The position numbers and the translations under genes were made by a program. The notes under the pieces are model-generated. The model was not told where the DNA came from. It did not search any database and saw nothing but the letters and a program-made list of their open reading frames with translations. A DNA stretch of 52,787 nt from an uncultured Candidatus Saccharibacteria bacterium (GTDB lineage Bacteria; Patescibacteriota; Minisyncoccia; GCA-002772825), in the NCBI GenBank assembly GCA_964363045.1, contig CAYIGM010000002.1, positions 1-52,787 on the forward strand. Reading direction: 5' to 3'. Position 1 is the stretch's first letter. The number at the start of each line of letters is the position of its first letter. Shown in pieces: positions 1-52,787 of this stretch.

Positions 1-1
1 T

Positions 2-115
2 TCTACAGGAAATATGGCCGTGGGAGATATAATACGCTATCGCTTTCAAGCCTCGCCATTTATTATAATGTTTGCCGTATCAGGCATCTTCTTCTGCCTA
101 AAAAATAAAAAATGA
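2..115 (+). CDS. 3' end of an upstream ORF cut by the window edge (hydrophobic C-terminus ...IIMFAVSGIFFCLKNKK)
   Basis: Frame 2 is open from the window edge to TGA at 113-115. That TGA overlaps the ATG at 112-114 in an ATGA junction. No homology recognised. Confidence 0.3.
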   Translation, partial: STGNMAVGDIIRYRFQASPFIIMFAVSGIFFCLKNKK

Positions 116-1770
116 AAAAAGATTTTTTAACCTGGGTATTGATAATATTTATCATCATCATCGGCGTCTATCTTGCCATAAAAGCCACTAATGAAAATAG
201 CTGGGATGGCTGGGGCTTCGGCTCCGCTCAAACGATGATGAGCTTGAAACATTGGGTAAATGACGGCTGGGCAAATCATTATTTCCTGTTTATCCCGGCT
301 GGCTATTCAAAAACAACGCATTACTTTGACGACCCCAATCTGAAACAACACGGGTGGGTTGATGTGACCGGAAACAAAAACGAAAAACAAGCATATTACA
401 CTCATTATCCCTCCGGGTATCTATTTCCTCTTGGCTTTTTGATGGAAATTGGCTTTAAAAACCGATTTTGGTTCAGATTATTTCAAATTTTAATTTCTTT
501 AACCGGATTATTTCTATTGTATAAATTCTTTATTTCAATTACTGATAAAACTATCGCCTTTTCTGCCGTTCTATTTTATATGATATCTATCCCCTTTCTT
601 AACTTTGCCGATTCGCTTGCCAATATGCCCATTGATGATTTCTTGAGATTCCTAATATTGCTTCTCAGTATACTGGCCATCAAAAATATGAACGATGCTA
701 AAAAATACGCCATTTACAATATATGGATATGGATTTCCTATTTTATTCTGTCCGCATCTTCTTATGATTCAACTTTTTTTATTTTTTTCTGGCTGATAGG
801 ACTTGATGTTCTTATCGTAAAACATTTTTTATGGAAAAAATGGCTGATTTTTGCCAGTGCGCCAATATTAGCATTCAGTATTCAGATATTGCAGAATTCA
901 TGGTATCTGGGCTTTCCCGGCATGTTATCGGATTTCTTTGGCGCTTTTAACGCCATTTCCATTTCTTCAAGCCAAAATTCCCTAAAACAGCATTTTTTTC
1001 AAGGAGTATTATTCCCAATAACTGAAGCTTTTGCTTTTTCATTCCGCCTTCGCTACACTTTAATTTCTATTATCGTTATTTTCCTGACTCTTTTTAAATT
1101 GAAAAAAAATAAAAACATAAATAATCTTATTCCCAATGCTTATAAATACGCCATGCTTCTTGGCGGAGCCGGTTTCTTTCAGGCTCTTATACTCACGGAT
1201 AATCATCCCTACAAAGGGCGCTTACTGGGAATATTGACGGCTTTTTTATCGGGGATTTTTATTTTTGCAATTTATCGGCTCATAAAAAACAAATCTACGC
1301 ATAGAATTTTTATTCTAATCTTAATCTTTTTAAGTGTCTTTATATGGTCACTTCAAGCCAAGAGGACATTCGCTTATATAAGACAATGGCCAAATAACAC
1401 TTACAGCAAAGAAAAAATAGATTTCGCCAATGAATTAAGAAGTTCACTCAATTCTTTTATCTCAAAAGATGCCGTAATGTTTACCATGTTCGCTCCGGAA
1501 TCTTACGGCGAATCAATCACGCCGACAATGGCGCGTTATTATGATATGTATTACCACAATATGCCTATTTTATATTTTGATAATCCAAAAGATATTATCA
1601 GAGATTTCACTTATTTAAAACAAATATCAAAATATCCGTTCTCAGCCGTTATAATAACACCAGATAAAGAGGAAGCGGAAAATCTTCTCAATTTACTGAA
1701 ACAAAATTCTGAAAAATTGTCTTCTAAAATAATGAAAATCCAAAACAAAACAATATTAATTATCCCCTAA
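112..1770 (+). CDS. Polytopic membrane protein, paralog A of an unassigned family (candidate GT-C-like glycosyltransferase or polymerase)
   Basis: 552-aa ORF with many hydrophobic segments. Shares the blocks WD(G/D)WGFGSAQTMMS.KHWVNDG, YYTHYP.GYL, ADSLAN.P.DD..RFLIL, SSYDSTFFIF.WL.GLD and KQWPNN with ORF 3346-4974. Confidence 0.75.
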   Translation: MKKDFLTWVLIIFIIIIGVYLAIKATNENSWDGWGFGSAQTMMSLKHWVNDGWANHYFLFIPAGYSKTTHYFDDPNLKQHGWVDVTGNKNEKQAYYTHYPSGYLFPLGFLMEIGFKNRFWFRLFQILISLTGLFLLYKFFISITDKTIAFSAVLFYMISIPFLNFADSLANMPIDDFLRFLILLLSILAIKNMNDAKKYAIYNIWIWISYFILSASSYDSTFFIFFWLIGLDVLIVKHFLWKKWLIFASAPILAFSIQILQNSWYLGFPGMLSDFFGAFNAISISSSQNSLKQHFFQGVLFPITEAFAFSFRLRYTLISIIVIFLTLFKLKKNKNINNLIPNAYKYAMLLGGAGFFQALILTDNHPYKGRLLGILTAFLSGIFIFAIYRLIKNKSTHRIFILILIFLSVFIWSLQAKRTFAYIRQWPNNTYSKEKIDFANELRSSLNSFISKDAVMFTMFAPESYGESITPTMARYYDMYYHNMPILYFDNPKDIIRDFTYLKQISKYPFSAVIITPDKEEAENLLNLLKQNSEKLSSKIMKIQNKTILIIP

Positions 1771-1772
1771 AA

Positions 1773-3374
1773 TTATTTCTCAACTTTATATACAACATTT
1801 TCTCCGTCAGCCGTTTCTTCAACCAATTCATACTTAAGAGACAACTTATCCTTTAAGCCGAGAAAGCATTCTCGAGAACATTTAAAAGCGTAAGCGTAGG
1901 ATGATAAAAAGATATAATTCGGAACTAATTCCGCGTTGCCAGCTCCTGAAAATTTAGAATAGCAATTTGAAGCATCTATATTCAGAAGCCCCTCCGGAAG
2001 ACAAGAACCGATTGACCAGGCATCTGTTTTGAAAGAAACCGTATTAGGAGTAATATTGGTAAAAAAAGTTTTATTTCTATAATTTTCAAGCATTGCCAAT
2101 ATATCCGATAATTTCTTATCATTGCTGAAATTGCCGGCCCATATAAAATATTTCCATCCGATAATAACAATCGCCAACAGCATTATGATTTTAAAAATAA
2201 AATTTTCCAAAAGAAAAATGTAAAAATCTTTATCGTGTTTTATTTTTTCAATCAAACCGTAAAATAAATCACCGACGGCCATTCCCAGAAAAATAACCAG
2301 AAAAGCGTAAAAAAATAAAGGATGATTGCCAATAGTCGGCAAGAAGACAATCTGCCATATAAAAACGGCCAAAAACAGAGGAATTATAAATTTTCTGTTT
2401 TTATAAATACAGCCTCGCCTGAAAATATAAAGAATAAAAGTAAAAATACCGCCTACGGCCAGTGGTATTTTAAACAAATAAAAAGGCCTGATGGCTCCTA
2501 ATAGATAACTGACCATTGGCGCCCGTTCGTTAGAACCCCACAAAACCATATTATGCGCCTGATAGAAATTTAAAAGTTCCTTTCTGGGAGGTATGCTGAA
2601 AAATCTATTTTGCGCCGTAAGCCATATATCCTGCAAAGCGATACTCGGCGTTAAGGCTGACATATTTTGCATTATATGGATAATTGCTCCGACAGAAACA
2701 GAAAGAAAGCAAAAAAAGAATAATCTCATATTTTTTTCAAAAATACCGAATAATAATTCCGAAATCAGCATAAAGCCGGCAAGCATATAATTCGCAAACG
2801 AAGCGATAAAAAATATAAGCGGCACAATAAAATATCTCTTCGGCATATTGCCATATCTAACCCACAAATAACCGAATAATATTGGAAAACTGAGAGAATA
2901 TTGATTATGGTCAACGAGACTTAAAAATCCGCTGAAATTAACAATTAAAAAGATTGAAGAAAAAACGGCGGCAGGCAAAGAGACCGATTCGCTCAAAAAT
3001 AAAAATAAAAAAGCGACTCCGCTTAAAGAAATCAATGAATAAAAAATTCTTGACTGAAAAACATTAAACCCTATTTTTATAAGAAACCCTTGAACAGCCG
3101 ATGGTAAAGACGGATTATGTGTATAAAATATAGGCTGTGAGTTTTTTTCAAAATCAGTTGAATAATCAGGAAGAAAAAAAAGTTTGACAAATCCTTTCAG
3201 CGCAAAATTCCTTCCGGCATTATACTCCAAAATAAAATCCTCTTGAGTGCCACCTGAAGCTAAAGAAATATCTTTATAAGAAAATACGAAATTAAAAATA
3301 TAAAAAATCCCGAAAATCAGAACGAGAATTAAAAACAAATTTTTTTTATTTAATATAGATTTCGCCATAAGCAT
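1773..3374 (-). CDS. Polytopic membrane protein, distant relative of the 112-1770 / 3346-4974 family
   Basis: 533-aa ORF, highly hydrophobic. FYTHNPSLPSAVQGFLIKIGF...SLISLSG parallels YYTHYPSGYLFPLGFLMEIGF...ILISLTG of the paralogs. Its stop is 2 nt from the convergent stop of ORF 112-1770. Confidence 0.7.
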   Translation of the reverse strand: MLMAKSILNKKNLFLILVLIFGIFYIFNFVFSYKDISLASGGTQEDFILEYNAGRNFALKGFVKLFFLPDYSTDFEKNSQPIFYTHNPSLPSAVQGFLIKIGFNVFQSRIFYSLISLSGVAFLFLFLSESVSLPAAVFSSIFLIVNFSGFLSLVDHNQYSLSFPILFGYLWVRYGNMPKRYFIVPLIFFIASFANYMLAGFMLISELLFGIFEKNMRLFFFCFLSVSVGAIIHIMQNMSALTPSIALQDIWLTAQNRFFSIPPRKELLNFYQAHNMVLWGSNERAPMVSYLLGAIRPFYLFKIPLAVGGIFTFILYIFRRGCIYKNRKFIIPLFLAVFIWQIVFLPTIGNHPLFFYAFLVIFLGMAVGDLFYGLIEKIKHDKDFYIFLLENFIFKIIMLLAIVIIGWKYFIWAGNFSNDKKLSDILAMLENYRNKTFFTNITPNTVSFKTDAWSIGSCLPEGLLNIDASNCYSKFSGAGNAELVPNYIFLSSYAYAFKCSRECFLGLKDKLSLKYELVEETADGENVVYKVEK

Positions 3375-4974
3375 TGTCGGTTAAAAATTCTCTTATAATT
3401 TTTACCTCTTGGTCATTGGCAATAATAATCGGCAAAAACGGATACTGGGAATGATTTTTCAATTTTATCAAATCATCCGCCAAATCTTTTTCATTTTTAA
3501 AAGATAAAATCGGCATACCGGAATAATATTCCGAAAATGGATCTGCTTGAGGATAACGATACGAACCGGCTTCATCCATCCTGAATACCACACCATCACG
3601 GCCTTGAGCCGCAGATTTCATATCTTGTCCGAATTTTATAATTTTTTCATCAACGGCATTATTCGGCCATTGTTTAACATACGCATAAGTTCTCTCCGCT
3701 TGCTTAAACCAAAGCAAACTGATTAAAATTAAAAACGCCACTCCACCCGCTTGGAAGCTTAGCTTCCAAGCGGGAAATTTTTTTATATTTTTTAAAATTA
3801 AATAAATTAAAACTGTTGAGGACGCCAAAAGCAAAGAAATAAATGGCGCCGCCTGCCTTGCCTGGTATGGGAAATAACCGGACGAAACGAGAATAAAAGG
3901 ATAAGCAAAACCGGAAACAGCTAAAAGCCCCAGAATTTCATTTTTTGGAAAACAATAAAAATTTTCAACCGCGCGCTTTTTTAAAACAGCAAACGCGGTG
4001 AATAAAATTACGATAATAGGAATAATAAACCGCGCGCGCAAATCTGTCATATATACCCACGGCGAGAAAATCGCTCTTGTGTGCTTCTCTAAAATACCCG
4101 ACCCGGGTCCGGTATTGGCACGCGCCCGAAAGGAACCATAAATATCAAACAAAGCGTCGTGAATCCCCAAATACCATAAATTCTGCAAAAGCTGAACAAA
4201 AAACGCCAAGACGGGCGCCATGGCAAAAATCAACCATCTTTTCCATAAAAATTTTCTTGTCATTATAAGATCAAGACCGACCAGCCAAACAAAGATAAAG
4301 AAAGTAGAATCGTACGAAGAACTGGCAAGGGTAAAATATAAAAACCAGATAAGAATATTATAAAATCTCTTCTTCTTATCATCAGAAACTCTATATACCC
4401 ATATACTTAAAAATAAAATTAAAAATCTAAATAAATCATCTACGGGCTGATTGGCTAAAGAATCCGCTATTCCTAAAAACATCGTCGAACTGGCATAATA
4501 CAAGACCGACAGAAAAGCGATTGTTCGCGTTGAAACAAGCGCAAATGCCACGTACATAAACGACAACCCGGCAAGTGATATTATTATCGCCAAAAATCTA
4601 AACCAGAATCTCGCGGAAACCCCGATTTTCATTAAAATTGCATACGGCAAAAGATAGCCGGCCGGGTAATGAGTATAATAAAGTCTGTTTCCAATAAGCT
4701 CGCCGGTTCGTATGCCATGAGCGTGTTGCCTCAAGTCCGGTTCATCAAAATAACGAACCGCTTTTGAATAACCAGTCGGTATAAAAAGAAACTTACTGTA
4801 AATAAATCCGTCATTCACCCAATGTTTGGAGCTCATCATCGTCTGCGCCGAACCAAAGCCCCAATCATCCCAAACATTTTCAGGTAAAGCCTTAACACCA
4901 AGATAAATAGCCAATATTAAAATAAAAATAATAAATAAAAAATGTGGTTTTAAAATTTGCCAGATTCGTCTCAT
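3346..4974 (-). CDS. Polytopic membrane protein, paralog B of the family
   Basis: 542-aa ORF. More than half of the N-terminal ~280 residues match ORF 112-1770 by eye. Its start overlaps the stop of the upstream GT by 4 nt. Confidence 0.75.
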   Translation of the reverse strand: MRRIWQILKPHFLFIIFILILAIYLGVKALPENVWDDWGFGSAQTMMSSKHWVNDGFIYSKFLFIPTGYSKAVRYFDEPDLRQHAHGIRTGELIGNRLYYTHYPAGYLLPYAILMKIGVSARFWFRFLAIIISLAGLSFMYVAFALVSTRTIAFLSVLYYASSTMFLGIADSLANQPVDDLFRFLILFLSIWVYRVSDDKKKRFYNILIWFLYFTLASSSYDSTFFIFVWLVGLDLIMTRKFLWKRWLIFAMAPVLAFFVQLLQNLWYLGIHDALFDIYGSFRARANTGPGSGILEKHTRAIFSPWVYMTDLRARFIIPIIVILFTAFAVLKKRAVENFYCFPKNEILGLLAVSGFAYPFILVSSGYFPYQARQAAPFISLLLASSTVLIYLILKNIKKFPAWKLSFQAGGVAFLILISLLWFKQAERTYAYVKQWPNNAVDEKIIKFGQDMKSAAQGRDGVVFRMDEAGSYRYPQADPFSEYYSGMPILSFKNEKDLADDLIKLKNHSQYPFLPIIIANDQEVKIIREFLTDNAYGEIYIK

Positions 4975-6053
4975 ATTTTCTTAAATAATTCAATAAATTT
5001 TTCCGCGCAATTTTCCCAAGAAAAATCACCGGCTCTCAAATCAGCCTTATTTACCAGCTCGTCTCTTAATTTTTCATCAAAAACCATCTTAGCCATAGCG
5101 GTAGCAATATCCTCGGGGTTTTTCGGGTCAACTAAAAGCGCGGCCCCGCCGGCCACTTCAGATAAAGAACTCCTGTCGGAAGTGATAACCGGCAAACCGC
5201 AAGCCATCGCCTCAAGCACGGGCATGCCAAAACCTTCAATCAAGCTTGGAAAAACGAGAGCTGACGCATTTTTATAAAGAAAAGAGAGTTGATTGTCACT
5301 GACAAATCCTAAAAAAATCACATCTTCTTTTAAATTATTTTCTTCAATAAAGCGTAATATCTCTCTATAATAAACATTATTGCCATTACCCGCGACAACA
5401 AATTTAAAATCGGATTCATTCTTTTTTTTGAATTCATAAAATCCCTTTATAATATTCAGAAGATTCTTCCTTTCTTTAATCACGCCGACATAAAGAAAAA
5501 AATTTAAAGGAACGGCAATCTTTTCCGACGGCAAAACGCATATTTTACTGAACCCGGGATATATCACCTCTATCTTCTTATGTGGAATATCAAACAATCT
5601 TATAATATCTTTCTTTGTCGCTTCAGAAATAGAGACAATATTATCCTCCCGCCTTAAAGCCAAGCCATTCATCTTATACAATAAAAAATTATTTATTCTG
5701 TTTCTAAAGCCTTCCGGCTTAAAATAAAGATAAGCAAAATCAAGAGCAACCACAATGGATTTCTTAGGGTGAAAAAAAATCGGCATAACAGGGGTATTAA
5801 AAATATAAATATCAGCTTTGGGCGCGAACAAAAGCCCTATCTCCATCCAGAATCTCCCGAAACCCAAAATTTCAATTCTCCAATTTGATGTCGTAAATTC
5901 CGGCATTATTTTGTGATTCTTTTTTAGATAGACTATATACTCATTTTCTTTATCGTTTTCAATAAGATATCTCGTCAAATCAAAAATATAACGGCCTAGT
6001 CCGGCTGGCTTCCCTTCTCCGTATGGGTGCAAGATTATACCTATTTTTGCCAT
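4971..6053 (-). CDS. Glycosyltransferase, GT4 (GT-B fold) family
   Basis: C-terminal EGFGMPVLEAMACGLPVITSD...LVDP motif (E-x7-E type) typical of family 1/4 glycosyltransferases. Confidence 0.85.
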   Translation of the reverse strand: MAKIGIILHPYGEGKPAGLGRYIFDLTRYLIENDKENEYIVYLKKNHKIMPEFTTSNWRIEILGFGRFWMEIGLLFAPKADIYIFNTPVMPIFFHPKKSIVVALDFAYLYFKPEGFRNRINNFLLYKMNGLALRREDNIVSISEATKKDIIRLFDIPHKKIEVIYPGFSKICVLPSEKIAVPLNFFLYVGVIKERKNLLNIIKGFYEFKKKNESDFKFVVAGNGNNVYYREILRFIEENNLKEDVIFLGFVSDNQLSFLYKNASALVFPSLIEGFGMPVLEAMACGLPVITSDRSSLSEVAGGAALLVDPKNPEDIATAMAKMVFDEKLRDELVNKADLRAGDFSWENCAEKFIELFKKI

Positions 6054-6056
6054 ATA

Positions 6057-6659
6057 TTATTTTTTAATTTCCAATTCCCAAATTAATAATTTTACCGGCA
6101 AAAACAAAGAAAGATATTGGTCATAAAATTTTGAATATCTATAAATAAATTTTTTAAAAATTCTCACAAAAAAATTATCTGAATCCTGCGGCCACCCATA
6201 CCAAAATCCCATTTTTTCAAATTTATTGTCAGTATAACCATAATCGGCAAGCGAACTTTTTTTATTTAAAAAATAATCAAGCGAACTTGCCGTGAAAAAA
6301 TGTTTATGTGTGGGGTCTATAAAAGCGTCAATTGAACGAAAATAAGGAACGGCTATAACCGCCCGCGAGCCGTTTCGGCCTATTCGCCAAACTTCATTAA
6401 GAAAATCAACAATATTATCTATGTGTTCCAAAACATTATGCGCGAAAATCAAATCAATGCTATTATCTTCAAAAGGCCATAACACAGAATCTAAATCGCA
6501 TACGATATCAACTGCCGGCATTTTTAGCTTATCAACGCCTACCGCCCCCTTAAGTTTAGAATTACCGCAACCTAAATGCAGGACATCTTTACCAGAAAAA
6601 ATATCTTCTTTGGTAATGCCTTTTTTAGTATAAATTTTCAAGGTGAAACTTTTTTTCAT
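6057..6659 (-). CDS. Class I SAM-dependent methyltransferase
   Basis: VLHLGCGNSKL glycine-rich SAM motif, DLIFAHNVLEHI and GSRAVIAVP blocks (Methyltransf_11/23-like). Confidence 0.75.
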   Translation of the reverse strand: MKKSFTLKIYTKKGITKEDIFSGKDVLHLGCGNSKLKGAVGVDKLKMPAVDIVCDLDSVLWPFEDNSIDLIFAHNVLEHIDNIVDFLNEVWRIGRNGSRAVIAVPYFRSIDAFIDPTHKHFFTASSLDYFLNKKSSLADYGYTDNKFEKMGFWYGWPQDSDNFFVRIFKKFIYRYSKFYDQYLSLFLPVKLLIWELEIKK

Positions 6660-6663
6660 AATC

Positions 6664-7803
6664 TTATAAATCTCGCGTATCCATTTTGATAAATTTTATA
6701 ATGCTACCGGCTCTTTTGTTCCAGGAATAATTTTTTGAATAACTATGCGCTTTTTCCGCTTTATCTTGGGATTCTTTTTTATTTTCCAAGACAAATTTTA
6801 TTTTTTCCGCCAATTTTTCCGCATTGTCCGGTTCCACCAAAAAAGCATTTTCTTCATTCAAAATATCCAAAAAAGACGGCAGTTTGGGGGCGATAATGGG
6901 CCTGCCTGATGCCATATATTCAAAAAGTTTCAAAGGCGAAGTGTAATACTTTGAAATATCGCTTTTAGCGGTGCCTGTCAAAATAAGAATATCCGCTGAT
7001 TTAAGCCATAAAGGAATTTCTTTATACGGCCTCAAGCCGATAAATTTCATATTTTTAAAATTATATTCCTCTTGGCTTGACTCGCCGACTAAATACAAAC
7101 AAATATCGTCTCTCAAAGATTTTCCGGCCTCAATAAGGGTATTGACTCCTTTCCACTTTAAAAAACTGCCGGCATAAACAATAATTTTCTTATCAAGTGG
7201 TAAGCCCAATTTTTTTCTGGCCTCTTGTTTTTCAATATTTATATCAAAATCCTTCAGGCAAACACCGTCCGGAACATATAAAATTTTATTTTTAGAGATA
7301 TTATATTTAACGAAAAGTTCATCTCTGTAATTTTTTGTAACCACAATAATGCCTTTTACTTTTTCAAAAGCTTTTTTATACCAATCAAAATTACCCGGCT
7401 TTATGTGCGTCTCCCAAAAAATGGGCTTTTTCAAAAAAAATGAAAGCGGAACAACCATTTCTCCTCTTGTGTAAACTGAATAATCACCGTCTTTTGCCAA
7501 AAAATAAAAAAACAACGAAACAGAAAAAGTAAAAACCTCAAGAAAAAACACCAACGGAATACCGACAAACATCAAGTCTATAGCGGGTAATTTTTTAATT
7601 TTAAAGACAGGCTCAATATTATAATAAGAAAAAGGATCATCTTTAATAGAATTAAATCTCCACGGCAAAATAAGGGTCAAATCGGCCCCCTCCTTGGCCA
7701 AAGCTTCGCACATCTTCAATATTTGCACCCCGTGAGCTTTCTGCGTAGGAATACGGGCATTTGCCACATAAAAAATCTTAAATTTTTTCTCCAAACCGGC
7801 CAT
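6664..7803 (-). CDS. Glycosyltransferase, GT4 family
   Basis: SPLKLFEYMASGRPIIAP motif. The ORF track starts at TTG 7806, but ATG 7803 overlaps the upstream TGA (TGATG junction), so ATG is preferred. Confidence 0.8.
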   Translation of the reverse strand: MAGLEKKFKIFYVANARIPTQKAHGVQILKMCEALAKEGADLTLILPWRFNSIKDDPFSYYNIEPVFKIKKLPAIDLMFVGIPLVFFLEVFTFSVSLFFYFLAKDGDYSVYTRGEMVVPLSFFLKKPIFWETHIKPGNFDWYKKAFEKVKGIIVVTKNYRDELFVKYNISKNKILYVPDGVCLKDFDINIEKQEARKKLGLPLDKKIIVYAGSFLKWKGVNTLIEAGKSLRDDICLYLVGESSQEEYNFKNMKFIGLRPYKEIPLWLKSADILILTGTAKSDISKYYTSPLKLFEYMASGRPIIAPKLPSFLDILNEENAFLVEPDNAEKLAEKIKFVLENKKESQDKAEKAHSYSKNYSWNKRAGSIIKFIKMDTRDL

Positions 7804-9194
7804 CAATCAATTTTAACCTGATTTGATAAATTTCCCAAACCCATTATAAAATTCCATATTTCCGCAATCGCCAGCGTAAAAAATACTATAAGCAACGGCT
7901 CAATCGGTATTCTAAATCTTGCGTGCCCTTCAAATCCGACAATCAACGAAAAATACGCCATTGTCAAAATTGCAAAAATTCCAACAATAAAATTTCTTCT
8001 TAAATATCCCAACGCCCACAAAATCCCCAACCCCGATTTTAATGCGGTCAAAAAATAACTTACAAAGAAAAAAATTATAAAGAGTATCCCTGATTCAAGA
8101 ACAGATTCCCATAAACCGTTAAAATCAAGAGCGAAAACTTTTTGGGCTATATTGATATTAGGCAATTTTAAATCAAACGCCTCACGCAAAGTAAGCAACA
8201 TTCCATTATTCAAAAAATAGACAGGGGTTGCCGAAATATGAAAAAAAGCATAACTCAAAGGATGCGCTAAAATCTTCTCCTTAGCCAGACGCGCGAGTTC
8301 TGTTGAAGCTGTTATATTATACATTGCGTCTTTGCCGTATTTTTCTTCAATATATTTTAAAATTTCGCTATTTTTCTCATCCCGAGAGACGCCGTCTTTA
8401 TACGCCTGCCATGGCCCGAAATAACTTACATACATATGATATCTTCCCACGGAAGACAAAAATAATTCCCCGAAATGAATCTCATTGCGTATCAGCCAAG
8501 GCGACAAAACAAAAACAAATGCCGCAATCATTAAAACAGACATCATAAATCTTTTCTTAATTTCTTCTTTAAAAAACAATAAGAGAACAAAAATCGGAAT
8601 AATTATAAAAAACTGGGTTACCGGGCGCGTAAGAACAGATAGGCCTAAAAAAGCTCCGACTAAAACAACATTTTTAAAATTAAAATTTATCTCCTTTGAT
8701 ATAATTTTCAAAAACAATAAAACAAACAGGCTAAAAAAGAAAGTAAAAAGAATATCAGCCATTGCCATGCTTGAAAGATAGGCTTTGTAAGGAAGACAGG
8801 CAAAAATTATTCCTGAAAAAACAGCTATATTAAGACGGTGAGTTATCGTCATCGCTATTTCAAAAACAATAATTGCCGTAAGGGCGCTTATTAATATATT
8901 AAGCAATGTGGCTAAAATAAAACCGCCGGTAAGAAGATAGCTGACAGTCAAAAAGAACGGGAAAAGCGGAGTTCGCGCTGAATCAGTAATATAAGGCGCT
9001 GATTGAGACAAAGAAAAAGAATGGCGCTCCGCCAGATTTATGGCAATACGGCCGTATTCCGCCTGATCAGTCCCCTGAACAAGCGGATTAAAAAATTGTT
9101 GTCCGCGCGAAAAATACAGATAAAAAAACATCAATAGATTCGCAATAAGCGCCACTGCAAATAAAATAATTTTTATTTTATTATTTTTTTTCAT
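7803..9194 (-). CDS. GT-C fold membrane glycosyltransferase, ArnT/PMT_2 (GT39/83)-like
   Basis: 463 aa with many TM segments. GTDQAEYGRIAINLAE in the first loop after TM1 resembles the acidic loop of ArnT/PMT-type enzymes. Confidence 0.65.
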   Translation of the reverse strand: MKKNNKIKIILFAVALIANLLMFFYLYFSRGQQFFNPLVQGTDQAEYGRIAINLAERHSFSLSQSAPYITDSARTPLFPFFLTVSYLLTGGFILATLLNILISALTAIIVFEIAMTITHRLNIAVFSGIIFACLPYKAYLSSMAMADILFTFFFSLFVLLFLKIISKEINFNFKNVVLVGAFLGLSVLTRPVTQFFIIIPIFVLLLFFKEEIKKRFMMSVLMIAAFVFVLSPWLIRNEIHFGELFLSSVGRYHMYVSYFGPWQAYKDGVSRDEKNSEILKYIEEKYGKDAMYNITASTELARLAKEKILAHPLSYAFFHISATPVYFLNNGMLLTLREAFDLKLPNINIAQKVFALDFNGLWESVLESGILFIIFFFVSYFLTALKSGLGILWALGYLRRNFIVGIFAILTMAYFSLIVGFEGHARFRIPIEPLLIVFFTLAIAEIWNFIMGLGNLSNQVKID

Positions 9195-9970
9195 ATAATT
9201 TTTTTAATAAAATTATAAAAAACGACGCTAAAACCGAGCTTGCCTTTAAATTCAGCTAAACCGCAATTCTTATGTATAAAATTCCGCTTAAGCTTAAAAA
9301 TATCGTCATTTTGACCCGCCAAACCTTCATTTACTGTCACCGCCCCCAGAAATCCATCCTTTTTCAAAAATTCAATCTGATTTTCATTATAACTCCCTTT
9401 TGGATAAGCAAAAACAAACAGCGACTTAGAAATATTATGATTTATAATTTCTTTAGACATTTTAACTTCCCGGTAAAAATCTTTATCATCCATATCAGCC
9501 ATCTTGCGCGGATGAGTATGCGAATGAAACCCGAAATCAATAAGTCCGGAATTTTCCATCTCTTTAATCTCCCGCCAATTTAAAATATCCAGGCCATTGA
9601 ATTTCCCTCCAATATAAAAAGTGGAAAGAAAAACAGTGGCTGGAAAATTATTTTCTTGAAGAACGGAAAAGGCCTCGGAATAATTATCCTTATACCCGTC
9701 ATCAAAAGTTATCACTACTGTTTTTGACGAAATTTTTTCTTTATTTTTTATCTTTTCTATAATATCCGCGAGTTTTGCGACTTTATAATTCTTATCCTTC
9801 AAATACCTCATTTGACGCGCAAAATTATCCGGCGCGACATTAAACAAAAAATCATTTTTGCCGATTGAATGATACATCAAAATAGAAGCTCCGGGAGGAT
9901 TTATAAAATAAAATAAAATATTCATTAAAGAATAAATCCATTCTTTAATTTTATTATTCCTCAAGAACAT
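9191..9970 (-). CDS. Polysaccharide deacetylase (NodB homology domain, CE4)
   Basis: VVITFDDGYKDNY (TFDDG motif) and HSHTHP metal-binding motif. Confidence 0.8.
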   Translation of the reverse strand: MFLRNNKIKEWIYSLMNILFYFINPPGASILMYHSIGKNDFLFNVAPDNFARQMRYLKDKNYKVAKLADIIEKIKNKEKISSKTVVITFDDGYKDNYSEAFSVLQENNFPATVFLSTFYIGGKFNGLDILNWREIKEMENSGLIDFGFHSHTHPRKMADMDDKDFYREVKMSKEIINHNISKSLFVFAYPKGSYNENQIEFLKKDGFLGAVTVNEGLAGQNDDIFKLKRNFIHKNCGLAEFKGKLGFSVVFYNFIKKII

Positions 9971-11027
9971 AAGCCAACTTGTCTATTAATTTATCCAAAC
10001 CATGATTTTGAACTATAATATCCCTCATTTTTTTCTTTATAACATTCTTTTCTTCAAGAGAAAACTTTATTAATTTCTCAATCTTAGCTGCAAGTTCAAT
10101 GGCATTTCTTTCTTTAAACATCAGCAAATCTCTTAAATGCGCGTCAAATATTCCGCTAAAAGCTTCACTGGAAACAAGGACTAACAAACCGCAAGCCATA
10201 GCCTCAAGGGTCGTCTTGTCAAAACTTCCCGTCTTTGTCAGATTAACGAAAATATCATTATCATTATATATTGCCGGTGTTTGACTATTAGGTATTTTAC
10301 CCAAAAATAAAACATCATCTTCAAGCCCTAATATTCTTATTTTCTCTTTGACTTGATTGAAATAATTCATGTCCTTTTCCGTCGGTCCGCCGACAATATT
10401 AAGATGAAAATTATAATCTCCATTTTTTAGAATACCGAGCGCTTCAATCAACACATTAAGATTTTTAACCGGACTTATCCTGCCTAAATATAAAATCTTA
10501 AATTTATTATCTTCATCTTTTAATTTACCGGCTATCGGATTAAATTTATCTATATCTATCCCTTGCTGCAAAACAACAAGTTTTTTCATATTAAAAGGAA
10601 AAGCTTCTTTAACCGAGGTCACAACTTTATCGGTAAAAAAGACGGCTATCCTCAATTTCAAACTGTCAAGAAAATGCGCATACCACAAGACAACTTTCTT
10701 ACCCCAAAATTTCCATAGCGGACCGGCTAATATGACATATTCCGGATTCATATGGACAAAAACACGATCATAGTCATTTCTTAAAAGCCAAATATGTCTA
10801 TAAAATTTTAAAATATATCCGAGCTTATTCGGTTTCTTATAATCCGGAAATTCCTCCTTTCCAAGAGAATGAACTTCAACATTAATGGGTAAATTATATT
10901 CCCCTTTATAAAGACAGATAACGTGTATAAACTCAAACTTAAGAGTTAATCTCTTTATCCACTCATGATAAACTCCCAAAAGGTCGTCATTTTTATCAAC
11001 TTTCTGGGTTATAAATAAGAGCTTCAT
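9954..11027 (-). CDS. Glycosyltransferase, GT4 family
   Basis: FDKTTLEAMACGLLVLVS motif and GT-B layout. Its start overlaps the Elp3 stop by 4 nt. Confidence 0.8.
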   Translation of the reverse strand: MKLLFITQKVDKNDDLLGVYHEWIKRLTLKFEFIHVICLYKGEYNLPINVEVHSLGKEEFPDYKKPNKLGYILKFYRHIWLLRNDYDRVFVHMNPEYVILAGPLWKFWGKKVVLWYAHFLDSLKLRIAVFFTDKVVTSVKEAFPFNMKKLVVLQQGIDIDKFNPIAGKLKDEDNKFKILYLGRISPVKNLNVLIEALGILKNGDYNFHLNIVGGPTEKDMNYFNQVKEKIRILGLEDDVLFLGKIPNSQTPAIYNDNDIFVNLTKTGSFDKTTLEAMACGLLVLVSSEAFSGIFDAHLRDLLMFKERNAIELAAKIEKLIKFSLEEKNVIKKKMRDIIVQNHGLDKLIDKLAYVLEE

Positions 11028-12655
11028 ATTAATGATTTTACCATATACCCGCCATCAAGCCGATAGCCCAATTTCCGATAATAATCCCTGACACCGACGC
11101 CTGAAATTACGGCCATTTTCTTATATCCGGCCTCTTGGGATATTTTTTCAGCTTCTTTAATGAGGGAACTGCCAAGCCCGCGATGCTGACTCTGTATCCC
11201 CTTTTCTGCCACAGGCACCATTCTGCCGTAAGTATGAAGCTCCCTGACAATAGCGCTTCCGCGGAGCGCGGGGGGTGCTTCTTTTTTGTCAGAAACTCCG
11301 GGCAGAAAAAGCCTTAAAAAGGCAACCAGTTTGTCCGCGCTCCGGTCATTCCAACTTAAAAATACTTCTTTGCCGACAGAAGTCCGGTATTCTTCTTTTT
11401 CAAATTTCAACTTCTCAATTTGAATCTTTCCCTCTCTTATCTCCCTACATCTGATGCATTTGCATTTCCAATTATTTTCTTTTTGGTCTCTTTCAAGAAT
11501 CTGCCTTAAATTGGAAATCTTGCTTCCGGCGACAATATATTCTGACGGAATATCGCGAATGACCCGAATTAATCTGACGAATTTAGGAAGATTCTTTTTC
11601 ACTTCTATCAGAAGCCTCGCCAGCTTCTTATCGTCATAAGTTTTGAATTTTCCTTTCTGCCATAATTTATACAAATTGCTGTTTTTAAGAACAACGCACG
11701 GATAAATCTTCAGCATATCGGGGTAAAACAGCGGATTGGAAAAAAGCTCCTTAAACATCCAGACATCTTTCTTATAAGTGCTGGTGTATAAATTCGGCAT
11801 CATATGATAAACGATTTTAAATCCGGCCAAACGAAGAAGAGCTGTCGCTTTGGAGACCTCGCCTATTCCCGCTCCGCGCGCGTTGGCCGATAAAACATCT
11901 TCATCAAGATTCTGCACGCCTATCTCCACCTTCGTCACTCCAAACTTTCTCATCCTCTCTATTTCCGCTAAATTTATATAATCCGGTCTTGTTTCAACAG
12001 ACAATCCTATAATCCTGCATTTTGCGCTTTCATTGATTTTTTGCAATCCATTCAACGGTTTGGTATTTTTCTTGATTCCTCTTTTTTTCTTATAATTATT
12101 GCAAGCCCTGAAAATCTCCGATATGAATTCTTCCTGATATTTATGCGGATAATAACTCCAGGTTCCGCCTATTATAATAATTTCAATCTTATCTATCGGA
12201 TGGCCGTTTAATTCTAACGCCCGAAGCCTCGCAATAATCTGCTTATACGGGTCAAAATTATTCCTCAAAGCGCGACTGGCGGCAGGCTCTTTGGAAAGAT
12301 AACTCTTGGGCATCTTTTTCTCTGTCGGGCAATAAATACATCTACCCGGACAAGAAAAAGGTTTGGTCAGAAGCGAGACCGAGACTATCCCCGAATTGCT
12401 TTTTGTCTTTATTTTTCGCAATAACAATTCCGCTTCAAGAGACCTTTCCTCTTCCCCTTTTTCAACCATATCTTTATATAAAGCCAAAACCTCCGCGTTA
12501 ACCGGCAATGGCTTTGTTTTAAAGATATGCCCAGCGGGCCTGAAACTGATTTTCTTTTTTATCTCTAATATACGCTCATAAAGCGCATTATTTTTGGAAA
12601 TGACCCTCTTGAGCCTCTCTAAATCTGCTTCTGTTTTAAGATGTTTAAAAAGCAT
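11024..12655 (-). CDS. elp3: Elp3-type tRNA U34 carboxymethyl-modification enzyme (radical SAM + GNAT acetyltransferase)
   Basis: FSCPGRCIYCP radical-SAM CxxxCxxC cluster. The central domain is Elp3-like (VETRPDYI, VTKVEIGVQ). C-terminal GNAT motif QHRGLGSSLIKEAEKI. The 543-aa length fits Elp3. Confidence 0.85.
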   Translation of the reverse strand: MLFKHLKTEADLERLKRVISKNNALYERILEIKKKISFRPAGHIFKTKPLPVNAEVLALYKDMVEKGEEERSLEAELLLRKIKTKSNSGIVSVSLLTKPFSCPGRCIYCPTEKKMPKSYLSKEPAASRALRNNFDPYKQIIARLRALELNGHPIDKIEIIIIGGTWSYYPHKYQEEFISEIFRACNNYKKKRGIKKNTKPLNGLQKINESAKCRIIGLSVETRPDYINLAEIERMRKFGVTKVEIGVQNLDEDVLSANARGAGIGEVSKATALLRLAGFKIVYHMMPNLYTSTYKKDVWMFKELFSNPLFYPDMLKIYPCVVLKNSNLYKLWQKGKFKTYDDKKLARLLIEVKKNLPKFVRLIRVIRDIPSEYIVAGSKISNLRQILERDQKENNWKCKCIRCREIREGKIQIEKLKFEKEEYRTSVGKEVFLSWNDRSADKLVAFLRLFLPGVSDKKEAPPALRGSAIVRELHTYGRMVPVAEKGIQSQHRGLGSSLIKEAEKISQEAGYKKMAVISGVGVRDYYRKLGYRLDGGYMVKSLI

Positions 12656-12662
12656 AATAAAT

Positions 12663-12692
12663 TTGGAAAAATTCCCGCAATTTAGCTATACT
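12663..12692 (+). promoter_or_regulatory. Candidate sigma-70 promoter for the Trm9-like gene (leaderless)
   Basis: TTGGAA (12663-12668), 18-nt spacer, TATACT (12687-12692). The ATG at 12700 is 7 nt after the -10 box and has no SD. Confidence 0.4.
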
Positions 12693-12699
12693 ATAAACA

Positions 12700-13395
12700 A
12701 TGGAAGAAGAAATGGCAAAAAAAATTTTAGATGAATCAATCGCCAATTACAATAAAATAGCGGAAGATTTTTCTTATACTCGAACGGCATTTTGGAATGA
12801 ATTAAATTTCATAAAAGGGCTTATAAAAGAAGGCGACAACATATTGGACTTAGGATGCGGAAACGGCCGTTTTTTTGAACAACTGAAAGGTAAAAATATC
12901 AAATATACCGGCAGTGACGCATCAGAAAATTTGCTGAAAATAGCGAAAGAAAAATATGGAAAAGAAGCGAAATTCATTCACACCGACACATTAAATTTGC
13001 CGTTTAAAGACAATTCATTTGACATAATAATATCGTTTGCCGTTTTACACCATATTCCATCTAAAAAATTCCGAGACCAATTCATCAAAGAAGCGCGCAG
13101 AGTATTGAAAAATGATGGAATTTTAATTATCTCCGTATGGAACCTGTGGCAAAAAAAGTTTATTCCCATTATCATAAAATACGCCCTTTTAAAATTATTC
13201 AGACTTTCTAAATTTGATTTTAAAGATATTTATCTTAATTTCGGAAAATATAAAAAGGCCCGCTTCCTGCATGCTTTTACTGAAAAAGAATTGGGTCAAC
13301 TGCTGGCAAAAAACAGACTGGCCGTAAAAAAATTAGAAAAAATAAAAAGAAAAAGCGGCTACTCAAATCTTATCGCAATTGCCAGAAAGATTTAA
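12700..13395 (+). CDS. Trm9/ALKBH8-like SAM-dependent methyltransferase (candidate tRNA cm5U34 methyl esterase-forming enzyme)
   Basis: YNKIAEDFSYTRTAFW, DLGCGNGRF, DTLNLPFKDNSFDIIISFAVLHHI, ISVWNLWQ and RFLHAFTEKEL match the block order I recall for yeast Trm9. It lies divergent from elp3. Confidence 0.6.
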   Translation: MEEEMAKKILDESIANYNKIAEDFSYTRTAFWNELNFIKGLIKEGDNILDLGCGNGRFFEQLKGKNIKYTGSDASENLLKIAKEKYGKEAKFIHTDTLNLPFKDNSFDIIISFAVLHHIPSKKFRDQFIKEARRVLKNDGILIISVWNLWQKKFIPIIIKYALLKLFRLSKFDFKDIYLNFGKYKKARFLHAFTEKELGQLLAKNRLAVKKLEKIKRKSGYSNLIAIARKI

Positions 13396-14537
13396 GAAAC
13401 GCAATCCTCCCACAACTTCTTATAAGCATTCAAGTATTCTTGCTTATCAAACAAAACAGCAGACATATATTCAGCGCTAACGACAAAATCATTAAAAAGC
13501 AGCCTATCGCGAATTATTTTAAAAAGAACTTTTTTTAGTTTTTCTTCATCGCCGACCGGCACCACAAATCCGCTATAACCGTCTCTTATTATCTCACCGG
13601 CAAGTCCGACATCAGTCATAATTACGGGGCAAGAAGCCGTCACAGCCTCTATAACAGTCCTGCCGAAACCTTCATAATTTGAAGTGAGAAGAAAAACGCT
13701 GGCTGTCTTATAATACGAAATCAAGTCGTCGCTCCACGGCTCAAAAATTATATTAGCTTCCATCTTCCTGGCTTTAGCTTTAAGCTTTTTCTCTTTCGGT
13801 CCGGCACCCACAATAACAAGACCTGTCTTGGGGTATTTTTCCAAAATATCCTTCATAACATCAATTGCCAAAGGAATATTTTTTTCAACAGTAAGGCGTC
13901 CGGCCATAAGAATTATAAAATCAAATTGCGGATATTTTTTGCGAAGATTATCTTTAATTGGCGTTTCTCGTATCTTTTTTACATCAACAAAAATAGGCAA
14001 AATTTCTATATTATAAACTTTAAATTTTTCTGATACGGATTTTTTTATCCTAAGAGAAACCGCTCTGATACAATTCGCGCGAGGAATCAAGAATTGAGCG
14101 ATAATAAATCTGATGCGATTTAACAGAGACTCTCTTTTAAAATACGGGGATAGAAAATCAGTATGAATTTGTATTTGCAGTTTAATCCCTGTCTCTCTTC
14201 TTATCAACCAGCCGACTAAACCCGTTTCAAACGGGTCCTGGCTAGTGATAAGCGAATCATCAATGACAAATTTAAAATCATAAATAATCTTCTTCCCGAT
14301 ATTTATCGCGTCTTTAATATAAAACCACCTACTGCGCGAATTTGTCGGATAAATCCAAATATTATCAGCTATTCTTTGCTTCTCTATTTTTGATTCTTGA
14401 TTCTTGATTCTTTTATTAAACACTATCACATGGAGCTCTTTCACTAATCCGCCGTAATCAATCATACGGCTTCTTACTTCAGAGCCTTCTTCAAATATCA
14501 ATCTATCGCTTGAAATCATTAAAACATTTTTTATCAT
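13392..14537 (-). CDS. Glycosyltransferase, GT4 family
   Basis: EGFGRTVIEAVTASCPVIMTDVGLAGEII motif. Its stop overlaps the convergent stop of ORF 12700-13395 by 4 nt. Confidence 0.8.
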   Translation of the reverse strand: MIKNVLMISSDRLIFEEGSEVRSRMIDYGGLVKELHVIVFNKRIKNQESKIEKQRIADNIWIYPTNSRSRWFYIKDAINIGKKIIYDFKFVIDDSLITSQDPFETGLVGWLIRRETGIKLQIQIHTDFLSPYFKRESLLNRIRFIIAQFLIPRANCIRAVSLRIKKSVSEKFKVYNIEILPIFVDVKKIRETPIKDNLRKKYPQFDFIILMAGRLTVEKNIPLAIDVMKDILEKYPKTGLVIVGAGPKEKKLKAKARKMEANIIFEPWSDDLISYYKTASVFLLTSNYEGFGRTVIEAVTASCPVIMTDVGLAGEIIRDGYSGFVVPVGDEEKLKKVLFKIIRDRLLFNDFVVSAEYMSAVLFDKQEYLNAYKKLWEDCVS

Positions 14538-14540
14538 AAA

Positions 14541-15695
14541 TTATATTAATATTTTAATCGTCTCATTTATCATTATCTCTCCTGAAAATTCTCTTATTTT
14601 TTCTTTGGCATTTTGAATTAAAGTATTTCTCAATTTTTCATTACGCAACAGTTCTAAAATAACCCATTTTATTTCTTCTTTGTTGTTATATTCAACCAAA
14701 AGACCGTCCTTTCCGTCTTGTATAAGCTCCGGATTTCCTCCAATATCAGTTGCCACAACAGGAATACCGCCCGCCATAGCCTCGAGCAATTGATGCGAGA
14801 ACCCCTCGTAAGCCGTATTCAAAATGAAGATATCGGAAGCTTTCAAATAAGCGCGCAGTTCTTCGTGAGGGAGCCTGCCAGTCATTATCACCTCATTTTC
14901 AAGACTAAGATTCAAAATTTTATTATTTAAATTTTTCTTTTCCGAACCATCGCCAATAATCAAAAGTTTCGCATCAGGATAATCTTTTAGAATATCAGGC
15001 ATAATCTCAATAAGGGAGCCAAATCCTTTCCACGGAACCAGCCGGCCGATTGAGACGATAATATTTCCATTGATACCGTATTCCCGTCTTATTTCATTCT
15101 TATCTTCAAGCACGGAAGACGGACTAAAAGAATTATAAACAACAAAAATTTTGCTTTCGGCGACACTCCATCCTAATAAAATTTTTTTTAAATAATTGCT
15201 GGGCACAATCACTTTAAAGGCATGCTGGGCAACATACTTTTGTATCCTCCTCCTCATCTCGGTAATTAAATCATACTTTTCTTCCTGAAATTTTTCCAAA
15301 CTTGGTAATTGAAGACCGGTAATTGAAGATTTCTGGCAATACTGTTCCCAAGCGTAATCGCCCACAACTTTAAGTACAAACTTTTTTCTTAATATCCTTG
15401 AAGCTAGATAGGCCGGCAAGCCGACACTCACCGGGTCTTGCGCGAAAATCACATCAGTATTTCTCCCTTTTTTTAACAGCATTAAAAAATAAATAAAATG
15501 ACGCAATATTTTCGGCAAATTTCTGACTTTACCGAAATTTACAATATAGACGCTCACCCCATGCAGAGGCAAGTGGTCAAATAATTGCTTTGAATAAGTC
15601 GCCGGTCCGCCGATATCGGGAGGATAAAGGCCTGTCGCAATTAAAATCTTCTTTGAGGGAGAGTGTTCGCCGACTTTTAGAATATCTCCTTTCAT
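14541..15695 (-). CDS. Glycosyltransferase, GT4 family
   Basis: EGFSHQLLEAMAGGIPVVATDIGGNPELIQDGKDGLLV motif. N-terminal GGP motif (DIGGPATY). Confidence 0.85.
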   Translation of the reverse strand: MKGDILKVGEHSPSKKILIATGLYPPDIGGPATYSKQLFDHLPLHGVSVYIVNFGKVRNLPKILRHFIYFLMLLKKGRNTDVIFAQDPVSVGLPAYLASRILRKKFVLKVVGDYAWEQYCQKSSITGLQLPSLEKFQEEKYDLITEMRRRIQKYVAQHAFKVIVPSNYLKKILLGWSVAESKIFVVYNSFSPSSVLEDKNEIRREYGINGNIIVSIGRLVPWKGFGSLIEIMPDILKDYPDAKLLIIGDGSEKKNLNNKILNLSLENEVIMTGRLPHEELRAYLKASDIFILNTAYEGFSHQLLEAMAGGIPVVATDIGGNPELIQDGKDGLLVEYNNKEEIKWVILELLRNEKLRNTLIQNAKEKIREFSGEIMINETIKILI

Positions 15696-15698
15696 TTA

Positions 15699-16268
15699 TT
15701 ATATATTCAATTTATTTAAAATCTTCTCATGTGGATAATCCAAAATATCCCGCACGAATTTATCATATATCCCCAAACGATATAAAAATTCATCAGTATC
15801 AAAAAACGCATACTTGAGTTCTTTGCCAACAATCGCCTCAATATCTTTTACGGTCTTCTCAATTTTATTTTTCTTTATAAAATCACCGACAACCAGAAGG
15901 TCAACCCTGCTATCATTATTTTGTATAAATATGCCGGATATTATTATTAATTTTATCCTACCAACAACTTTAAGTTTTTTAGATAAATCCTCCGCGCTCA
16001 CGGCAGTAGAATTAAGAAGTAAATTTCTAAGCAAATTTAAGTAAGGAAAAGCTGGGTTAATCTGCCAGCCCTTTAGCTTCCCAAGACTTTTCTTCTTTAT
16101 AAAACTTATTTTGGACAAAATAGAAATCTCCCGACGGAGAGCGGCAGGTAAAACCTTGCTTCGTCGGGAGATTTCTTTATTTTCTATAATTTTTTCAGCA
16201 TTAAGAAAAAACAAGCGTAAAATTTTTACACGATTTTGAGAGCCTAAAAGTGTCCCTAAGATATCCAT
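15699..16268 (-). CDS. Hypothetical protein with an N-terminal winged-helix-like segment
   Basis: 189-aa ORF tightly packed between rplL and a GT. NRVKILRLFFLN...ISRRSKV resembles an ArsR-like wHTH. The rest is unassigned. Confidence 0.5.
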   Translation of the reverse strand: MDILGTLLGSQNRVKILRLFFLNAEKIIENKEISRRSKVLPAALRREISILSKISFIKKKSLGKLKGWQINPAFPYLNLLRNLLLNSTAVSAEDLSKKLKVVGRIKLIIISGIFIQNNDSRVDLLVVGDFIKKNKIEKTVKDIEAIVGKELKYAFFDTDEFLYRLGIYDKFVRDILDYPHEKILNKLNI

Positions 16269-16320
16269 AATACAAATATCTTAACTCTTTTATCGCGTTT
16301 TTTCAAGTCTCAAGCCGGTT

Positions 16321-16728
16321 TTATTTAAGCTCCACCGTCGCGCCAGCCGCTTCAAACTTCTTCTTGATTTCTTCCGCTTCTTCTTTTTTAACACCCTCTT
16401 TAATCACTTTAGGAGCGGCATCAACGAGGTCCTTCGCTTCCTTAAGACCAAGAGCCAAAAGCTCTTTTGCAACTTTGATAACTTGAATCTTCTGTTCTCC
16501 GGCACTCTTAAGTTCTACTGTAAACATGCTTTTCTCTTCTCCTGCTCCGGCCTCAGCGCCGGCCGCCGGCGCGACAGCCACCACAGCGGCCTGCGCGGAT
16601 ACGCCAAACTTCTCTTCAAAAATCTTTACCAATTCTGAAAGGTCAAGAACGCTCATTTTTTCAATAGCCTCAACAATATCTTTGAATTTTGCAGGCACTT
16701 CTACCTCTTTTTTTGTTTCTTCTGTCAT
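16321..16728 (-). CDS. rplL: 50S ribosomal protein L7/L12
   Basis: Ala/Gly-rich hinge [20 protein letters not shown]-terminal domain ...[29 protein letters not shown]. Confidence 0.95.
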
Positions 16729-16749
16729 AATATTTTTATAATTAAACTT

Positions 16750-17271
16750 TTAATTTATTTTTTTTATTTGACCTAACACTCTCACGAAATTACCCATAAC
16801 TCCATTCAAAGTGACGACCATTCCTTGAACCGGTGAATTTATCACATTAACAAATTTTCCATAAAGCACTGCGCGCGACGGAATACTGGCAAGCATTAAA
16901 GCTTTATTGGCGTCTATATACTCGCCTTCAAACATGCCACCCAATATTTTAACCATGTCTTTATGCTTTTTCCCAAATTCAAATACCTCTTTAGCCGGAG
17001 CAACAGCATCTTCTCTGCCGAAAGCAATCGCCACCTCTCCGTCAAGCTCGGGAATTTCTCCCTTAAGCTTAAGCGCGTCAAAGGCCTTTTTTATCAATGT
17101 CTTCTTTGCGACGACATAATCTACATCGTTATTCCTCAGATTATTTCTAAGTTCTGTTTCGCCTGCTACATTCAATCCGTGAAAATTCACGAAAATAGCC
17201 GAAGCGGATTCTTTGCCTTTATTTTCAATATTCTTCAATATTTCTTCTTTCTTTTGTCTTGTTATTGCCAT
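16750..17271 (-). CDS. rplJ: 50S ribosomal protein L10
   Basis: 173 aa immediately upstream of rplL, with L10-like N-terminus (FVNFHGLNVAGETELR, VAKKTLIKKA). Confidence 0.9.
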   Translation of the reverse strand: MAITRQKKEEILKNIENKGKESASAIFVNFHGLNVAGETELRNNLRNNDVDYVVAKKTLIKKAFDALKLKGEIPELDGEVAIAFGREDAVAPAKEVFEFGKKHKDMVKILGGMFEGEYIDANKALMLASIPSRAVLYGKFVNVINSPVQGMVVTLNGVMGNFVRVLGQIKKIN

Positions 17272-17455
17272 AATTTAATACTTAGCCAATAATAATTTTT
17301 TTATTGGATTCTCTAGTCGCTAGTGGCTAAAAACTAGTGGCTAAAAAAACAAAAACGACCTATAAAAGCCGCGAGAAATAGCCAAAAATGGCCAATGTCT
17401 CGGCAGGGCTTATTTATCCCGTAAGGCGGGACAGGCCTACTGTCTGCGACTATAT
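17272..17455 (-). promoter_or_regulatory. Long structured 5' leader of rplJL (candidate L10-leader-type autoregulatory RNA)
   Basis: About 184 nt lie between the candidate promoter and the ATG. GC-rich nested hairpins at 17395-17452. Tandem TTTTTAGCCACTAG x2. Mutually exclusive pairings (TTAGCCA/TGGCTAA versus CCAATAA/TTATTGG) end 10 nt from an ATG that has no SD. Confidence 0.35.
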
Positions 17456-17461
17456 GTTTAA

Positions 17462-17489
17462 AGTATACTCAAGAATAAAATCCTGTCAA
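17462..17489 (-). promoter_or_regulatory. Candidate sigma-70 promoter for rplJL
   Basis: On the minus strand: TTGACA (17489-17484), 16-nt spacer, TATACT (17467-17462). Confidence 0.45.
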
Positions 17490-17564
17490 CTTCGTGCGCG
17501 CTCGCCTCTTTTCTTCGCGCTTTATTTATTTATAAATGACTGCGGACATCGCATATTTGTAGCT

Positions 17565-18488
17565 TTAAATTATCCCCAATATCTTTCCTATTGTCAGAGC
17601 CAGAAGAAAAGAGACGGCGACCAAAAGCCATTTATGCTCTAAAATATAAATCAAGGCCAAAATAAATTTTTCATAATAATTATTCCGACTAGACGGCCCG
17701 CTTTCATCAATGGCTGTTTTCTTGTCCTTCAAACTCCCGACAATATTATCTATAACCGCTCCTGTCTTTTGTCCGACAGAGTCAGCGACATCTTTCAGCG
17801 CTGTGTCTTTTATTTTATTTTCCGGCGTGGTATTTCCGCTTATCTTGCTATCGGCAGAGAGCGGATTTGTGCCACTTAAAACCTCCTCCCCGTCAGAAAC
17901 ACCGTCTCCGTCCGTATCTTTATTTAAAGAGTCTGTCCCCAGCGCTTTCTCTTGTATGTCAGAAAGTCCGTCATTATCATTATCAGTATCAACCGCATCT
18001 CCGATTTTATCGCCATCAGTGTCAGAATCAACAAACCGTTTATCCGCGTTAGAAGAATCAAAAGCCAATGTTATAGGTTCAAACTCGCCACCGATAAGAG
18101 CCTTTTTGGTATCAATCAATTTTATATAAATATTATGGTCGCCTTTTTCAGCCTTCCAATCGGCCCACTTTTCCGCCAACTGGCCGTTTACCGCCGAGAA
18201 ATCCGACTCGCCGATAATCTCCTCATTGTTAAAAAATTGAATTTTGCCAACAATATCAAAACCGGAATTATTCTGTATGGCCGAATAAATTCTCACATTA
18301 TCACCGGCGAAAAAAGTATTGCTGGAATACCACAACCCGCTGACAAAACCGGCGTTTACCGTGTCGTCGGCCTCTGCTCGTGGCGCGTTCGTTGGCAGAA
18401 AGGAAGTACTAAGAATGCCGAGCGTTAAAATAGCAGTAAAAATAAGCCTCTTTGTATTTATAGTATTTATAGACTTATTATACAACAT
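17565..18488 (-). CDS. Secreted, C-terminally anchored protein with a CARDB-like beta-sandwich and thrombospondin type-3-like Ca-binding repeats
   Basis: N-terminal signal-like segment. DSDTDGDKIGDAVDTDNDNDGLSD and DTDGDGVSDGEE Asp-rich repeats. C-terminal TM (LLVAVSFLLALTIGKILGII). Confidence 0.7.
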   Translation of the reverse strand: MLYNKSINTINTKRLIFTAILTLGILSTSFLPTNAPRAEADDTVNAGFVSGLWYSSNTFFAGDNVRIYSAIQNNSGFDIVGKIQFFNNEEIIGESDFSAVNGQLAEKWADWKAEKGDHNIYIKLIDTKKALIGGEFEPITLAFDSSNADKRFVDSDTDGDKIGDAVDTDNDNDGLSDIQEKALGTDSLNKDTDGDGVSDGEEVLSGTNPLSADSKISGNTTPENKIKDTALKDVADSVGQKTGAVIDNIVGSLKDKKTAIDESGPSSRNNYYEKFILALIYILEHKWLLVAVSFLLALTIGKILGII

Positions 18489-18495
18489 TCTGTTT

Positions 18496-18526
18496 CAACG
18501 GCTAATCCTCAACGGATTAGCCGTTG
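18496..18526. repeat. 13-bp-stem hairpin (CAACGGCTAATCC / GGATTAGCCGTTG)
   Basis: Perfect inverted repeat with a 5-nt loop, between the 1301-aa gene stop and the 307-aa gene start. Contains the GGCTAA/TTAGCC motif seen in other spacers. Confidence 0.7.
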
Positions 18527-18547
18527 CCTCTTTAGAATCAATCGCCA

Positions 18548-18564
18548 CAAAGGACCCTCCTTTG
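18548..18564. repeat. Degenerate REP-like hairpin CAAAGGA-CCC-TCCTTTG
   Basis: Shares ACAAAGGAC with the REP copies at 23702 and 23771. A second hairpin follows: TTCCGCA (18567-18573) / TGCGGAA (18584-18590). Confidence 0.5.
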
Positions 18565-18599
18565 GATTCCGCATGGCTCACATTGCGGAAATATAGGGC

Positions 18600-21500
18600 T
18601 TAAAATAAGCCTTCCGGGCTGGTGCTAACGGTATTGCCTATAAAATTTATTAAATCAGCGGTAAAATTTGAAACTGCATCTGAAAGAATGCCGAGAATAT
18701 TATTCTCAAACAAAAGATTGGTTAAAGTGGTGGAAGAATTATAGATAGCCAACGCCGCCATTGAGCTGTATCTCATTGTTACCAAATTATGGTCTTTAAA
18801 TTCAGTATCTGATATCTCCACATTGTTTGAATTCTGAATTCTTAATCCAAATGGAAAATTAGCAAAAAATAAAGCGTTTTTTATGCTGACTGGCGACTCG
18901 TCGGCATAAATGCCACCCAGTGATGTTGACCTGGAATAATCCGAACCGGCATAACGCACGGTAAAGCCATTTCCGCTTATAGAGCCTGTTTTTGAGATTT
19001 CAATTCCTCCCCACACTGGGGCTGATAAAGGAGTAGTTGTGCCATCAGCAATAGTTGCTGGAAAAATTGTATCATCATAAAGACTGGTAAAAACAATGTC
19101 ATCCGATTTTTCTCCATCAATCACAAGATTCCCGCCTACTTTCAATACCGCATATAATGATTTCATAACCGCGCCTTTTTCAATCACAAGAGCGGAATCT
19201 TCCGGCACGGCGATATCCGTGCGGTCCATTACATAAGGAAGGGTATCCGCCGCCAAAGTCGTGGTGGAACCGGCAACCGCAATATCGCCGTAAATGACAA
19301 TCCCGTTTATCCTGTTGCCGGAAGCCGAATTGCCGGTAAATCGAGGAAGATTGCCAGTGGCAAAAATAGCTTCATCCGTGTTTGAATTAAAAATATTAGA
19401 ATCAACAGCACCTGGACTTTCTTTAATACTAAGCCCGCGTTCATTATTCTCAATAATATTATCTTTAAATAAGATATTTCCGCTATCAACAAGAACCGCT
19501 GAATCTGTTCCGGAATAGACATATTCATTTTTATTATTGTCCCTAAAGATATTACCCGTTACGGAAGCATCAGAATTCGCCAATTCCAAACCGCGAAAAT
19601 CCGAGTATTCAAAGATTGAATTATTAATAACAACTGAAGAATCAACGACTCTTAAATCGGCGTAAGGATAATAATTCCCGAATCCATAAGTATTATAAGT
19701 CAAGCCGCCATAGCGAAAAATGGTATTATCTAAAACAGACCGACCTGAAATATCACTATCAATATCAACCCCAAACCAGGAACCGGGTCGAGCGGAAGTT
19801 GAGGTGGCATCATTATTAGTATCGCCTCCGTATTCATCATCATAAAAACTGGTAAAAATTATCGGTTCAGCCAGCGTGCCATTTGCGATAAGACTTGCAT
19901 TTTCAAATCTAAAGCCAGCTTTATTATAAAATTTAATCACTACACCCGGTTCAATAGTAAGACTTGACCCATTTTTAAAAACTTTCCACTGATTATCTAC
20001 GATATACGGACTTTTCGCTTTCGTTAATACGATATCTTCTGAAATATCCGAATGATAACCGTCAATAAGAGAAGAAAGACTGTTTTTTGACTTCGGTGTT
20101 CCTGTAATATTATTCCCATCAACATTTTTGCCATTTATCATAAGACCGTTATTCGTGCCCCAATTTTCCGTATCAATACCAACAATAAGCGAATCTATCC
20201 GCTCCATTGTTTGATAACTGGAAGCTGAACCGCCGTGCCAGCCGAGGGGATTCGTATCCGGCATCTTATCAATCGTCGTAGTCGCTTCCCCTTCTTTTTT
20301 ATAAGAGAGTATCAAGGTTTCGCCAGCATTTGAAAGACCTGACCCGCTCCCCGCCCCGCTAAACGGCGCTATCAAATCGGCTTTTATATCGCTGACAGTC
20401 TCGTCATCGCTTCGCTCTATCAGATAATAATCTTTCGCTTTTATCACTCCGGAAAGAGGAATGTAAGGCGCGCCGTCCTCCGCTTCAAGAATCCAATTAT
20501 CAAAAGGGATGTCATAATCAGTATTGTTATAAAGTTCAATCCACTCATCGCTAGAATGGCCTTGAGTGCCAGCCCAAGCCACTTCATTTATAACGACAGC
20601 GGAATTGAAAATTGAAACAGTTTGCGTACTGGTGGCGGAAATATTGCCCGCTTTATCGCGAGCGGAAACACCAAACGAAAAAATTGAATTATTAAGCGCA
20701 TAAACAACGGTGGATGTGGCTGTCGTTGTGGCAAATACGCCGTTAGTATCGGTAATGAAATAATCCAAATCATCAGCAGTTGAAGACCATGAAATATTTA
20801 AAATGGCGCTTGAAGTAAGACAACCCGCGGAGACGAGGGAATTTTCGCATTCTAAAACAAAAAGTGAAATATCGGGCGCTTCCGTATCCGCATCAATAAT
20901 TAAAATCTTACCCGCTGAAGTTGCCTTATCTTCAATACTGGCGCTTACAGACTGAACTTGAGAATCACCAGTTCCCACTCCGGATTGAGGGTCAGATGAT
21001 GTCGCAGGAGGCGCGCCGCCGCCAAAGCCGGGTGCGGGAATTGAAGTTGGCTGAATTTTAGACGCTGATGAAAGAGCCTGAATCGTATTTTGCGTGACGG
21101 CAGGCGCTAGCGCCTGGCTATTTTGAATATTTGCTTGATTACTTAAATTATTCGCTTGAGTTTGAAGCGCCTGAACCGCCAATTGGGCTTGATTCAGCTG
21201 ATATTGAAGAGAGATTAGATTATTACTGGTGGCACTGGACAATACCGGCGCCGCAACAGGCTGATTTGCATTATTTACAGAGTTTGCGACAGCAGAAACA
21301 TTTTCCTGACTTGACGGTTGAATAGCATTTATAACGGATGATGTCTGCGCGATAGATGTGCCCGGGAAGAGATTTTTGATGCCTGAAACAGCGTTATTAT
21401 AAATATTTATAGCGCTATTTATCACGCCTATAATCTTATTAACCGGAGATTTAACACTTGAACTGTCACTTATCGGAATTTTTAAATTATTGATATTATT

Positions 21501-22505
21501 TTTCGCTTCTTCTCCTTGACTGCGAAATAGATCTATGACTCCGGCGCCGTTTATAACCGCTTCACGAGAAAGGCGGGTGAAATAATTTAGTAAAACAATA
21601 GAATCATTGTCTTTTTCTGGTAGGTAATAATTTTCTATTTTTTTATATTCTCCATTTTCATAGATATGAAAAATAGTAATGTTAGCCAATAGAAATTTTT
21701 CATAATTCTCATCTTTACCATACCCAAAATTGTCATCTTTTTCTACAACCTTCGGGTCACTATATTTCGGATCATTAATCGTATCTTTGCTAAAAAAGTA
21801 TTTATTAGAATATTCAGCCAAAGATATAATATACTCATCTATTGAATCCTTCATAACGGGATTATAGCCACTACTTTTAAAACCTTGCGCTATGTCTAAA
21901 GTATCTCTTCTAAACTGCTTATTATATTCTTCATACGGACTTCCATAATCACCGGTCATGTACTGCAACTCATGCGCATGAGTATCATTCCTTGTATGGT
22001 CCGGCACCGTCGCATCCTCCACAAGATGAAGTATGAAACCGAGAGTATAATACGCCTCTTTTTCATTCCCACTAGCATATTCATAGATAGCCCTTTCCCA
22101 TGTCCTATTCCCTTTGAATTCACCGTATTGAGCTTGTAAATTTTGATTATGTATCCAATCCAGTGAAGAAACAGGTTCTTTGCTTGATAATATTACTTTG
22201 GAAAAGTACTTTATACTAAGTGCTGGCCATATACCCGTCTTTTCTCCTGACCAACCTACTTTATATACAGGATCATAGAAATGATTTATCCATCTTGGTG
22301 GCGTATCTTCAGACATAACTCCCTCTATTATCCATTCTTTTTGATCATCTGTGAGTTTATCGTCAAAAAATAAGTTATAAAAATCCACTATCTCATCCGT
22401 AAGGGCAGGGTGAGTAGTTAGGTCATCGTATGCAAAAACAGGATTATAGAGACATAATCCTGCCAAAATTAAAATGCCGATTTTTAGACAATTCCTAAAT
22501 TTCAT
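18600..22505 (-). CDS. Giant secreted protein: phospholipase C/P1-nuclease-like Zn domain + Q/N/S-rich linker + lamin-tail domain + right-handed beta-helix repeats
   Basis: Signal peptide. HLVEDATVPDH has the H-x3-D-x5-H spacing of P1/S1 nuclease and Zn-PLC. VVINEVAWAGTQGHSSDEWIELYNNTDYDIPFDNW is a typical LTD. The C-terminal half has repeated N/S/I-rich beta-helix turns. Confidence 0.85.
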   Translation of the reverse strand: MKFRNCLKIGILILAGLCLYNPVFAYDDLTTHPALTDEIVDFYNLFFDDKLTDDQKEWIIEGVMSEDTPPRWINHFYDPVYKVGWSGEKTGIWPALSIKYFSKVILSSKEPVSSLDWIHNQNLQAQYGEFKGNRTWERAIYEYASGNEKEAYYTLGFILHLVEDATVPDHTRNDTHAHELQYMTGDYGSPYEEYNKQFRRDTLDIAQGFKSSGYNPVMKDSIDEYIISLAEYSNKYFFSKDTINDPKYSDPKVVEKDDNFGYGKDENYEKFLLANITIFHIYENGEYKKIENYYLPEKDNDSIVLLNYFTRLSREAVINGAGVIDLFRSQGEEAKNNINNLKIPISDSSSVKSPVNKIIGVINSAINIYNNAVSGIKNLFPGTSIAQTSSVINAIQPSSQENVSAVANSVNNANQPVAAPVLSSATSNNLISLQYQLNQAQLAVQALQTQANNLSNQANIQNSQALAPAVTQNTIQALSSASKIQPTSIPAPGFGGGAPPATSSDPQSGVGTGDSQVQSVSASIEDKATSAGKILIIDADTEAPDISLFVLECENSLVSAGCLTSSAILNISWSSTADDLDYFITDTNGVFATTTATSTVVYALNNSIFSFGVSARDKAGNISATSTQTVSIFNSAVVINEVAWAGTQGHSSDEWIELYNNTDYDIPFDNWILEAEDGAPYIPLSGVIKAKDYYLIERSDDETVSDIKADLIAPFSGAGSGSGLSNAGETLILSYKKEGEATTTIDKMPDTNPLGWHGGSASSYQTMERIDSLIVGIDTENWGTNNGLMINGKNVDGNNITGTPKSKNSLSSLIDGYHSDISEDIVLTKAKSPYIVDNQWKVFKNGSSLTIEPGVVIKFYNKAGFRFENASLIANGTLAEPIIFTSFYDDEYGGDTNNDATSTSARPGSWFGVDIDSDISGRSVLDNTIFRYGGLTYNTYGFGNYYPYADLRVVDSSVVINNSIFEYSDFRGLELANSDASVTGNIFRDNNKNEYVYSGTDSAVLVDSGNILFKDNIIENNERGLSIKESPGAVDSNIFNSNTDEAIFATGNLPRFTGNSASGNRINGIVIYGDIAVAGSTTTLAADTLPYVMDRTDIAVPEDSALVIEKGAVMKSLYAVLKVGGNLVIDGEKSDDIVFTSLYDDTIFPATIADGTTTPLSAPVWGGIEISKTGSISGNGFTVRYAGSDYSRSTSLGGIYADESPVSIKNALFFANFPFGLRIQNSNNVEISDTEFKDHNLVTMRYSSMAALAIYNSSTTLTNLLFENNILGILSDAVSNFTADLINFIGNTVSTSPEGLF

Positions 22506-22959
22506 TTATTTTCCAAATACCGGATGGGTATTTGATAAATTTTGTATATATTGGTTTTTCAAGTAAAAACCAATCTTCCTCAGTAGAATAACGACCATTA
22601 TCCACATTTTTGCTTATTTCTTTTACATCTTTCAGAAATTCGTCTATATTTTTTGCATTTCCTAGATTATCTCTCCACTCTTCCAGTCTCTCCACCACTA
22701 AATACTTACTCGCCAATTCGTAATCCCCTTTTTCAACGGCGTCAATAAACATCTGTAGGGTCTCTTGCGGGGTTGAGCCGCCATAAGTATCCATTGCTAT
22801 AAGCACCCTGAGCCTATCCTGCTCAGCGTTAAATCTATCCGCCTCTTTCCTCATCTCCCTCAACCATATAAAATCACTATATTTTCCATAGCCATACCAC
22901 CCGCCGGCCCCAATGAGCAAAATTATTAAAACCAGAAAGATTATTTTTTTAGTATTCAT
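22495..22959 (-). CDS. Small membrane-anchored hypothetical protein
   Basis: 154 aa with an N-terminal TM (IIFLVLIILLIGAGGW). Its stop overlaps the start of the 1301-aa gene by 11 nt. Confidence 0.6.
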   Translation of the reverse strand: MNTKKIIFLVLIILLIGAGGWYGYGKYSDFIWLREMRKEADRFNAEQDRLRVLIAMDTYGGSTPQETLQMFIDAVEKGDYELASKYLVVERLEEWRDNLGNAKNIDEFLKDVKEISKNVDNGRYSTEEDWFLLEKPIYTKFIKYPSGIWKINEI

Positions 22960-22971
22960 AATATTCTTATC

Positions 22972-23676
22972 CTATCTTAAATTGATTAAATCTCCAACTT
23001 TCTTATTATCCATTTCCAAGGTCTCATCTTGGAAATTTAGCCACTCACTGATAAAATTGTTAAATTCTTTAAAATCAGCAAAATATTCCGGAAAAGCGCT
23101 CTTATCTAAAAGCATTGATTCTTCCCTATTCTGCCCGATATAATCAAGATAACTTGAATATTTATAATTATTCAAGTTATCTTTCGCCCCCTCTTCATCA
23201 GAAATACCCTTTTCTTTCCACTCCGAGTCAATCAACTTAATAGGGTTTAAGTGAATATAAGCGAATAGATACTTCAAATACTCATCACTATCCACATGAA
23301 CGGCTTTAAATGCTCCCTCAAAAAGCTTCCCCGTTCTTTCGTTTTTCTTATTGAAATACATTGAATAACCTGTGGATAACTTTTTCATAAATACACTAAT
23401 ACCATTTTTTACCCTTTCTTTTGCCAATATATGGAAATGATTCGGCATCAAACAGTAAACCCCAATATCAGTTAGTGTTTCTCCCTTGTTTGCCTCCCCA
23501 AAGGACTGTCCTTTGGGGACTTCCCTTATGTTGACTGGCTTTATGCTATTGCAGAAAAATAATAATTTTATAAATCTTTTTCTATCTTCCTCGTTTAAAA
23601 ATATATCCCTTTTATCATTGCCACGATTATAGATATGATAAAACTCGCCTACTGAGAAAGAAAATTTACGATACAT
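22972..23676 (-). CDS. REP-associated tyrosine transposase (RAYT), IS200/IS605 Y1 HUH superfamily
   Basis: YHIYNRGNDKRDIF, HUH motif in YCLMPNHFHIL and catalytic-Tyr block FAYIHLNPIK. REP-like palindromes lie immediately upstream. Confidence 0.8.
   Translation of the reverse strand: MYRKFSFSVGEFYHIYNRGNDKRDIFLNEEDRKRFIKLLFFCNSIKPVNIREVPKGQSFGEANKGETLTDIGVYCLMPNHFHILAKERVKNGISVFMKKLSTGYSMYFNKKNERTGKLFEGAFKAVHVDSDEYLKYLFAYIHLNPIKLIDSEWKEKGISDEEGAKDNLNNYKYSSYLDYIGQNREESMLLDKSAFPEYFADFKEFNNFISEWLNFQDETLEMDNKKVGDLINLR
23495..23519. repeat. REP-like palindrome inside the RAYT ORF (TCCCCAAAGGAC-T-GTCCTTTGGGGA)
   Basis: Perfect 25-nt palindrome, in frame, encoding PKGQSFG. Confidence 0.8.
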
Positions 23677-23681
23677 ATTTA

Positions 23682-23687
23682 ATTATA
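23682..23687 (-). promoter_or_regulatory. Candidate -10 box for the RAYT gene (leaderless)
   Basis: TATAAT on the minus strand, 5 nt before ATG 23676. The -35 position falls inside the REP copy at 23702-23720. Confidence 0.35.
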
Positions 23688-23701
23688 ATAACACATAAAA
23701 C

Positions 23702-23720
23702 ACAAAGGACAGTCCTTTGT
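23702..23720. repeat. REP-like palindrome ACAAAGGAC-A-GTCCTTTGT
   Basis: Perfect 19-nt palindrome, 26 nt upstream of the RAYT start. Confidence 0.85.
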
Positions 23721-23767
23721 ATGAGAATAAATGTGGATATCTAATATAAGACACTTTAAATACACGC

Positions 23768-23792
23768 AACACAAAGGACTGTCCTTTGTGTG
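23768..23792. repeat. REP-like palindrome AACACAAAGGAC-T-GTCCTTTGTGTT
   Basis: Perfect 25-nt palindrome. Its central base is the complement of that in copy 23702-23720, consistent with an inverted pair (REPIN-like). Confidence 0.85.
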
Positions 23793-23798
23793 TTAGAA

Positions 23799-24467
23799 TT
23801 AAAAGTTGTTGGAAAGAAGAGATTGGAGGTCGTCTGAAGTGTCCGGATTAGCCGCTATCCCTTCTTTTAGAATGGCCTTTGCTTTTGTGTCGTCTTTCAT
23901 ACCAAACTTGTATAATTCATAAAAATTACGATAAATATAGATTTTTGAAGAATCATTAACCAGCGCTTTACGAAAATTCGCTTCCGCTTTTTCATAATCT
24001 TTTAATTCATAAGTGTACAAACTGCCCAAATTGGCAAAAGAGGTTGAATTCAATGGCCTTATCACTCCCGCATACTGCCACACTTCTTCTGCCGTCTCAT
24101 AATCCCCTATTGTCTTTAAATAAACACCTAAAACAAGCCAATTATCAACAAAATCAGAGTTTTTCTTAATTTCCGCTATAATATCCTTTATTCTCAACAA
24201 GTAAGATTCTTTAACATCAACTGGCAAACTATCTTTAAAATAAAATTCCCTATCTAAATCCGGCATTTTAATATTAATTTGACCTAGATTATTATCAATA
24301 TTATTATCATTTGTCTGACTATCAATATCTCCATCATTATTTTTCAAATTCAAAGTGTCAATTTGAATTGATGGTATCGACAATTTATTTAAATCACGCC
24401 AAATATAAAAACTGGTACCGATTACAATAATTAAAATAATAGCTATAAATATATACTTATTTTTCAT
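23799..24467 (-). CDS. TPR-repeat protein with an N-terminal membrane anchor
   Basis: N-terminal TM (YIFIAIILIIVIGTSFYIW). C-terminal W..LG..Y...G.Y..A...Y..A TPR-type repeats. Confidence 0.75.
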   Translation of the reverse strand: MKNKYIFIAIILIIVIGTSFYIWRDLNKLSIPSIQIDTLNLKNNDGDIDSQTNDNNIDNNLGQINIKMPDLDREFYFKDSLPVDVKESYLLRIKDIIAEIKKNSDFVDNWLVLGVYLKTIGDYETAEEVWQYAGVIRPLNSTSFANLGSLYTYELKDYEKAEANFRKALVNDSSKIYIYRNFYELYKFGMKDDTKAKAILKEGIAANPDTSDDLQSLLSNNF

Positions 24468-24487
24468 AAAATTTTATTTTTTAATAA

Positions 24488-24508
24488 TATCAAGGACCGT
24501 CCTTGATA
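24488..24508. repeat. REP-like palindrome TATCAAGGAC-C-GTCCTTGATA
   Basis: Perfect 21-nt palindrome. Shares the core AAGGAC-N-GTCCTT with the copies at 23.5-23.8 kb. Confidence 0.85.
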
Positions 24509-24567
24509 AGGGAATACTAACAACAATAGGATAATAAATATATTTTAGCAAAATTTTGATAAAAAAC

Positions 24568-24600
24568 AATCCCTATCAAGGACCGTCCTTGATAGGGATT
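24568..24600. repeat. REP-like palindrome AATCCCTATCAAGGAC-C-GTCCTTGATAGGGATT
   Basis: Perfect 33-nt palindrome with the same core. Confidence 0.85.
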
Positions 24601-24624
24601 GTAGTTGCTCAAGCTCAACATAGC

Positions 24625-24660
24625 AAAAACCCCCAATCTCTTTCGAGAAAGGGGGTTTTT
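24625..24660 (-). terminator. Intrinsic terminator after the 1183-aa gene (bidirectional shape)
   Basis: AAAAACCCCC ... GGGGGTTTTT with an inner TCTC/GAGA extension, 61 nt downstream of the stop at 24721. Confidence 0.7.
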
Positions 24661-24720
24661 GACTAACCATCAGCCGGTTAACTAAACATTAGCTAGCCGA
24701 ACTGACACAAGAAGGTTAAA

Positions 24721-27700
24721 TTATTGAGACAATACTTCCGCAGTCAAGTTCGTGCCTGGAAGACCAGTTACATTGTAACCGTTTGTCCAGTCATTATTTG
24801 AATTAACTGAAGTTGTAGTGGCGTTTGGTGACCAGATAAAGTCATCATTTGAACCAGCCTCATCATCAACTAGAGTAACGTTGCCCATGAAGCTAGCAAG
24901 CTGTGGATATGCAGCATCACCCTGTAGTTGAGTTGATACTGATGCTCCAGCCGCTGAACTTGCCACTGTGGCAAGAACCTCAAAGTATCGTGTCTGGCCG
25001 GCCGGAATTTGGATGTTGGTAGCTGTTCCGGCAAGGTCCGCAATGATATTTATATCTGTGCTGTTCTGCATTGTAGCTTTATCACTATTCATCATTTTAC
25101 CTCCAGCATTAACACCTGATACCGGTGTTGAGAAGGCTGAATCAGAGTAAGCGTAAGCATTCAAGTTAGTAATAACAGCGGTTGTGGTAGAAACCTGGAC
25201 AGTGAATTTGTACAAGCCCACATCACCGGCTGTATCAGCAGTAATCTTGAATCGTAGAAGCGACTTCGTACCGTTGCTTAAAGTATTTGTAGGAACAGAT
25301 ACTTTAGCGATAGTAGGAAGAGATTTGAACAATCTCAAGCCGTTGACAGCTGTGTCCGCCGTTGAACTGGTGTCGATAGTGGTGCCTGAATTTACGCCAG
25401 TACCTCTGGTGCCGGTTGAATCAGCTCCATCGTAATCAACAGTCACTAAATGACCCTGTGTACCAAGACCAGTTGTGCCGATTGTCGCCAAATCAACTTT
25501 AATTGTCATATACTTGTCAGAATCTTTTGGAACCTGGAAAGTACTTGTCAATGTTGAAGTTGCGTTATTGGCAGTTGTGAAGAACGCTTCACCGACTTGC
25601 GCGCCTGTATCGTAATCATGCAATGTCAGTCTCGCAATGTCATTTCTAGAAGTTGAAGCTGATGTAATCTGCAAAGCAACTCTTGAAATATTGATTGCTT
25701 CGTTTGTCGCATGGAATTTCAATACACCCATTACATTACCTGTTGTACCGGCAACACCCGCTTCTTTAGATGAAGGGCTCTTGCCAGTATCAAGGGTCAC
25801 TGTAAATGAACCGCCTGAAGCCAATGTAATCAACTGACCGTTGGAATCGGTGGCTGTTGGGGTAATTGACTGACCTGAAGTCAAACCGGTTGAAGCGAAT
25901 GTGGCGGCTGAATCAACTCCCCACATATATTTACCAGAAGCATTTCCGGCAATATCGCAATTCAAGCTGATAGTCTTAACTATTCCTTTAGAAACAACCA
26001 ATCCCGTGCCATCAAATGTAAATGATGTTGATGAACCGGCGGCTGAAGGATTAACAGCGTTTGAACCTGTAGTCAATTTAGTTGAACCATCATATAAGGC
26101 GCAACTTGTAAGACTGGTGGCTGAACCGTCGCCTGACACGCCGTAAGCCAAAGGCACTGATGACATTCTAATGTCTTCGCCTGAAGCGGTCGCGTCAAAG
26201 TAGTAATTAGCAAAAATGAATGAACCTCCCGCCACAACCGTCTGAGCGGCCGGGTCTGGAGATACAGAGATTGCCAATGAACCTGACTTCACTGTCATTG
26301 TGTTAGCAGAAACTGCTGATGTAGGTGAAGGGGTTATTGAATTGCCCGTAGTCTGACCTGTGACAGTCGTCCAATTTGATGAAGGGGTTGTAGAAGCCTG
26401 AACTGTATCGTTATTTACGAAATCAGTGCCAATCTTGCCTTTCAAAGTGAACAAATGCTGGCCGACAGGGAAGGTGACCGTATCAGCGAATGTAGCCGTA
26501 CCGCCCGTTCCTGTGCCTGAACCGTCTACCGGACCGGCAACCACATTGCCATTTTCATCAACCAAAGTGATGCTGGTAATGTCGTTTACTCCTTGAGTCG
26601 TTCCTGATGTTCTGACAATCAAGAAATTGAAGATTAAATTTGCGACAGACACCTGTTCTCCTTTAGCTTCCACCAAGAAACCGCCAAGAGCCTGGTCTGC
26701 CACATTCTCAGCAATGTTCTGGGCCGCTACAGTAGAAGCTTTCTGAACATTGAGTGAACCTGTTGATACTGTGACTTCGTAAGCATCATACCAAGGGTTT
26801 GTTGATTGGTGGAATGCGCCGTCGTCCGTACCTGAAGTATCAGTTCCGTTTGGAGGAGTTATGCCGTAACCGTAAGTCTCTCCAACGATATTGATATCCG
26901 TTGTCTTGTAGATATCAAAATCAATCCCTCTGCCTGAACCGCCAGCGATATCACCTTTGATAGAAACTTCTTTGAAGCCTCCTTTGTCAATGACAATACC
27001 TGAACTGAAATTTGAAGTGTAATACTTACCGTCTGATGAAACCTCTACATCATAAGCTGTTCCATCAACATAAGTCTTTATGTTCGCAACATCTGAAGAT
27101 GCGGCTGAACCTGACTGATTCCATCTGATTGATTTCAATCTGACTTTTTCAGCTGAACCGGCTGTTACATTAACAGATGTGAATGTGTAACCTGTTGTGC
27201 CTATCTCTTTGCTCTGGCTTGAACCAGGATTTAGAGAACCGAGACTCATTGCCACTGAACCGATTGTAAGTGACGCGTTGATTGTGTGTCCAGCTCCTGT
27301 AATAGGAAGCGCTCCCGATACATTAACTGAAGTGTTTACTCCCACTACTGAAAGGTAAGCAACCTGACCTGCTCTTGTGGAGTTGTCAGCTACCATATTA
27401 CCGGCAATAGTGATAGTTCTTGTCTGTCCGGCTTTAACAACAAATGAATCACCGGCTGTTGCCTGATGAAGTGAATTCAATGTTTTAGCAATGCCAATCT
27501 GATTTCCATTTTCGTCCAAAAGGACAACTCCGGAAAATACGGCATCTTGAGCCAAACCTGTTCTTTCAACAAGGATTGAATTTACAGTAATGTCTCCATC
27601 CGTTGAAGCTGTCAAAGCAACTTTAGTGAATGGAAGATTAGCGGCGCTATTTACTGCCAGTGTTGCCGCTGGCTGAGCTACCGATGAAACTGTAAGTCCC

Positions 27701-28272
27701 GTGCCAACTGTAGTGGTACCGCCTGTGGTTGTTGTATCACCAGTAGTTGTACCGCCAGTAGTTGTGCCCGCGCATGTTCCATAAAGAGCATTCAATTTAG
27801 CTCTGGTAGAAGCGCCGACATAACCTGTTCCCGATGTTAGGCCAACCGGGGCCAAAACATCAGAGGCGTATTTGTTCTGGAATTTAATAACGGCTGATTT
27901 CGTCAAAGAACCGAAATAACTTGATTCGCTTCCTGGTGAACCAGCTCCGCTTGAAGCAATCTGTGTAGCTGAATCAGAGTTTAGAACCTTCTGAAGATTC
28001 ATAACATCTGAACTAGACTGACCTTGCTTCAAATTCGCACCGAATGTATATCCGCAAACTACTCCTGTGGCAGAAGCTCCGCCTGTGACACCTGACATCT
28101 GTGTCTGTAAAGCTGAGATCTGAGCAAGAAGATTTGCAATCTGTGACTGAAGCTCTTCCGTTGTTGCCGCGCCTGATGTATTTATAATACCACCAAACAT
28201 CATAACAGCAGTTGTAAGACCTAAGGTTACAGAAATTACTTTACTTAACCTAGATTTCTTAAATCTACTCAT
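24721..28272 (-). CDS. Giant cell-surface protein: signal-anchor, coiled segment, PG_binding_1-like domain, T/G-rich linker and an array of divergent Ig-like repeats
   Basis: The N-terminus is a TM segment followed by ELQSQIANLLAQISALQTQ. SSSDVMNLQKVLN...YFGSLTKSAVIKFQNKYA matches the peptidoglycan-binding fold. Recurrent (V/I).(K/A)G..(K/R).(I/F).(I/L).G(D)(I/L)A blocks occur about every 100 aa. Confidence 0.85.
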   Translation of the reverse strand: MSRFKKSRLSKVISVTLGLTTAVMMFGGIINTSGAATTEELQSQIANLLAQISALQTQMSGVTGGASATGVVCGYTFGANLKQGQSSSDVMNLQKVLNSDSATQIASSGAGSPGSESSYFGSLTKSAVIKFQNKYASDVLAPVGLTSGTGYVGASTRAKLNALYGTCAGTTTGGTTTGDTTTTGGTTTVGTGLTVSSVAQPAATLAVNSAANLPFTKVALTASTDGDITVNSILVERTGLAQDAVFSGVVLLDENGNQIGIAKTLNSLHQATAGDSFVVKAGQTRTITIAGNMVADNSTRAGQVAYLSVVGVNTSVNVSGALPITGAGHTINASLTIGSVAMSLGSLNPGSSQSKEIGTTGYTFTSVNVTAGSAEKVRLKSIRWNQSGSAASSDVANIKTYVDGTAYDVEVSSDGKYYTSNFSSGIVIDKGGFKEVSIKGDIAGGSGRGIDFDIYKTTDINIVGETYGYGITPPNGTDTSGTDDGAFHQSTNPWYDAYEVTVSTGSLNVQKASTVAAQNIAENVADQALGGFLVEAKGEQVSVANLIFNFLIVRTSGTTQGVNDITSITLVDENGNVVAGPVDGSGTGTGGTATFADTVTFPVGQHLFTLKGKIGTDFVNNDTVQASTTPSSNWTTVTGQTTGNSITPSPTSAVSANTMTVKSGSLAISVSPDPAAQTVVAGGSFIFANYYFDATASGEDIRMSSVPLAYGVSGDGSATSLTSCALYDGSTKLTTGSNAVNPSAAGSSTSFTFDGTGLVVSKGIVKTISLNCDIAGNASGKYMWGVDSAATFASTGLTSGQSITPTATDSNGQLITLASGGSFTVTLDTGKSPSSKEAGVAGTTGNVMGVLKFHATNEAINISRVALQITSASTSRNDIARLTLHDYDTGAQVGEAFFTTANNATSTLTSTFQVPKDSDKYMTIKVDLATIGTTGLGTQGHLVTVDYDGADSTGTRGTGVNSGTTIDTSSTADTAVNGLRLFKSLPTIAKVSVPTNTLSNGTKSLLRFKITADTAGDVGLYKFTVQVSTTTAVITNLNAYAYSDSAFSTPVSGVNAGGKMMNSDKATMQNSTDINIIADLAGTATNIQIPAGQTRYFEVLATVASSAAGASVSTQLQGDAAYPQLASFMGNVTLVDDEAGSNDDFIWSPNATTTSVNSNNDWTNGYNVTGLPGTNLTAEVLSQ

Positions 28273-28755
28273 AAATTTCTTTCTAATTAATAATCTCGTT
28301 GTGTTTTATCTCGTCTCATTTATTTCGCTTGGCGAAATAAAAATAATTCAATAAAACATTTTCAAGACTATCGTAAGCATAGAGGAATTTAAGTTCGACA
28401 GTTCCTAAATAATTCTATGCAACTACTAATAATTACTAATTTAATTAACCCTCATACTTTCCTGCCTTTACAGACAAAAAAGAATAAGAAGAAATTACAA
28501 TAAAATAAACTTTTTAACTAATCTGAATTTCAATCTTTTCATCCGTAAATATTTTTTTTTCAATGTGCCCTCTTTCATTCTGACCCGCCGGACAATATCG
28601 CAAAATAACAGACGACCAGTCAAATCAATCTATTCAACTTAAACACATTATAAATCGTCGCGTATCGCTTTCAAAATTATAATGTGGATAACTCAAATCC
28701 TTATAAAAACAAGCCGGGGCTGATAGGCTCTAGGCTTATATTTAAGGCACTTTAC

Positions 28756-28785
28756 AGTATATATTTTCACGGCCCCTAAAGTCAA
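28756..28785 (-). promoter_or_regulatory. Candidate distal promoter for the 1183-aa gene
   Basis: On the minus strand: TTGACT (28785-28780), 18-nt spacer, TATACT (28761-28756). This would give a ~480-nt 5' UTR. Other start points are not excluded. Confidence 0.3.
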
Positions 28786-28823
28786 TAAAAGTCTAAATAA
28801 CAGCATATATTATAATATTGTAA

Positions 28824-28849
28824 ATCCCGTCGCTCACGAGCGACGGGAT
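28824..28849 (-). terminator. GC-rich hairpin downstream of the 267-aa gene (possible terminator)
   Basis: ATCCCGTCGCT / AGCGACGGGAT, an 11-bp stem with a 4-nt loop. The following tract is A/T-rich but is not a clean U-run. Confidence 0.45.
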
Positions 28850-28886
28850 AAACCCTTAATTAAAAACAACGGTTTCCGATCTGCTC

Positions 28887-29690
28887 TTATTTTCTAACAA
28901 AATATTTCCTCCAACGTTTATTCCCCTCTTTTTCCATCAAGCCAATATCCACCACATGCAATAATCTGCGCTGGATTGTCTTTTGGCTTAGGTCCGGAAA
29001 ACCGGAAGAAATGTCCTTTATAGTGACATGACCATTTCTTTTCACAAAATCAATAATATCTTTTGATTGAGTGTCCTTTTGATTATCCGGCAAGTCTTTA
29101 TTATTAAAATTATCTTTATGTCTATCAACATTATTCCCTCCTTGTCTTAAATTATCTTTTCCTTTAATTCCATAATAACCGCTTGTAATGGACTTACTTT
29201 GTCCTTTATAAATTTCCTGTCCTTTATCCATTCCTTGTCCTTTATGCTGTCCATTATGTCCATAATACTCATTCGCCTGTCCTTTACCAAATAGACCGGC
29301 TTTATGGACATTATCGGACAATTCGGGAAACAATTTATCAGAAAACAATATCTCTTCTTCTTTGTCAGACTCTATAAGTTTGCCGATTTTTTCATATTCT
29401 CTTTTCAAAATTTCAAAATTCAATCCAACGATAAACCCGCTTACGCTTGCCAAATCAAGTAGATAAATCATCTTATTCAATAAATCAAAAATTCTAACAA
29501 AAGCCGTCGCTTTATCTTGTTGATTTTTATCTTTCAAAGAAACAATATTCATCAAAATATCCACTGAAACATCTCTAAGAGACCATTTAATGGGTTCTCT
29601 GTCCAGCAAAAAATCAGTCACCTTATATAGAGCATTCGTAATCTTCCCTATTCTTTCATTCAAATAATTGCCACCTTCCTCATTTATCAT
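28887..29690 (-). CDS. Hypothetical DNA-binding protein: helical N-domain, (K/N)GQ low-complexity repeats, C-terminal winged helix
   Basis: C-terminal TIKDISSGFPDLSQKTIQRRLLHVVDIGLMEKEG is wHTH-like. The middle region is GKGQANEYYGHNGQHKGQGMDKGQEIYKGQ. Confidence 0.6.
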   Translation of the reverse strand: MINEEGGNYLNERIGKITNALYKVTDFLLDREPIKWSLRDVSVDILMNIVSLKDKNQQDKATAFVRIFDLLNKMIYLLDLASVSGFIVGLNFEILKREYEKIGKLIESDKEEEILFSDKLFPELSDNVHKAGLFGKGQANEYYGHNGQHKGQGMDKGQEIYKGQSKSITSGYYGIKGKDNLRQGGNNVDRHKDNFNNKDLPDNQKDTQSKDIIDFVKRNGHVTIKDISSGFPDLSQKTIQRRLLHVVDIGLMEKEGNKRWRKYFVRK

Positions 29691-29786
29691 AATTTAAATT
29701 TAAAACTTAAAGCACAAAATGTAAAGCTTCCGTCCTGACCGGCAACAAATTGCCATTTTCCGCTTCTCGTTTTTCACTTTTCGCTT

Positions 29787-29792
29787 TATAAT
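29787..29792 (+). promoter_or_regulatory. Candidate -10 box for ftsK (leaderless)
   Basis: TATAAT 6 nt before ATG 29799. The -35 is weak. Confidence 0.35.
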
Positions 29793-29798
29793 AATCCT

Positions 29799-32030
29799 AT
29801 GGCAAAAAAACGCAAAAAAAACAATGATGCCGAAAAGTGGCACGCCGGAATAAAAGAAGAAACCAAACATTCAATCCTCGCTATAATTTCATTTGTCTTT
29901 GCTCTCTTCTTCACGCTAGCCGCTATAGGGAAAGCGGGAATAATCGGCGACTCGGTATTTAAATTTTTTGAATTTCTTTTCGGCAGAGGATTTTTCCTTT
30001 TGCCGATTTCTTTTTTTCTAACCGGCGTATCTTTTTTAACCTCATTCCGGCCAAACTTTATGCTGGCGACTTTCATCAGCAGCGGTTTTTTTCTCGCTTC
30101 AAGTTTAGGACTTACGGATTTAATTTTTAAAGACGGAAAATCCGGCGGCTTTGTGGGAAAAATTATTTCATTTCCGCTAGTAAAACTTTTTGATTTCTGG
30201 GTAAGCTTGATAATTCTCTTGGCCGTCCTGATAATCTCTCTCCTGGCAATGTTCAATCTGAGACTCAAATTCGGCTGGCCAGAATTTTTAAGACTCTCTT
30301 TCTTTAACAAAAAAAATGACTTTGAAAATACGGAGGATGAAGACGAAAGTGAAGGGGGCGATGAAGCTGAAGAAGAACTTAATCAAGACACCCCGCCAGT
30401 CAATGGAGAAATAAAAGAGAGACTGAAAGGGGCGGTAAACGCCGTAAAAGAAAAAATGGCCGGCAAAAAAGAAACGCCGGATAAAAGCGCGGAGCTTATC
30501 ATAGCGACAGGGTCCACTCTTTCGGGAAAAATATTTTCTCCCCCACCCCTTTCTCTGCTTGAAAGCGATAGAGGCAAACCGGCGGTCGGAGACACAAAAG
30601 CAAATTCCAATATCATAAAAAGAACTCTGCAAAATTTTGGAATTGAAACTGAAATGGGCGAAATATCCATAGGACCATCCGTGACGCAATATACATTAAA
30701 GCCAGCCGAGGGAATCAAACTTTCAAAAATAGTCGCGCTCCAAAACGACCTCTCGCTCTCCTTGGCCGCTTATCCTATCAGAATAGAAGCTCCCATACCG
30801 GGAAAATCGCTCGTGGGCATAGAGATACCGAACATGGTCAAAGCCATAGTCGGATTGGCGTCTCTTTTAAATGACGAGGAATATAAAAATTCTCCAACCC
30901 CCCTCCTCTTTTCCTTAGGCCGAGACATATCAGGCAAAGCCCTTTTTTCAAATCTGGCAAAAATGCCGCATATGCTTATTGCCGGCGCGACCGGTTCAGG
31001 CAAATCAGTGATGATCCACGCGCTTATCACATCGCTTCTTTATAAAAATTCTCCGGAAAATCTCCGTCTTATACTAGTGGACCCCAAAAGAGTTGAATTG
31101 ACGCTCTACAACAATATACCCCACCTGCTTACTCCAGTGGTGACAGAAGCCAAGAAAGCCATTCTCGCGCTAAGATGGGCGGCTCGAGAGATGGATAGAA
31201 GATATAATATACTTGAACAGCATGGCGCGCGCGACATCCAATCCTACCATAAAAATATACTAGCCCCGTATATTAAAAAGAATCAAAAAAAAGATTATGC
31301 TGACGAAGATGATCCATCTCAAGCGCCGGAGACTCTCCCGTATATAGTGATAATAATAGATGAATTGGCCGATATTATGTCCAGCTATCCCCGGGAACTG
31401 GAATCGGCGATAGTAAGACTCGCCCAAATGTCTCGAGCCGTGGGAATTCATCTTGTCATATCAACCCAAAGGCCTTCAGTGGATGTCATTACGGGACTTA
31501 TTAAAGCAAATATCCCTTCCCGCATAGCGCTCCAAGTCTCCTCTCAAATTGACTCTCGGACAATTCTTGATATGTCCGGAGCGGAAAAACTCCTTGGTTC
31601 CGGAGATATGCTCTATCTATCGGGCGATATGTCAAAACCAAAACGAATCCAATCCCCTTTTGTCTCTGAAAAAGAAGTCAAGAAAGTAGCGCAGTTTCTG
31701 AAAGATGAATATGAAAATGAAGCGCCGCCAGATATCAATTTATTTTCAGCTGAGAATAATCAGAATTCCGTATTCAGCCAAAAATTTGATGAAGAAGATA
31801 ATCTAAGCGGTGATGATGAATTATACGAAGAAGCCCGCCAATTGGTGATAGAGGCGGATAAAGCTTCATCGTCATATTTACAGCGAAAACTGAAGATTGG
31901 CTACGCCCGAGCGGCTCGGCTCCTTGACATACTTGAAGAGCGCGGAGTGGTTGGCCCCGCTGACGGTTCAAAACCGAGAGAAATATACAATGAATCAGAA
32001 GAAGACCGTTCAAAAGAATATGGTGGATAA
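29799..32030 (+). CDS. ftsK: DNA translocase FtsK
   Basis: N-terminal TM segments, acidic linker, motor domain with Walker A GATGSGKS and IIIDELAD, and a C-terminal gamma wHTH (SSSYLQRKLKIGYARAARLLDILEERG). Confidence 0.92.
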   Translation: MAKKRKKNNDAEKWHAGIKEETKHSILAIISFVFALFFTLAAIGKAGIIGDSVFKFFEFLFGRGFFLLPISFFLTGVSFLTSFRPNFMLATFISSGFFLASSLGLTDLIFKDGKSGGFVGKIISFPLVKLFDFWVSLIILLAVLIISLLAMFNLRLKFGWPEFLRLSFFNKKNDFENTEDEDESEGGDEAEEELNQDTPPVNGEIKERLKGAVNAVKEKMAGKKETPDKSAELIIATGSTLSGKIFSPPPLSLLESDRGKPAVGDTKANSNIIKRTLQNFGIETEMGEISIGPSVTQYTLKPAEGIKLSKIVALQNDLSLSLAAYPIRIEAPIPGKSLVGIEIPNMVKAIVGLASLLNDEEYKNSPTPLLFSLGRDISGKALFSNLAKMPHMLIAGATGSGKSVMIHALITSLLYKNSPENLRLILVDPKRVELTLYNNIPHLLTPVVTEAKKAILALRWAAREMDRRYNILEQHGARDIQSYHKNILAPYIKKNQKKDYADEDDPSQAPETLPYIVIIIDELADIMSSYPRELESAIVRLAQMSRAVGIHLVISTQRPSVDVITGLIKANIPSRIALQVSSQIDSRTILDMSGAEKLLGSGDMLYLSGDMSKPKRIQSPFVSEKEVKKVAQFLKDEYENEAPPDINLFSAENNQNSVFSQKFDEEDNLSGDDELYEEARQLVIEADKASSSYLQRKLKIGYARAARLLDILEERGVVGPADGSKPREIYNESEEDRSKEYGG

Positions 32031-32367
32031 AAACAAAATAATAATAAAAATCGCGGTCGGCTTGATTTTATTCATAATCGTTGCCGGTTATTCGTATTAT
32101 GAAATGAGAAATTTCCTCGCCGGGCCGAAAATAGAGATAATCTCTCCAAAAGACGGCGAGCTGAAAAATCAATCGCTTATAAATATAAAAGGAACGGCAA
32201 AGAATATCTCCAAGCTATTTTTAAATGACAGGCAAATATTCACTGACGAAAAAGGGGTTTTTAATGAAGAATTGCTCTTGTCTCTCGGCTATAATATAAT
32301 AGAAATCAAGGCCGAAGATAAATTTAACCGAGAAATTAAAAAAACAGCAAGAGTGACTTATAAATAA
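32020..32367 (+). CDS. Small membrane-anchored protein with a beta-sandwich-like ectodomain
   Basis: The ORF track opens at 31897 inside ftsK. ATG 32020 (or 31990) gives a basic N-terminus followed by a TM ([18 protein letters not shown]), with only an 11-nt overlap. Confidence 0.5.
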
Positions 32368-32377
32368 TAAATATTTT

Positions 32378-33391
32378 ATGGCAAAAGTAAAACAACAAAG
32401 AATCCAAACCGACAAAGACAGCAGTATAGAAGATACTCTGAAGCTCATAAAAACAAAATTCGGCGAAGGGGCGATAATGAAACTCGGCGAAACACCTAAG
32501 GTTGATATTGATGCAATATCAACCGGCTCAATCGGGCTTGATATGGCGCTGGGCGTGGGCGGCATACCACTGGGAAGAATTATAGAAATTTTCGGACCGG
32601 AATCATCAGGCAAAACTACGCTCTCTCTTCTTATAGCCGCTCAAGCTCAAAAGAAAGGCGGTTTATGCGCTTTTATTGACGCGGAACATGCGATGGACCC
32701 GGAATACGCAAAAAAACTCGGGGTCCAAATAAACGACCTTTTAATCTCTCAGCCTGATACTGGCGAGCAGGCGCTGGAAATAACAGAAAGCCTGGTTCGT
32801 TCGGGAAAACTAGACCTGATTATCATTGATTCAGTAGCCGCTCTTACCCCTAAAGATGAAATAGAGGGAGAGATGGGCGCATATCATGTCGGGAAACAGG
32901 CCCGTCTTATGTCTCAAGCCCTCCGCAAGCTCACCGCCATAGGCGCCAAAAGCAAAACTTCAGTGATTTTCATAAATCAAATCAGAATGCAGATAGGCAT
33001 AATGTTCGGCAATCCGGAGACAACGCCCGGAGGGAAGGCTCTTAAATTTTATTCTTCCGTTAGGATAGATATCAGACGCATCGCTCAAATCAAAAAAGGA
33101 GAAGATGTGATAGGAAATCGCGTCCGCGCCAAAGTGGTAAAAAATAAAGTTGCCGCTCCATTCAAGCAAGCGGAATTTGACCTTATCTTTTCTGAAGGAA
33201 TATCAAGAGAAGGAGAAATACTAGCCATAGGAGAAAAATACGAAATTGTGACAAAAAGCGGAACTTCCTACAACTTCGGCGAAGAGAAACTCGGTAGAGG
33301 GTATGACGCTTCTCGTCTTTTTCTTAAAGAAAATCCTAAGATTGCAAACGAAATAGAAAAGAAAATAAAAGAAGCGATGAAAAAAAATTAA
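32378..33391 (+). CDS. recA: Recombinase RecA
   Basis: GPESSGKTT Walker [17 protein letters not shown] and FINQIR blocks. Confidence 0.97.
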
Positions 33392-33411
33392 AAAAACAAA
33401 GTCGTTCCATT

Positions 33412-33452
33412 CCCCTAGGTACACCTAAGGGAGACTTAGGGGTGGGATTTTT
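33412..33452 (+). terminator. recA terminator candidate
   Basis: CCTAAG-GGAGA-CTTAGG hairpin (alternative outer pairing CCCCTA/TAGGGG), followed by GGTGGGATTTTT. Confidence 0.5.
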
Positions 33453-33458
33453 AAAAAC

Positions 33459-33493
33459 GCAAAAGCCGTTCGTCATAAGCGAACGGCTTTTGC
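33459..33493 (-). terminator. Intrinsic terminator of the sigma / membrane-partner operon
   Basis: 14-bp stem GCAAAAGCCGTTCG / CGAACGGCTTTTGC, followed on the minus strand by GTTTTT. Confidence 0.65.
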
Positions 33494-33507
33494 GCAAATT
33501 AACTCTA

Positions 33508-33873
33508 TTAATTAAAACGACTCTTTATCCTTACAGGGATACTAAAATTAAAAATACCGCTAACAACGTCTTTCAAAAACATAAAAGCAAAAATAACAAT
33601 AAATAAGAAAAATAATTTGATTACCATCTCCGTATGCAAAAAAGCGCTTAATATAAATCCATAGACAGAAGCGATGTCAAAAAACGACGACAGATTATTA
33701 ACATTACTGATGACACTGCCAAAAGAGACATAAAGCGTCACCTGCCAAGCCGCAAGCAGGATTAAACCGTTTCTCAAATTAAAAGTCTCCCTAAAAAGCC
33801 AGATAGCGTAAACTCTCCTCATCACCCCTTTTTTAAATTGTATATCTTCTTTATAATTTTGCATCGTCTTCAT
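33508..33873 (-). CDS. Membrane protein, putative anti-sigma factor partner
   Basis: ATG 33873 forms an ATGA overlap with the sigma stop, whereas the track start at 33891 is TTG. Multiple TM segments. The function is inferred from position only. Confidence 0.45.
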   Translation of the reverse strand: MKTMQNYKEDIQFKKGVMRRVYAIWLFRETFNLRNGLILLAAWQVTLYVSFGSVISNVNNLSSFFDIASVYGFILSAFLHTEMVIKLFFLFIVIFAFMFLKDVVSGIFNFSIPVRIKSRFN

Positions 33874-34433
33874 AATACAACCTCGGCGCAAATCCGCTTG
33901 AACTCCTTTTTGGCGCGATATACTCTCGTCTTCACCATCTGCAGAGAAACGGCTTCAATCTTGGCAATCTCTTTCTGCGGTTTATCTTCCAGATAATACA
34001 GCGATAACACGCGGCTTAAACTTTTTGGCATTTTGGAAAATATTGAAATTATGAAATCCTCAATCTCGCCTTTACTAACATAATCAGAATCATCGGCGAT
34101 ATTCTCATAAAAACCCGCCCCCTCATCGACAAACCAGCTCCCCTCTCTTTGTTTCTTCCTGTAAAAAGAGAAACTCGTATTTAAAACAATTCTATAGGCC
34201 CAAGCTTTAAAACTTGCTTCTTCCATTTTTTTGAATCTGGGGGCGTTAAGATAAATCTTCATAAATGACTCTTGAACAATGTCTCTGGCCAACTCGTCAT
34301 CATGGATAATATCTTTTGCCTTGCGCAAAAAAGCATTCTGATACTTATTAACTATAATTTCAAAAAGTGAGGGTTTATCAATAGACAAGACTAATATCTC
34401 CTCATCGCTTTTTGTTTTATCTTCAAAATCCAT
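33870..34433 (-). CDS. RNA polymerase sigma factor, ECF (sigma-24) type
   Basis: Region 2 DIVQESFMKIY...AWAYRIVLN and region 4 KEIAKIEAVSLQMVKTRVYRAKKEF. Confidence 0.85.
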   Translation of the reverse strand: MDFEDKTKSDEEILVLSIDKPSLFEIIVNKYQNAFLRKAKDIIHDDELARDIVQESFMKIYLNAPRFKKMEEASFKAWAYRIVLNTSFSFYRKKQREGSWFVDEGAGFYENIADDSDYVSKGEIEDFIISIFSKMPKSLSRVLSLYYLEDKPQKEIAKIEAVSLQMVKTRVYRAKKEFKRICAEVVL

Positions 34434-34601
34434 TTTATTAAGTTAAAATCTATAATTATTTCTATTCTCTATCATCCATCTCTATCATCTCTATATTTAT
34501 TATAACACTTCAGAGACAAGAAAGGTTACACTATTTCTATTGAGGTTGAACCTCGATAATTACTAGACTTTTGGCTTAATGTGCTATAAAATAAGGCTGT
34601 T

Positions 34602-35180
34602 ATGGCGATGTTAGAATATAATGAAATAAAAGAGAGAAAACATATAATTTTTGAAGGCGAGCCTTATGAGGTGCTTGATTCTCATGTCTTCCGCAAGCAA
34701 CAGAGAAAACCGGTAAATCAGACCAAGTTGAAAAATATGATTTCCGGCAGGGTTGTGGAGCATTCTTTTCACCAAAGCGACAAAGCGGTGGAAGCGGAAT
34801 TGGAGACCAAACAAACAAAATATTTATATTCAAATCCAAAGAAAAATGAAGTTTGGTTCTGCTATGAGAATAAACCGAGCGAACGATTCTCTCTTTCTGA
34901 AAATGTTATCGGCCAATCGCTTAAATTTCTTAAAGAGAACAGCCTAGTGAATGCGATGATTTTTGAAGACAAAATCATAGACGTAAAGCTCCCGATAAAA
35001 GTGGAGCTTAAAGTGACCGAAGCGCCACCTTCCATCAAGGGCAATACCGCCCAAGGCGGAAACAAACAAGTGACTCTGGAAACAGGCGCCAATGTAAATG
35101 TTCCCCTATTTATAAATGAGGGCGATATCATTACCATCAATACCGAAACTGGAGAATACACAGACCGAGTGAGTAAATAA
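34602..35180 (+). CDS. efp: Elongation factor P
   Basis: Aligns without gaps to the EF-P N-domain (FEGEPYEVLDSHV...TKLKNMISGRVVEHSF) and the C-terminal GNKQVTLETGANVNVPLFINEGDIITINTETGEYTDRV. Confidence 0.92.
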   Translation: MAMLEYNEIKERKHIIFEGEPYEVLDSHVFRKQQRKPVNQTKLKNMISGRVVEHSFHQSDKAVEAELETKQTKYLYSNPKKNEVWFCYENKPSERFSLSENVIGQSLKFLKENSLVNAMIFEDKIIDVKLPIKVELKVTEAPPSIKGNTAQGGNKQVTLETGANVNVPLFINEGDIITINTETGEYTDRVSK

Positions 35181-35181
35181 T

Positions 35182-35206
35182 CACTTGGGCACCGAGTGGC
35201 CAAGTG
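35182..35206. repeat. Hairpin CACTTGG-N11-CCAAGTG between convergent efp and rpsR
   Basis: 7-bp inverted repeat. The arms are identical to those of the palindromes inserted in ileS (50121-50170). Confidence 0.5.
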
Positions 35207-35223
35207 GCGCTAGATAGAACAAA

Positions 35224-35424
35224 TTACCTGCCAATGAAAGGCAAAAGCGCCAAGAAACGGGCGCGCTTAATAGAGACGGTGAGTCTTCTCTGGTGCTTGG
35301 CGCAGGTGCCGCTTTTTCTCCTGTTTAATACGCGCGCCAAAGGGTCAATAAATTTCTTCAAAGTTTCCACATCTTTATAATCAACTGTTTTGACATTATT
35401 CGTACAAAAACTGCATTGTTTCAT
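35224..35424 (-). CDS. rpsR: 30S ribosomal protein S18
   Basis: CSFCTNNVKTVDYKDVETLKKFI...GTCAKHQRRLTVSIKRARFLALLPF. Confidence 0.93.
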   Translation of the reverse strand: MKQCSFCTNNVKTVDYKDVETLKKFIDPLARVLNRRKSGTCAKHQRRLTVSIKRARFLALLPFIGR

Positions 35425-35435
35425 TTTATTAGTTA

Positions 35436-35504
35436 TTAGCCGCTAGTATTTAGCCATTAGTAAATTTTTATCACTCATCGTCAACCCTAATGGCTAGTGG
35501 CTAA
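35436..35504. repeat. Imperfect inverted repeat built from TTAGCC(R)CTAG / CTAGTGGCTAA units in the ssb-rpsR spacer
   Basis: The left arm is TTAGCCGCTAG-TATT-TAGCCATTAG (35436-35460). The right arm is CTAATGGCTAGTGGCTAA (35487-35504). The same 11-mer occurs twice upstream of rplJ. Confidence 0.6.
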
Positions 35505-35518
35505 CGACTATCATCTAA

Positions 35519-35962
35519 CTAAAAAGGTATCTCATCAGGATTGATATCATCTTCAGGATATTCTATGGTATCAACATTTTCATTTTTGCCACGCTCTTCT
35601 TGAGGCGCTCCTTGCGAAGAAGATTGCCCATCTGTCCTTCTTGGCCCAAACTGAACTCTCTCCGCCACAATTTCAGTCCTATATCTTTTATTTCCATCAG
35701 GTCCGTCCCAACTTCTGTTCTGAATTCTCCCTTCAATCAAGGCCGAGCTTCCTTTCTTAAGATATTGCGCGACAATCTCCGCTTGTTTGCCAAAAACTAC
35801 TATATTATGAAATTGAGTATCATCTTTGCGCTGGCCGCTCTGGTCTTTCCATACTCTATTAGTGGCGATAGAAAATGAAGCCACCTGCGCGCCCGAAGGA
35901 AGACTTCTTAATTCAGGGTCTCTCGTTAAATTGCCTATAAGCAGAACTTTATTCAGATTCAT
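35519..35962 (-). CDS. ssb: Single-stranded DNA-binding protein
   Basis: OB-fold N-terminus (NKVLLIGNLTRDPELR) and an acidic C-terminal tip DDINPDEIPF. Confidence 0.93.
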   Translation of the reverse strand: MNLNKVLLIGNLTRDPELRSLPSGAQVASFSIATNRVWKDQSGQRKDDTQFHNIVVFGKQAEIVAQYLKKGSSALIEGRIQNRSWDGPDGNKRYRTEIVAERVQFGPRRTDGQSSSQGAPQEERGKNENVDTIEYPEDDINPDEIPF

Positions 35963-35995
35963 AATTTATAAATTAAATATTAATTATTAAATAAA

Positions 35996-36505
35996 TCATA
36001 TACCGGCTATCTCCTCTAATTTTCTATCAATCTCCTCTTCTTTTATCTTTTCCTTGTGTGGCAAATCCGCTGATTGTTTTTCTATATTTTTTAATTTTGG
36101 CTCTCTTGCCGGTTTCTGAAAAGCGATTTCTTGCATCGCGCTAAGAATTAAAAATCGCAAAATATTGCCGTTCTCTTCAAGATTCTTTTTAAGACCCTCT
36201 ATGGCATCCGGTCTGGCCATAAATTTAATCCAGCCAAAATAAGCCATATTAAATTTCTTAATCTCATAAGCAAGCTGTCTATTCTTAGGAGTTTCTTCAT
36301 CGGTAATCAAACCCTTCTCTTTCTCTATGGCTGACCTCACTAAATTTACTTCATCGGCAAGCTTATCTACCGGTATTAAAGGCGTTAAAAGATACCCTAT
36401 CTCATATAGTTTAGGGTCGGCTTCCACATTTTCTTCAATTATATCTTTAATCTCCTCTATTTCATCCATAGGCGCTATATTAGCAAATATATCAGCGGAT
36501 TGCAA
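35996..36505 (-). CDS. rpsF: 30S ribosomal protein S6 with N- and C-terminal extensions
   Basis: Core YEIGYLLTP...RQLAYEIKK...YFGWIKF lies in the conserved rpsF-ssb-rpsR order. The track start is TTG 36505, preceded by AAGGA. An alternative ATG lies at 36469. Confidence 0.8.
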   Translation of the reverse strand: MQSADIFANIAPMDEIEEIKDIIEENVEADPKLYEIGYLLTPLIPVDKLADEVNLVRSAIEKEKGLITDEETPKNRQLAYEIKKFNMAYFGWIKFMARPDAIEGLKKNLEENGNILRFLILSAMQEIAFQKPAREPKLKNIEKQSADLPHKEKIKEEEIDRKLEEIAGI

Positions 36506-37282
36506 CTAATCCTTGCAAAACATCCTCAAAGCGTTTTCTACGGTGACTATGGCCACCTCCTCATAAGATATATTTCTTATTTCAGCGATTTTTTGAGCAA
36601 TCTCTTTCACATATAAAGGTTCATTGCGCTTGCCCCTGTAAGGGACAGGCGCCGTAAATGGCGAATCCGTCTCAATCATTATCTTATCAAGAGGCGCGCT
36701 TCTTATCACTTCATCATAATCACGGGAAAATGTAATGACACCGGCAAAAGAGATTGAAAAACCAAAATCAAAATATTTTTTCGCCATATCAAAATTTCCC
36801 GAAAAGAAGTGAATATTGCCGCGCAATTTATCACTATGCGCTAGATGATAAGAATGGAGAATTTTCAACACTTCATTATGGGCATCTCGGCAATGTATCA
36901 TTAAAGGTTTATTAATATCTATAGCCAATTCAATATGTTTCTTGAATATATCCGCTTGTCTCCCCATATCACCCTTATCACAATGGAATAAATCTATTCC
37001 GCACTCGCCTATCGCAACAACTTTTGGATGATCAGCCAATTTTCCATAAAAGCCATAATCAAATTCTTCATTCTCTCTGTCTGTTGGGTGAAGTCCGATA
37101 GATGCGAAAATATTTTCGTAGCGCTCCGCAAGCTCTATTGCCAATGTTGAAGTTTTTTTATCCGTGCCAACAACAATGCTAAAAATACCCTCCTCCCGCA
37201 TCTTTTCAATCACCTCTTCTCTATCATTATCAAACTCGGGAAAATTCAAATGCGAATGTATGTCAAATAATTTCGATTTCAT
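36506..37282 (-). CDS. tatD: TatD-family metal-dependent hydrolase (DNase)
   Basis: FDIHSHLNF, GECGIDL, MIHCRDA and ETDSPF motifs. ATG 37282 is preferred to the TTG at 37285. The gene ends in TAG. Confidence 0.9.
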   Translation of the reverse strand: MKSKLFDIHSHLNFPEFDNDREEVIEKMREEGIFSIVVGTDKKTSTLAIELAERYENIFASIGLHPTDRENEEFDYGFYGKLADHPKVVAIGECGIDLFHCDKGDMGRQADIFKKHIELAIDINKPLMIHCRDAHNEVLKILHSYHLAHSDKLRGNIHFFSGNFDMAKKYFDFGFSISFAGVITFSRDYDEVIRSAPLDKIMIETDSPFTAPVPYRGKRNEPLYVKEIAQKIAEIRNISYEEVAIVTVENALRMFCKD

Positions 37283-37330
37283 CAATTAATTTTAACAAAT
37301 TAAATCAAAAAAGAAAAACTTTAAAACTAA

Positions 37331-37363
37331 TCCTTAGTATTTGACGCGACCGCGATTTTTACT
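37331..37363 (+). repeat. Direct repeat copy 1 (contains the CGCG-AC-CGCG palindrome and the promoter of the PaaX-like gene)
   Basis: TCCTTAGTATTTGACGCGACCGCGATTTTTACT matches 38047-38079 at 28 of 33 positions by eye. Confidence 0.7.
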
Positions 37364-37369
37364 TAAAAT
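37341..37369 (+). promoter_or_regulatory. Candidate promoter of the PaaX-like gene (leaderless), with a palindrome in the spacer
   Basis: TTGACG (37341-37346), 17-nt spacer containing CGACCGCG, TAAAAT (37364-37369). The ATG at 37376 lies 6 nt downstream. Confidence 0.45.
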
Positions 37370-37375
37370 ATAAAT

Positions 37376-38023
37376 ATGCCAATACACAGACCAATAAAAT
37401 TTGAAAAAACGCTTGAACCGTCTATCATAAAAGAGATTGAGGAAATAGTCAGAAAAAATCCTAAAGCCAAAACTATATTAAACGCAACATTGGCTATCAT
37501 AGCGCTTGGAGGTATTCTAACGATAGGAGCATTGGCACCAGGCCTTGCTGGCGAAATTGTCAAAGCACAAAAACAGAGAAAAAAACAATCTTATGATGAT
37601 TATCAAAAAATCTGGCACAGTTTCAATTCATTAAAAAAACAAAAAGATCTACAATTTGTAAGAGAAAAAGGTGATTACCTTGTTTATCGTTTAACAAAAA
37701 AAGGGCGAGAAAAAATTAAAAAATTGATACTAAATGAATTTATTATTAAAAAACCAACCAAATGGGACAAAAAATAGCGATTGGTAATTTTTGACATTCC
37801 CGAAACAAAAAAAGGGGCGAGGGATGCTTTAAGAAACAAACTTATTCAATTAGGGTTTTATCAATGCCAAAAAAGCACATGGATTCATCCTTTTCCATGT
37901 TTAGAAGAAATAGAATTTTTAAAACAACAGTTAGCCATTAAACCTTTCGTTAAATTATTTTTAATTGAAGAAATGACGGACGGAAAGGCGCTGTACTATT
38001 TTAAAAACTTAATAAAAATATGA
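37376..38023 (+). pseudogene. PaaX-family-like regulator interrupted by one in-frame TAG (37775-37777)
   Basis: ORFs 37376-37777 and 37781-38023 are in the same frame. The junction KWDKK*RLVIFDIPE matches the family block KWDGKWR.VIFDIPE, with TAG in the Trp (TGG) position. Confidence 0.65.
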
Positions 38024-38046
38024 CTTCTTATTTTTTATAAATTGTA

Positions 38047-38079
38047 TCTTTAGTATATTTCGCGACCGCGATTTTTATT
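38047..38079 (+). repeat. Direct repeat copy 2 (degenerate promoter/operator copy downstream of the PaaX-like gene)
   Basis: TCTTTAGTATATTTCGCGACCGCGATTTTTATT. Confidence 0.7.
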
Positions 38080-38206
38080 AAGGATACTTAATAAACTGGA
38101 TCGGATTGGGTTTAATTGGAAAATATCTTTAAATTATGAAATACAATTTCCCCATTCTTCCCTTAGTAATACCGCAAGGCAAACCATAGAAAAATCGCTA
38201 CGCGTA

Positions 38207-39631
38207 TTATTCTTTTCTTAAAAATAACGGCTCCGGCATTTTGTTTGTTTTAATCGCATCTTTTATTTTTTGCGAAGTTTCAGGCATAAATGGAGCAATC
38301 AAATCAGCTATATTCCAAAGCTCGCCGGTTAATCCGGCAATTTCGCCAAGAGCTTTTTCTTTATCTGTCTTTATAAGTTTAAACGGCTGAGTTTCCTGAA
38401 TGCGCTTATCCATGCCACTTATCCTCTCCCAAACAAAATCCATTGCTTTATTGAATTCAAATTTTTCAATAAAATCTTTATATTCCACCGGAAAATCCTC
38501 ATCAACATCCGCAATCGGAGCATTAAGATAGGATTCGCTCATCTTTAAAATTCGCGCCGTCAAATTACCAAGACCATTCGCTAAATTGGAGTTATACATT
38601 TCTTTAAATTTTTCCTCCGTAAAATCGCTGTCTTCAAAAGGAGAAACTTCACGCGTCAGATAATAACGCAAAGCATCAGTACTGTAACGTTCCACAATAT
38701 CAAACGGGTCCACAACATTGCCCAAAGTTTTTGACATTTTCTGGCCGCCGCTTGTGATAAATCCGTGAATTATCACCTGTTTGGTATTTGGCAAACCGAC
38801 AGACATAAGCATAGCCTGCCACATTACGGCCTGCTGGCGTAGATTGTCTTTGCCCGCCACCTGAATACCCGGCCAAAAAGCGCGAAATTTTTCTTCATCT
38901 TTAGGCCAGCCAAGCGTTGAAATATAATTTACTAAAGCGTCAAACCACACATACATCACATGGTCTTGGTCACCGGGAACCGACACTCCCCACGGCATCT
39001 TCTCTTTTAATCGAGAAATGCTGAAATCGCAAATTCCGCTTGCCACAAATTTTTTTGCTTCATTAAATCTTTTTTCCGGTAAAACAAAATCCGGATTCTT
39101 TTCATAAAAATCAATCAATTTGTCTTTATACTTGGAAAAACGAAAAAAATAATTTTCTTCTTCAATTATTTCTATTTTCAAACTTGGATGCTCCGGGCAT
39201 TTGCCGTCCGTAAGGTCAGAATCAGTTTTCTCCATTTCGCAGCCAACGCAATATTTAACTTTATAATTTTTCTTATAAATATCCCCGGCCTCAAAAGACC
39301 TTTTCCAAAATTCCTGAGCGGCTTCTTTATGATAATTGTCAGTAGTGCGGATAAAAGCATTATTGCTTAAATTAAGCGCTTTCTGCAATTTCCTGAAATT
39401 TTCCGCGCAAGCATCGCAATAATTTTGCACTATTTCGCCTCTCTCCTCCGCCTTGCGATACACCTTAAGCCCGTGCTCATCGGTGCCGGTATTAAAAAAT
39501 ACATCCTTCCCCATGCTTCTTTTAAAACGAGCTAAAATATCCGCCTCCACCAATTCAAAAGCATGCCCCAAATGAGGGTTGGCGTTAACATACGGCAAAG
39601 TGGTTGTAATGTAAAATTTCCCTTTTTCCAT
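38207..39631 (-). CDS. metG: Methionine--tRNA ligase
   Basis: PYVNANPHLGHAFE (HIGH), KMSKTLGN (KMSKS) and a Zn knuckle CVGCEM...CPEH. ATG 39631 was chosen because the longer track ORF overlaps the upstream gene. Confidence 0.93.
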   Translation of the reverse strand: MEKGKFYITTTLPYVNANPHLGHAFELVEADILARFKRSMGKDVFFNTGTDEHGLKVYRKAEERGEIVQNYCDACAENFRKLQKALNLSNNAFIRTTDNYHKEAAQEFWKRSFEAGDIYKKNYKVKYCVGCEMEKTDSDLTDGKCPEHPSLKIEIIEEENYFFRFSKYKDKLIDFYEKNPDFVLPEKRFNEAKKFVASGICDFSISRLKEKMPWGVSVPGDQDHVMYVWFDALVNYISTLGWPKDEEKFRAFWPGIQVAGKDNLRQQAVMWQAMLMSVGLPNTKQVIIHGFITSGGQKMSKTLGNVVDPFDIVERYSTDALRYYLTREVSPFEDSDFTEEKFKEMYNSNLANGLGNLTARILKMSESYLNAPIADVDEDFPVEYKDFIEKFEFNKAMDFVWERISGMDKRIQETQPFKLIKTDKEKALGEIAGLTGELWNIADLIAPFMPETSQKIKDAIKTNKMPEPLFLRKE

Positions 39632-39638
39632 TGCAGAA

Positions 39639-40694
39639 TTATATCTCTCTCTTAAAAAGGTGCTTTCTCTCCACAATGTCTCTTGAAAACTCCATTAAAA
39701 CAGTCGCGACCGGAATAGCCAAAAGCACGCCAAAAAAACCGGCCAATTCACCGCCTATGACCAAAGAGAGAATTACCAAAATAGGCGGAATTCCAATAAT
39801 CTTTTTCACAACCAAAGGATAAATCAGATGATTCTCAAATTGCTGAATAATTATATATAAACCTATGACCATCAATCCTAAAGTGGGCGACTGAAGAAAA
39901 GCCACGCCTATCGCGGGTATGGATGCCATTATAGGGCCAAAGAACGGCATAAGTTCAAAAAGCGCTGAAATAATTCCAAAAATAAGCGCGTATTTCACAC
40001 CTAAAATAGTGAGTCCCAGATAAACCAAAATCCCCACCAGAACTCCGAGCAATATCTGACCCTGGAGCCACAAGCCTATTTTTTTCTGAACTCTCCGCCA
40101 AAGCCCTATGACATATTCTTCATCGCTGTCCGGCGAAATAATTCGCAGAAAATTCTCAATACCGTCTTTCTGAACCGCGAGATAAAATGATATGATAACA
40201 ATCAAGATAAATGACGAAGCGCCGCCAAAAACAGCGGACGCGGCTTGAAAAAATCCAGAAGTTATCTTGCCACTGGAAGCTTCAAGAACTTTAGTCAAAT
40301 CTGAAATAGCAATGGATAATGATTCCGGTATGCTTACTATGAAAGAAGAAAAGGTGGCTGATTCAAACGGCTTATTAAGATAAGTTGGAATCGCCTCGGT
40401 AAATCCTGATAGATTTTGAAATACGGGCGGTATTAGGAAAACAAATATTCCGCCTATTATTAAAAAGGATATCAGATAAATAAATAAAACACCGGCTACT
40501 CTTGGAACGCGCCGTCTTTCCGCCCAGCGAGCCGCCGGCTCAACAGCGGAAGCAATGACGATGGAAATTAAAATAACCATGGCTATATCCTTTAATATAT
40601 AGATAAACCAAGCGAGCGCGACAAAGACCGCCATCTTAATAATCGTTCCGCTCGTAATGCTTATTGTAATATTTTTTTCTTTTTTATCATTCAT
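39639..40694 (-). CDS. AI-2E family transporter (PerM/UPF0118)
   Basis: 8 TM-type hydrophobic profile. C-terminal ...IIIQQFENHLIYPLVVKKIIGIPPILVILSLVIGGELAGFFGVLLAIPVA. Confidence 0.85.
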   Translation of the reverse strand: MNDKKEKNITISITSGTIIKMAVFVALAWFIYILKDIAMVILISIVIASAVEPAARWAERRRVPRVAGVLFIYLISFLIIGGIFVFLIPPVFQNLSGFTEAIPTYLNKPFESATFSSFIVSIPESLSIAISDLTKVLEASSGKITSGFFQAASAVFGGASSFILIVIISFYLAVQKDGIENFLRIISPDSDEEYVIGLWRRVQKKIGLWLQGQILLGVLVGILVYLGLTILGVKYALIFGIISALFELMPFFGPIMASIPAIGVAFLQSPTLGLMVIGLYIIIQQFENHLIYPLVVKKIIGIPPILVILSLVIGGELAGFFGVLLAIPVATVLMEFSRDIVERKHLFKREI

Positions 40695-40696
40695 AC

Positions 40697-41977
40697 TTAT
40701 TTTGAAAATATTTTTCTTATTTTTTCAGAATCTATATTTTTGCCATCCTCCGGTATAATGCCGGCTATATTTATATTCTTCGGACGAAAGATATCCCTCG
40801 CTACTTTCATAATATCACTTGCGGTGACTTTTTCAATCTTTTTCATATATTCAACAGGAGTTAAAATTTTACCGCAAAAAAGCTCTTGTTCACCAAAAAA
40901 ATCAGCTATTTCTTCAGTATGTTCAAGAGAAAGAGTCATTCTGCCTCGTAAAAACTCTTTAGCAAAATAAAGCTCGTTCTTTGACAATTTGCGCTTCTTA
41001 AAATCATCCATCAATTTTGCTATTATCTGAAAGACAAGATAAAGTTTTTCCTTGGGCACGCCTGCGCGTATATTCAGATAACCGGAATCTTCATACTGGG
41101 CTCCGGACGCGCCAAGATAATAAGCAAGCCCGCGTTTTTCTCTTAATTCCTTAAAAAGTCGAGAAGACATATTTCCTCCCAAAATTACAGCCAAAATATC
41201 AAGAGCGTATTTTCTCTCGTCATTTATTCCATACGCGCGAGCGCCAACGACGATATGAGATTGGTCGCATTTTTTATCTTTTAAACTTATTTTTACTTCT
41301 TTCTGCTTTACCTTAGGCGGTAAAATCTTTTTTAACTTGCCGGTTTTAAGCCCGCTGAATAATTTACCAATCTTTTCAAACGCCGATTTTTCATCAATAT
41401 CTCCAGCGACAACCACTACTATATTATTCGGCAAATATCGTTTTTCCCTATATTTTATAATATCAGTCCGAGAAATATTTTTCACGCTTTCGCTCGCGCC
41501 AAGAGTCGCCATACTATGAGGATTCCCTTCATAAATCATACTTTCAATATCCCTTACTACTTTATCGCGAGGCTGATCTTCATACATTGATATCTCCTGC
41601 AAAATCACCCCTCGTTCTTTTTCTATTTCTTTTGCGTCAAAAATCGGATTTAAAACCATATCAGACACGACATCAAGGCCAATATCAAAATTACTAGAAG
41701 CGGACTTCACCCAAAATCCGGTAATTTCTTTACTGGTAAAAGCATTATTTTCTGCTCCTATACTATCAAGCTCTTTACTGATTGCCCCGGGTTTGGGCCT
41801 GTTTTTAGTCCCTTTAAAAACAAGATGCTCAAGAAAATGAGAGATGCCATTTACTTTTTTGTCTTCATTTTTAGCACCCGTCTTTACAAGCACCTGAAAA
41901 ACAACCGATTCCGTATTTTTCATCGGCGCAATAATGACCCTCAAGCCATTCTTCAAAGTATGTTTTTCGTATTTCAT
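40697..41977 (-). CDS. M16-family zinc peptidase (pitrilysin-like)
   Basis: HFLEHLVFKGT inverted zinc motif (HxxEH). The ~420-aa two-lobe length fits. Confidence 0.88.
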   Translation of the reverse strand: MKYEKHTLKNGLRVIIAPMKNTESVVFQVLVKTGAKNEDKKVNGISHFLEHLVFKGTKNRPKPGAISKELDSIGAENNAFTSKEITGFWVKSASSNFDIGLDVVSDMVLNPIFDAKEIEKERGVILQEISMYEDQPRDKVVRDIESMIYEGNPHSMATLGASESVKNISRTDIIKYREKRYLPNNIVVVVAGDIDEKSAFEKIGKLFSGLKTGKLKKILPPKVKQKEVKISLKDKKCDQSHIVVGARAYGINDERKYALDILAVILGGNMSSRLFKELREKRGLAYYLGASGAQYEDSGYLNIRAGVPKEKLYLVFQIIAKLMDDFKKRKLSKNELYFAKEFLRGRMTLSLEHTEEIADFFGEQELFCGKILTPVEYMKKIEKVTASDIMKVARDIFRPKNINIAGIIPEDGKNIDSEKIRKIFSK

Positions 41978-41979
41978 TA

Positions 41980-43272
41980 TTAAATTATGTTAATTTTTGT
42001 CTTCAAAAAATCAAGCAGTTCGGAAGATTTTATTCGCTCCTGCTCCCCAGTATCCCTGTCTCTCACTGTCATGGTATCATCTTCCAATGTATCAAAATCC
42101 ACAGTGATGCAATAGGGTGTCCCTATCTCATCTTGTCTTCGGTATCTTTTACCGATATTACCATTTGTATCAAACATTATCTGAGGGACCTCTTTTTTAA
42201 TCATATCGTAAACTTCGCGCGCTTTACCTACAAGCTCAGGCTTATTTTTAAGAAGCGGAAATATAGCCGCTTTGACAGGAGCGACGGGTGGCTTAAACTT
42301 GAGAAAAACGCGTGGCTCCCCTCCCAAACTATCTTCCGTATATGAATCAGAAAGCAAAGCGAGGACTGTCCTATCTACTCCGAAAGTCGGTTCAATTACA
42401 TGAGGGATAAAGGTCTCTTTTGCTTCTTCGTCATAATAATCAAGTTTATGATTTTTAAGGTCAAAGTCGGTTCTATACGCCAACCCGTAAAGCTCGCTCA
42501 CTCCAAAAGGAAACTTATATTCAAAATCAATCGTTCTTTTGGAATAATGAGCAAGGTCGTCTTTTGAAACTTCAAGCTCCGAAACATTACCGGGCGAAAG
42601 CCCTATCCCATCAATCCAAGAAAGCATCTCTTGTCTCCAGTATTCAAAATATTTTTCCCAATCTTTTTCCCTTATAAAATATTCTATCTCCATTTGTTCA
42701 AACTCCCTGGTGCGAAAGATAAAATCCTTGGGCGTAATTTCATTCCTGAAGGCTTTACCTATCTGACCGATGCCAAACGGAATTTTAGGATGAAAGGAAT
42801 CAACAATGTTGCCAAAATTTACAAACATCCCTTGAGCTGTTTCCGGGCGAAGATAAACTTGCGCCGAAGTCTCTTCAACCGGACCTATTGATGTTTTAAA
42901 CATCATATTAAACTGCTTTTCATCCGTAAGCTCTCCGTCGCATTCAGGACATTTATCATCTTTCAAATGGTCAGCTCGAAAACGCTTATGGCATTTTTTA
43001 CATTCCACTAAAGGGTCTGAGAAACCGGAAACATGTCCTGAAGCTTCCCAGACTTTTGAATTCATAATTATAGCCGCGTCAATTCCATACATATCATCCT
43101 TATTTAAAACAAACTTCTTCCACCATAGATTTTTTATATTATTCTTCATCTCAATGCCAAGCGGACCGTAATCCCAAGTGCCAGCCAGCCCACCATACAC
43201 ATCAGAGCCCGGATATATAAACCCGCGCCGTTTTGCTAAAGATACGATTTTCTCCATTTTTGATATTTCCAT
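41980..43272 (-). CDS. glyQS: Glycine--tRNA ligase (dimeric class II type)
   Basis: RRGFIYPGSDVYGG, YLRPETAQG, FRNEITP and GVDR motifs, plus a C-terminal anticodon-binding domain. Confidence 0.93.
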   Translation of the reverse strand: MEISKMEKIVSLAKRRGFIYPGSDVYGGLAGTWDYGPLGIEMKNNIKNLWWKKFVLNKDDMYGIDAAIIMNSKVWEASGHVSGFSDPLVECKKCHKRFRADHLKDDKCPECDGELTDEKQFNMMFKTSIGPVEETSAQVYLRPETAQGMFVNFGNIVDSFHPKIPFGIGQIGKAFRNEITPKDFIFRTREFEQMEIEYFIREKDWEKYFEYWRQEMLSWIDGIGLSPGNVSELEVSKDDLAHYSKRTIDFEYKFPFGVSELYGLAYRTDFDLKNHKLDYYDEEAKETFIPHVIEPTFGVDRTVLALLSDSYTEDSLGGEPRVFLKFKPPVAPVKAAIFPLLKNKPELVGKAREVYDMIKKEVPQIMFDTNGNIGKRYRRQDEIGTPYCITVDFDTLEDDTMTVRDRDTGEQERIKSSELLDFLKTKINII

Positions 43273-43284
43273 ATTTTTATTATA

Positions 43285-45204
43285 TTATTGAATTACTTTT
43301 TCCTGCCCAGATTCAAATCTGGAATCATTATCAAGTCTCGTAGTCAATACTCCCTTAATTTTTCTGATATCTATCCCGGCAAATGAATCCTTCCCCTCTA
43401 TAACAGTCTCCGAAACAAGATTCGGCGCAAAACCAACCTGTGAAAGCGAGGGGAGAAATCCTATTTGAAAAGAGATGTCTCTGGCCGGCTTCAATATCCC
43501 CGTCCCCGCGGAAATAAAACCGGCCTTCCAGACAACTTCGCCGGTATTTTTATCATAAGAGATAATATCATCTTGAGGAGACAAAGCGCCAGCCCATTCA
43601 ACATAAGACGGTAAAAAAGCCCTCACTTCCGCATTTTCAATATCATTTGTGGAATTGGAAAGCGACCAAACAATCGTATAAGTTGTCTTCTCCCCGGCTT
43701 TAGGCGGCAAGGGCCCGGTATTTTTAAAAGCCCCTTCATAATAAAGCGCTTGCGAGGCAAACTGAAGATTAGAAGCTATTTTTATATCTTTCTTGATTGC
43801 GCTTTTGACATTCACATCATCATATCCGCCGATAGTCTTCTCCCCAAAAATATTCGCCTCTAAAGAGATGACAAAATTCTTATCATTGGCATTCTTTTGG
43901 GGCAAATTGCCGGAGACAGAAAAAGTAAAACTAACCTTCCCTTCTCCGCCGGGTTCCATAAACTTAAATTCCGGCACTGACGAAGCATTCCACACCAAAG
44001 TCTGATCTGATGTTCTATAAAATCCGTTGACCGGAGAAATTGACTGAAAATTAACAGCACTGCCTGTTAATTTAACTTCAACAATGCCATTCTTTATTCT
44101 AACCGGCAGATTATTTTTCCAAAAAATATCAACCCTCATAATGTCCCCCGGGGAAGCTATATTATCTTTCTCATCATTATTATTTATAAATAAAGCCAAA
44201 TCTAAAAGTGTTTTTTTAATGACAACTGTTTCAGCTTTCTCTCCATAAACTTCAAGCTCATTATTTTCATTCAAAACTCCAACTTGAGCGAGAAAACCTT
44301 TTTCATCTAAATCGCTCCCATCTACCGTGCCTTTAATACTTATAACTCTTTTTTTTCCCGGTTCCAGCGCCCCTATATTCCATAAATTATCTTTGCCGGA
44401 AGATATCTTTGGACTGCTTTCTTTAAATTGAAATCCCGGCGGATACTGCATTTGCAAAACAAGATTATCAATCACGCTCTCTGCCTTAGATACATATTCA
44501 ACATCAAAATCAAGCTCTTGTTTTGCATTTGTCTCCTTGGGAAGTTTTATAGTAACCTCCACCGGCGATTCAAGCAATTTAATGGTCTTTTTTTCCGTTT
44601 TAACAAAAATAGCGTTTGAACCGGCGAGTCTGTATTCCAGAGTGGCATTTATAACTTTTTCACTGCCTTCACTCCCAAGCAGAATCAAATTTATCTCTTC
44701 AGTCGCTTTTCCGCCGGGAGATATCTGCCCCAGCTGATATCTCTGCTTTAAAGACTTGTCATCATTTTTCAAATTACGGGCTCCGGAAGGATATTCCAAT
44801 ATAAAGTCGGCAAATTCAAGCGGGGCATTATTATTATTGGACACGGCGACTTTCCAACTGTTAAGCTTGCCGCCCGACACGCTTCCCGGCCCTTCAAAAG
44901 TAATTTCAATATCATTTGAAGAGATAAAATTAAAACCTTTATTCCAAAAATAAGCTGTAGCCAAAAGAGCGATAGAAAAAAATACTCCGGCAAAGAGAAG
45001 AGCCATCCGCATCATTTTAGAAACAAAAGTTTTTTTCTTTGTCATATTTAAAGAAGAATTCCATTGAGATTTGTCTTTATCCGCCTCTGCCTCAAACTGC
45101 GTATTCAAACCAAGAAACGGGCGCTTTGCTCTGTTCTGAAAAGAATGCCCCTGGCTGTAAAGATTTCTTTTTAATTTCTCTATATTATCGGTATTTTCTG
45201 ACAT
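43285..45204 (-). CDS. Membrane-anchored protein with several CARDB/DUF11-like beta-sandwich domains
   Basis: A cytoplasmic N-tail, one TM (ALLFAGVFFSIALLATAYFW), then repeated PG.K..(I/V)S(I/F).(G/V) beta-sandwich signatures. Confidence 0.7.
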   Translation of the reverse strand: MSENTDNIEKLKRNLYSQGHSFQNRAKRPFLGLNTQFEAEADKDKSQWNSSLNMTKKKTFVSKMMRMALLFAGVFFSIALLATAYFWNKGFNFISSNDIEITFEGPGSVSGGKLNSWKVAVSNNNNAPLEFADFILEYPSGARNLKNDDKSLKQRYQLGQISPGGKATEEINLILLGSEGSEKVINATLEYRLAGSNAIFVKTEKKTIKLLESPVEVTIKLPKETNAKQELDFDVEYVSKAESVIDNLVLQMQYPPGFQFKESSPKISSGKDNLWNIGALEPGKKRVISIKGTVDGSDLDEKGFLAQVGVLNENNELEVYGEKAETVVIKKTLLDLALFINNNDEKDNIASPGDIMRVDIFWKNNLPVRIKNGIVEVKLTGSAVNFQSISPVNGFYRTSDQTLVWNASSVPEFKFMEPGGEGKVSFTFSVSGNLPQKNANDKNFVISLEANIFGEKTIGGYDDVNVKSAIKKDIKIASNLQFASQALYYEGAFKNTGPLPPKAGEKTTYTIVWSLSNSTNDIENAEVRAFLPSYVEWAGALSPQDDIISYDKNTGEVVWKAGFISAGTGILKPARDISFQIGFLPSLSQVGFAPNLVSETVIEGKDSFAGIDIRKIKGVLTTRLDNDSRFESGQEKVIQ

Positions 45205-45210
45205 TTTTCA

Positions 45211-45219
45211 ATTATACCA
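45211..45219 (-). promoter_or_regulatory. Extended -10 promoter for the 639-aa gene (leaderless)
   Basis: TGGTATAAT on the minus strand, 6 nt before ATG 45204. Confidence 0.4.
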
Positions 45220-45224
45220 TAAAA

Positions 45225-45242
45225 CCTCTTAAACCGAAGAGG
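45225..45242 (-). terminator. Hairpin after recO (CCTCTT-N6-AAGAGG followed by TTTTAT)
   Basis: Short 6-bp stem followed by a U-rich tract on the minus strand. Confidence 0.4.
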
Positions 45243-45250
45243 CGCCCTAA

Positions 45251-45835
45251 TCAAAGATGGCTCTCTTTCAATCCTTTTCTGATTTCCAGAGACGCCTCCT
45301 TCTTAAAATTGTTCATCTCGTTAACAATCTCCAAAGAAAGTTCTCCTTCTAAAAACTTGCCAAGATTGCCGGTTGTGCCGATATAACCAAGATTATCCAA
45401 TATTTTAAGCGCCATTATAATTTCAAAATTGGCAATAGATTTTTTATCCAAAGAATTTTTATCAAGAAAACATATCCCTTTTTCAACAATACGCCAAAGA
45501 ACTTCGTTTTTCTCTTCGCCTTGAACCAATCGGGAAAGAAGATTTGCAATTCTTCCGAGCGATATATATTTATCATTATCTTCCTTAATGCTGAATCCCG
45601 AAATTTCTCTCGCATCTATCACACGCCATGATTCCCTGCCACGGACAAAAGAAAAACTGGCGTAAGATAAATTATCCAGATTATATCTTAATTTTGACTT
45701 TAAGAGCCTAACACCGTTTGCCGCGGCTTTAAGTCCGCCCAAACCGGCAGTATAGAAACTGATGAATTGGTCAGCTTCGCCAAAATTTTTTTTCCCGAGA
45801 ATAATCCCTTCTGTTTGATATATATAATGAGACAT
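45251..45835 (-). CDS. recO: DNA repair protein RecO (short form)
   Basis: N-terminal OB-fold signature TEGIILGKKNFGEADQFISFYT. 194 aa. Confidence 0.78.
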   Translation of the reverse strand: MSHYIYQTEGIILGKKNFGEADQFISFYTAGLGGLKAAANGVRLLKSKLRYNLDNLSYASFSFVRGRESWRVIDAREISGFSIKEDNDKYISLGRIANLLSRLVQGEEKNEVLWRIVEKGICFLDKNSLDKKSIANFEIIMALKILDNLGYIGTTGNLGKFLEGELSLEIVNEMNNFKKEASLEIRKGLKESHL

Positions 45836-45839
45836 TTAT

Positions 45840-46835
45840 TTACCTTTTTTCGTTTATAATATCTTTGGCCGCCTCCCAAAATTCCGGCCGATTATGCTTC
45901 TCCTTCATCCAATACCACCACTCAACCCCCCATAAATAGATTTCCTTAAAACCGGTTTTCTTGGCATATTCTATATTACTGTGAAATTGATTTATATTCA
46001 TAGATATCTCCTGCTCGGATAAAGGCGTCTCGTAAATCATCTTGGGTCCCCAGGGTTCAAGCTGGAGCTCGCTTATTATGATAGGCTTGTCGGGATAAAA
46101 CAGGTGCAATAAATTAGCCTTAAACCAAAAAAAGTTTGGCGGCAAAGGGTATTCAAAAAAACCGAAATATTTATTCCAAACTATCCTGTAAACACTAGTG
46201 CCAAAAATATCCGCGCGCTTGGCGGCGGAAAACCATGTGCCAAGCTCCCCGCTATCCGTTAACATAACAGGCCGGCTCGGGTCGGCAGAACGCACGATTT
46301 TGATCTCTTCATCTAAAAAATCTTTATTGAATCTGTCACATTCGCCGAAATGCAAAAACGGCTCATTTTCAATCTGCCAAGCGTATATATTGTCAAAATC
46401 TTTATACCGTCTGACTATTTTGTCCACAAGATGAAGAATCTCGTCTTTCTTACGCTCTTTACTCAAAGGATCAATCCATAACGGGATTTGACACTCAGGC
46501 CAACGCGGGAGTTTCTGCCCTATCGCCAAAACCAATTTTACGTCCCTTTTTTCAGCTTCTTTTATCATCCAATCGTAATCGTCAAATATATAAACACCTT
46601 CCTCCGGCTCAACATCATGCCAATAAAGAGGGATGCGCACCACCTCCGGATTAAGCTCTTCAAGCATAGCGAGATAAACCTCTTTAAAATCAAGCCCCAT
46701 ATCTTGGCTGAAAGACTTGGAGAATGTTATCCCCCAAGTATAATCAGGATTATCATTTACAATCGGCGTAAAAAGTAAAAAAGCAAAAAATCCCAATATT
46801 GAAATTAAAAATAAAATTAAAAATATTTTTTTCAT
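45840..46835 (-). CDS. Membrane-anchored or secreted glycoside hydrolase, clan GH-A (GH42/GH5-like)
   Basis: N-terminal TM or signal. IPLYWHDVEPEEGVYIFDDYD and the acid/base motif WQIENEP. Confidence 0.7.
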   Translation of the reverse strand: MKKIFLILFLISILGFFAFLLFTPIVNDNPDYTWGITFSKSFSQDMGLDFKEVYLAMLEELNPEVVRIPLYWHDVEPEEGVYIFDDYDWMIKEAEKRDVKLVLAIGQKLPRWPECQIPLWIDPLSKERKKDEILHLVDKIVRRYKDFDNIYAWQIENEPFLHFGECDRFNKDFLDEEIKIVRSADPSRPVMLTDSGELGTWFSAAKRADIFGTSVYRIVWNKYFGFFEYPLPPNFFWFKANLLHLFYPDKPIIISELQLEPWGPKMIYETPLSEQEISMNINQFHSNIEYAKKTGFKEIYLWGVEWWYWMKEKHNRPEFWEAAKDIINEKR

Positions 46836-46841
46836 TTTTTA

Positions 46842-47762
46842 TTAAAAAGCCAAAACCATTAACCCTATACCTATTAAAAGCACAGCGGCAACTTTCTGAA
46901 AGAAGCATTTCCAGTGGTGCACTTCTTCTTTAATGGCTCCCGGGGAAACCCTGACAATAACCCCCGCCAGAAAAAGAATGGAAATATACTGCACCCCCTG
47001 AAGCGCGTTTACCAAAGTGACACTACCGAGAGAGATGGCGTAATTTAGAAGGATGAATCCGATGCCGGCTAAAAATTTATTGGCGATAAACAGACCGCCA
47101 CCCCCGACTCCGACATTTTTCGTAGTGTGAAATATGGCCTGCCTAAATCCCTTTGGTATAATAAGAAAAAAAGCGGCAAAGAAACTCCCGACCCTCGTCC
47201 AGACAAAAGTTGAAATAAACGGCTGATTAAGAAAAACAAATTTCGTCAAAACATAAAAAATGGCAAAAAGTAAAGCAGCCAAGATTGAAACTTCAATCTT
47301 TCGCCAAGAATATTTTTTAAATGCTGAATTATTATGAAGATGATGCTCTTTCCTTCTCGCCAAGATCAAAATACCCCCTGCAAAGAGAAAAAAGAACGCT
47401 ATTATTTGATACCAAAATAATCTTTCTCCCAAAAATAGAAACGAGAGTAAAAATACAAAAATCGGCGTGAAGGCGCCGACAATCGGCGCTATACGCGAAA
47501 CCTCGTCTTTACTCAAAGCGATGAAAAATGCCAGAAGCGCGCAGAGAAAAACCGCACCGACAAGAAAATTCAAAGCAAGTTGGCTTACTCCCGGCCAAAC
47601 AAGACTAAAGGGAGCAAAGACCAATCCAAATATGCTGAATAACCCCACATAGAATGTGTAAGCGATAGGGTTCGGAATATTCTTATCCAAAAGGAGTTTA
47701 TCTATTACCGAATTGGCGGCATTTATAAAGTAAGCAATGATAGCAACAAAAACCCAGCTCAT
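46842..47762 (-). CDS. EamA/DMT-superfamily transporter
   Basis: 306 aa with about 10 TM segments in two similar halves. Confidence 0.78.
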   Translation of the reverse strand: MSWVFVAIIAYFINAANSVIDKLLLDKNIPNPIAYTFYVGLFSIFGLVFAPFSLVWPGVSQLALNFLVGAVFLCALLAFFIALSKDEVSRIAPIVGAFTPIFVFLLSFLFLGERLFWYQIIAFFFLFAGGILILARRKEHHLHNNSAFKKYSWRKIEVSILAALLFAIFYVLTKFVFLNQPFISTFVWTRVGSFFAAFFLIIPKGFRQAIFHTTKNVGVGGGGLFIANKFLAGIGFILLNYAISLGSVTLVNALQGVQYISILFLAGVIVRVSPGAIKEEVHHWKCFFQKVAAVLLIGIGLMVLAF

Positions 47763-47806
47763 ATTTAAATAATTATACCCTAATTAGAAATTTAGGTAAA
47801 ACAAAA

Positions 47807-47828
47807 GGCGGGTTTTTAAAAACCCGCC
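47807..47828 (-). terminator. Intrinsic terminator after the GH1 gene
   Basis: Perfect palindrome GGCGGGTTTTT/AAAAACCCGCC, followed on the minus strand by TTTTGTTTT. Confidence 0.75.
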
Positions 47829-47859
47829 TAGCAAAGACCTGGACTGTTTTTAACACAAA

Positions 47860-49107
47860 TCAAAGCTCCATCTCATTCTCTTTGCAAATCTTCGCATACT
47901 CATAGGCGCTGGGGCGGATTTTACGCTCCAGTGTCTTGTAATCAATCTCCACCAAGCCAAACCTCGGCCAGAACCCCTTATCCCATTCAAAGTTATCCAG
48001 CAAAGACCAATAGAGGTATCCTCTGACATCCACCCCGTCCTCCATCGCCCTTGCCACAGCCTTAATATTCTCTCTGATAAACCAACTTCTATACTTATCT
48101 TCCTTGTCAGCCAAACCGTTTTCTGTAATATAAATCGGCTTATTATATTTTCTTATATCAAGCAGTCCATAATACAGAGCCTCCGGATAAAGTTCCCACC
48201 CCATATCGGAAAGCTTCTCATTTTTATTCTTATTAAAACCGTAATTGATCGTATTGTGATGATAATTATTCAGACCGATAAAATCCTGGCAATTCGCGAT
48301 ACTATTCAGAAACGAGAAATTCCATGCCCAATCAAGCGCTTTTTTAAGCAGGCGATTTATAAATCTCTCTTTATACGCATCAAAATAAACATTATGTTTA
48401 GAAATCCCAACTTGATAATCTTTATTTATTTCTTTAAGTGTTTTATAAGCCGCGCGATGAGCCTTAGTTAAATTTCTTATTACTAAAAACAAAGACAACG
48501 GATCCTTTTTCTGCGGAGGCCATGCGCCTTTTAGATATGAATGCGTCGCATAAACCAGCGGCTCATTTAAAGTAATCCAGAATTTGGCATCAGCGCCGAG
48601 CGCTTCTGCCATCTTCCTGGTGTATCTTCCAAAATACTCTATCACCTCGCCAGACATCCAGCCTCCTTTATCTTTAAGCCAGACAGGAAGCGGCCAATGC
48701 CAAAGGGTAACAAAAGGCTCAATTCCTCGCGCGCGCAAAGCCTTAATTACTTTCCGATAATGCTCTATCTCTTTCTCGTCAAATCTCCCCTCCTCCGGTT
48801 CAATGCGCGACCACTCTATGGAAAAACGAAAAGCGTTTTGCCCCAGAGATTTCGCAATATCAAAGTCCTCTTCATAACGGTTGTAATGGTCGCAAGCGAC
48901 ACCCGAGATGTAATTCTCGGGATTCTCCGCCTCTTCTTTAATGCTTTCCCAATTCGGCAAATAGCCAAATTTTCTCTTAGCGCTCTTCGCCAATCTCTCG
49001 GCATTCTTCTTCTCCCAGATAAACCAGTCGTTCACATTGCCACCTTCCACTTGATGGCTGGCCGTAGCACTCCCCCACAAAAAATTTTCCGGAAATTTAA
49101 ATTTCAT
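47860..49107 (-). CDS. GH1 beta-glucosidase
   Basis: FLWGSATASHQVEGG N-terminal signature, TLNEP acid/base motif and ITENG nucleophile motif. Confidence 0.92.
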   Translation of the reverse strand: MKFKFPENFLWGSATASHQVEGGNVNDWFIWEKKNAERLAKSAKRKFGYLPNWESIKEEAENPENYISGVACDHYNRYEEDFDIAKSLGQNAFRFSIEWSRIEPEEGRFDEKEIEHYRKVIKALRARGIEPFVTLWHWPLPVWLKDKGGWMSGEVIEYFGRYTRKMAEALGADAKFWITLNEPLVYATHSYLKGAWPPQKKDPLSLFLVIRNLTKAHRAAYKTLKEINKDYQVGISKHNVYFDAYKERFINRLLKKALDWAWNFSFLNSIANCQDFIGLNNYHHNTINYGFNKNKNEKLSDMGWELYPEALYYGLLDIRKYNKPIYITENGLADKEDKYRSWFIRENIKAVARAMEDGVDVRGYLYWSLLDNFEWDKGFWPRFGLVEIDYKTLERKIRPSAYEYAKICKENEMEL

Positions 49108-49237
49108 ATGTTAATTTATTTTTCAACTCTTTTTTATATTCTTCATCATTAAGTATACGTATTTTTGGTATTTCACCACCCCCTTTGATAATCTCGGGAA
49201 TTTTATCTCTCACTAATTTATTATAAATTTTTTCCAT
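49103..49237 (-). pseudogene. 44-codon remnant of a MazG/PRA-PH-like NTP pyrophosphohydrolase gene
   Basis: MEKIYNKLVRDKIPEIIKGGGEIPKIRILNDEEYKKELKNKLTYEI*. The KLVRDKIPEII...L.DEEY..EL..KL start is characteristic of a ~100-aa family. The ORF stops where the GH1 gene starts, with a 5-nt overlap. Confidence 0.45.
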
Positions 49238-49238
49238 A

Positions 49239-52200
49239 TTATCTCACAACTTTTATTATAAACTCCAAACCATCTAACTTCAAAGCCTCTCCGCCTTCCA
49301 CTTCCTTAAACTCAACAGCGCGCGCGTTAACAATCTTCTTAAGCTCATCCTCAAATTTCTTTACCAATTCTTGTCCGACAGAATCCGTCTTAATGAAAAC
49401 AGCAATCTCATCCTTCGGTGTCAAACCGGCCTTCTTCCTTAAATCCTGGACAAACCTAACGATATCCCTAAACCTTCCTTCGGAAACAAGTTCGGGAGTT
49501 AATTCCAAATCTAGCTTTACGTCATTTTCAATTCCGGCATCGAAACTAATCTCCTTTACATTCACCTCGTCTTTCACCAGCTCAAGTAAATCATCTTTTC
49601 CTTTTAACTTTTCGTTCTTAATTATCAATTTTTGCAGAGGCTGCCTTACTTTAATCCCCGCTTCAGCTCGCGCCTCAAGACCAAAGGAGACGATCTTCCT
49701 TATCTCCTTCATATCATAAAGAATCTCTAAATCTTTATTCGTTTTATCCACCCCGAACATACCAAGGAGATTCTCAGTTAATGATTTCTTTAACGGCCAT
49801 TCTTCCAAGTGTACGCTTTCTTTTTCACTGCTCAACAACTTATAAAGCCTTTCTGCCATAAACGGCATTAAAGGAGCCGTCACTTTAGCAAAGCCCAAGA
49901 GAATGAATTTTGTGGTCAAGATAGCGCTCTCTTTATCTTCCCCTTCGTCTTTAAATCTGTCTCTGGAACGCCTGACATACCAAGTGGAGAGATCATCCAC
50001 AAAATCAAAAATAGGCCTTGCCGCTTTATCAAGTTCATATTTATCAAGGCCCGCTGTTATTTCTTCCGTCAATTCATTAAGTCGCGCGACTATCCACCTG
50101 TCCAAAATATTTCCTATAGTCCCACTTGGCGGCGCCGCCAAGTGGGACTTGGCGGCGCCGCCGCCAAGTGAGTACATATCGTAGAAACTATACACATTCC
50201 ATAAACGCAAAATTACTTTCTTATACACTTCATCTACATTTTTTTCCGAAAAATTGATATCCTCCGCGCGTACCGCCGGTGAGGATAAAAGATAAAGCCG
50301 AAGCGCGTCAGCGCCATATTTTTTAACAATTTCCACCGGGTCGGTATAATTCTTAAGACGTTTGCTTATCTTCTGCCCGTCGAGAGCCAAGATAATGCCG
50401 TTTACAATCACATTCTTATACGCCGGCCGACCAAACAAGGCGGTAGATAATACAAGCAGTGTGTAAAACCAGCCTCGCGTCTGGTCTAGCCCTTCGGCGA
50501 TAAACTCCGCCGGGAAATTCTTTTCAAGCTCCTCTTTATTTTCAAAAGGATAATGCGCCGAGGCATAGGGCATTGAACCAGACTCAAACCAGCAATCAAA
50601 TACATAGATAATCCTCTTCATCTTACCACCGCAAGAACAGTCAAACTCCACCTTATCTATATAGGGCCGATGCAAGTCCAGTTCATAATCCTCATTATGA
50701 GGAACTGGGGTAAACTCTAGCTTTCTTAATTCTCCGGTCTCTATATAATCATCGCCCTTTTCTTCTTTCATCTTTACCGACTTTTTCACATCAGCGCCAA
50801 GAGCGCCGGCAAAGAGAAGCCAGATAGGATACTCATGACTGATAATTAAAATATTCTTACCCTGATATTTGTTTTCAATATCATACAAAAATTCAGACAC
50901 TCTGTTTTTAAGCTCTGTCAGATTCTCCCCTTTAGGCGGCGATTTTACAAACTTCTCTTCAAAAGTGTCAAAATAATTATGGTAATCAGCCGGACTTTTC
51001 CCGTCAAAAATTCCGGTATTTAATTCCCTAATTCGTTTGTCAAAAATAATTTTCTCTTTATCATAACCGATCTCTCCTGCCACTATTTCAGCCGTCTCTT
51101 TTGTCCGGATAAAATCCGAAGAAAAGATAATATCAATATTTTCACTTTTTATTTTTTGAGAAATTCCACTCGTGTCCGCCCTTCCTTTTTCCGTAAGATG
51201 GTGCGGGTTATCCACCATGGAACTCACGATATTTTTCTTATTGTGGTCTGACTCTCCATGACGCATCACGAAATATCCATTGCCTGACTTTTGAATTTTA
51301 TCTTTGATATCATCTATGGAGCCTGCGATTTCCAAGCTATCGCACTTCTCGCATTTCCACACTGGCAAAGGCGCTCCCCAGAATCTGCTTCTTGATATCG
51401 CCCAGTCTCTGGCGCCAGAAAGCCACTTTCCGAAACGGCCGTTCTTTATATGCGCCGGCACCCAATTAATCTCCTCATTATTCTTAAGAAGATTGTCTTT
51501 AATTGCCGTCACTTTCACAAACCAAGAAGAGGTCGCGTAATTCAAGAGAGGTGTATCGCACCTCCAGCAATGTGGGTAAGAGTGAACTATCTTTTTCTTG
51601 GCAAACAATTTCCCTTCGCGAGCTAAATACTTTATTATTTCAATATCAGTTTCCTGGTGATTCTCTTTCGGTTTTACAAATCTTCCGGCAAAATCCTTCA
51701 CTTCACTTCTAAAACGACCGTCACCGGTGACATGCTGAACAAAAGGAAGAGCGTATTCCATGGCGACATTCATATCGTCCTCGCCAAAAGCCGGCGCGAT
51801 ATGCACAACACCCGTTCCTTCTTCCGTTGTCACAAAATCAGCCGAATATATTTTCCAGCCGTTTTCCCGATTCTCCAAATCTCTTTTCTCTGAATAATAA
51901 TCAAAAAGCGGTTTATAACTTTTACCGGAAAGAGTGCCTCCCTTAAAGGTTTCAATTATCTCGTATTCTCCTTCAATAACAGAAAGCCTGTCTTTCGCCA
52001 AAATAATCTTCTCGCCGTCTTTTTCAATCTTCGCATATAAAATATCCGGATTCATCGCCAAAGCGACATTGCCCGGAAGAGTCCAAGGCGTCGTCGTCCA
52101 AGCGAGGACAAAAGTGCCCGGCTCATCAACGAGCTCAAATTTAGCCGTCACCGAAATATCCGTAATATCCTTATACCCTTGAGAAACTTCAAAGTTCGCG

Positions 52201-52763
52201 AGGGTCGTTTCGCAACGCGGGCAAAGGTGCATCGGTTTGTATCCCTCATACACAAGACCTTTGTCATAAAGAGTTTTAAAAACCCACCAAACAGATTCCA
52301 TATAATTCGCATCCATCGTCTTGTAATCCGCTTCCATGTCAACGAATCGTCCAATTTGAGGAATAATCTTTTTCCAATCGTTTGTATCGCGAACAACAAC
52401 ATTTTTAGCGGCTTTATTAAATTTCTCAAGCCCCAACTCTTCAATGTCACTCTTAGCTTTAAGACCAAGCTCCTTTTCAACAACATTTTCAACAGGCAGA
52501 CCATGGCAATCCCAACCCCAACGACGCGGGACGCGATATCCTTGCATTGTCTTATAGCGAGGAATTATATCTTTAATGACACTCGCCAAAATATGCCCAT
52601 AATGAGGCGGACCATTGGCAAAAGGCGGTCCATCATAGAAAACAAACTCACCTGAAGTGGAATCCTTCTTGAGAGTTTTTTCAAAAATTTTATTATCCTG
52701 CCAAAACTTTAAAATATCCTTTTCCGCTTCAGCCGGAGATTTATCTTTTAGATTATCTTCCAT
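49239..52763 (-). CDS. ileS: Isoleucine--tRNA ligase (type 2, eukaryote/Thermus-like) with an internal histidine-phosphatase domain
   Basis: PPFANGPPHYGH (HIGH), editing domain TTTPWTLPGN, WAISRSRFWG, FDCWFESGSMPYA, DQTRGWFYTL and KISKRLKN (KMSKS). Confidence 0.95.
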   Translation of the reverse strand: MEDNLKDKSPAEAEKDILKFWQDNKIFEKTLKKDSTSGEFVFYDGPPFANGPPHYGHILASVIKDIIPRYKTMQGYRVPRRWGWDCHGLPVENVVEKELGLKAKSDIEELGLEKFNKAAKNVVVRDTNDWKKIIPQIGRFVDMEADYKTMDANYMESVWWVFKTLYDKGLVYEGYKPMHLCPRCETTLANFEVSQGYKDITDISVTAKFELVDEPGTFVLAWTTTPWTLPGNVALAMNPDILYAKIEKDGEKIILAKDRLSVIEGEYEIIETFKGGTLSGKSYKPLFDYYSEKRDLENRENGWKIYSADFVTTEEGTGVVHIAPAFGEDDMNVAMEYALPFVQHVTGDGRFRSEVKDFAGRFVKPKENHQETDIEIIKYLAREGKLFAKKKIVHSYPHCWRCDTPLLNYATSSWFVKVTAIKDNLLKNNEEINWVPAHIKNGRFGKWLSGARDWAISRSRFWGAPLPVWKCEKCDSLEIAGSIDDIKDKIQKSGNGYFVMRHGESDHNKKNIVSSMVDNPHHLTEKGRADTSGISQKIKSENIDIIFSSDFIRTKETAEIVAGEIGYDKEKIIFDKRIRELNTGIFDGKSPADYHNYFDTFEEKFVKSPPKGENLTELKNRVSEFLYDIENKYQGKNILIISHEYPIWLLFAGALGADVKKSVKMKEEKGDDYIETGELRKLEFTPVPHNEDYELDLHRPYIDKVEFDCSCGGKMKRIIYVFDCWFESGSMPYASAHYPFENKEELEKNFPAEFIAEGLDQTRGWFYTLLVLSTALFGRPAYKNVIVNGIILALDGQKISKRLKNYTDPVEIVKKYGADALRLYLLSSPAVRAEDINFSEKNVDEVYKKVILRLWNVYSFYDMYSLGGGAAKSHLAAPPSGTIGNILDRWIVARLNELTEEITAGLDKYELDKAARPIFDFVDDLSTWYVRRSRDRFKDEGEDKESAILTTKFILLGFAKVTAPLMPFMAERLYKLLSSEKESVHLEEWPLKKSLTENLLGMFGVDKTNKDLEILYDMKEIRKIVSFGLEARAEAGIKVRQPLQKLIIKNEKLKGKDDLLELVKDEVNVKEISFDAGIENDVKLDLELTPELVSEGRFRDIVRFVQDLRKKAGLTPKDEIAVFIKTDSVGQELVKKFEDELKKIVNARAVEFKEVEGGEALKLDGLEFIIKVVR
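50121..50170. repeat. Tandem GC-rich palindromes inserted in frame in ileS
   Basis: CCCACTTGGCGGC|GCCGCCAAGTGGG is a perfect 26-nt palindrome at 50121-50146. A near copy ACTTGGCGGCGCCGCCGCCAAGTG follows directly. Together they encode ...LGGGAAKSHLAAPPSG. Confidence 0.8.
50682..51284 (-). other. Histidine phosphatase (PGAM/His_Phos_1-like) domain embedded in IleRS, about residues 494-694
   Basis: FVMRHGESDHN (RHG), SSDFIRTKETAEIV (second Arg), RELNTGIFDG (Glu) and LIISHEYPI (second His). Flanked by VWKCEKCDSLEIAGS and LDLHRPYIDKVEFDCSCGG, which sit about 12 aa apart in the Thermus IleRS as I recall it. Confidence 0.8.
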
Positions 52764-52787
52764 TCTTGAAATGATACTATTTTAAGC

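Follow-up and report, generated by a model that had tools for sequence, protein, structure and literature searches.

Two GC-rich palindromes that lie side by side inside ileS raise the question of how such DNA comes to be translated, in frame, within an essential gene. The window (the whole stretch of 52,787 nucleotides analyzed here) belongs to the 587.5-kb genome of a Candidatus Saccharibacteria bacterium, hereafter G000, which we compare with three congeners, G001, G002, and G003 (positions in Table 1). The doublet is located within the variable IleRS linker that joins the catalytic domain, which ends at KISKR, to the anticodon-binding domain, which begins with the DRWI helix. We observe that the 26-nt perfect palindrome reported in the initial annotation is real and forms the core of a larger perfect palindrome of 32 nt, the 16-nt arms of which (50118-50133 and 50134-50149; AGTCCCACTTGGCGGC followed directly by GCCGCCAAGTGGGACT) are 100% complementary and have no spacer. 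Copy A, with its core at 50124-50143 (ACTTGGCGGC joined to GCCGCCAAGT), is a family member without the three central bases, and what had been described as a near copy with one extra GCC is a second palindrome, copy B (ACTTGGCGGCG-C-CGCCGCCAAGT), with 11-nt arms and three more central bases than copy A. The doublet is indeed translated in the minus-strand ileS frame into the peptide originally given, ...YSLGGGAAKSHLAAPPSGTIGNILDRW..., and its GC content (0.60 to 0.63 in 60-nt windows) is, as also claimed, far above that of the adjoining sequence (about 0.40) and of the genome (0.395). Furthermore, the expectation for a 24-mer taken from the palindrome, with at most 3 mismatches, is 0.00 occurrences in 100 shuffles of the window, and the 81-nt doublet segment, folded as single-stranded DNA, reaches −28.4 kcal/mol compared to −11.7 ± 2.2 kcal/mol in 200 shuffles (z = −7.55). 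The two G000 units pair with each other as inverted repeats, and the 3-nt central deletion of copy A makes their orientation unreadable.

Table 1. Positions of ileS, its palindromes, and related hairpins (window positions unless contig C13 of G000 is named)
Feature	Position	Strand	Remarks
ileS (IleRS, 1174 aa)	49239..52763	−	ORF; Pfam tRNA-synt_1 and Anticodon_1
Perfect 32-nt palindrome containing REP-type copy A	50118..50149		Reading on the ileS strand, HLAAPPS
REP-type copy B, canonical 23-nt unit	50147..50169		Reading on the ileS strand, LGGGAAK
Hairpin CACTTGG-GCAC-cga-GTGG-CCAAGTG	35182..35206		About 3 nt past the TAA (35177-35179) of the upstream plus-strand frame
Upstream RAYT hairpin	C13 2366-2390		Central base G on the plus strand; 13 nt before the start codon
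Downstream RAYT hairpin	C13 1638-1660		Central base C on the plus strand; 2 nt after the stop

The initial annotation held that its reading would fail if the element were unique in the genome. A genome-wide search recovers 13 copies, distributed over 6 contigs of the 587-kb genome, with the family consensus (C)ACTTGG-CGGCG-n-CGCCG-CCAAGT(G). The pattern ACTTGGCGGCG-N(0-4)-CGCCGCCAAGT gave 11 exact matches, with 2 variants in addition and none for the reversed-pattern control, and ACTTGGCGGC occurs 16 times in 587.5 kb. The 23-mer is found on either strand, in unrelated genes, and also in intergenic DNA, and, at variance with the extragenic location that characterizes REPs, 8 of the 13 copies are translated in frame within genes (ileS, rpe, nusA, tsaD, folD, and a RAYT-like gene), the coding sites being surface loops of housekeeping proteins and the RAYT gene itself. 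Five of these eight are read as LGGxAAK and three as LAAxPPS, with no instance of TWRRRRQ, and the roughly 13 hairpin copies in long ORFs of the relatives likewise have the LGGxAAK and LAAxPPS readings and never TWRRRRQ. A motif at the protein level is ruled out, given that two reading frames of one DNA sequence are in use; a restriction site (central GGCGCC) is ruled out because the center of the hairpin differs in every congener, and a DNA-uptake sequence by the copy number of 13 and the RAYT association. Among the 40 relatives searched, none outside G000 matches the exact G000 palindrome, and JGI metagenome contigs give 0 matches; the genome-specific variants of the relatives came to light with a looser pattern.

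With respect to genomic context, we observe that 5 of the 13 hairpins fall within positions 1527 to 2391 of contig C13, where about 0.02 copies would be expected by chance. They surround and enter a RAYT-like HUH/Tyr gene, with one hairpin ahead of the start codon, two inside the ORF, one just past the stop, and another 110 nt on; the hairpin sequence taken as cognate is ACTTGGCGGCGnCGCCGCCAAGT. The flanking hairpins are mutually inverted, given that their plus-strand central bases are G and C, so that the gene is bracketed on both sides by inverted REP-type hairpins that are also repeated genome-wide, albeit in 13 copies compared to more than 100 for classical REPs. The 5′ GTAG/GTGG tetranucleotide was not found at the foot of the hairpin; the conserved part is the outer stem, ACTTGG/CCAAGT, and GTG(G), where present, is located 3′ and paired with CAC.

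The HUH motif (NHYHF; N88-H89-Y-H91) and the tyrosine Y148 (SVYVNLN) of the 229-aa C13 protein are invariant in 12 homologues, and Pfam Y1_Tnp recognizes it with 23.8 bits (cutoff, 23). It scores 18.4 bits against the curated RAYT family NF047646 (NCBIfam REP_Tyr_transpos equivalog; cutoff, 80), and a paralogue within the window reaches 37.5 bits against the same cutoff; judging by these sequence profiles, the C13 RAYT is a distant clade and not an equivalog of NF047646. As a phmmer search of the PDB with the C13 RAYT gave no match and the NCBIfam cutoff was not reached, a fold comparison was needed for the assignment. The AlphaFold model (pTM 0.74) has a sole Foldseek match at E ≤ 0.001, namely 4ER8_A, the E. 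coli RAYT with its REP hairpin (E = 3.9e-5, TM 0.61 on the target), the next matches being the IS608 and ISDra2 TnpA proteins (2VJV, 2XMA, and 2A6M). The protein is in line with a Y1 HUH endonuclease that has the HUH motif, the catalytic tyrosine, and the RAYT fold, and both hairpin-coded peptides lie in low-confidence loops of the model.

Each of the three congeners has its own hairpin variant, and in each genome three of the copies lie in or around the orthologous RAYT gene. In ileS, G000, G001, and G003 have tandem palindromes at one common position, and these three genomes share the folD hairpin and the rpe hairpin (with a decayed rpe copy in G002), the tsaD hairpin being found in G000 and G002; the ileS linker also harbors a hairpin in G122 and G145, which represent two further families. 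At the orthologous sites, frame and position are unchanged, and the inner sequence differs, with the changes compensated on both arms. Fourfold synonymous sites in ileS are only 37 to 51% identical among these genomes, indicating that a neutral palindrome would have decayed. In G003, eight dispersed copies (CGGTT-c-AACCG) are unlike the three at the RAYT locus (CGGC-gag-GCCG), which indicates that the matching of one RAYT with one hairpin is not always strict, and the folD copy of G001 (TTGGCGGCTCAACCGCCAA) is one base off the G003 type, with a mispaired arm. The two units in ileS of G003 and in G122:C25 are inverted (central C, then G) and spaced 26 nt start to start, and those of G003 form a 22-bp stem across both units. 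In nusA of G002, CTTG-AAAG-CAAGTG stands at the position of the G000 hairpin and is 9 nt shorter; this single case may represent either a mini-palindrome resembling a target or a copy with an internal deletion.

The association extends well beyond these genomes, with more than 558 relatives in the RAYT alignment, almost all of them labeled Patescibacteria. Among the best 80 RAYT loci, 60 are accompanied by two or more cognate hairpins, and in 54 the ORF itself contains one or more, at two conserved sites; the relative orientation of the hairpins across these loci is mixed. At site 2, two-sided changes are seen in 9 of 10 core pairs, and 97.4% of cells are paired, a percentage (although not the number of pair types) inflated because the alignment had been preselected for sequences with stems of 8 bp or more. 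The covariation score of 0.502 compares to 0.182 ± 0.015 in shuffled alignments (0 of 500 reach it), and sliding the partners yields no more than 0.133. The site 2 segment has a median length of 20 aa, whether the hairpin is present or absent.

The arm sequence had also been noted to recur in an intergenic hairpin at 35182-35206 (CACTTGGGCACCGAGTGGCCAAGTG). This is so for the outer arms (ACTTGG/CCAAGT), which are those of the superfamily; the inner stem is different and contains one G.G mismatch. Going by this stem, we regard the hairpin as a relative in another subfamily and not as a member of the ileS subfamily, and it is comparable to the hairpins of RAYT loci L070 and L085 (ACTTGGACACcgaGTGTCCAAGT). 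The sole ORF across it is a 115-aa minus-strand stop-to-stop frame, which is probably not a gene.

The initial annotation likened the ileS doublet to the behavior of Rickettsia palindromic elements (RPEs) and supposed that some 16 to 18 residues had been added to IleRS. The likeness stands insofar as a repeated palindrome lies in frame in essential genes; membership in the RPEs is excluded, the unit being a 23-nt hairpin that adds no residues, is associated with a RAYT, and resides in a Patescibacteria host. When IleRS orthologues are aligned, extra residues are absent: the linker aligns without gaps to yeast and human IleRS, and the distance from KMSKS to DRW is 90 aa, compared to 82 to 93 aa in hairpin-free relatives. 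Since IleRS is no longer than in these relatives, the hairpin occupies or overwrites the loop and adds nothing to it. The G002 linker, which is non-palindromic and AT-rich, is even 3 aa longer; elsewhere the differences amount to +2 (folD), −1 (tsaD), +3 (nusA), and +1 aa (rpe). No clean empty site shorter by one or two element lengths was found in the congeners or in 30 IleRS loci (20 linkers parsed), and no filled/empty site polymorphism was seen. A plain selfish insertion of the RPE kind, adding about 16 to 18 residues, would fit a repeated GC-rich palindrome in frame in a variable loop of an AT-rich essential gene, and intragenic REP/RPE insertions adding 20 to 30 residues are documented (PMC3733652), but the lengths at ileS, at the four other housekeeping genes, and at RAYT site 2 speak against it and render it highly improbable. 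That the tandem palindromes are an artifact of assembly or binning is a negligible prospect: the genome is metagenome assembled, in 37 contigs, and assemblers can be misled by palindromes, but the ileS reading frame is intact, the same codon positions hold tandem palindromes in two other independently assembled genomes, and the repeat unit is present at 12 further places.

Two other explanations concern what keeps the hairpins alike. Selection by the host for functional hairpins (in mRNA stability, processing, or interdomain translational pausing, or as DNA sites of chromosomal proteins), with the RAYT as a domesticated reader or maintainer or as an unrelated neighbor, would account for pairing that stays perfect though synonymous sites are near saturation, for the occupation of the same ileS linker in three distant lineages, and for the fixed hairpin sites in the RAYT gene of most homologues, the one before the start codon fitting autoregulation; RAYTs are regarded as domesticated (PMC5581495), and many REPs are considered to act in RNA (PMC3733652). 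We nevertheless consider it unlikely, since a single 23-mer is shared by unrelated genes, is read in two frames, and is present on both strands as well as between genes, since sites have been lost without visible consequence (ileS and folD in G002 and tsaD in G003), and since uniformity within a genome together with difference between genomes is a signature of copying and not of site-by-site selection. Intrastrand template switching is an established route to the perfecting of quasi-palindromes, and general DNA metabolism could act without the RAYT through such switching or through short-tract gene conversion between dispersed copies. Conversion yields change in place at constant length, the mispaired folD copy of G001 is the kind of intermediate to be expected, and in G003 the dispersed copies are indeed unlike those at the RAYT locus. 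This leaves unexplained, however, both the clustering of copies at the RAYT gene (5 of 13 here and in all three congeners) and the locus-specific variants at 60 of the 80 RAYT loci, and, at 23 nt, the repeat does not exceed the minimum that homologous recombination usually requires, so that we give such a process very little credence.

In all likelihood, then, the ileS palindromes represent a REPIN-like pair of 23-nt REP-type hairpins, (C)ACTTGG-N5-loop-N5′-CCAAGT(G), which belongs with the C13 RAYT-like Y1 HUH gene and is maintained by copying in place. An in-place copying process is indicated by the absence of added length, by variants that remain self-complementary despite near-saturated synonymous sites, and by the alikeness of the copies within a genome; mobility of the hairpin is what we infer from these patterns. 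In the manner of E. coli TnpA-REP, the RAYT would bind the hairpin in its folded single-stranded form, and its cleavage and strand transfer may copy or exchange hairpin sequence among existing sites, which would maintain both the uniformity of the copies within one genome and their perfect palindromic symmetry. Copies would survive selection on the host proteins only where a loop tolerates them and in one of the two harmless frames (LGxxxxK and LxxxPPS), and for IleRS the doublet is probably neutral, carried along in a linker between two domains. As to the manner of copying, we tentatively suggest that RAYT-dependent cut-and-exchange, or short-patch conversion at RAYT-made nicks, might write the current master sequence over about 23 nt of a loop-coding segment or of an earlier hairpin, the copies in the RAYT ORF serving as protected masters. 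If this is true, mobile DNA rewrites codons in place, and a repeat dictates parts of IleRS, FolD, TsaD, Rpe, and NusA.

REP/RAYT systems are regarded as extragenic and mainly proteobacterial, and their route of dissemination is still unsettled. The system described here is of the REP/RAYT kind and resides in ultra-small Patescibacteria genomes with almost no intergenic space, with hairpins inside essential genes and the RAYT gene. Intragenic REPs have been published (PMC3733652), and our literature searches turned up no Patescibacteria, Parcubacteria, or CPR form of this hairpin-RAYT system. Hundreds of genomes supply natural pairs of RAYT sequence and hairpin sequence, and, in annotation, hairpin-coded segments should not be taken as lineage-specific protein motifs or insertions.

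With respect to known systems, RPEs were reportedly described by Ogata et al. in 2000; RPE-1 is about 100 to 150 bp long, is reported to add 30 to 50 aa, and occurs in Rickettsiales, and RPEs are not known to have an associated transposase. Intragenic GTAG/CGTC REPs and RPEs resemble the G000 hairpins in being palindromes, often dimers, that are translated in housekeeping genes, with presumed tolerance in loops or linkers (PMC3733652). Intragenic REP dimers are reported to add 20 to 30 aa, and CGTC REPs have no associated transposase (PMC3733652), whereas the G000 hairpins add no length and have a cognate RAYT. The IS200/IS605 elements (IS608 and ISDra2 TnpA) share the protein superfamily and the type of substrate, single-stranded DNA folded into a hairpin, but here we observe neither a transposon body nor multiple identical gene copies, and the palindromes are perfect, unlike the imperfect subterminal hairpins of those transposons. 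An unchanged protein length at every site is not what ordinary “peel and paste” insertion would lead one to expect. REPtrons, which combine RAYT/TnpA-REP genes with REP/BIME hairpins (E. coli yafM, Stenotrophomonas, and Pseudomonas; PMC2817692, PMC3333891, PMC3479197 with PDB 4ER8, and PMC8266576), likewise have a Y1 HUH protein with the RAYT fold, a gene bracketed by short GC-rich hairpins that are dispersed elsewhere, genome-specific hairpins with arm-compensated changes, and several paralogous RAYTs, each with its own hairpin. The G000 system differs from them in lacking the 5′ GTAG/GTGG tag, in having 13 copies rather than more than 100, most of them intragenic, in carrying hairpins at two conserved positions of the RAYT ORF itself, in a RAYT far under the NCBIfam cutoff, and in a host that belongs to the Patescibacteria and not to the Proteobacteria. 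Compared to REPINs, the doublet has a spacer of only 3 to 7 nt and is translated, and its G000 units differ by a 3-nt central deletion; as in REPINs, two REPs adjoin each other (inverted and folding as one long hairpin in G003 and G122), and inheritance is vertical, with the same loci kept in related genomes.

The GC-rich tandem palindromes that the initial annotation had described in frame within ileS are real by sequence, shuffle control and DNA folding. The second of the two palindromes is the unit of the first plus three central bases, GC over the element is 0.60-0.63 versus ~0.40 alongside and 0.395 genome-wide, the count expected by chance is 0.00 (100 shuffles of the window), and folding of the DNA gives z = -7.55 versus shuffles. 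Translation across the element reads ...FYDMY-SLGGGAAKSHLAAPPSGT-IGNILDRWI.... The palindromes are a REPIN-like doublet, built from a 23-nt hairpin of a REP family that is associated with a RAYT, a Y1 HUH transposase-like gene on contig C13 of the same genome (G000). The IleRS also carries a complete His_Phos_1 (histidine phosphatase) domain inside its catalytic core (residues 498-662, window 50682-51284; Pfam E 1.6e-32).

Searching the whole genome (587.5 kb in 37 contigs) for the unit (C)ACTTGGCGGCG-n-CGCCGCCAAGT(G) gave 13 copies, with none for the reversed-pattern control, and ACTTGGCGGC occurs 16 times. Eight copies are coding, and all eight are in frame (LGGxAAK five times, LAAxPPS three times, TWRRRRQ never); since one DNA unit is translated in two frames, a protein-level motif is excluded. 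A hairpin with the outer arms of the superfamily and another inner stem, CCCGCTTGGAAGCtTAGCTTCCAAGCGGG (window 3746-3774), lies in frame within a 544-aa membrane-protein ORF in the third frame (AWKLSFQAG), and a near copy at C14:9802-9822 gives this peptide too, within an ORF of 290 aa. At ~5020-5290 (locus L003, 2521-2788) C21 is broken by a stretch of N, withheld or masked sequence; nusA lies on one side of it and BrnT/BrnA-like paired genes on the other.

Coordinates of the ileS doublet, RAYT-like genes and hairpin copies in G000, with occurrence in congeners G001-G003 (bare positions, window)
Feature	Location	Strand	Remarks
ileS ORF, 1174-aa IleRS	49239-52763	minus	Pfam tRNA-synt_1 and Anticodon_1; two hairpin copies (C2, window)
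Perfect 32-nt palindrome AGTCCCACTTGGCGGC/GCCGCCAAGTGGGACT	50118-50149		in ileS
Palindrome ACTTGGCGGCG-C-CGCCGCCAAGT	50147-50169		in ileS, directly after the first
RAYT-like ORF, 229 aa	C13 1663-2352	minus	centre of five-hairpin cluster
Hairpin copies at RAYT locus	C13 1527-2391		five
Hairpin copy, rpe	C8		one; host by Pfam; also G001, G003, decayed in G002
Hairpin copy, nusA	C21		one; host by Pfam; G003 instead has another doublet, TTGGAGACagaGTCTCCAA twice (L025), translated, inverted
Hairpin copy, tsaD	C22		one; host by Pfam; also G002
Hairpin copy, folD	C24		one; host by Pfam; also G001, G003
Hairpin copies downstream of fusA	C21		two
Second RAYT-like gene	22975-23673	minus	41% identical to C13 RAYT
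AAAGGAC-n-GTCCTTT palindrome inside its ORF	23495-23519		PKGQSFGE; position homologous to C13 site 1
AAAGGAC-n-GTCCTTT palindromes upstream	23702-23720 and 23769-23791
Related palindrome pair TATCAAGGACcGTCCTTGATA	24488-24508 and 24566-24602

The hairpins of the C13 cluster lie 13 nt upstream of the ATG, at two places within the ORF (translated QLGGDAAKL and QLGGVAAKL), 2 nt past the stop and another 110 nt beyond. The protein shows both hallmarks of Y1 transposases, an HUH motif (NHYHF) and a Tyr helix (SVYVNLN), scores narrowly above the cutoff of Pfam Y1_Tnp, and has the RAYT model as its best NCBIfam model, at a score far under its cutoff; a PDB sequence search gave no match. In its AlphaFold model (pTM 0.74), the low-confidence segments, 51-72 and 158-162, are the two hairpin-coded peptides, and Foldseek against the PDB returned one significant match, the RAYT of E. 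coli in complex with a REP hairpin (4ER8_A), followed by IS608 and ISDra2 TnpA. G000 encodes seven further RAYT paralogues (identity 31-45%), several bracketed by their own, different palindromes; among the seven is the second RAYT-like gene of the table, which lies in the window and has its own palindrome family (core AAAGGAC-n-GTCCTTT). Bracketing palindromes of other paralogues (C4 26892/27629, C19 4084/4760, C21 566, C14 8716) are AACCGACGTCcGACGTCGGTT (also on C5, C7 and C36), TGACCCAAACaagGTTTGGGTCA and AATTATCGAGGTTcAACCTCGATAATT (also on C25), giving about eight RAYT-hairpin pairs in 587 kb.

The exact G000 unit was found in none of 40 relatives. A looser pattern revealed genome-specific variants in all three genomes of the same genus: against TTGGCGGCG-n-CGCCGCCAA in G000, there are TTGGAGGC-gag-GCCTCCAA and TTGGCGGC-gga-GCCGCCAA in G001, TTGGAGGC-taa-GCCTCCAA and TTGGAGGTT-g-AACCTCCAA in G002, and TTGGCGGTT-c-AACCGCCAA and TTGGCGGC-gag-GCCGCCAA in G003. 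In each congener, three of the copies fall at the RAYT orthologue (70-78% identical). The ileS orthologues are 79-84% identical, and those of G001 and G003 have tandem palindromes whose codon positions match G000 exactly, different in sequence and compensated, the G003 units being inverted and jointly folding into one 22-bp stem; the G002 linker is AT-rich and without palindrome. Fourfold synonymous sites of ileS are just 37-51% identical among these genomes, so that unconstrained palindromes would have decayed. Hence the palindromes are under active maintenance, and each genome keeps all its copies alike.

In other genera of the class, pattern matches versus control numbered 18 versus 1 (G118), 9 versus 1 (G113), 7 versus 0 (G095) and 11 versus 4 (G122), with clusters again at RAYT genes; G118 has three RAYT paralogues, each with its own variant. 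The RAYT alignment retrieved more than 558 relatives from species-representative genomes. Nearly all of the best 80 carry a Patescibacteria or Parcubacteria-group label; 60 of these 80 loci have two or more cognate hairpins, and 54 have one or more within the RAYT ORF. Two in-ORF sites are conserved, after SIYENSF.K (site 1) and after the Tyr helix YVNLN.KVH (site 2). The outer stem ACTTGG/CCAAGT is conserved; hypervariability lies in the inner 5 bp and the loop, with compensation in every case. Among 40 site-2 hairpins, whose rows had been chosen for a stem of 8 bp or more, pairing holds in 97.4% of cells, both-sided changes occur in 9 of the 10 core pairs, and the covariation score is 0.502 versus 0.182 ± 0.015 when shuffled (0/500 reach 0.502) and at most 0.133 with slid partners.

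A hairpin is also present in the ileS linker of two further families, G122 (LEAKPPK immediately ahead of LDKWI) and G145 (C17:12157, within the ileS match). A 422-aa ORF on G122:C25 (L030 2051-2095) contains a translated inverted doublet, LGGSTSK-LD-LEVEPPS, with the 26-nt spacing of the ileS doublet. Hairpin pairs in G113 mark the extreme 5' end of ORFs, one ahead of the GAPDH start (L033 1771-1822) and another N-terminal in the 416-aa ORF that immediately follows the RAYT gene (L032 2081-2120); they may be untranslated leader elements rather than coding. The G126 ileS linker (L162) exceeds that of the other IleRS examined by ~13 aa. Part of it is a repetitive peptide, IPPTPF...IPPLKKG, whose coding DNA includes a different GC-rich hairpin, CCCCCTTTgaaAAAGGGGG; this may represent another repeat family in the same loop.

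The 16-18 extra IleRS residues predicted in the initial annotation are absent. The G000 linker aligns without gaps to yeast and human IleRS, and the KMSKS-to-DRW distance is 90 aa, within the hairpin-free range (82-93; 87-92 in other hairpin-bearing IleRS); the G002 linker is 3 aa longer, though it has no palindromes. Other host sites differ in length by +2 (folD), -1 (tsaD), +3 (nusA) and +1 (rpe), and at RAYT site 2 the median Tyr-to-SSW distance is 20 aa whether a hairpin is present (n = 39) or not (n = 34). The element takes up or overwrites loop codons that already exist.

By analogy with 4ER8 and PMC8266576, the RAYT would recognise the folded single-stranded hairpin, the sequence of which could be copied into existing sites by RAYT cleavage and strand transfer or, alternatively, by repair of RAYT nicks with another copy as template; selection on the host proteins would afterwards leave copies only in loops and frames that tolerate them. 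In G003 the dispersed variant differs from that at the RAYT locus, which counts against a strict one-enzyme-one-hairpin rule. Length neutrality, the most puzzling feature, is not predicted by additive transposition.

In the literature searched, no paper dealt with REP/RAYT in Patescibacteria, with conserved hairpin sites inside a RAYT ORF or with length-neutral hairpin occupancy. Intragenic REPs, frequently dimers, have been described, and some Rickettsia palindromic elements (RPEs) have been recognised as CGTC-type REPs (PMC3733652). These published elements are reported to be insertions adding 20-30 residues (PMC3733652), whereas the G000 hairpins add none. The likeness to RPEs drawn in the initial annotation extends to behaviour, and to neither membership nor added length. 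The systems closest to the ileS doublet and the C13 RAYT are REPtrons (a RAYT gene and its REP hairpins), REPINs (two inverted REPs) and IS200/IS605 (PMC2817692, PMC3116915, PMC3333891, PMC8266576).
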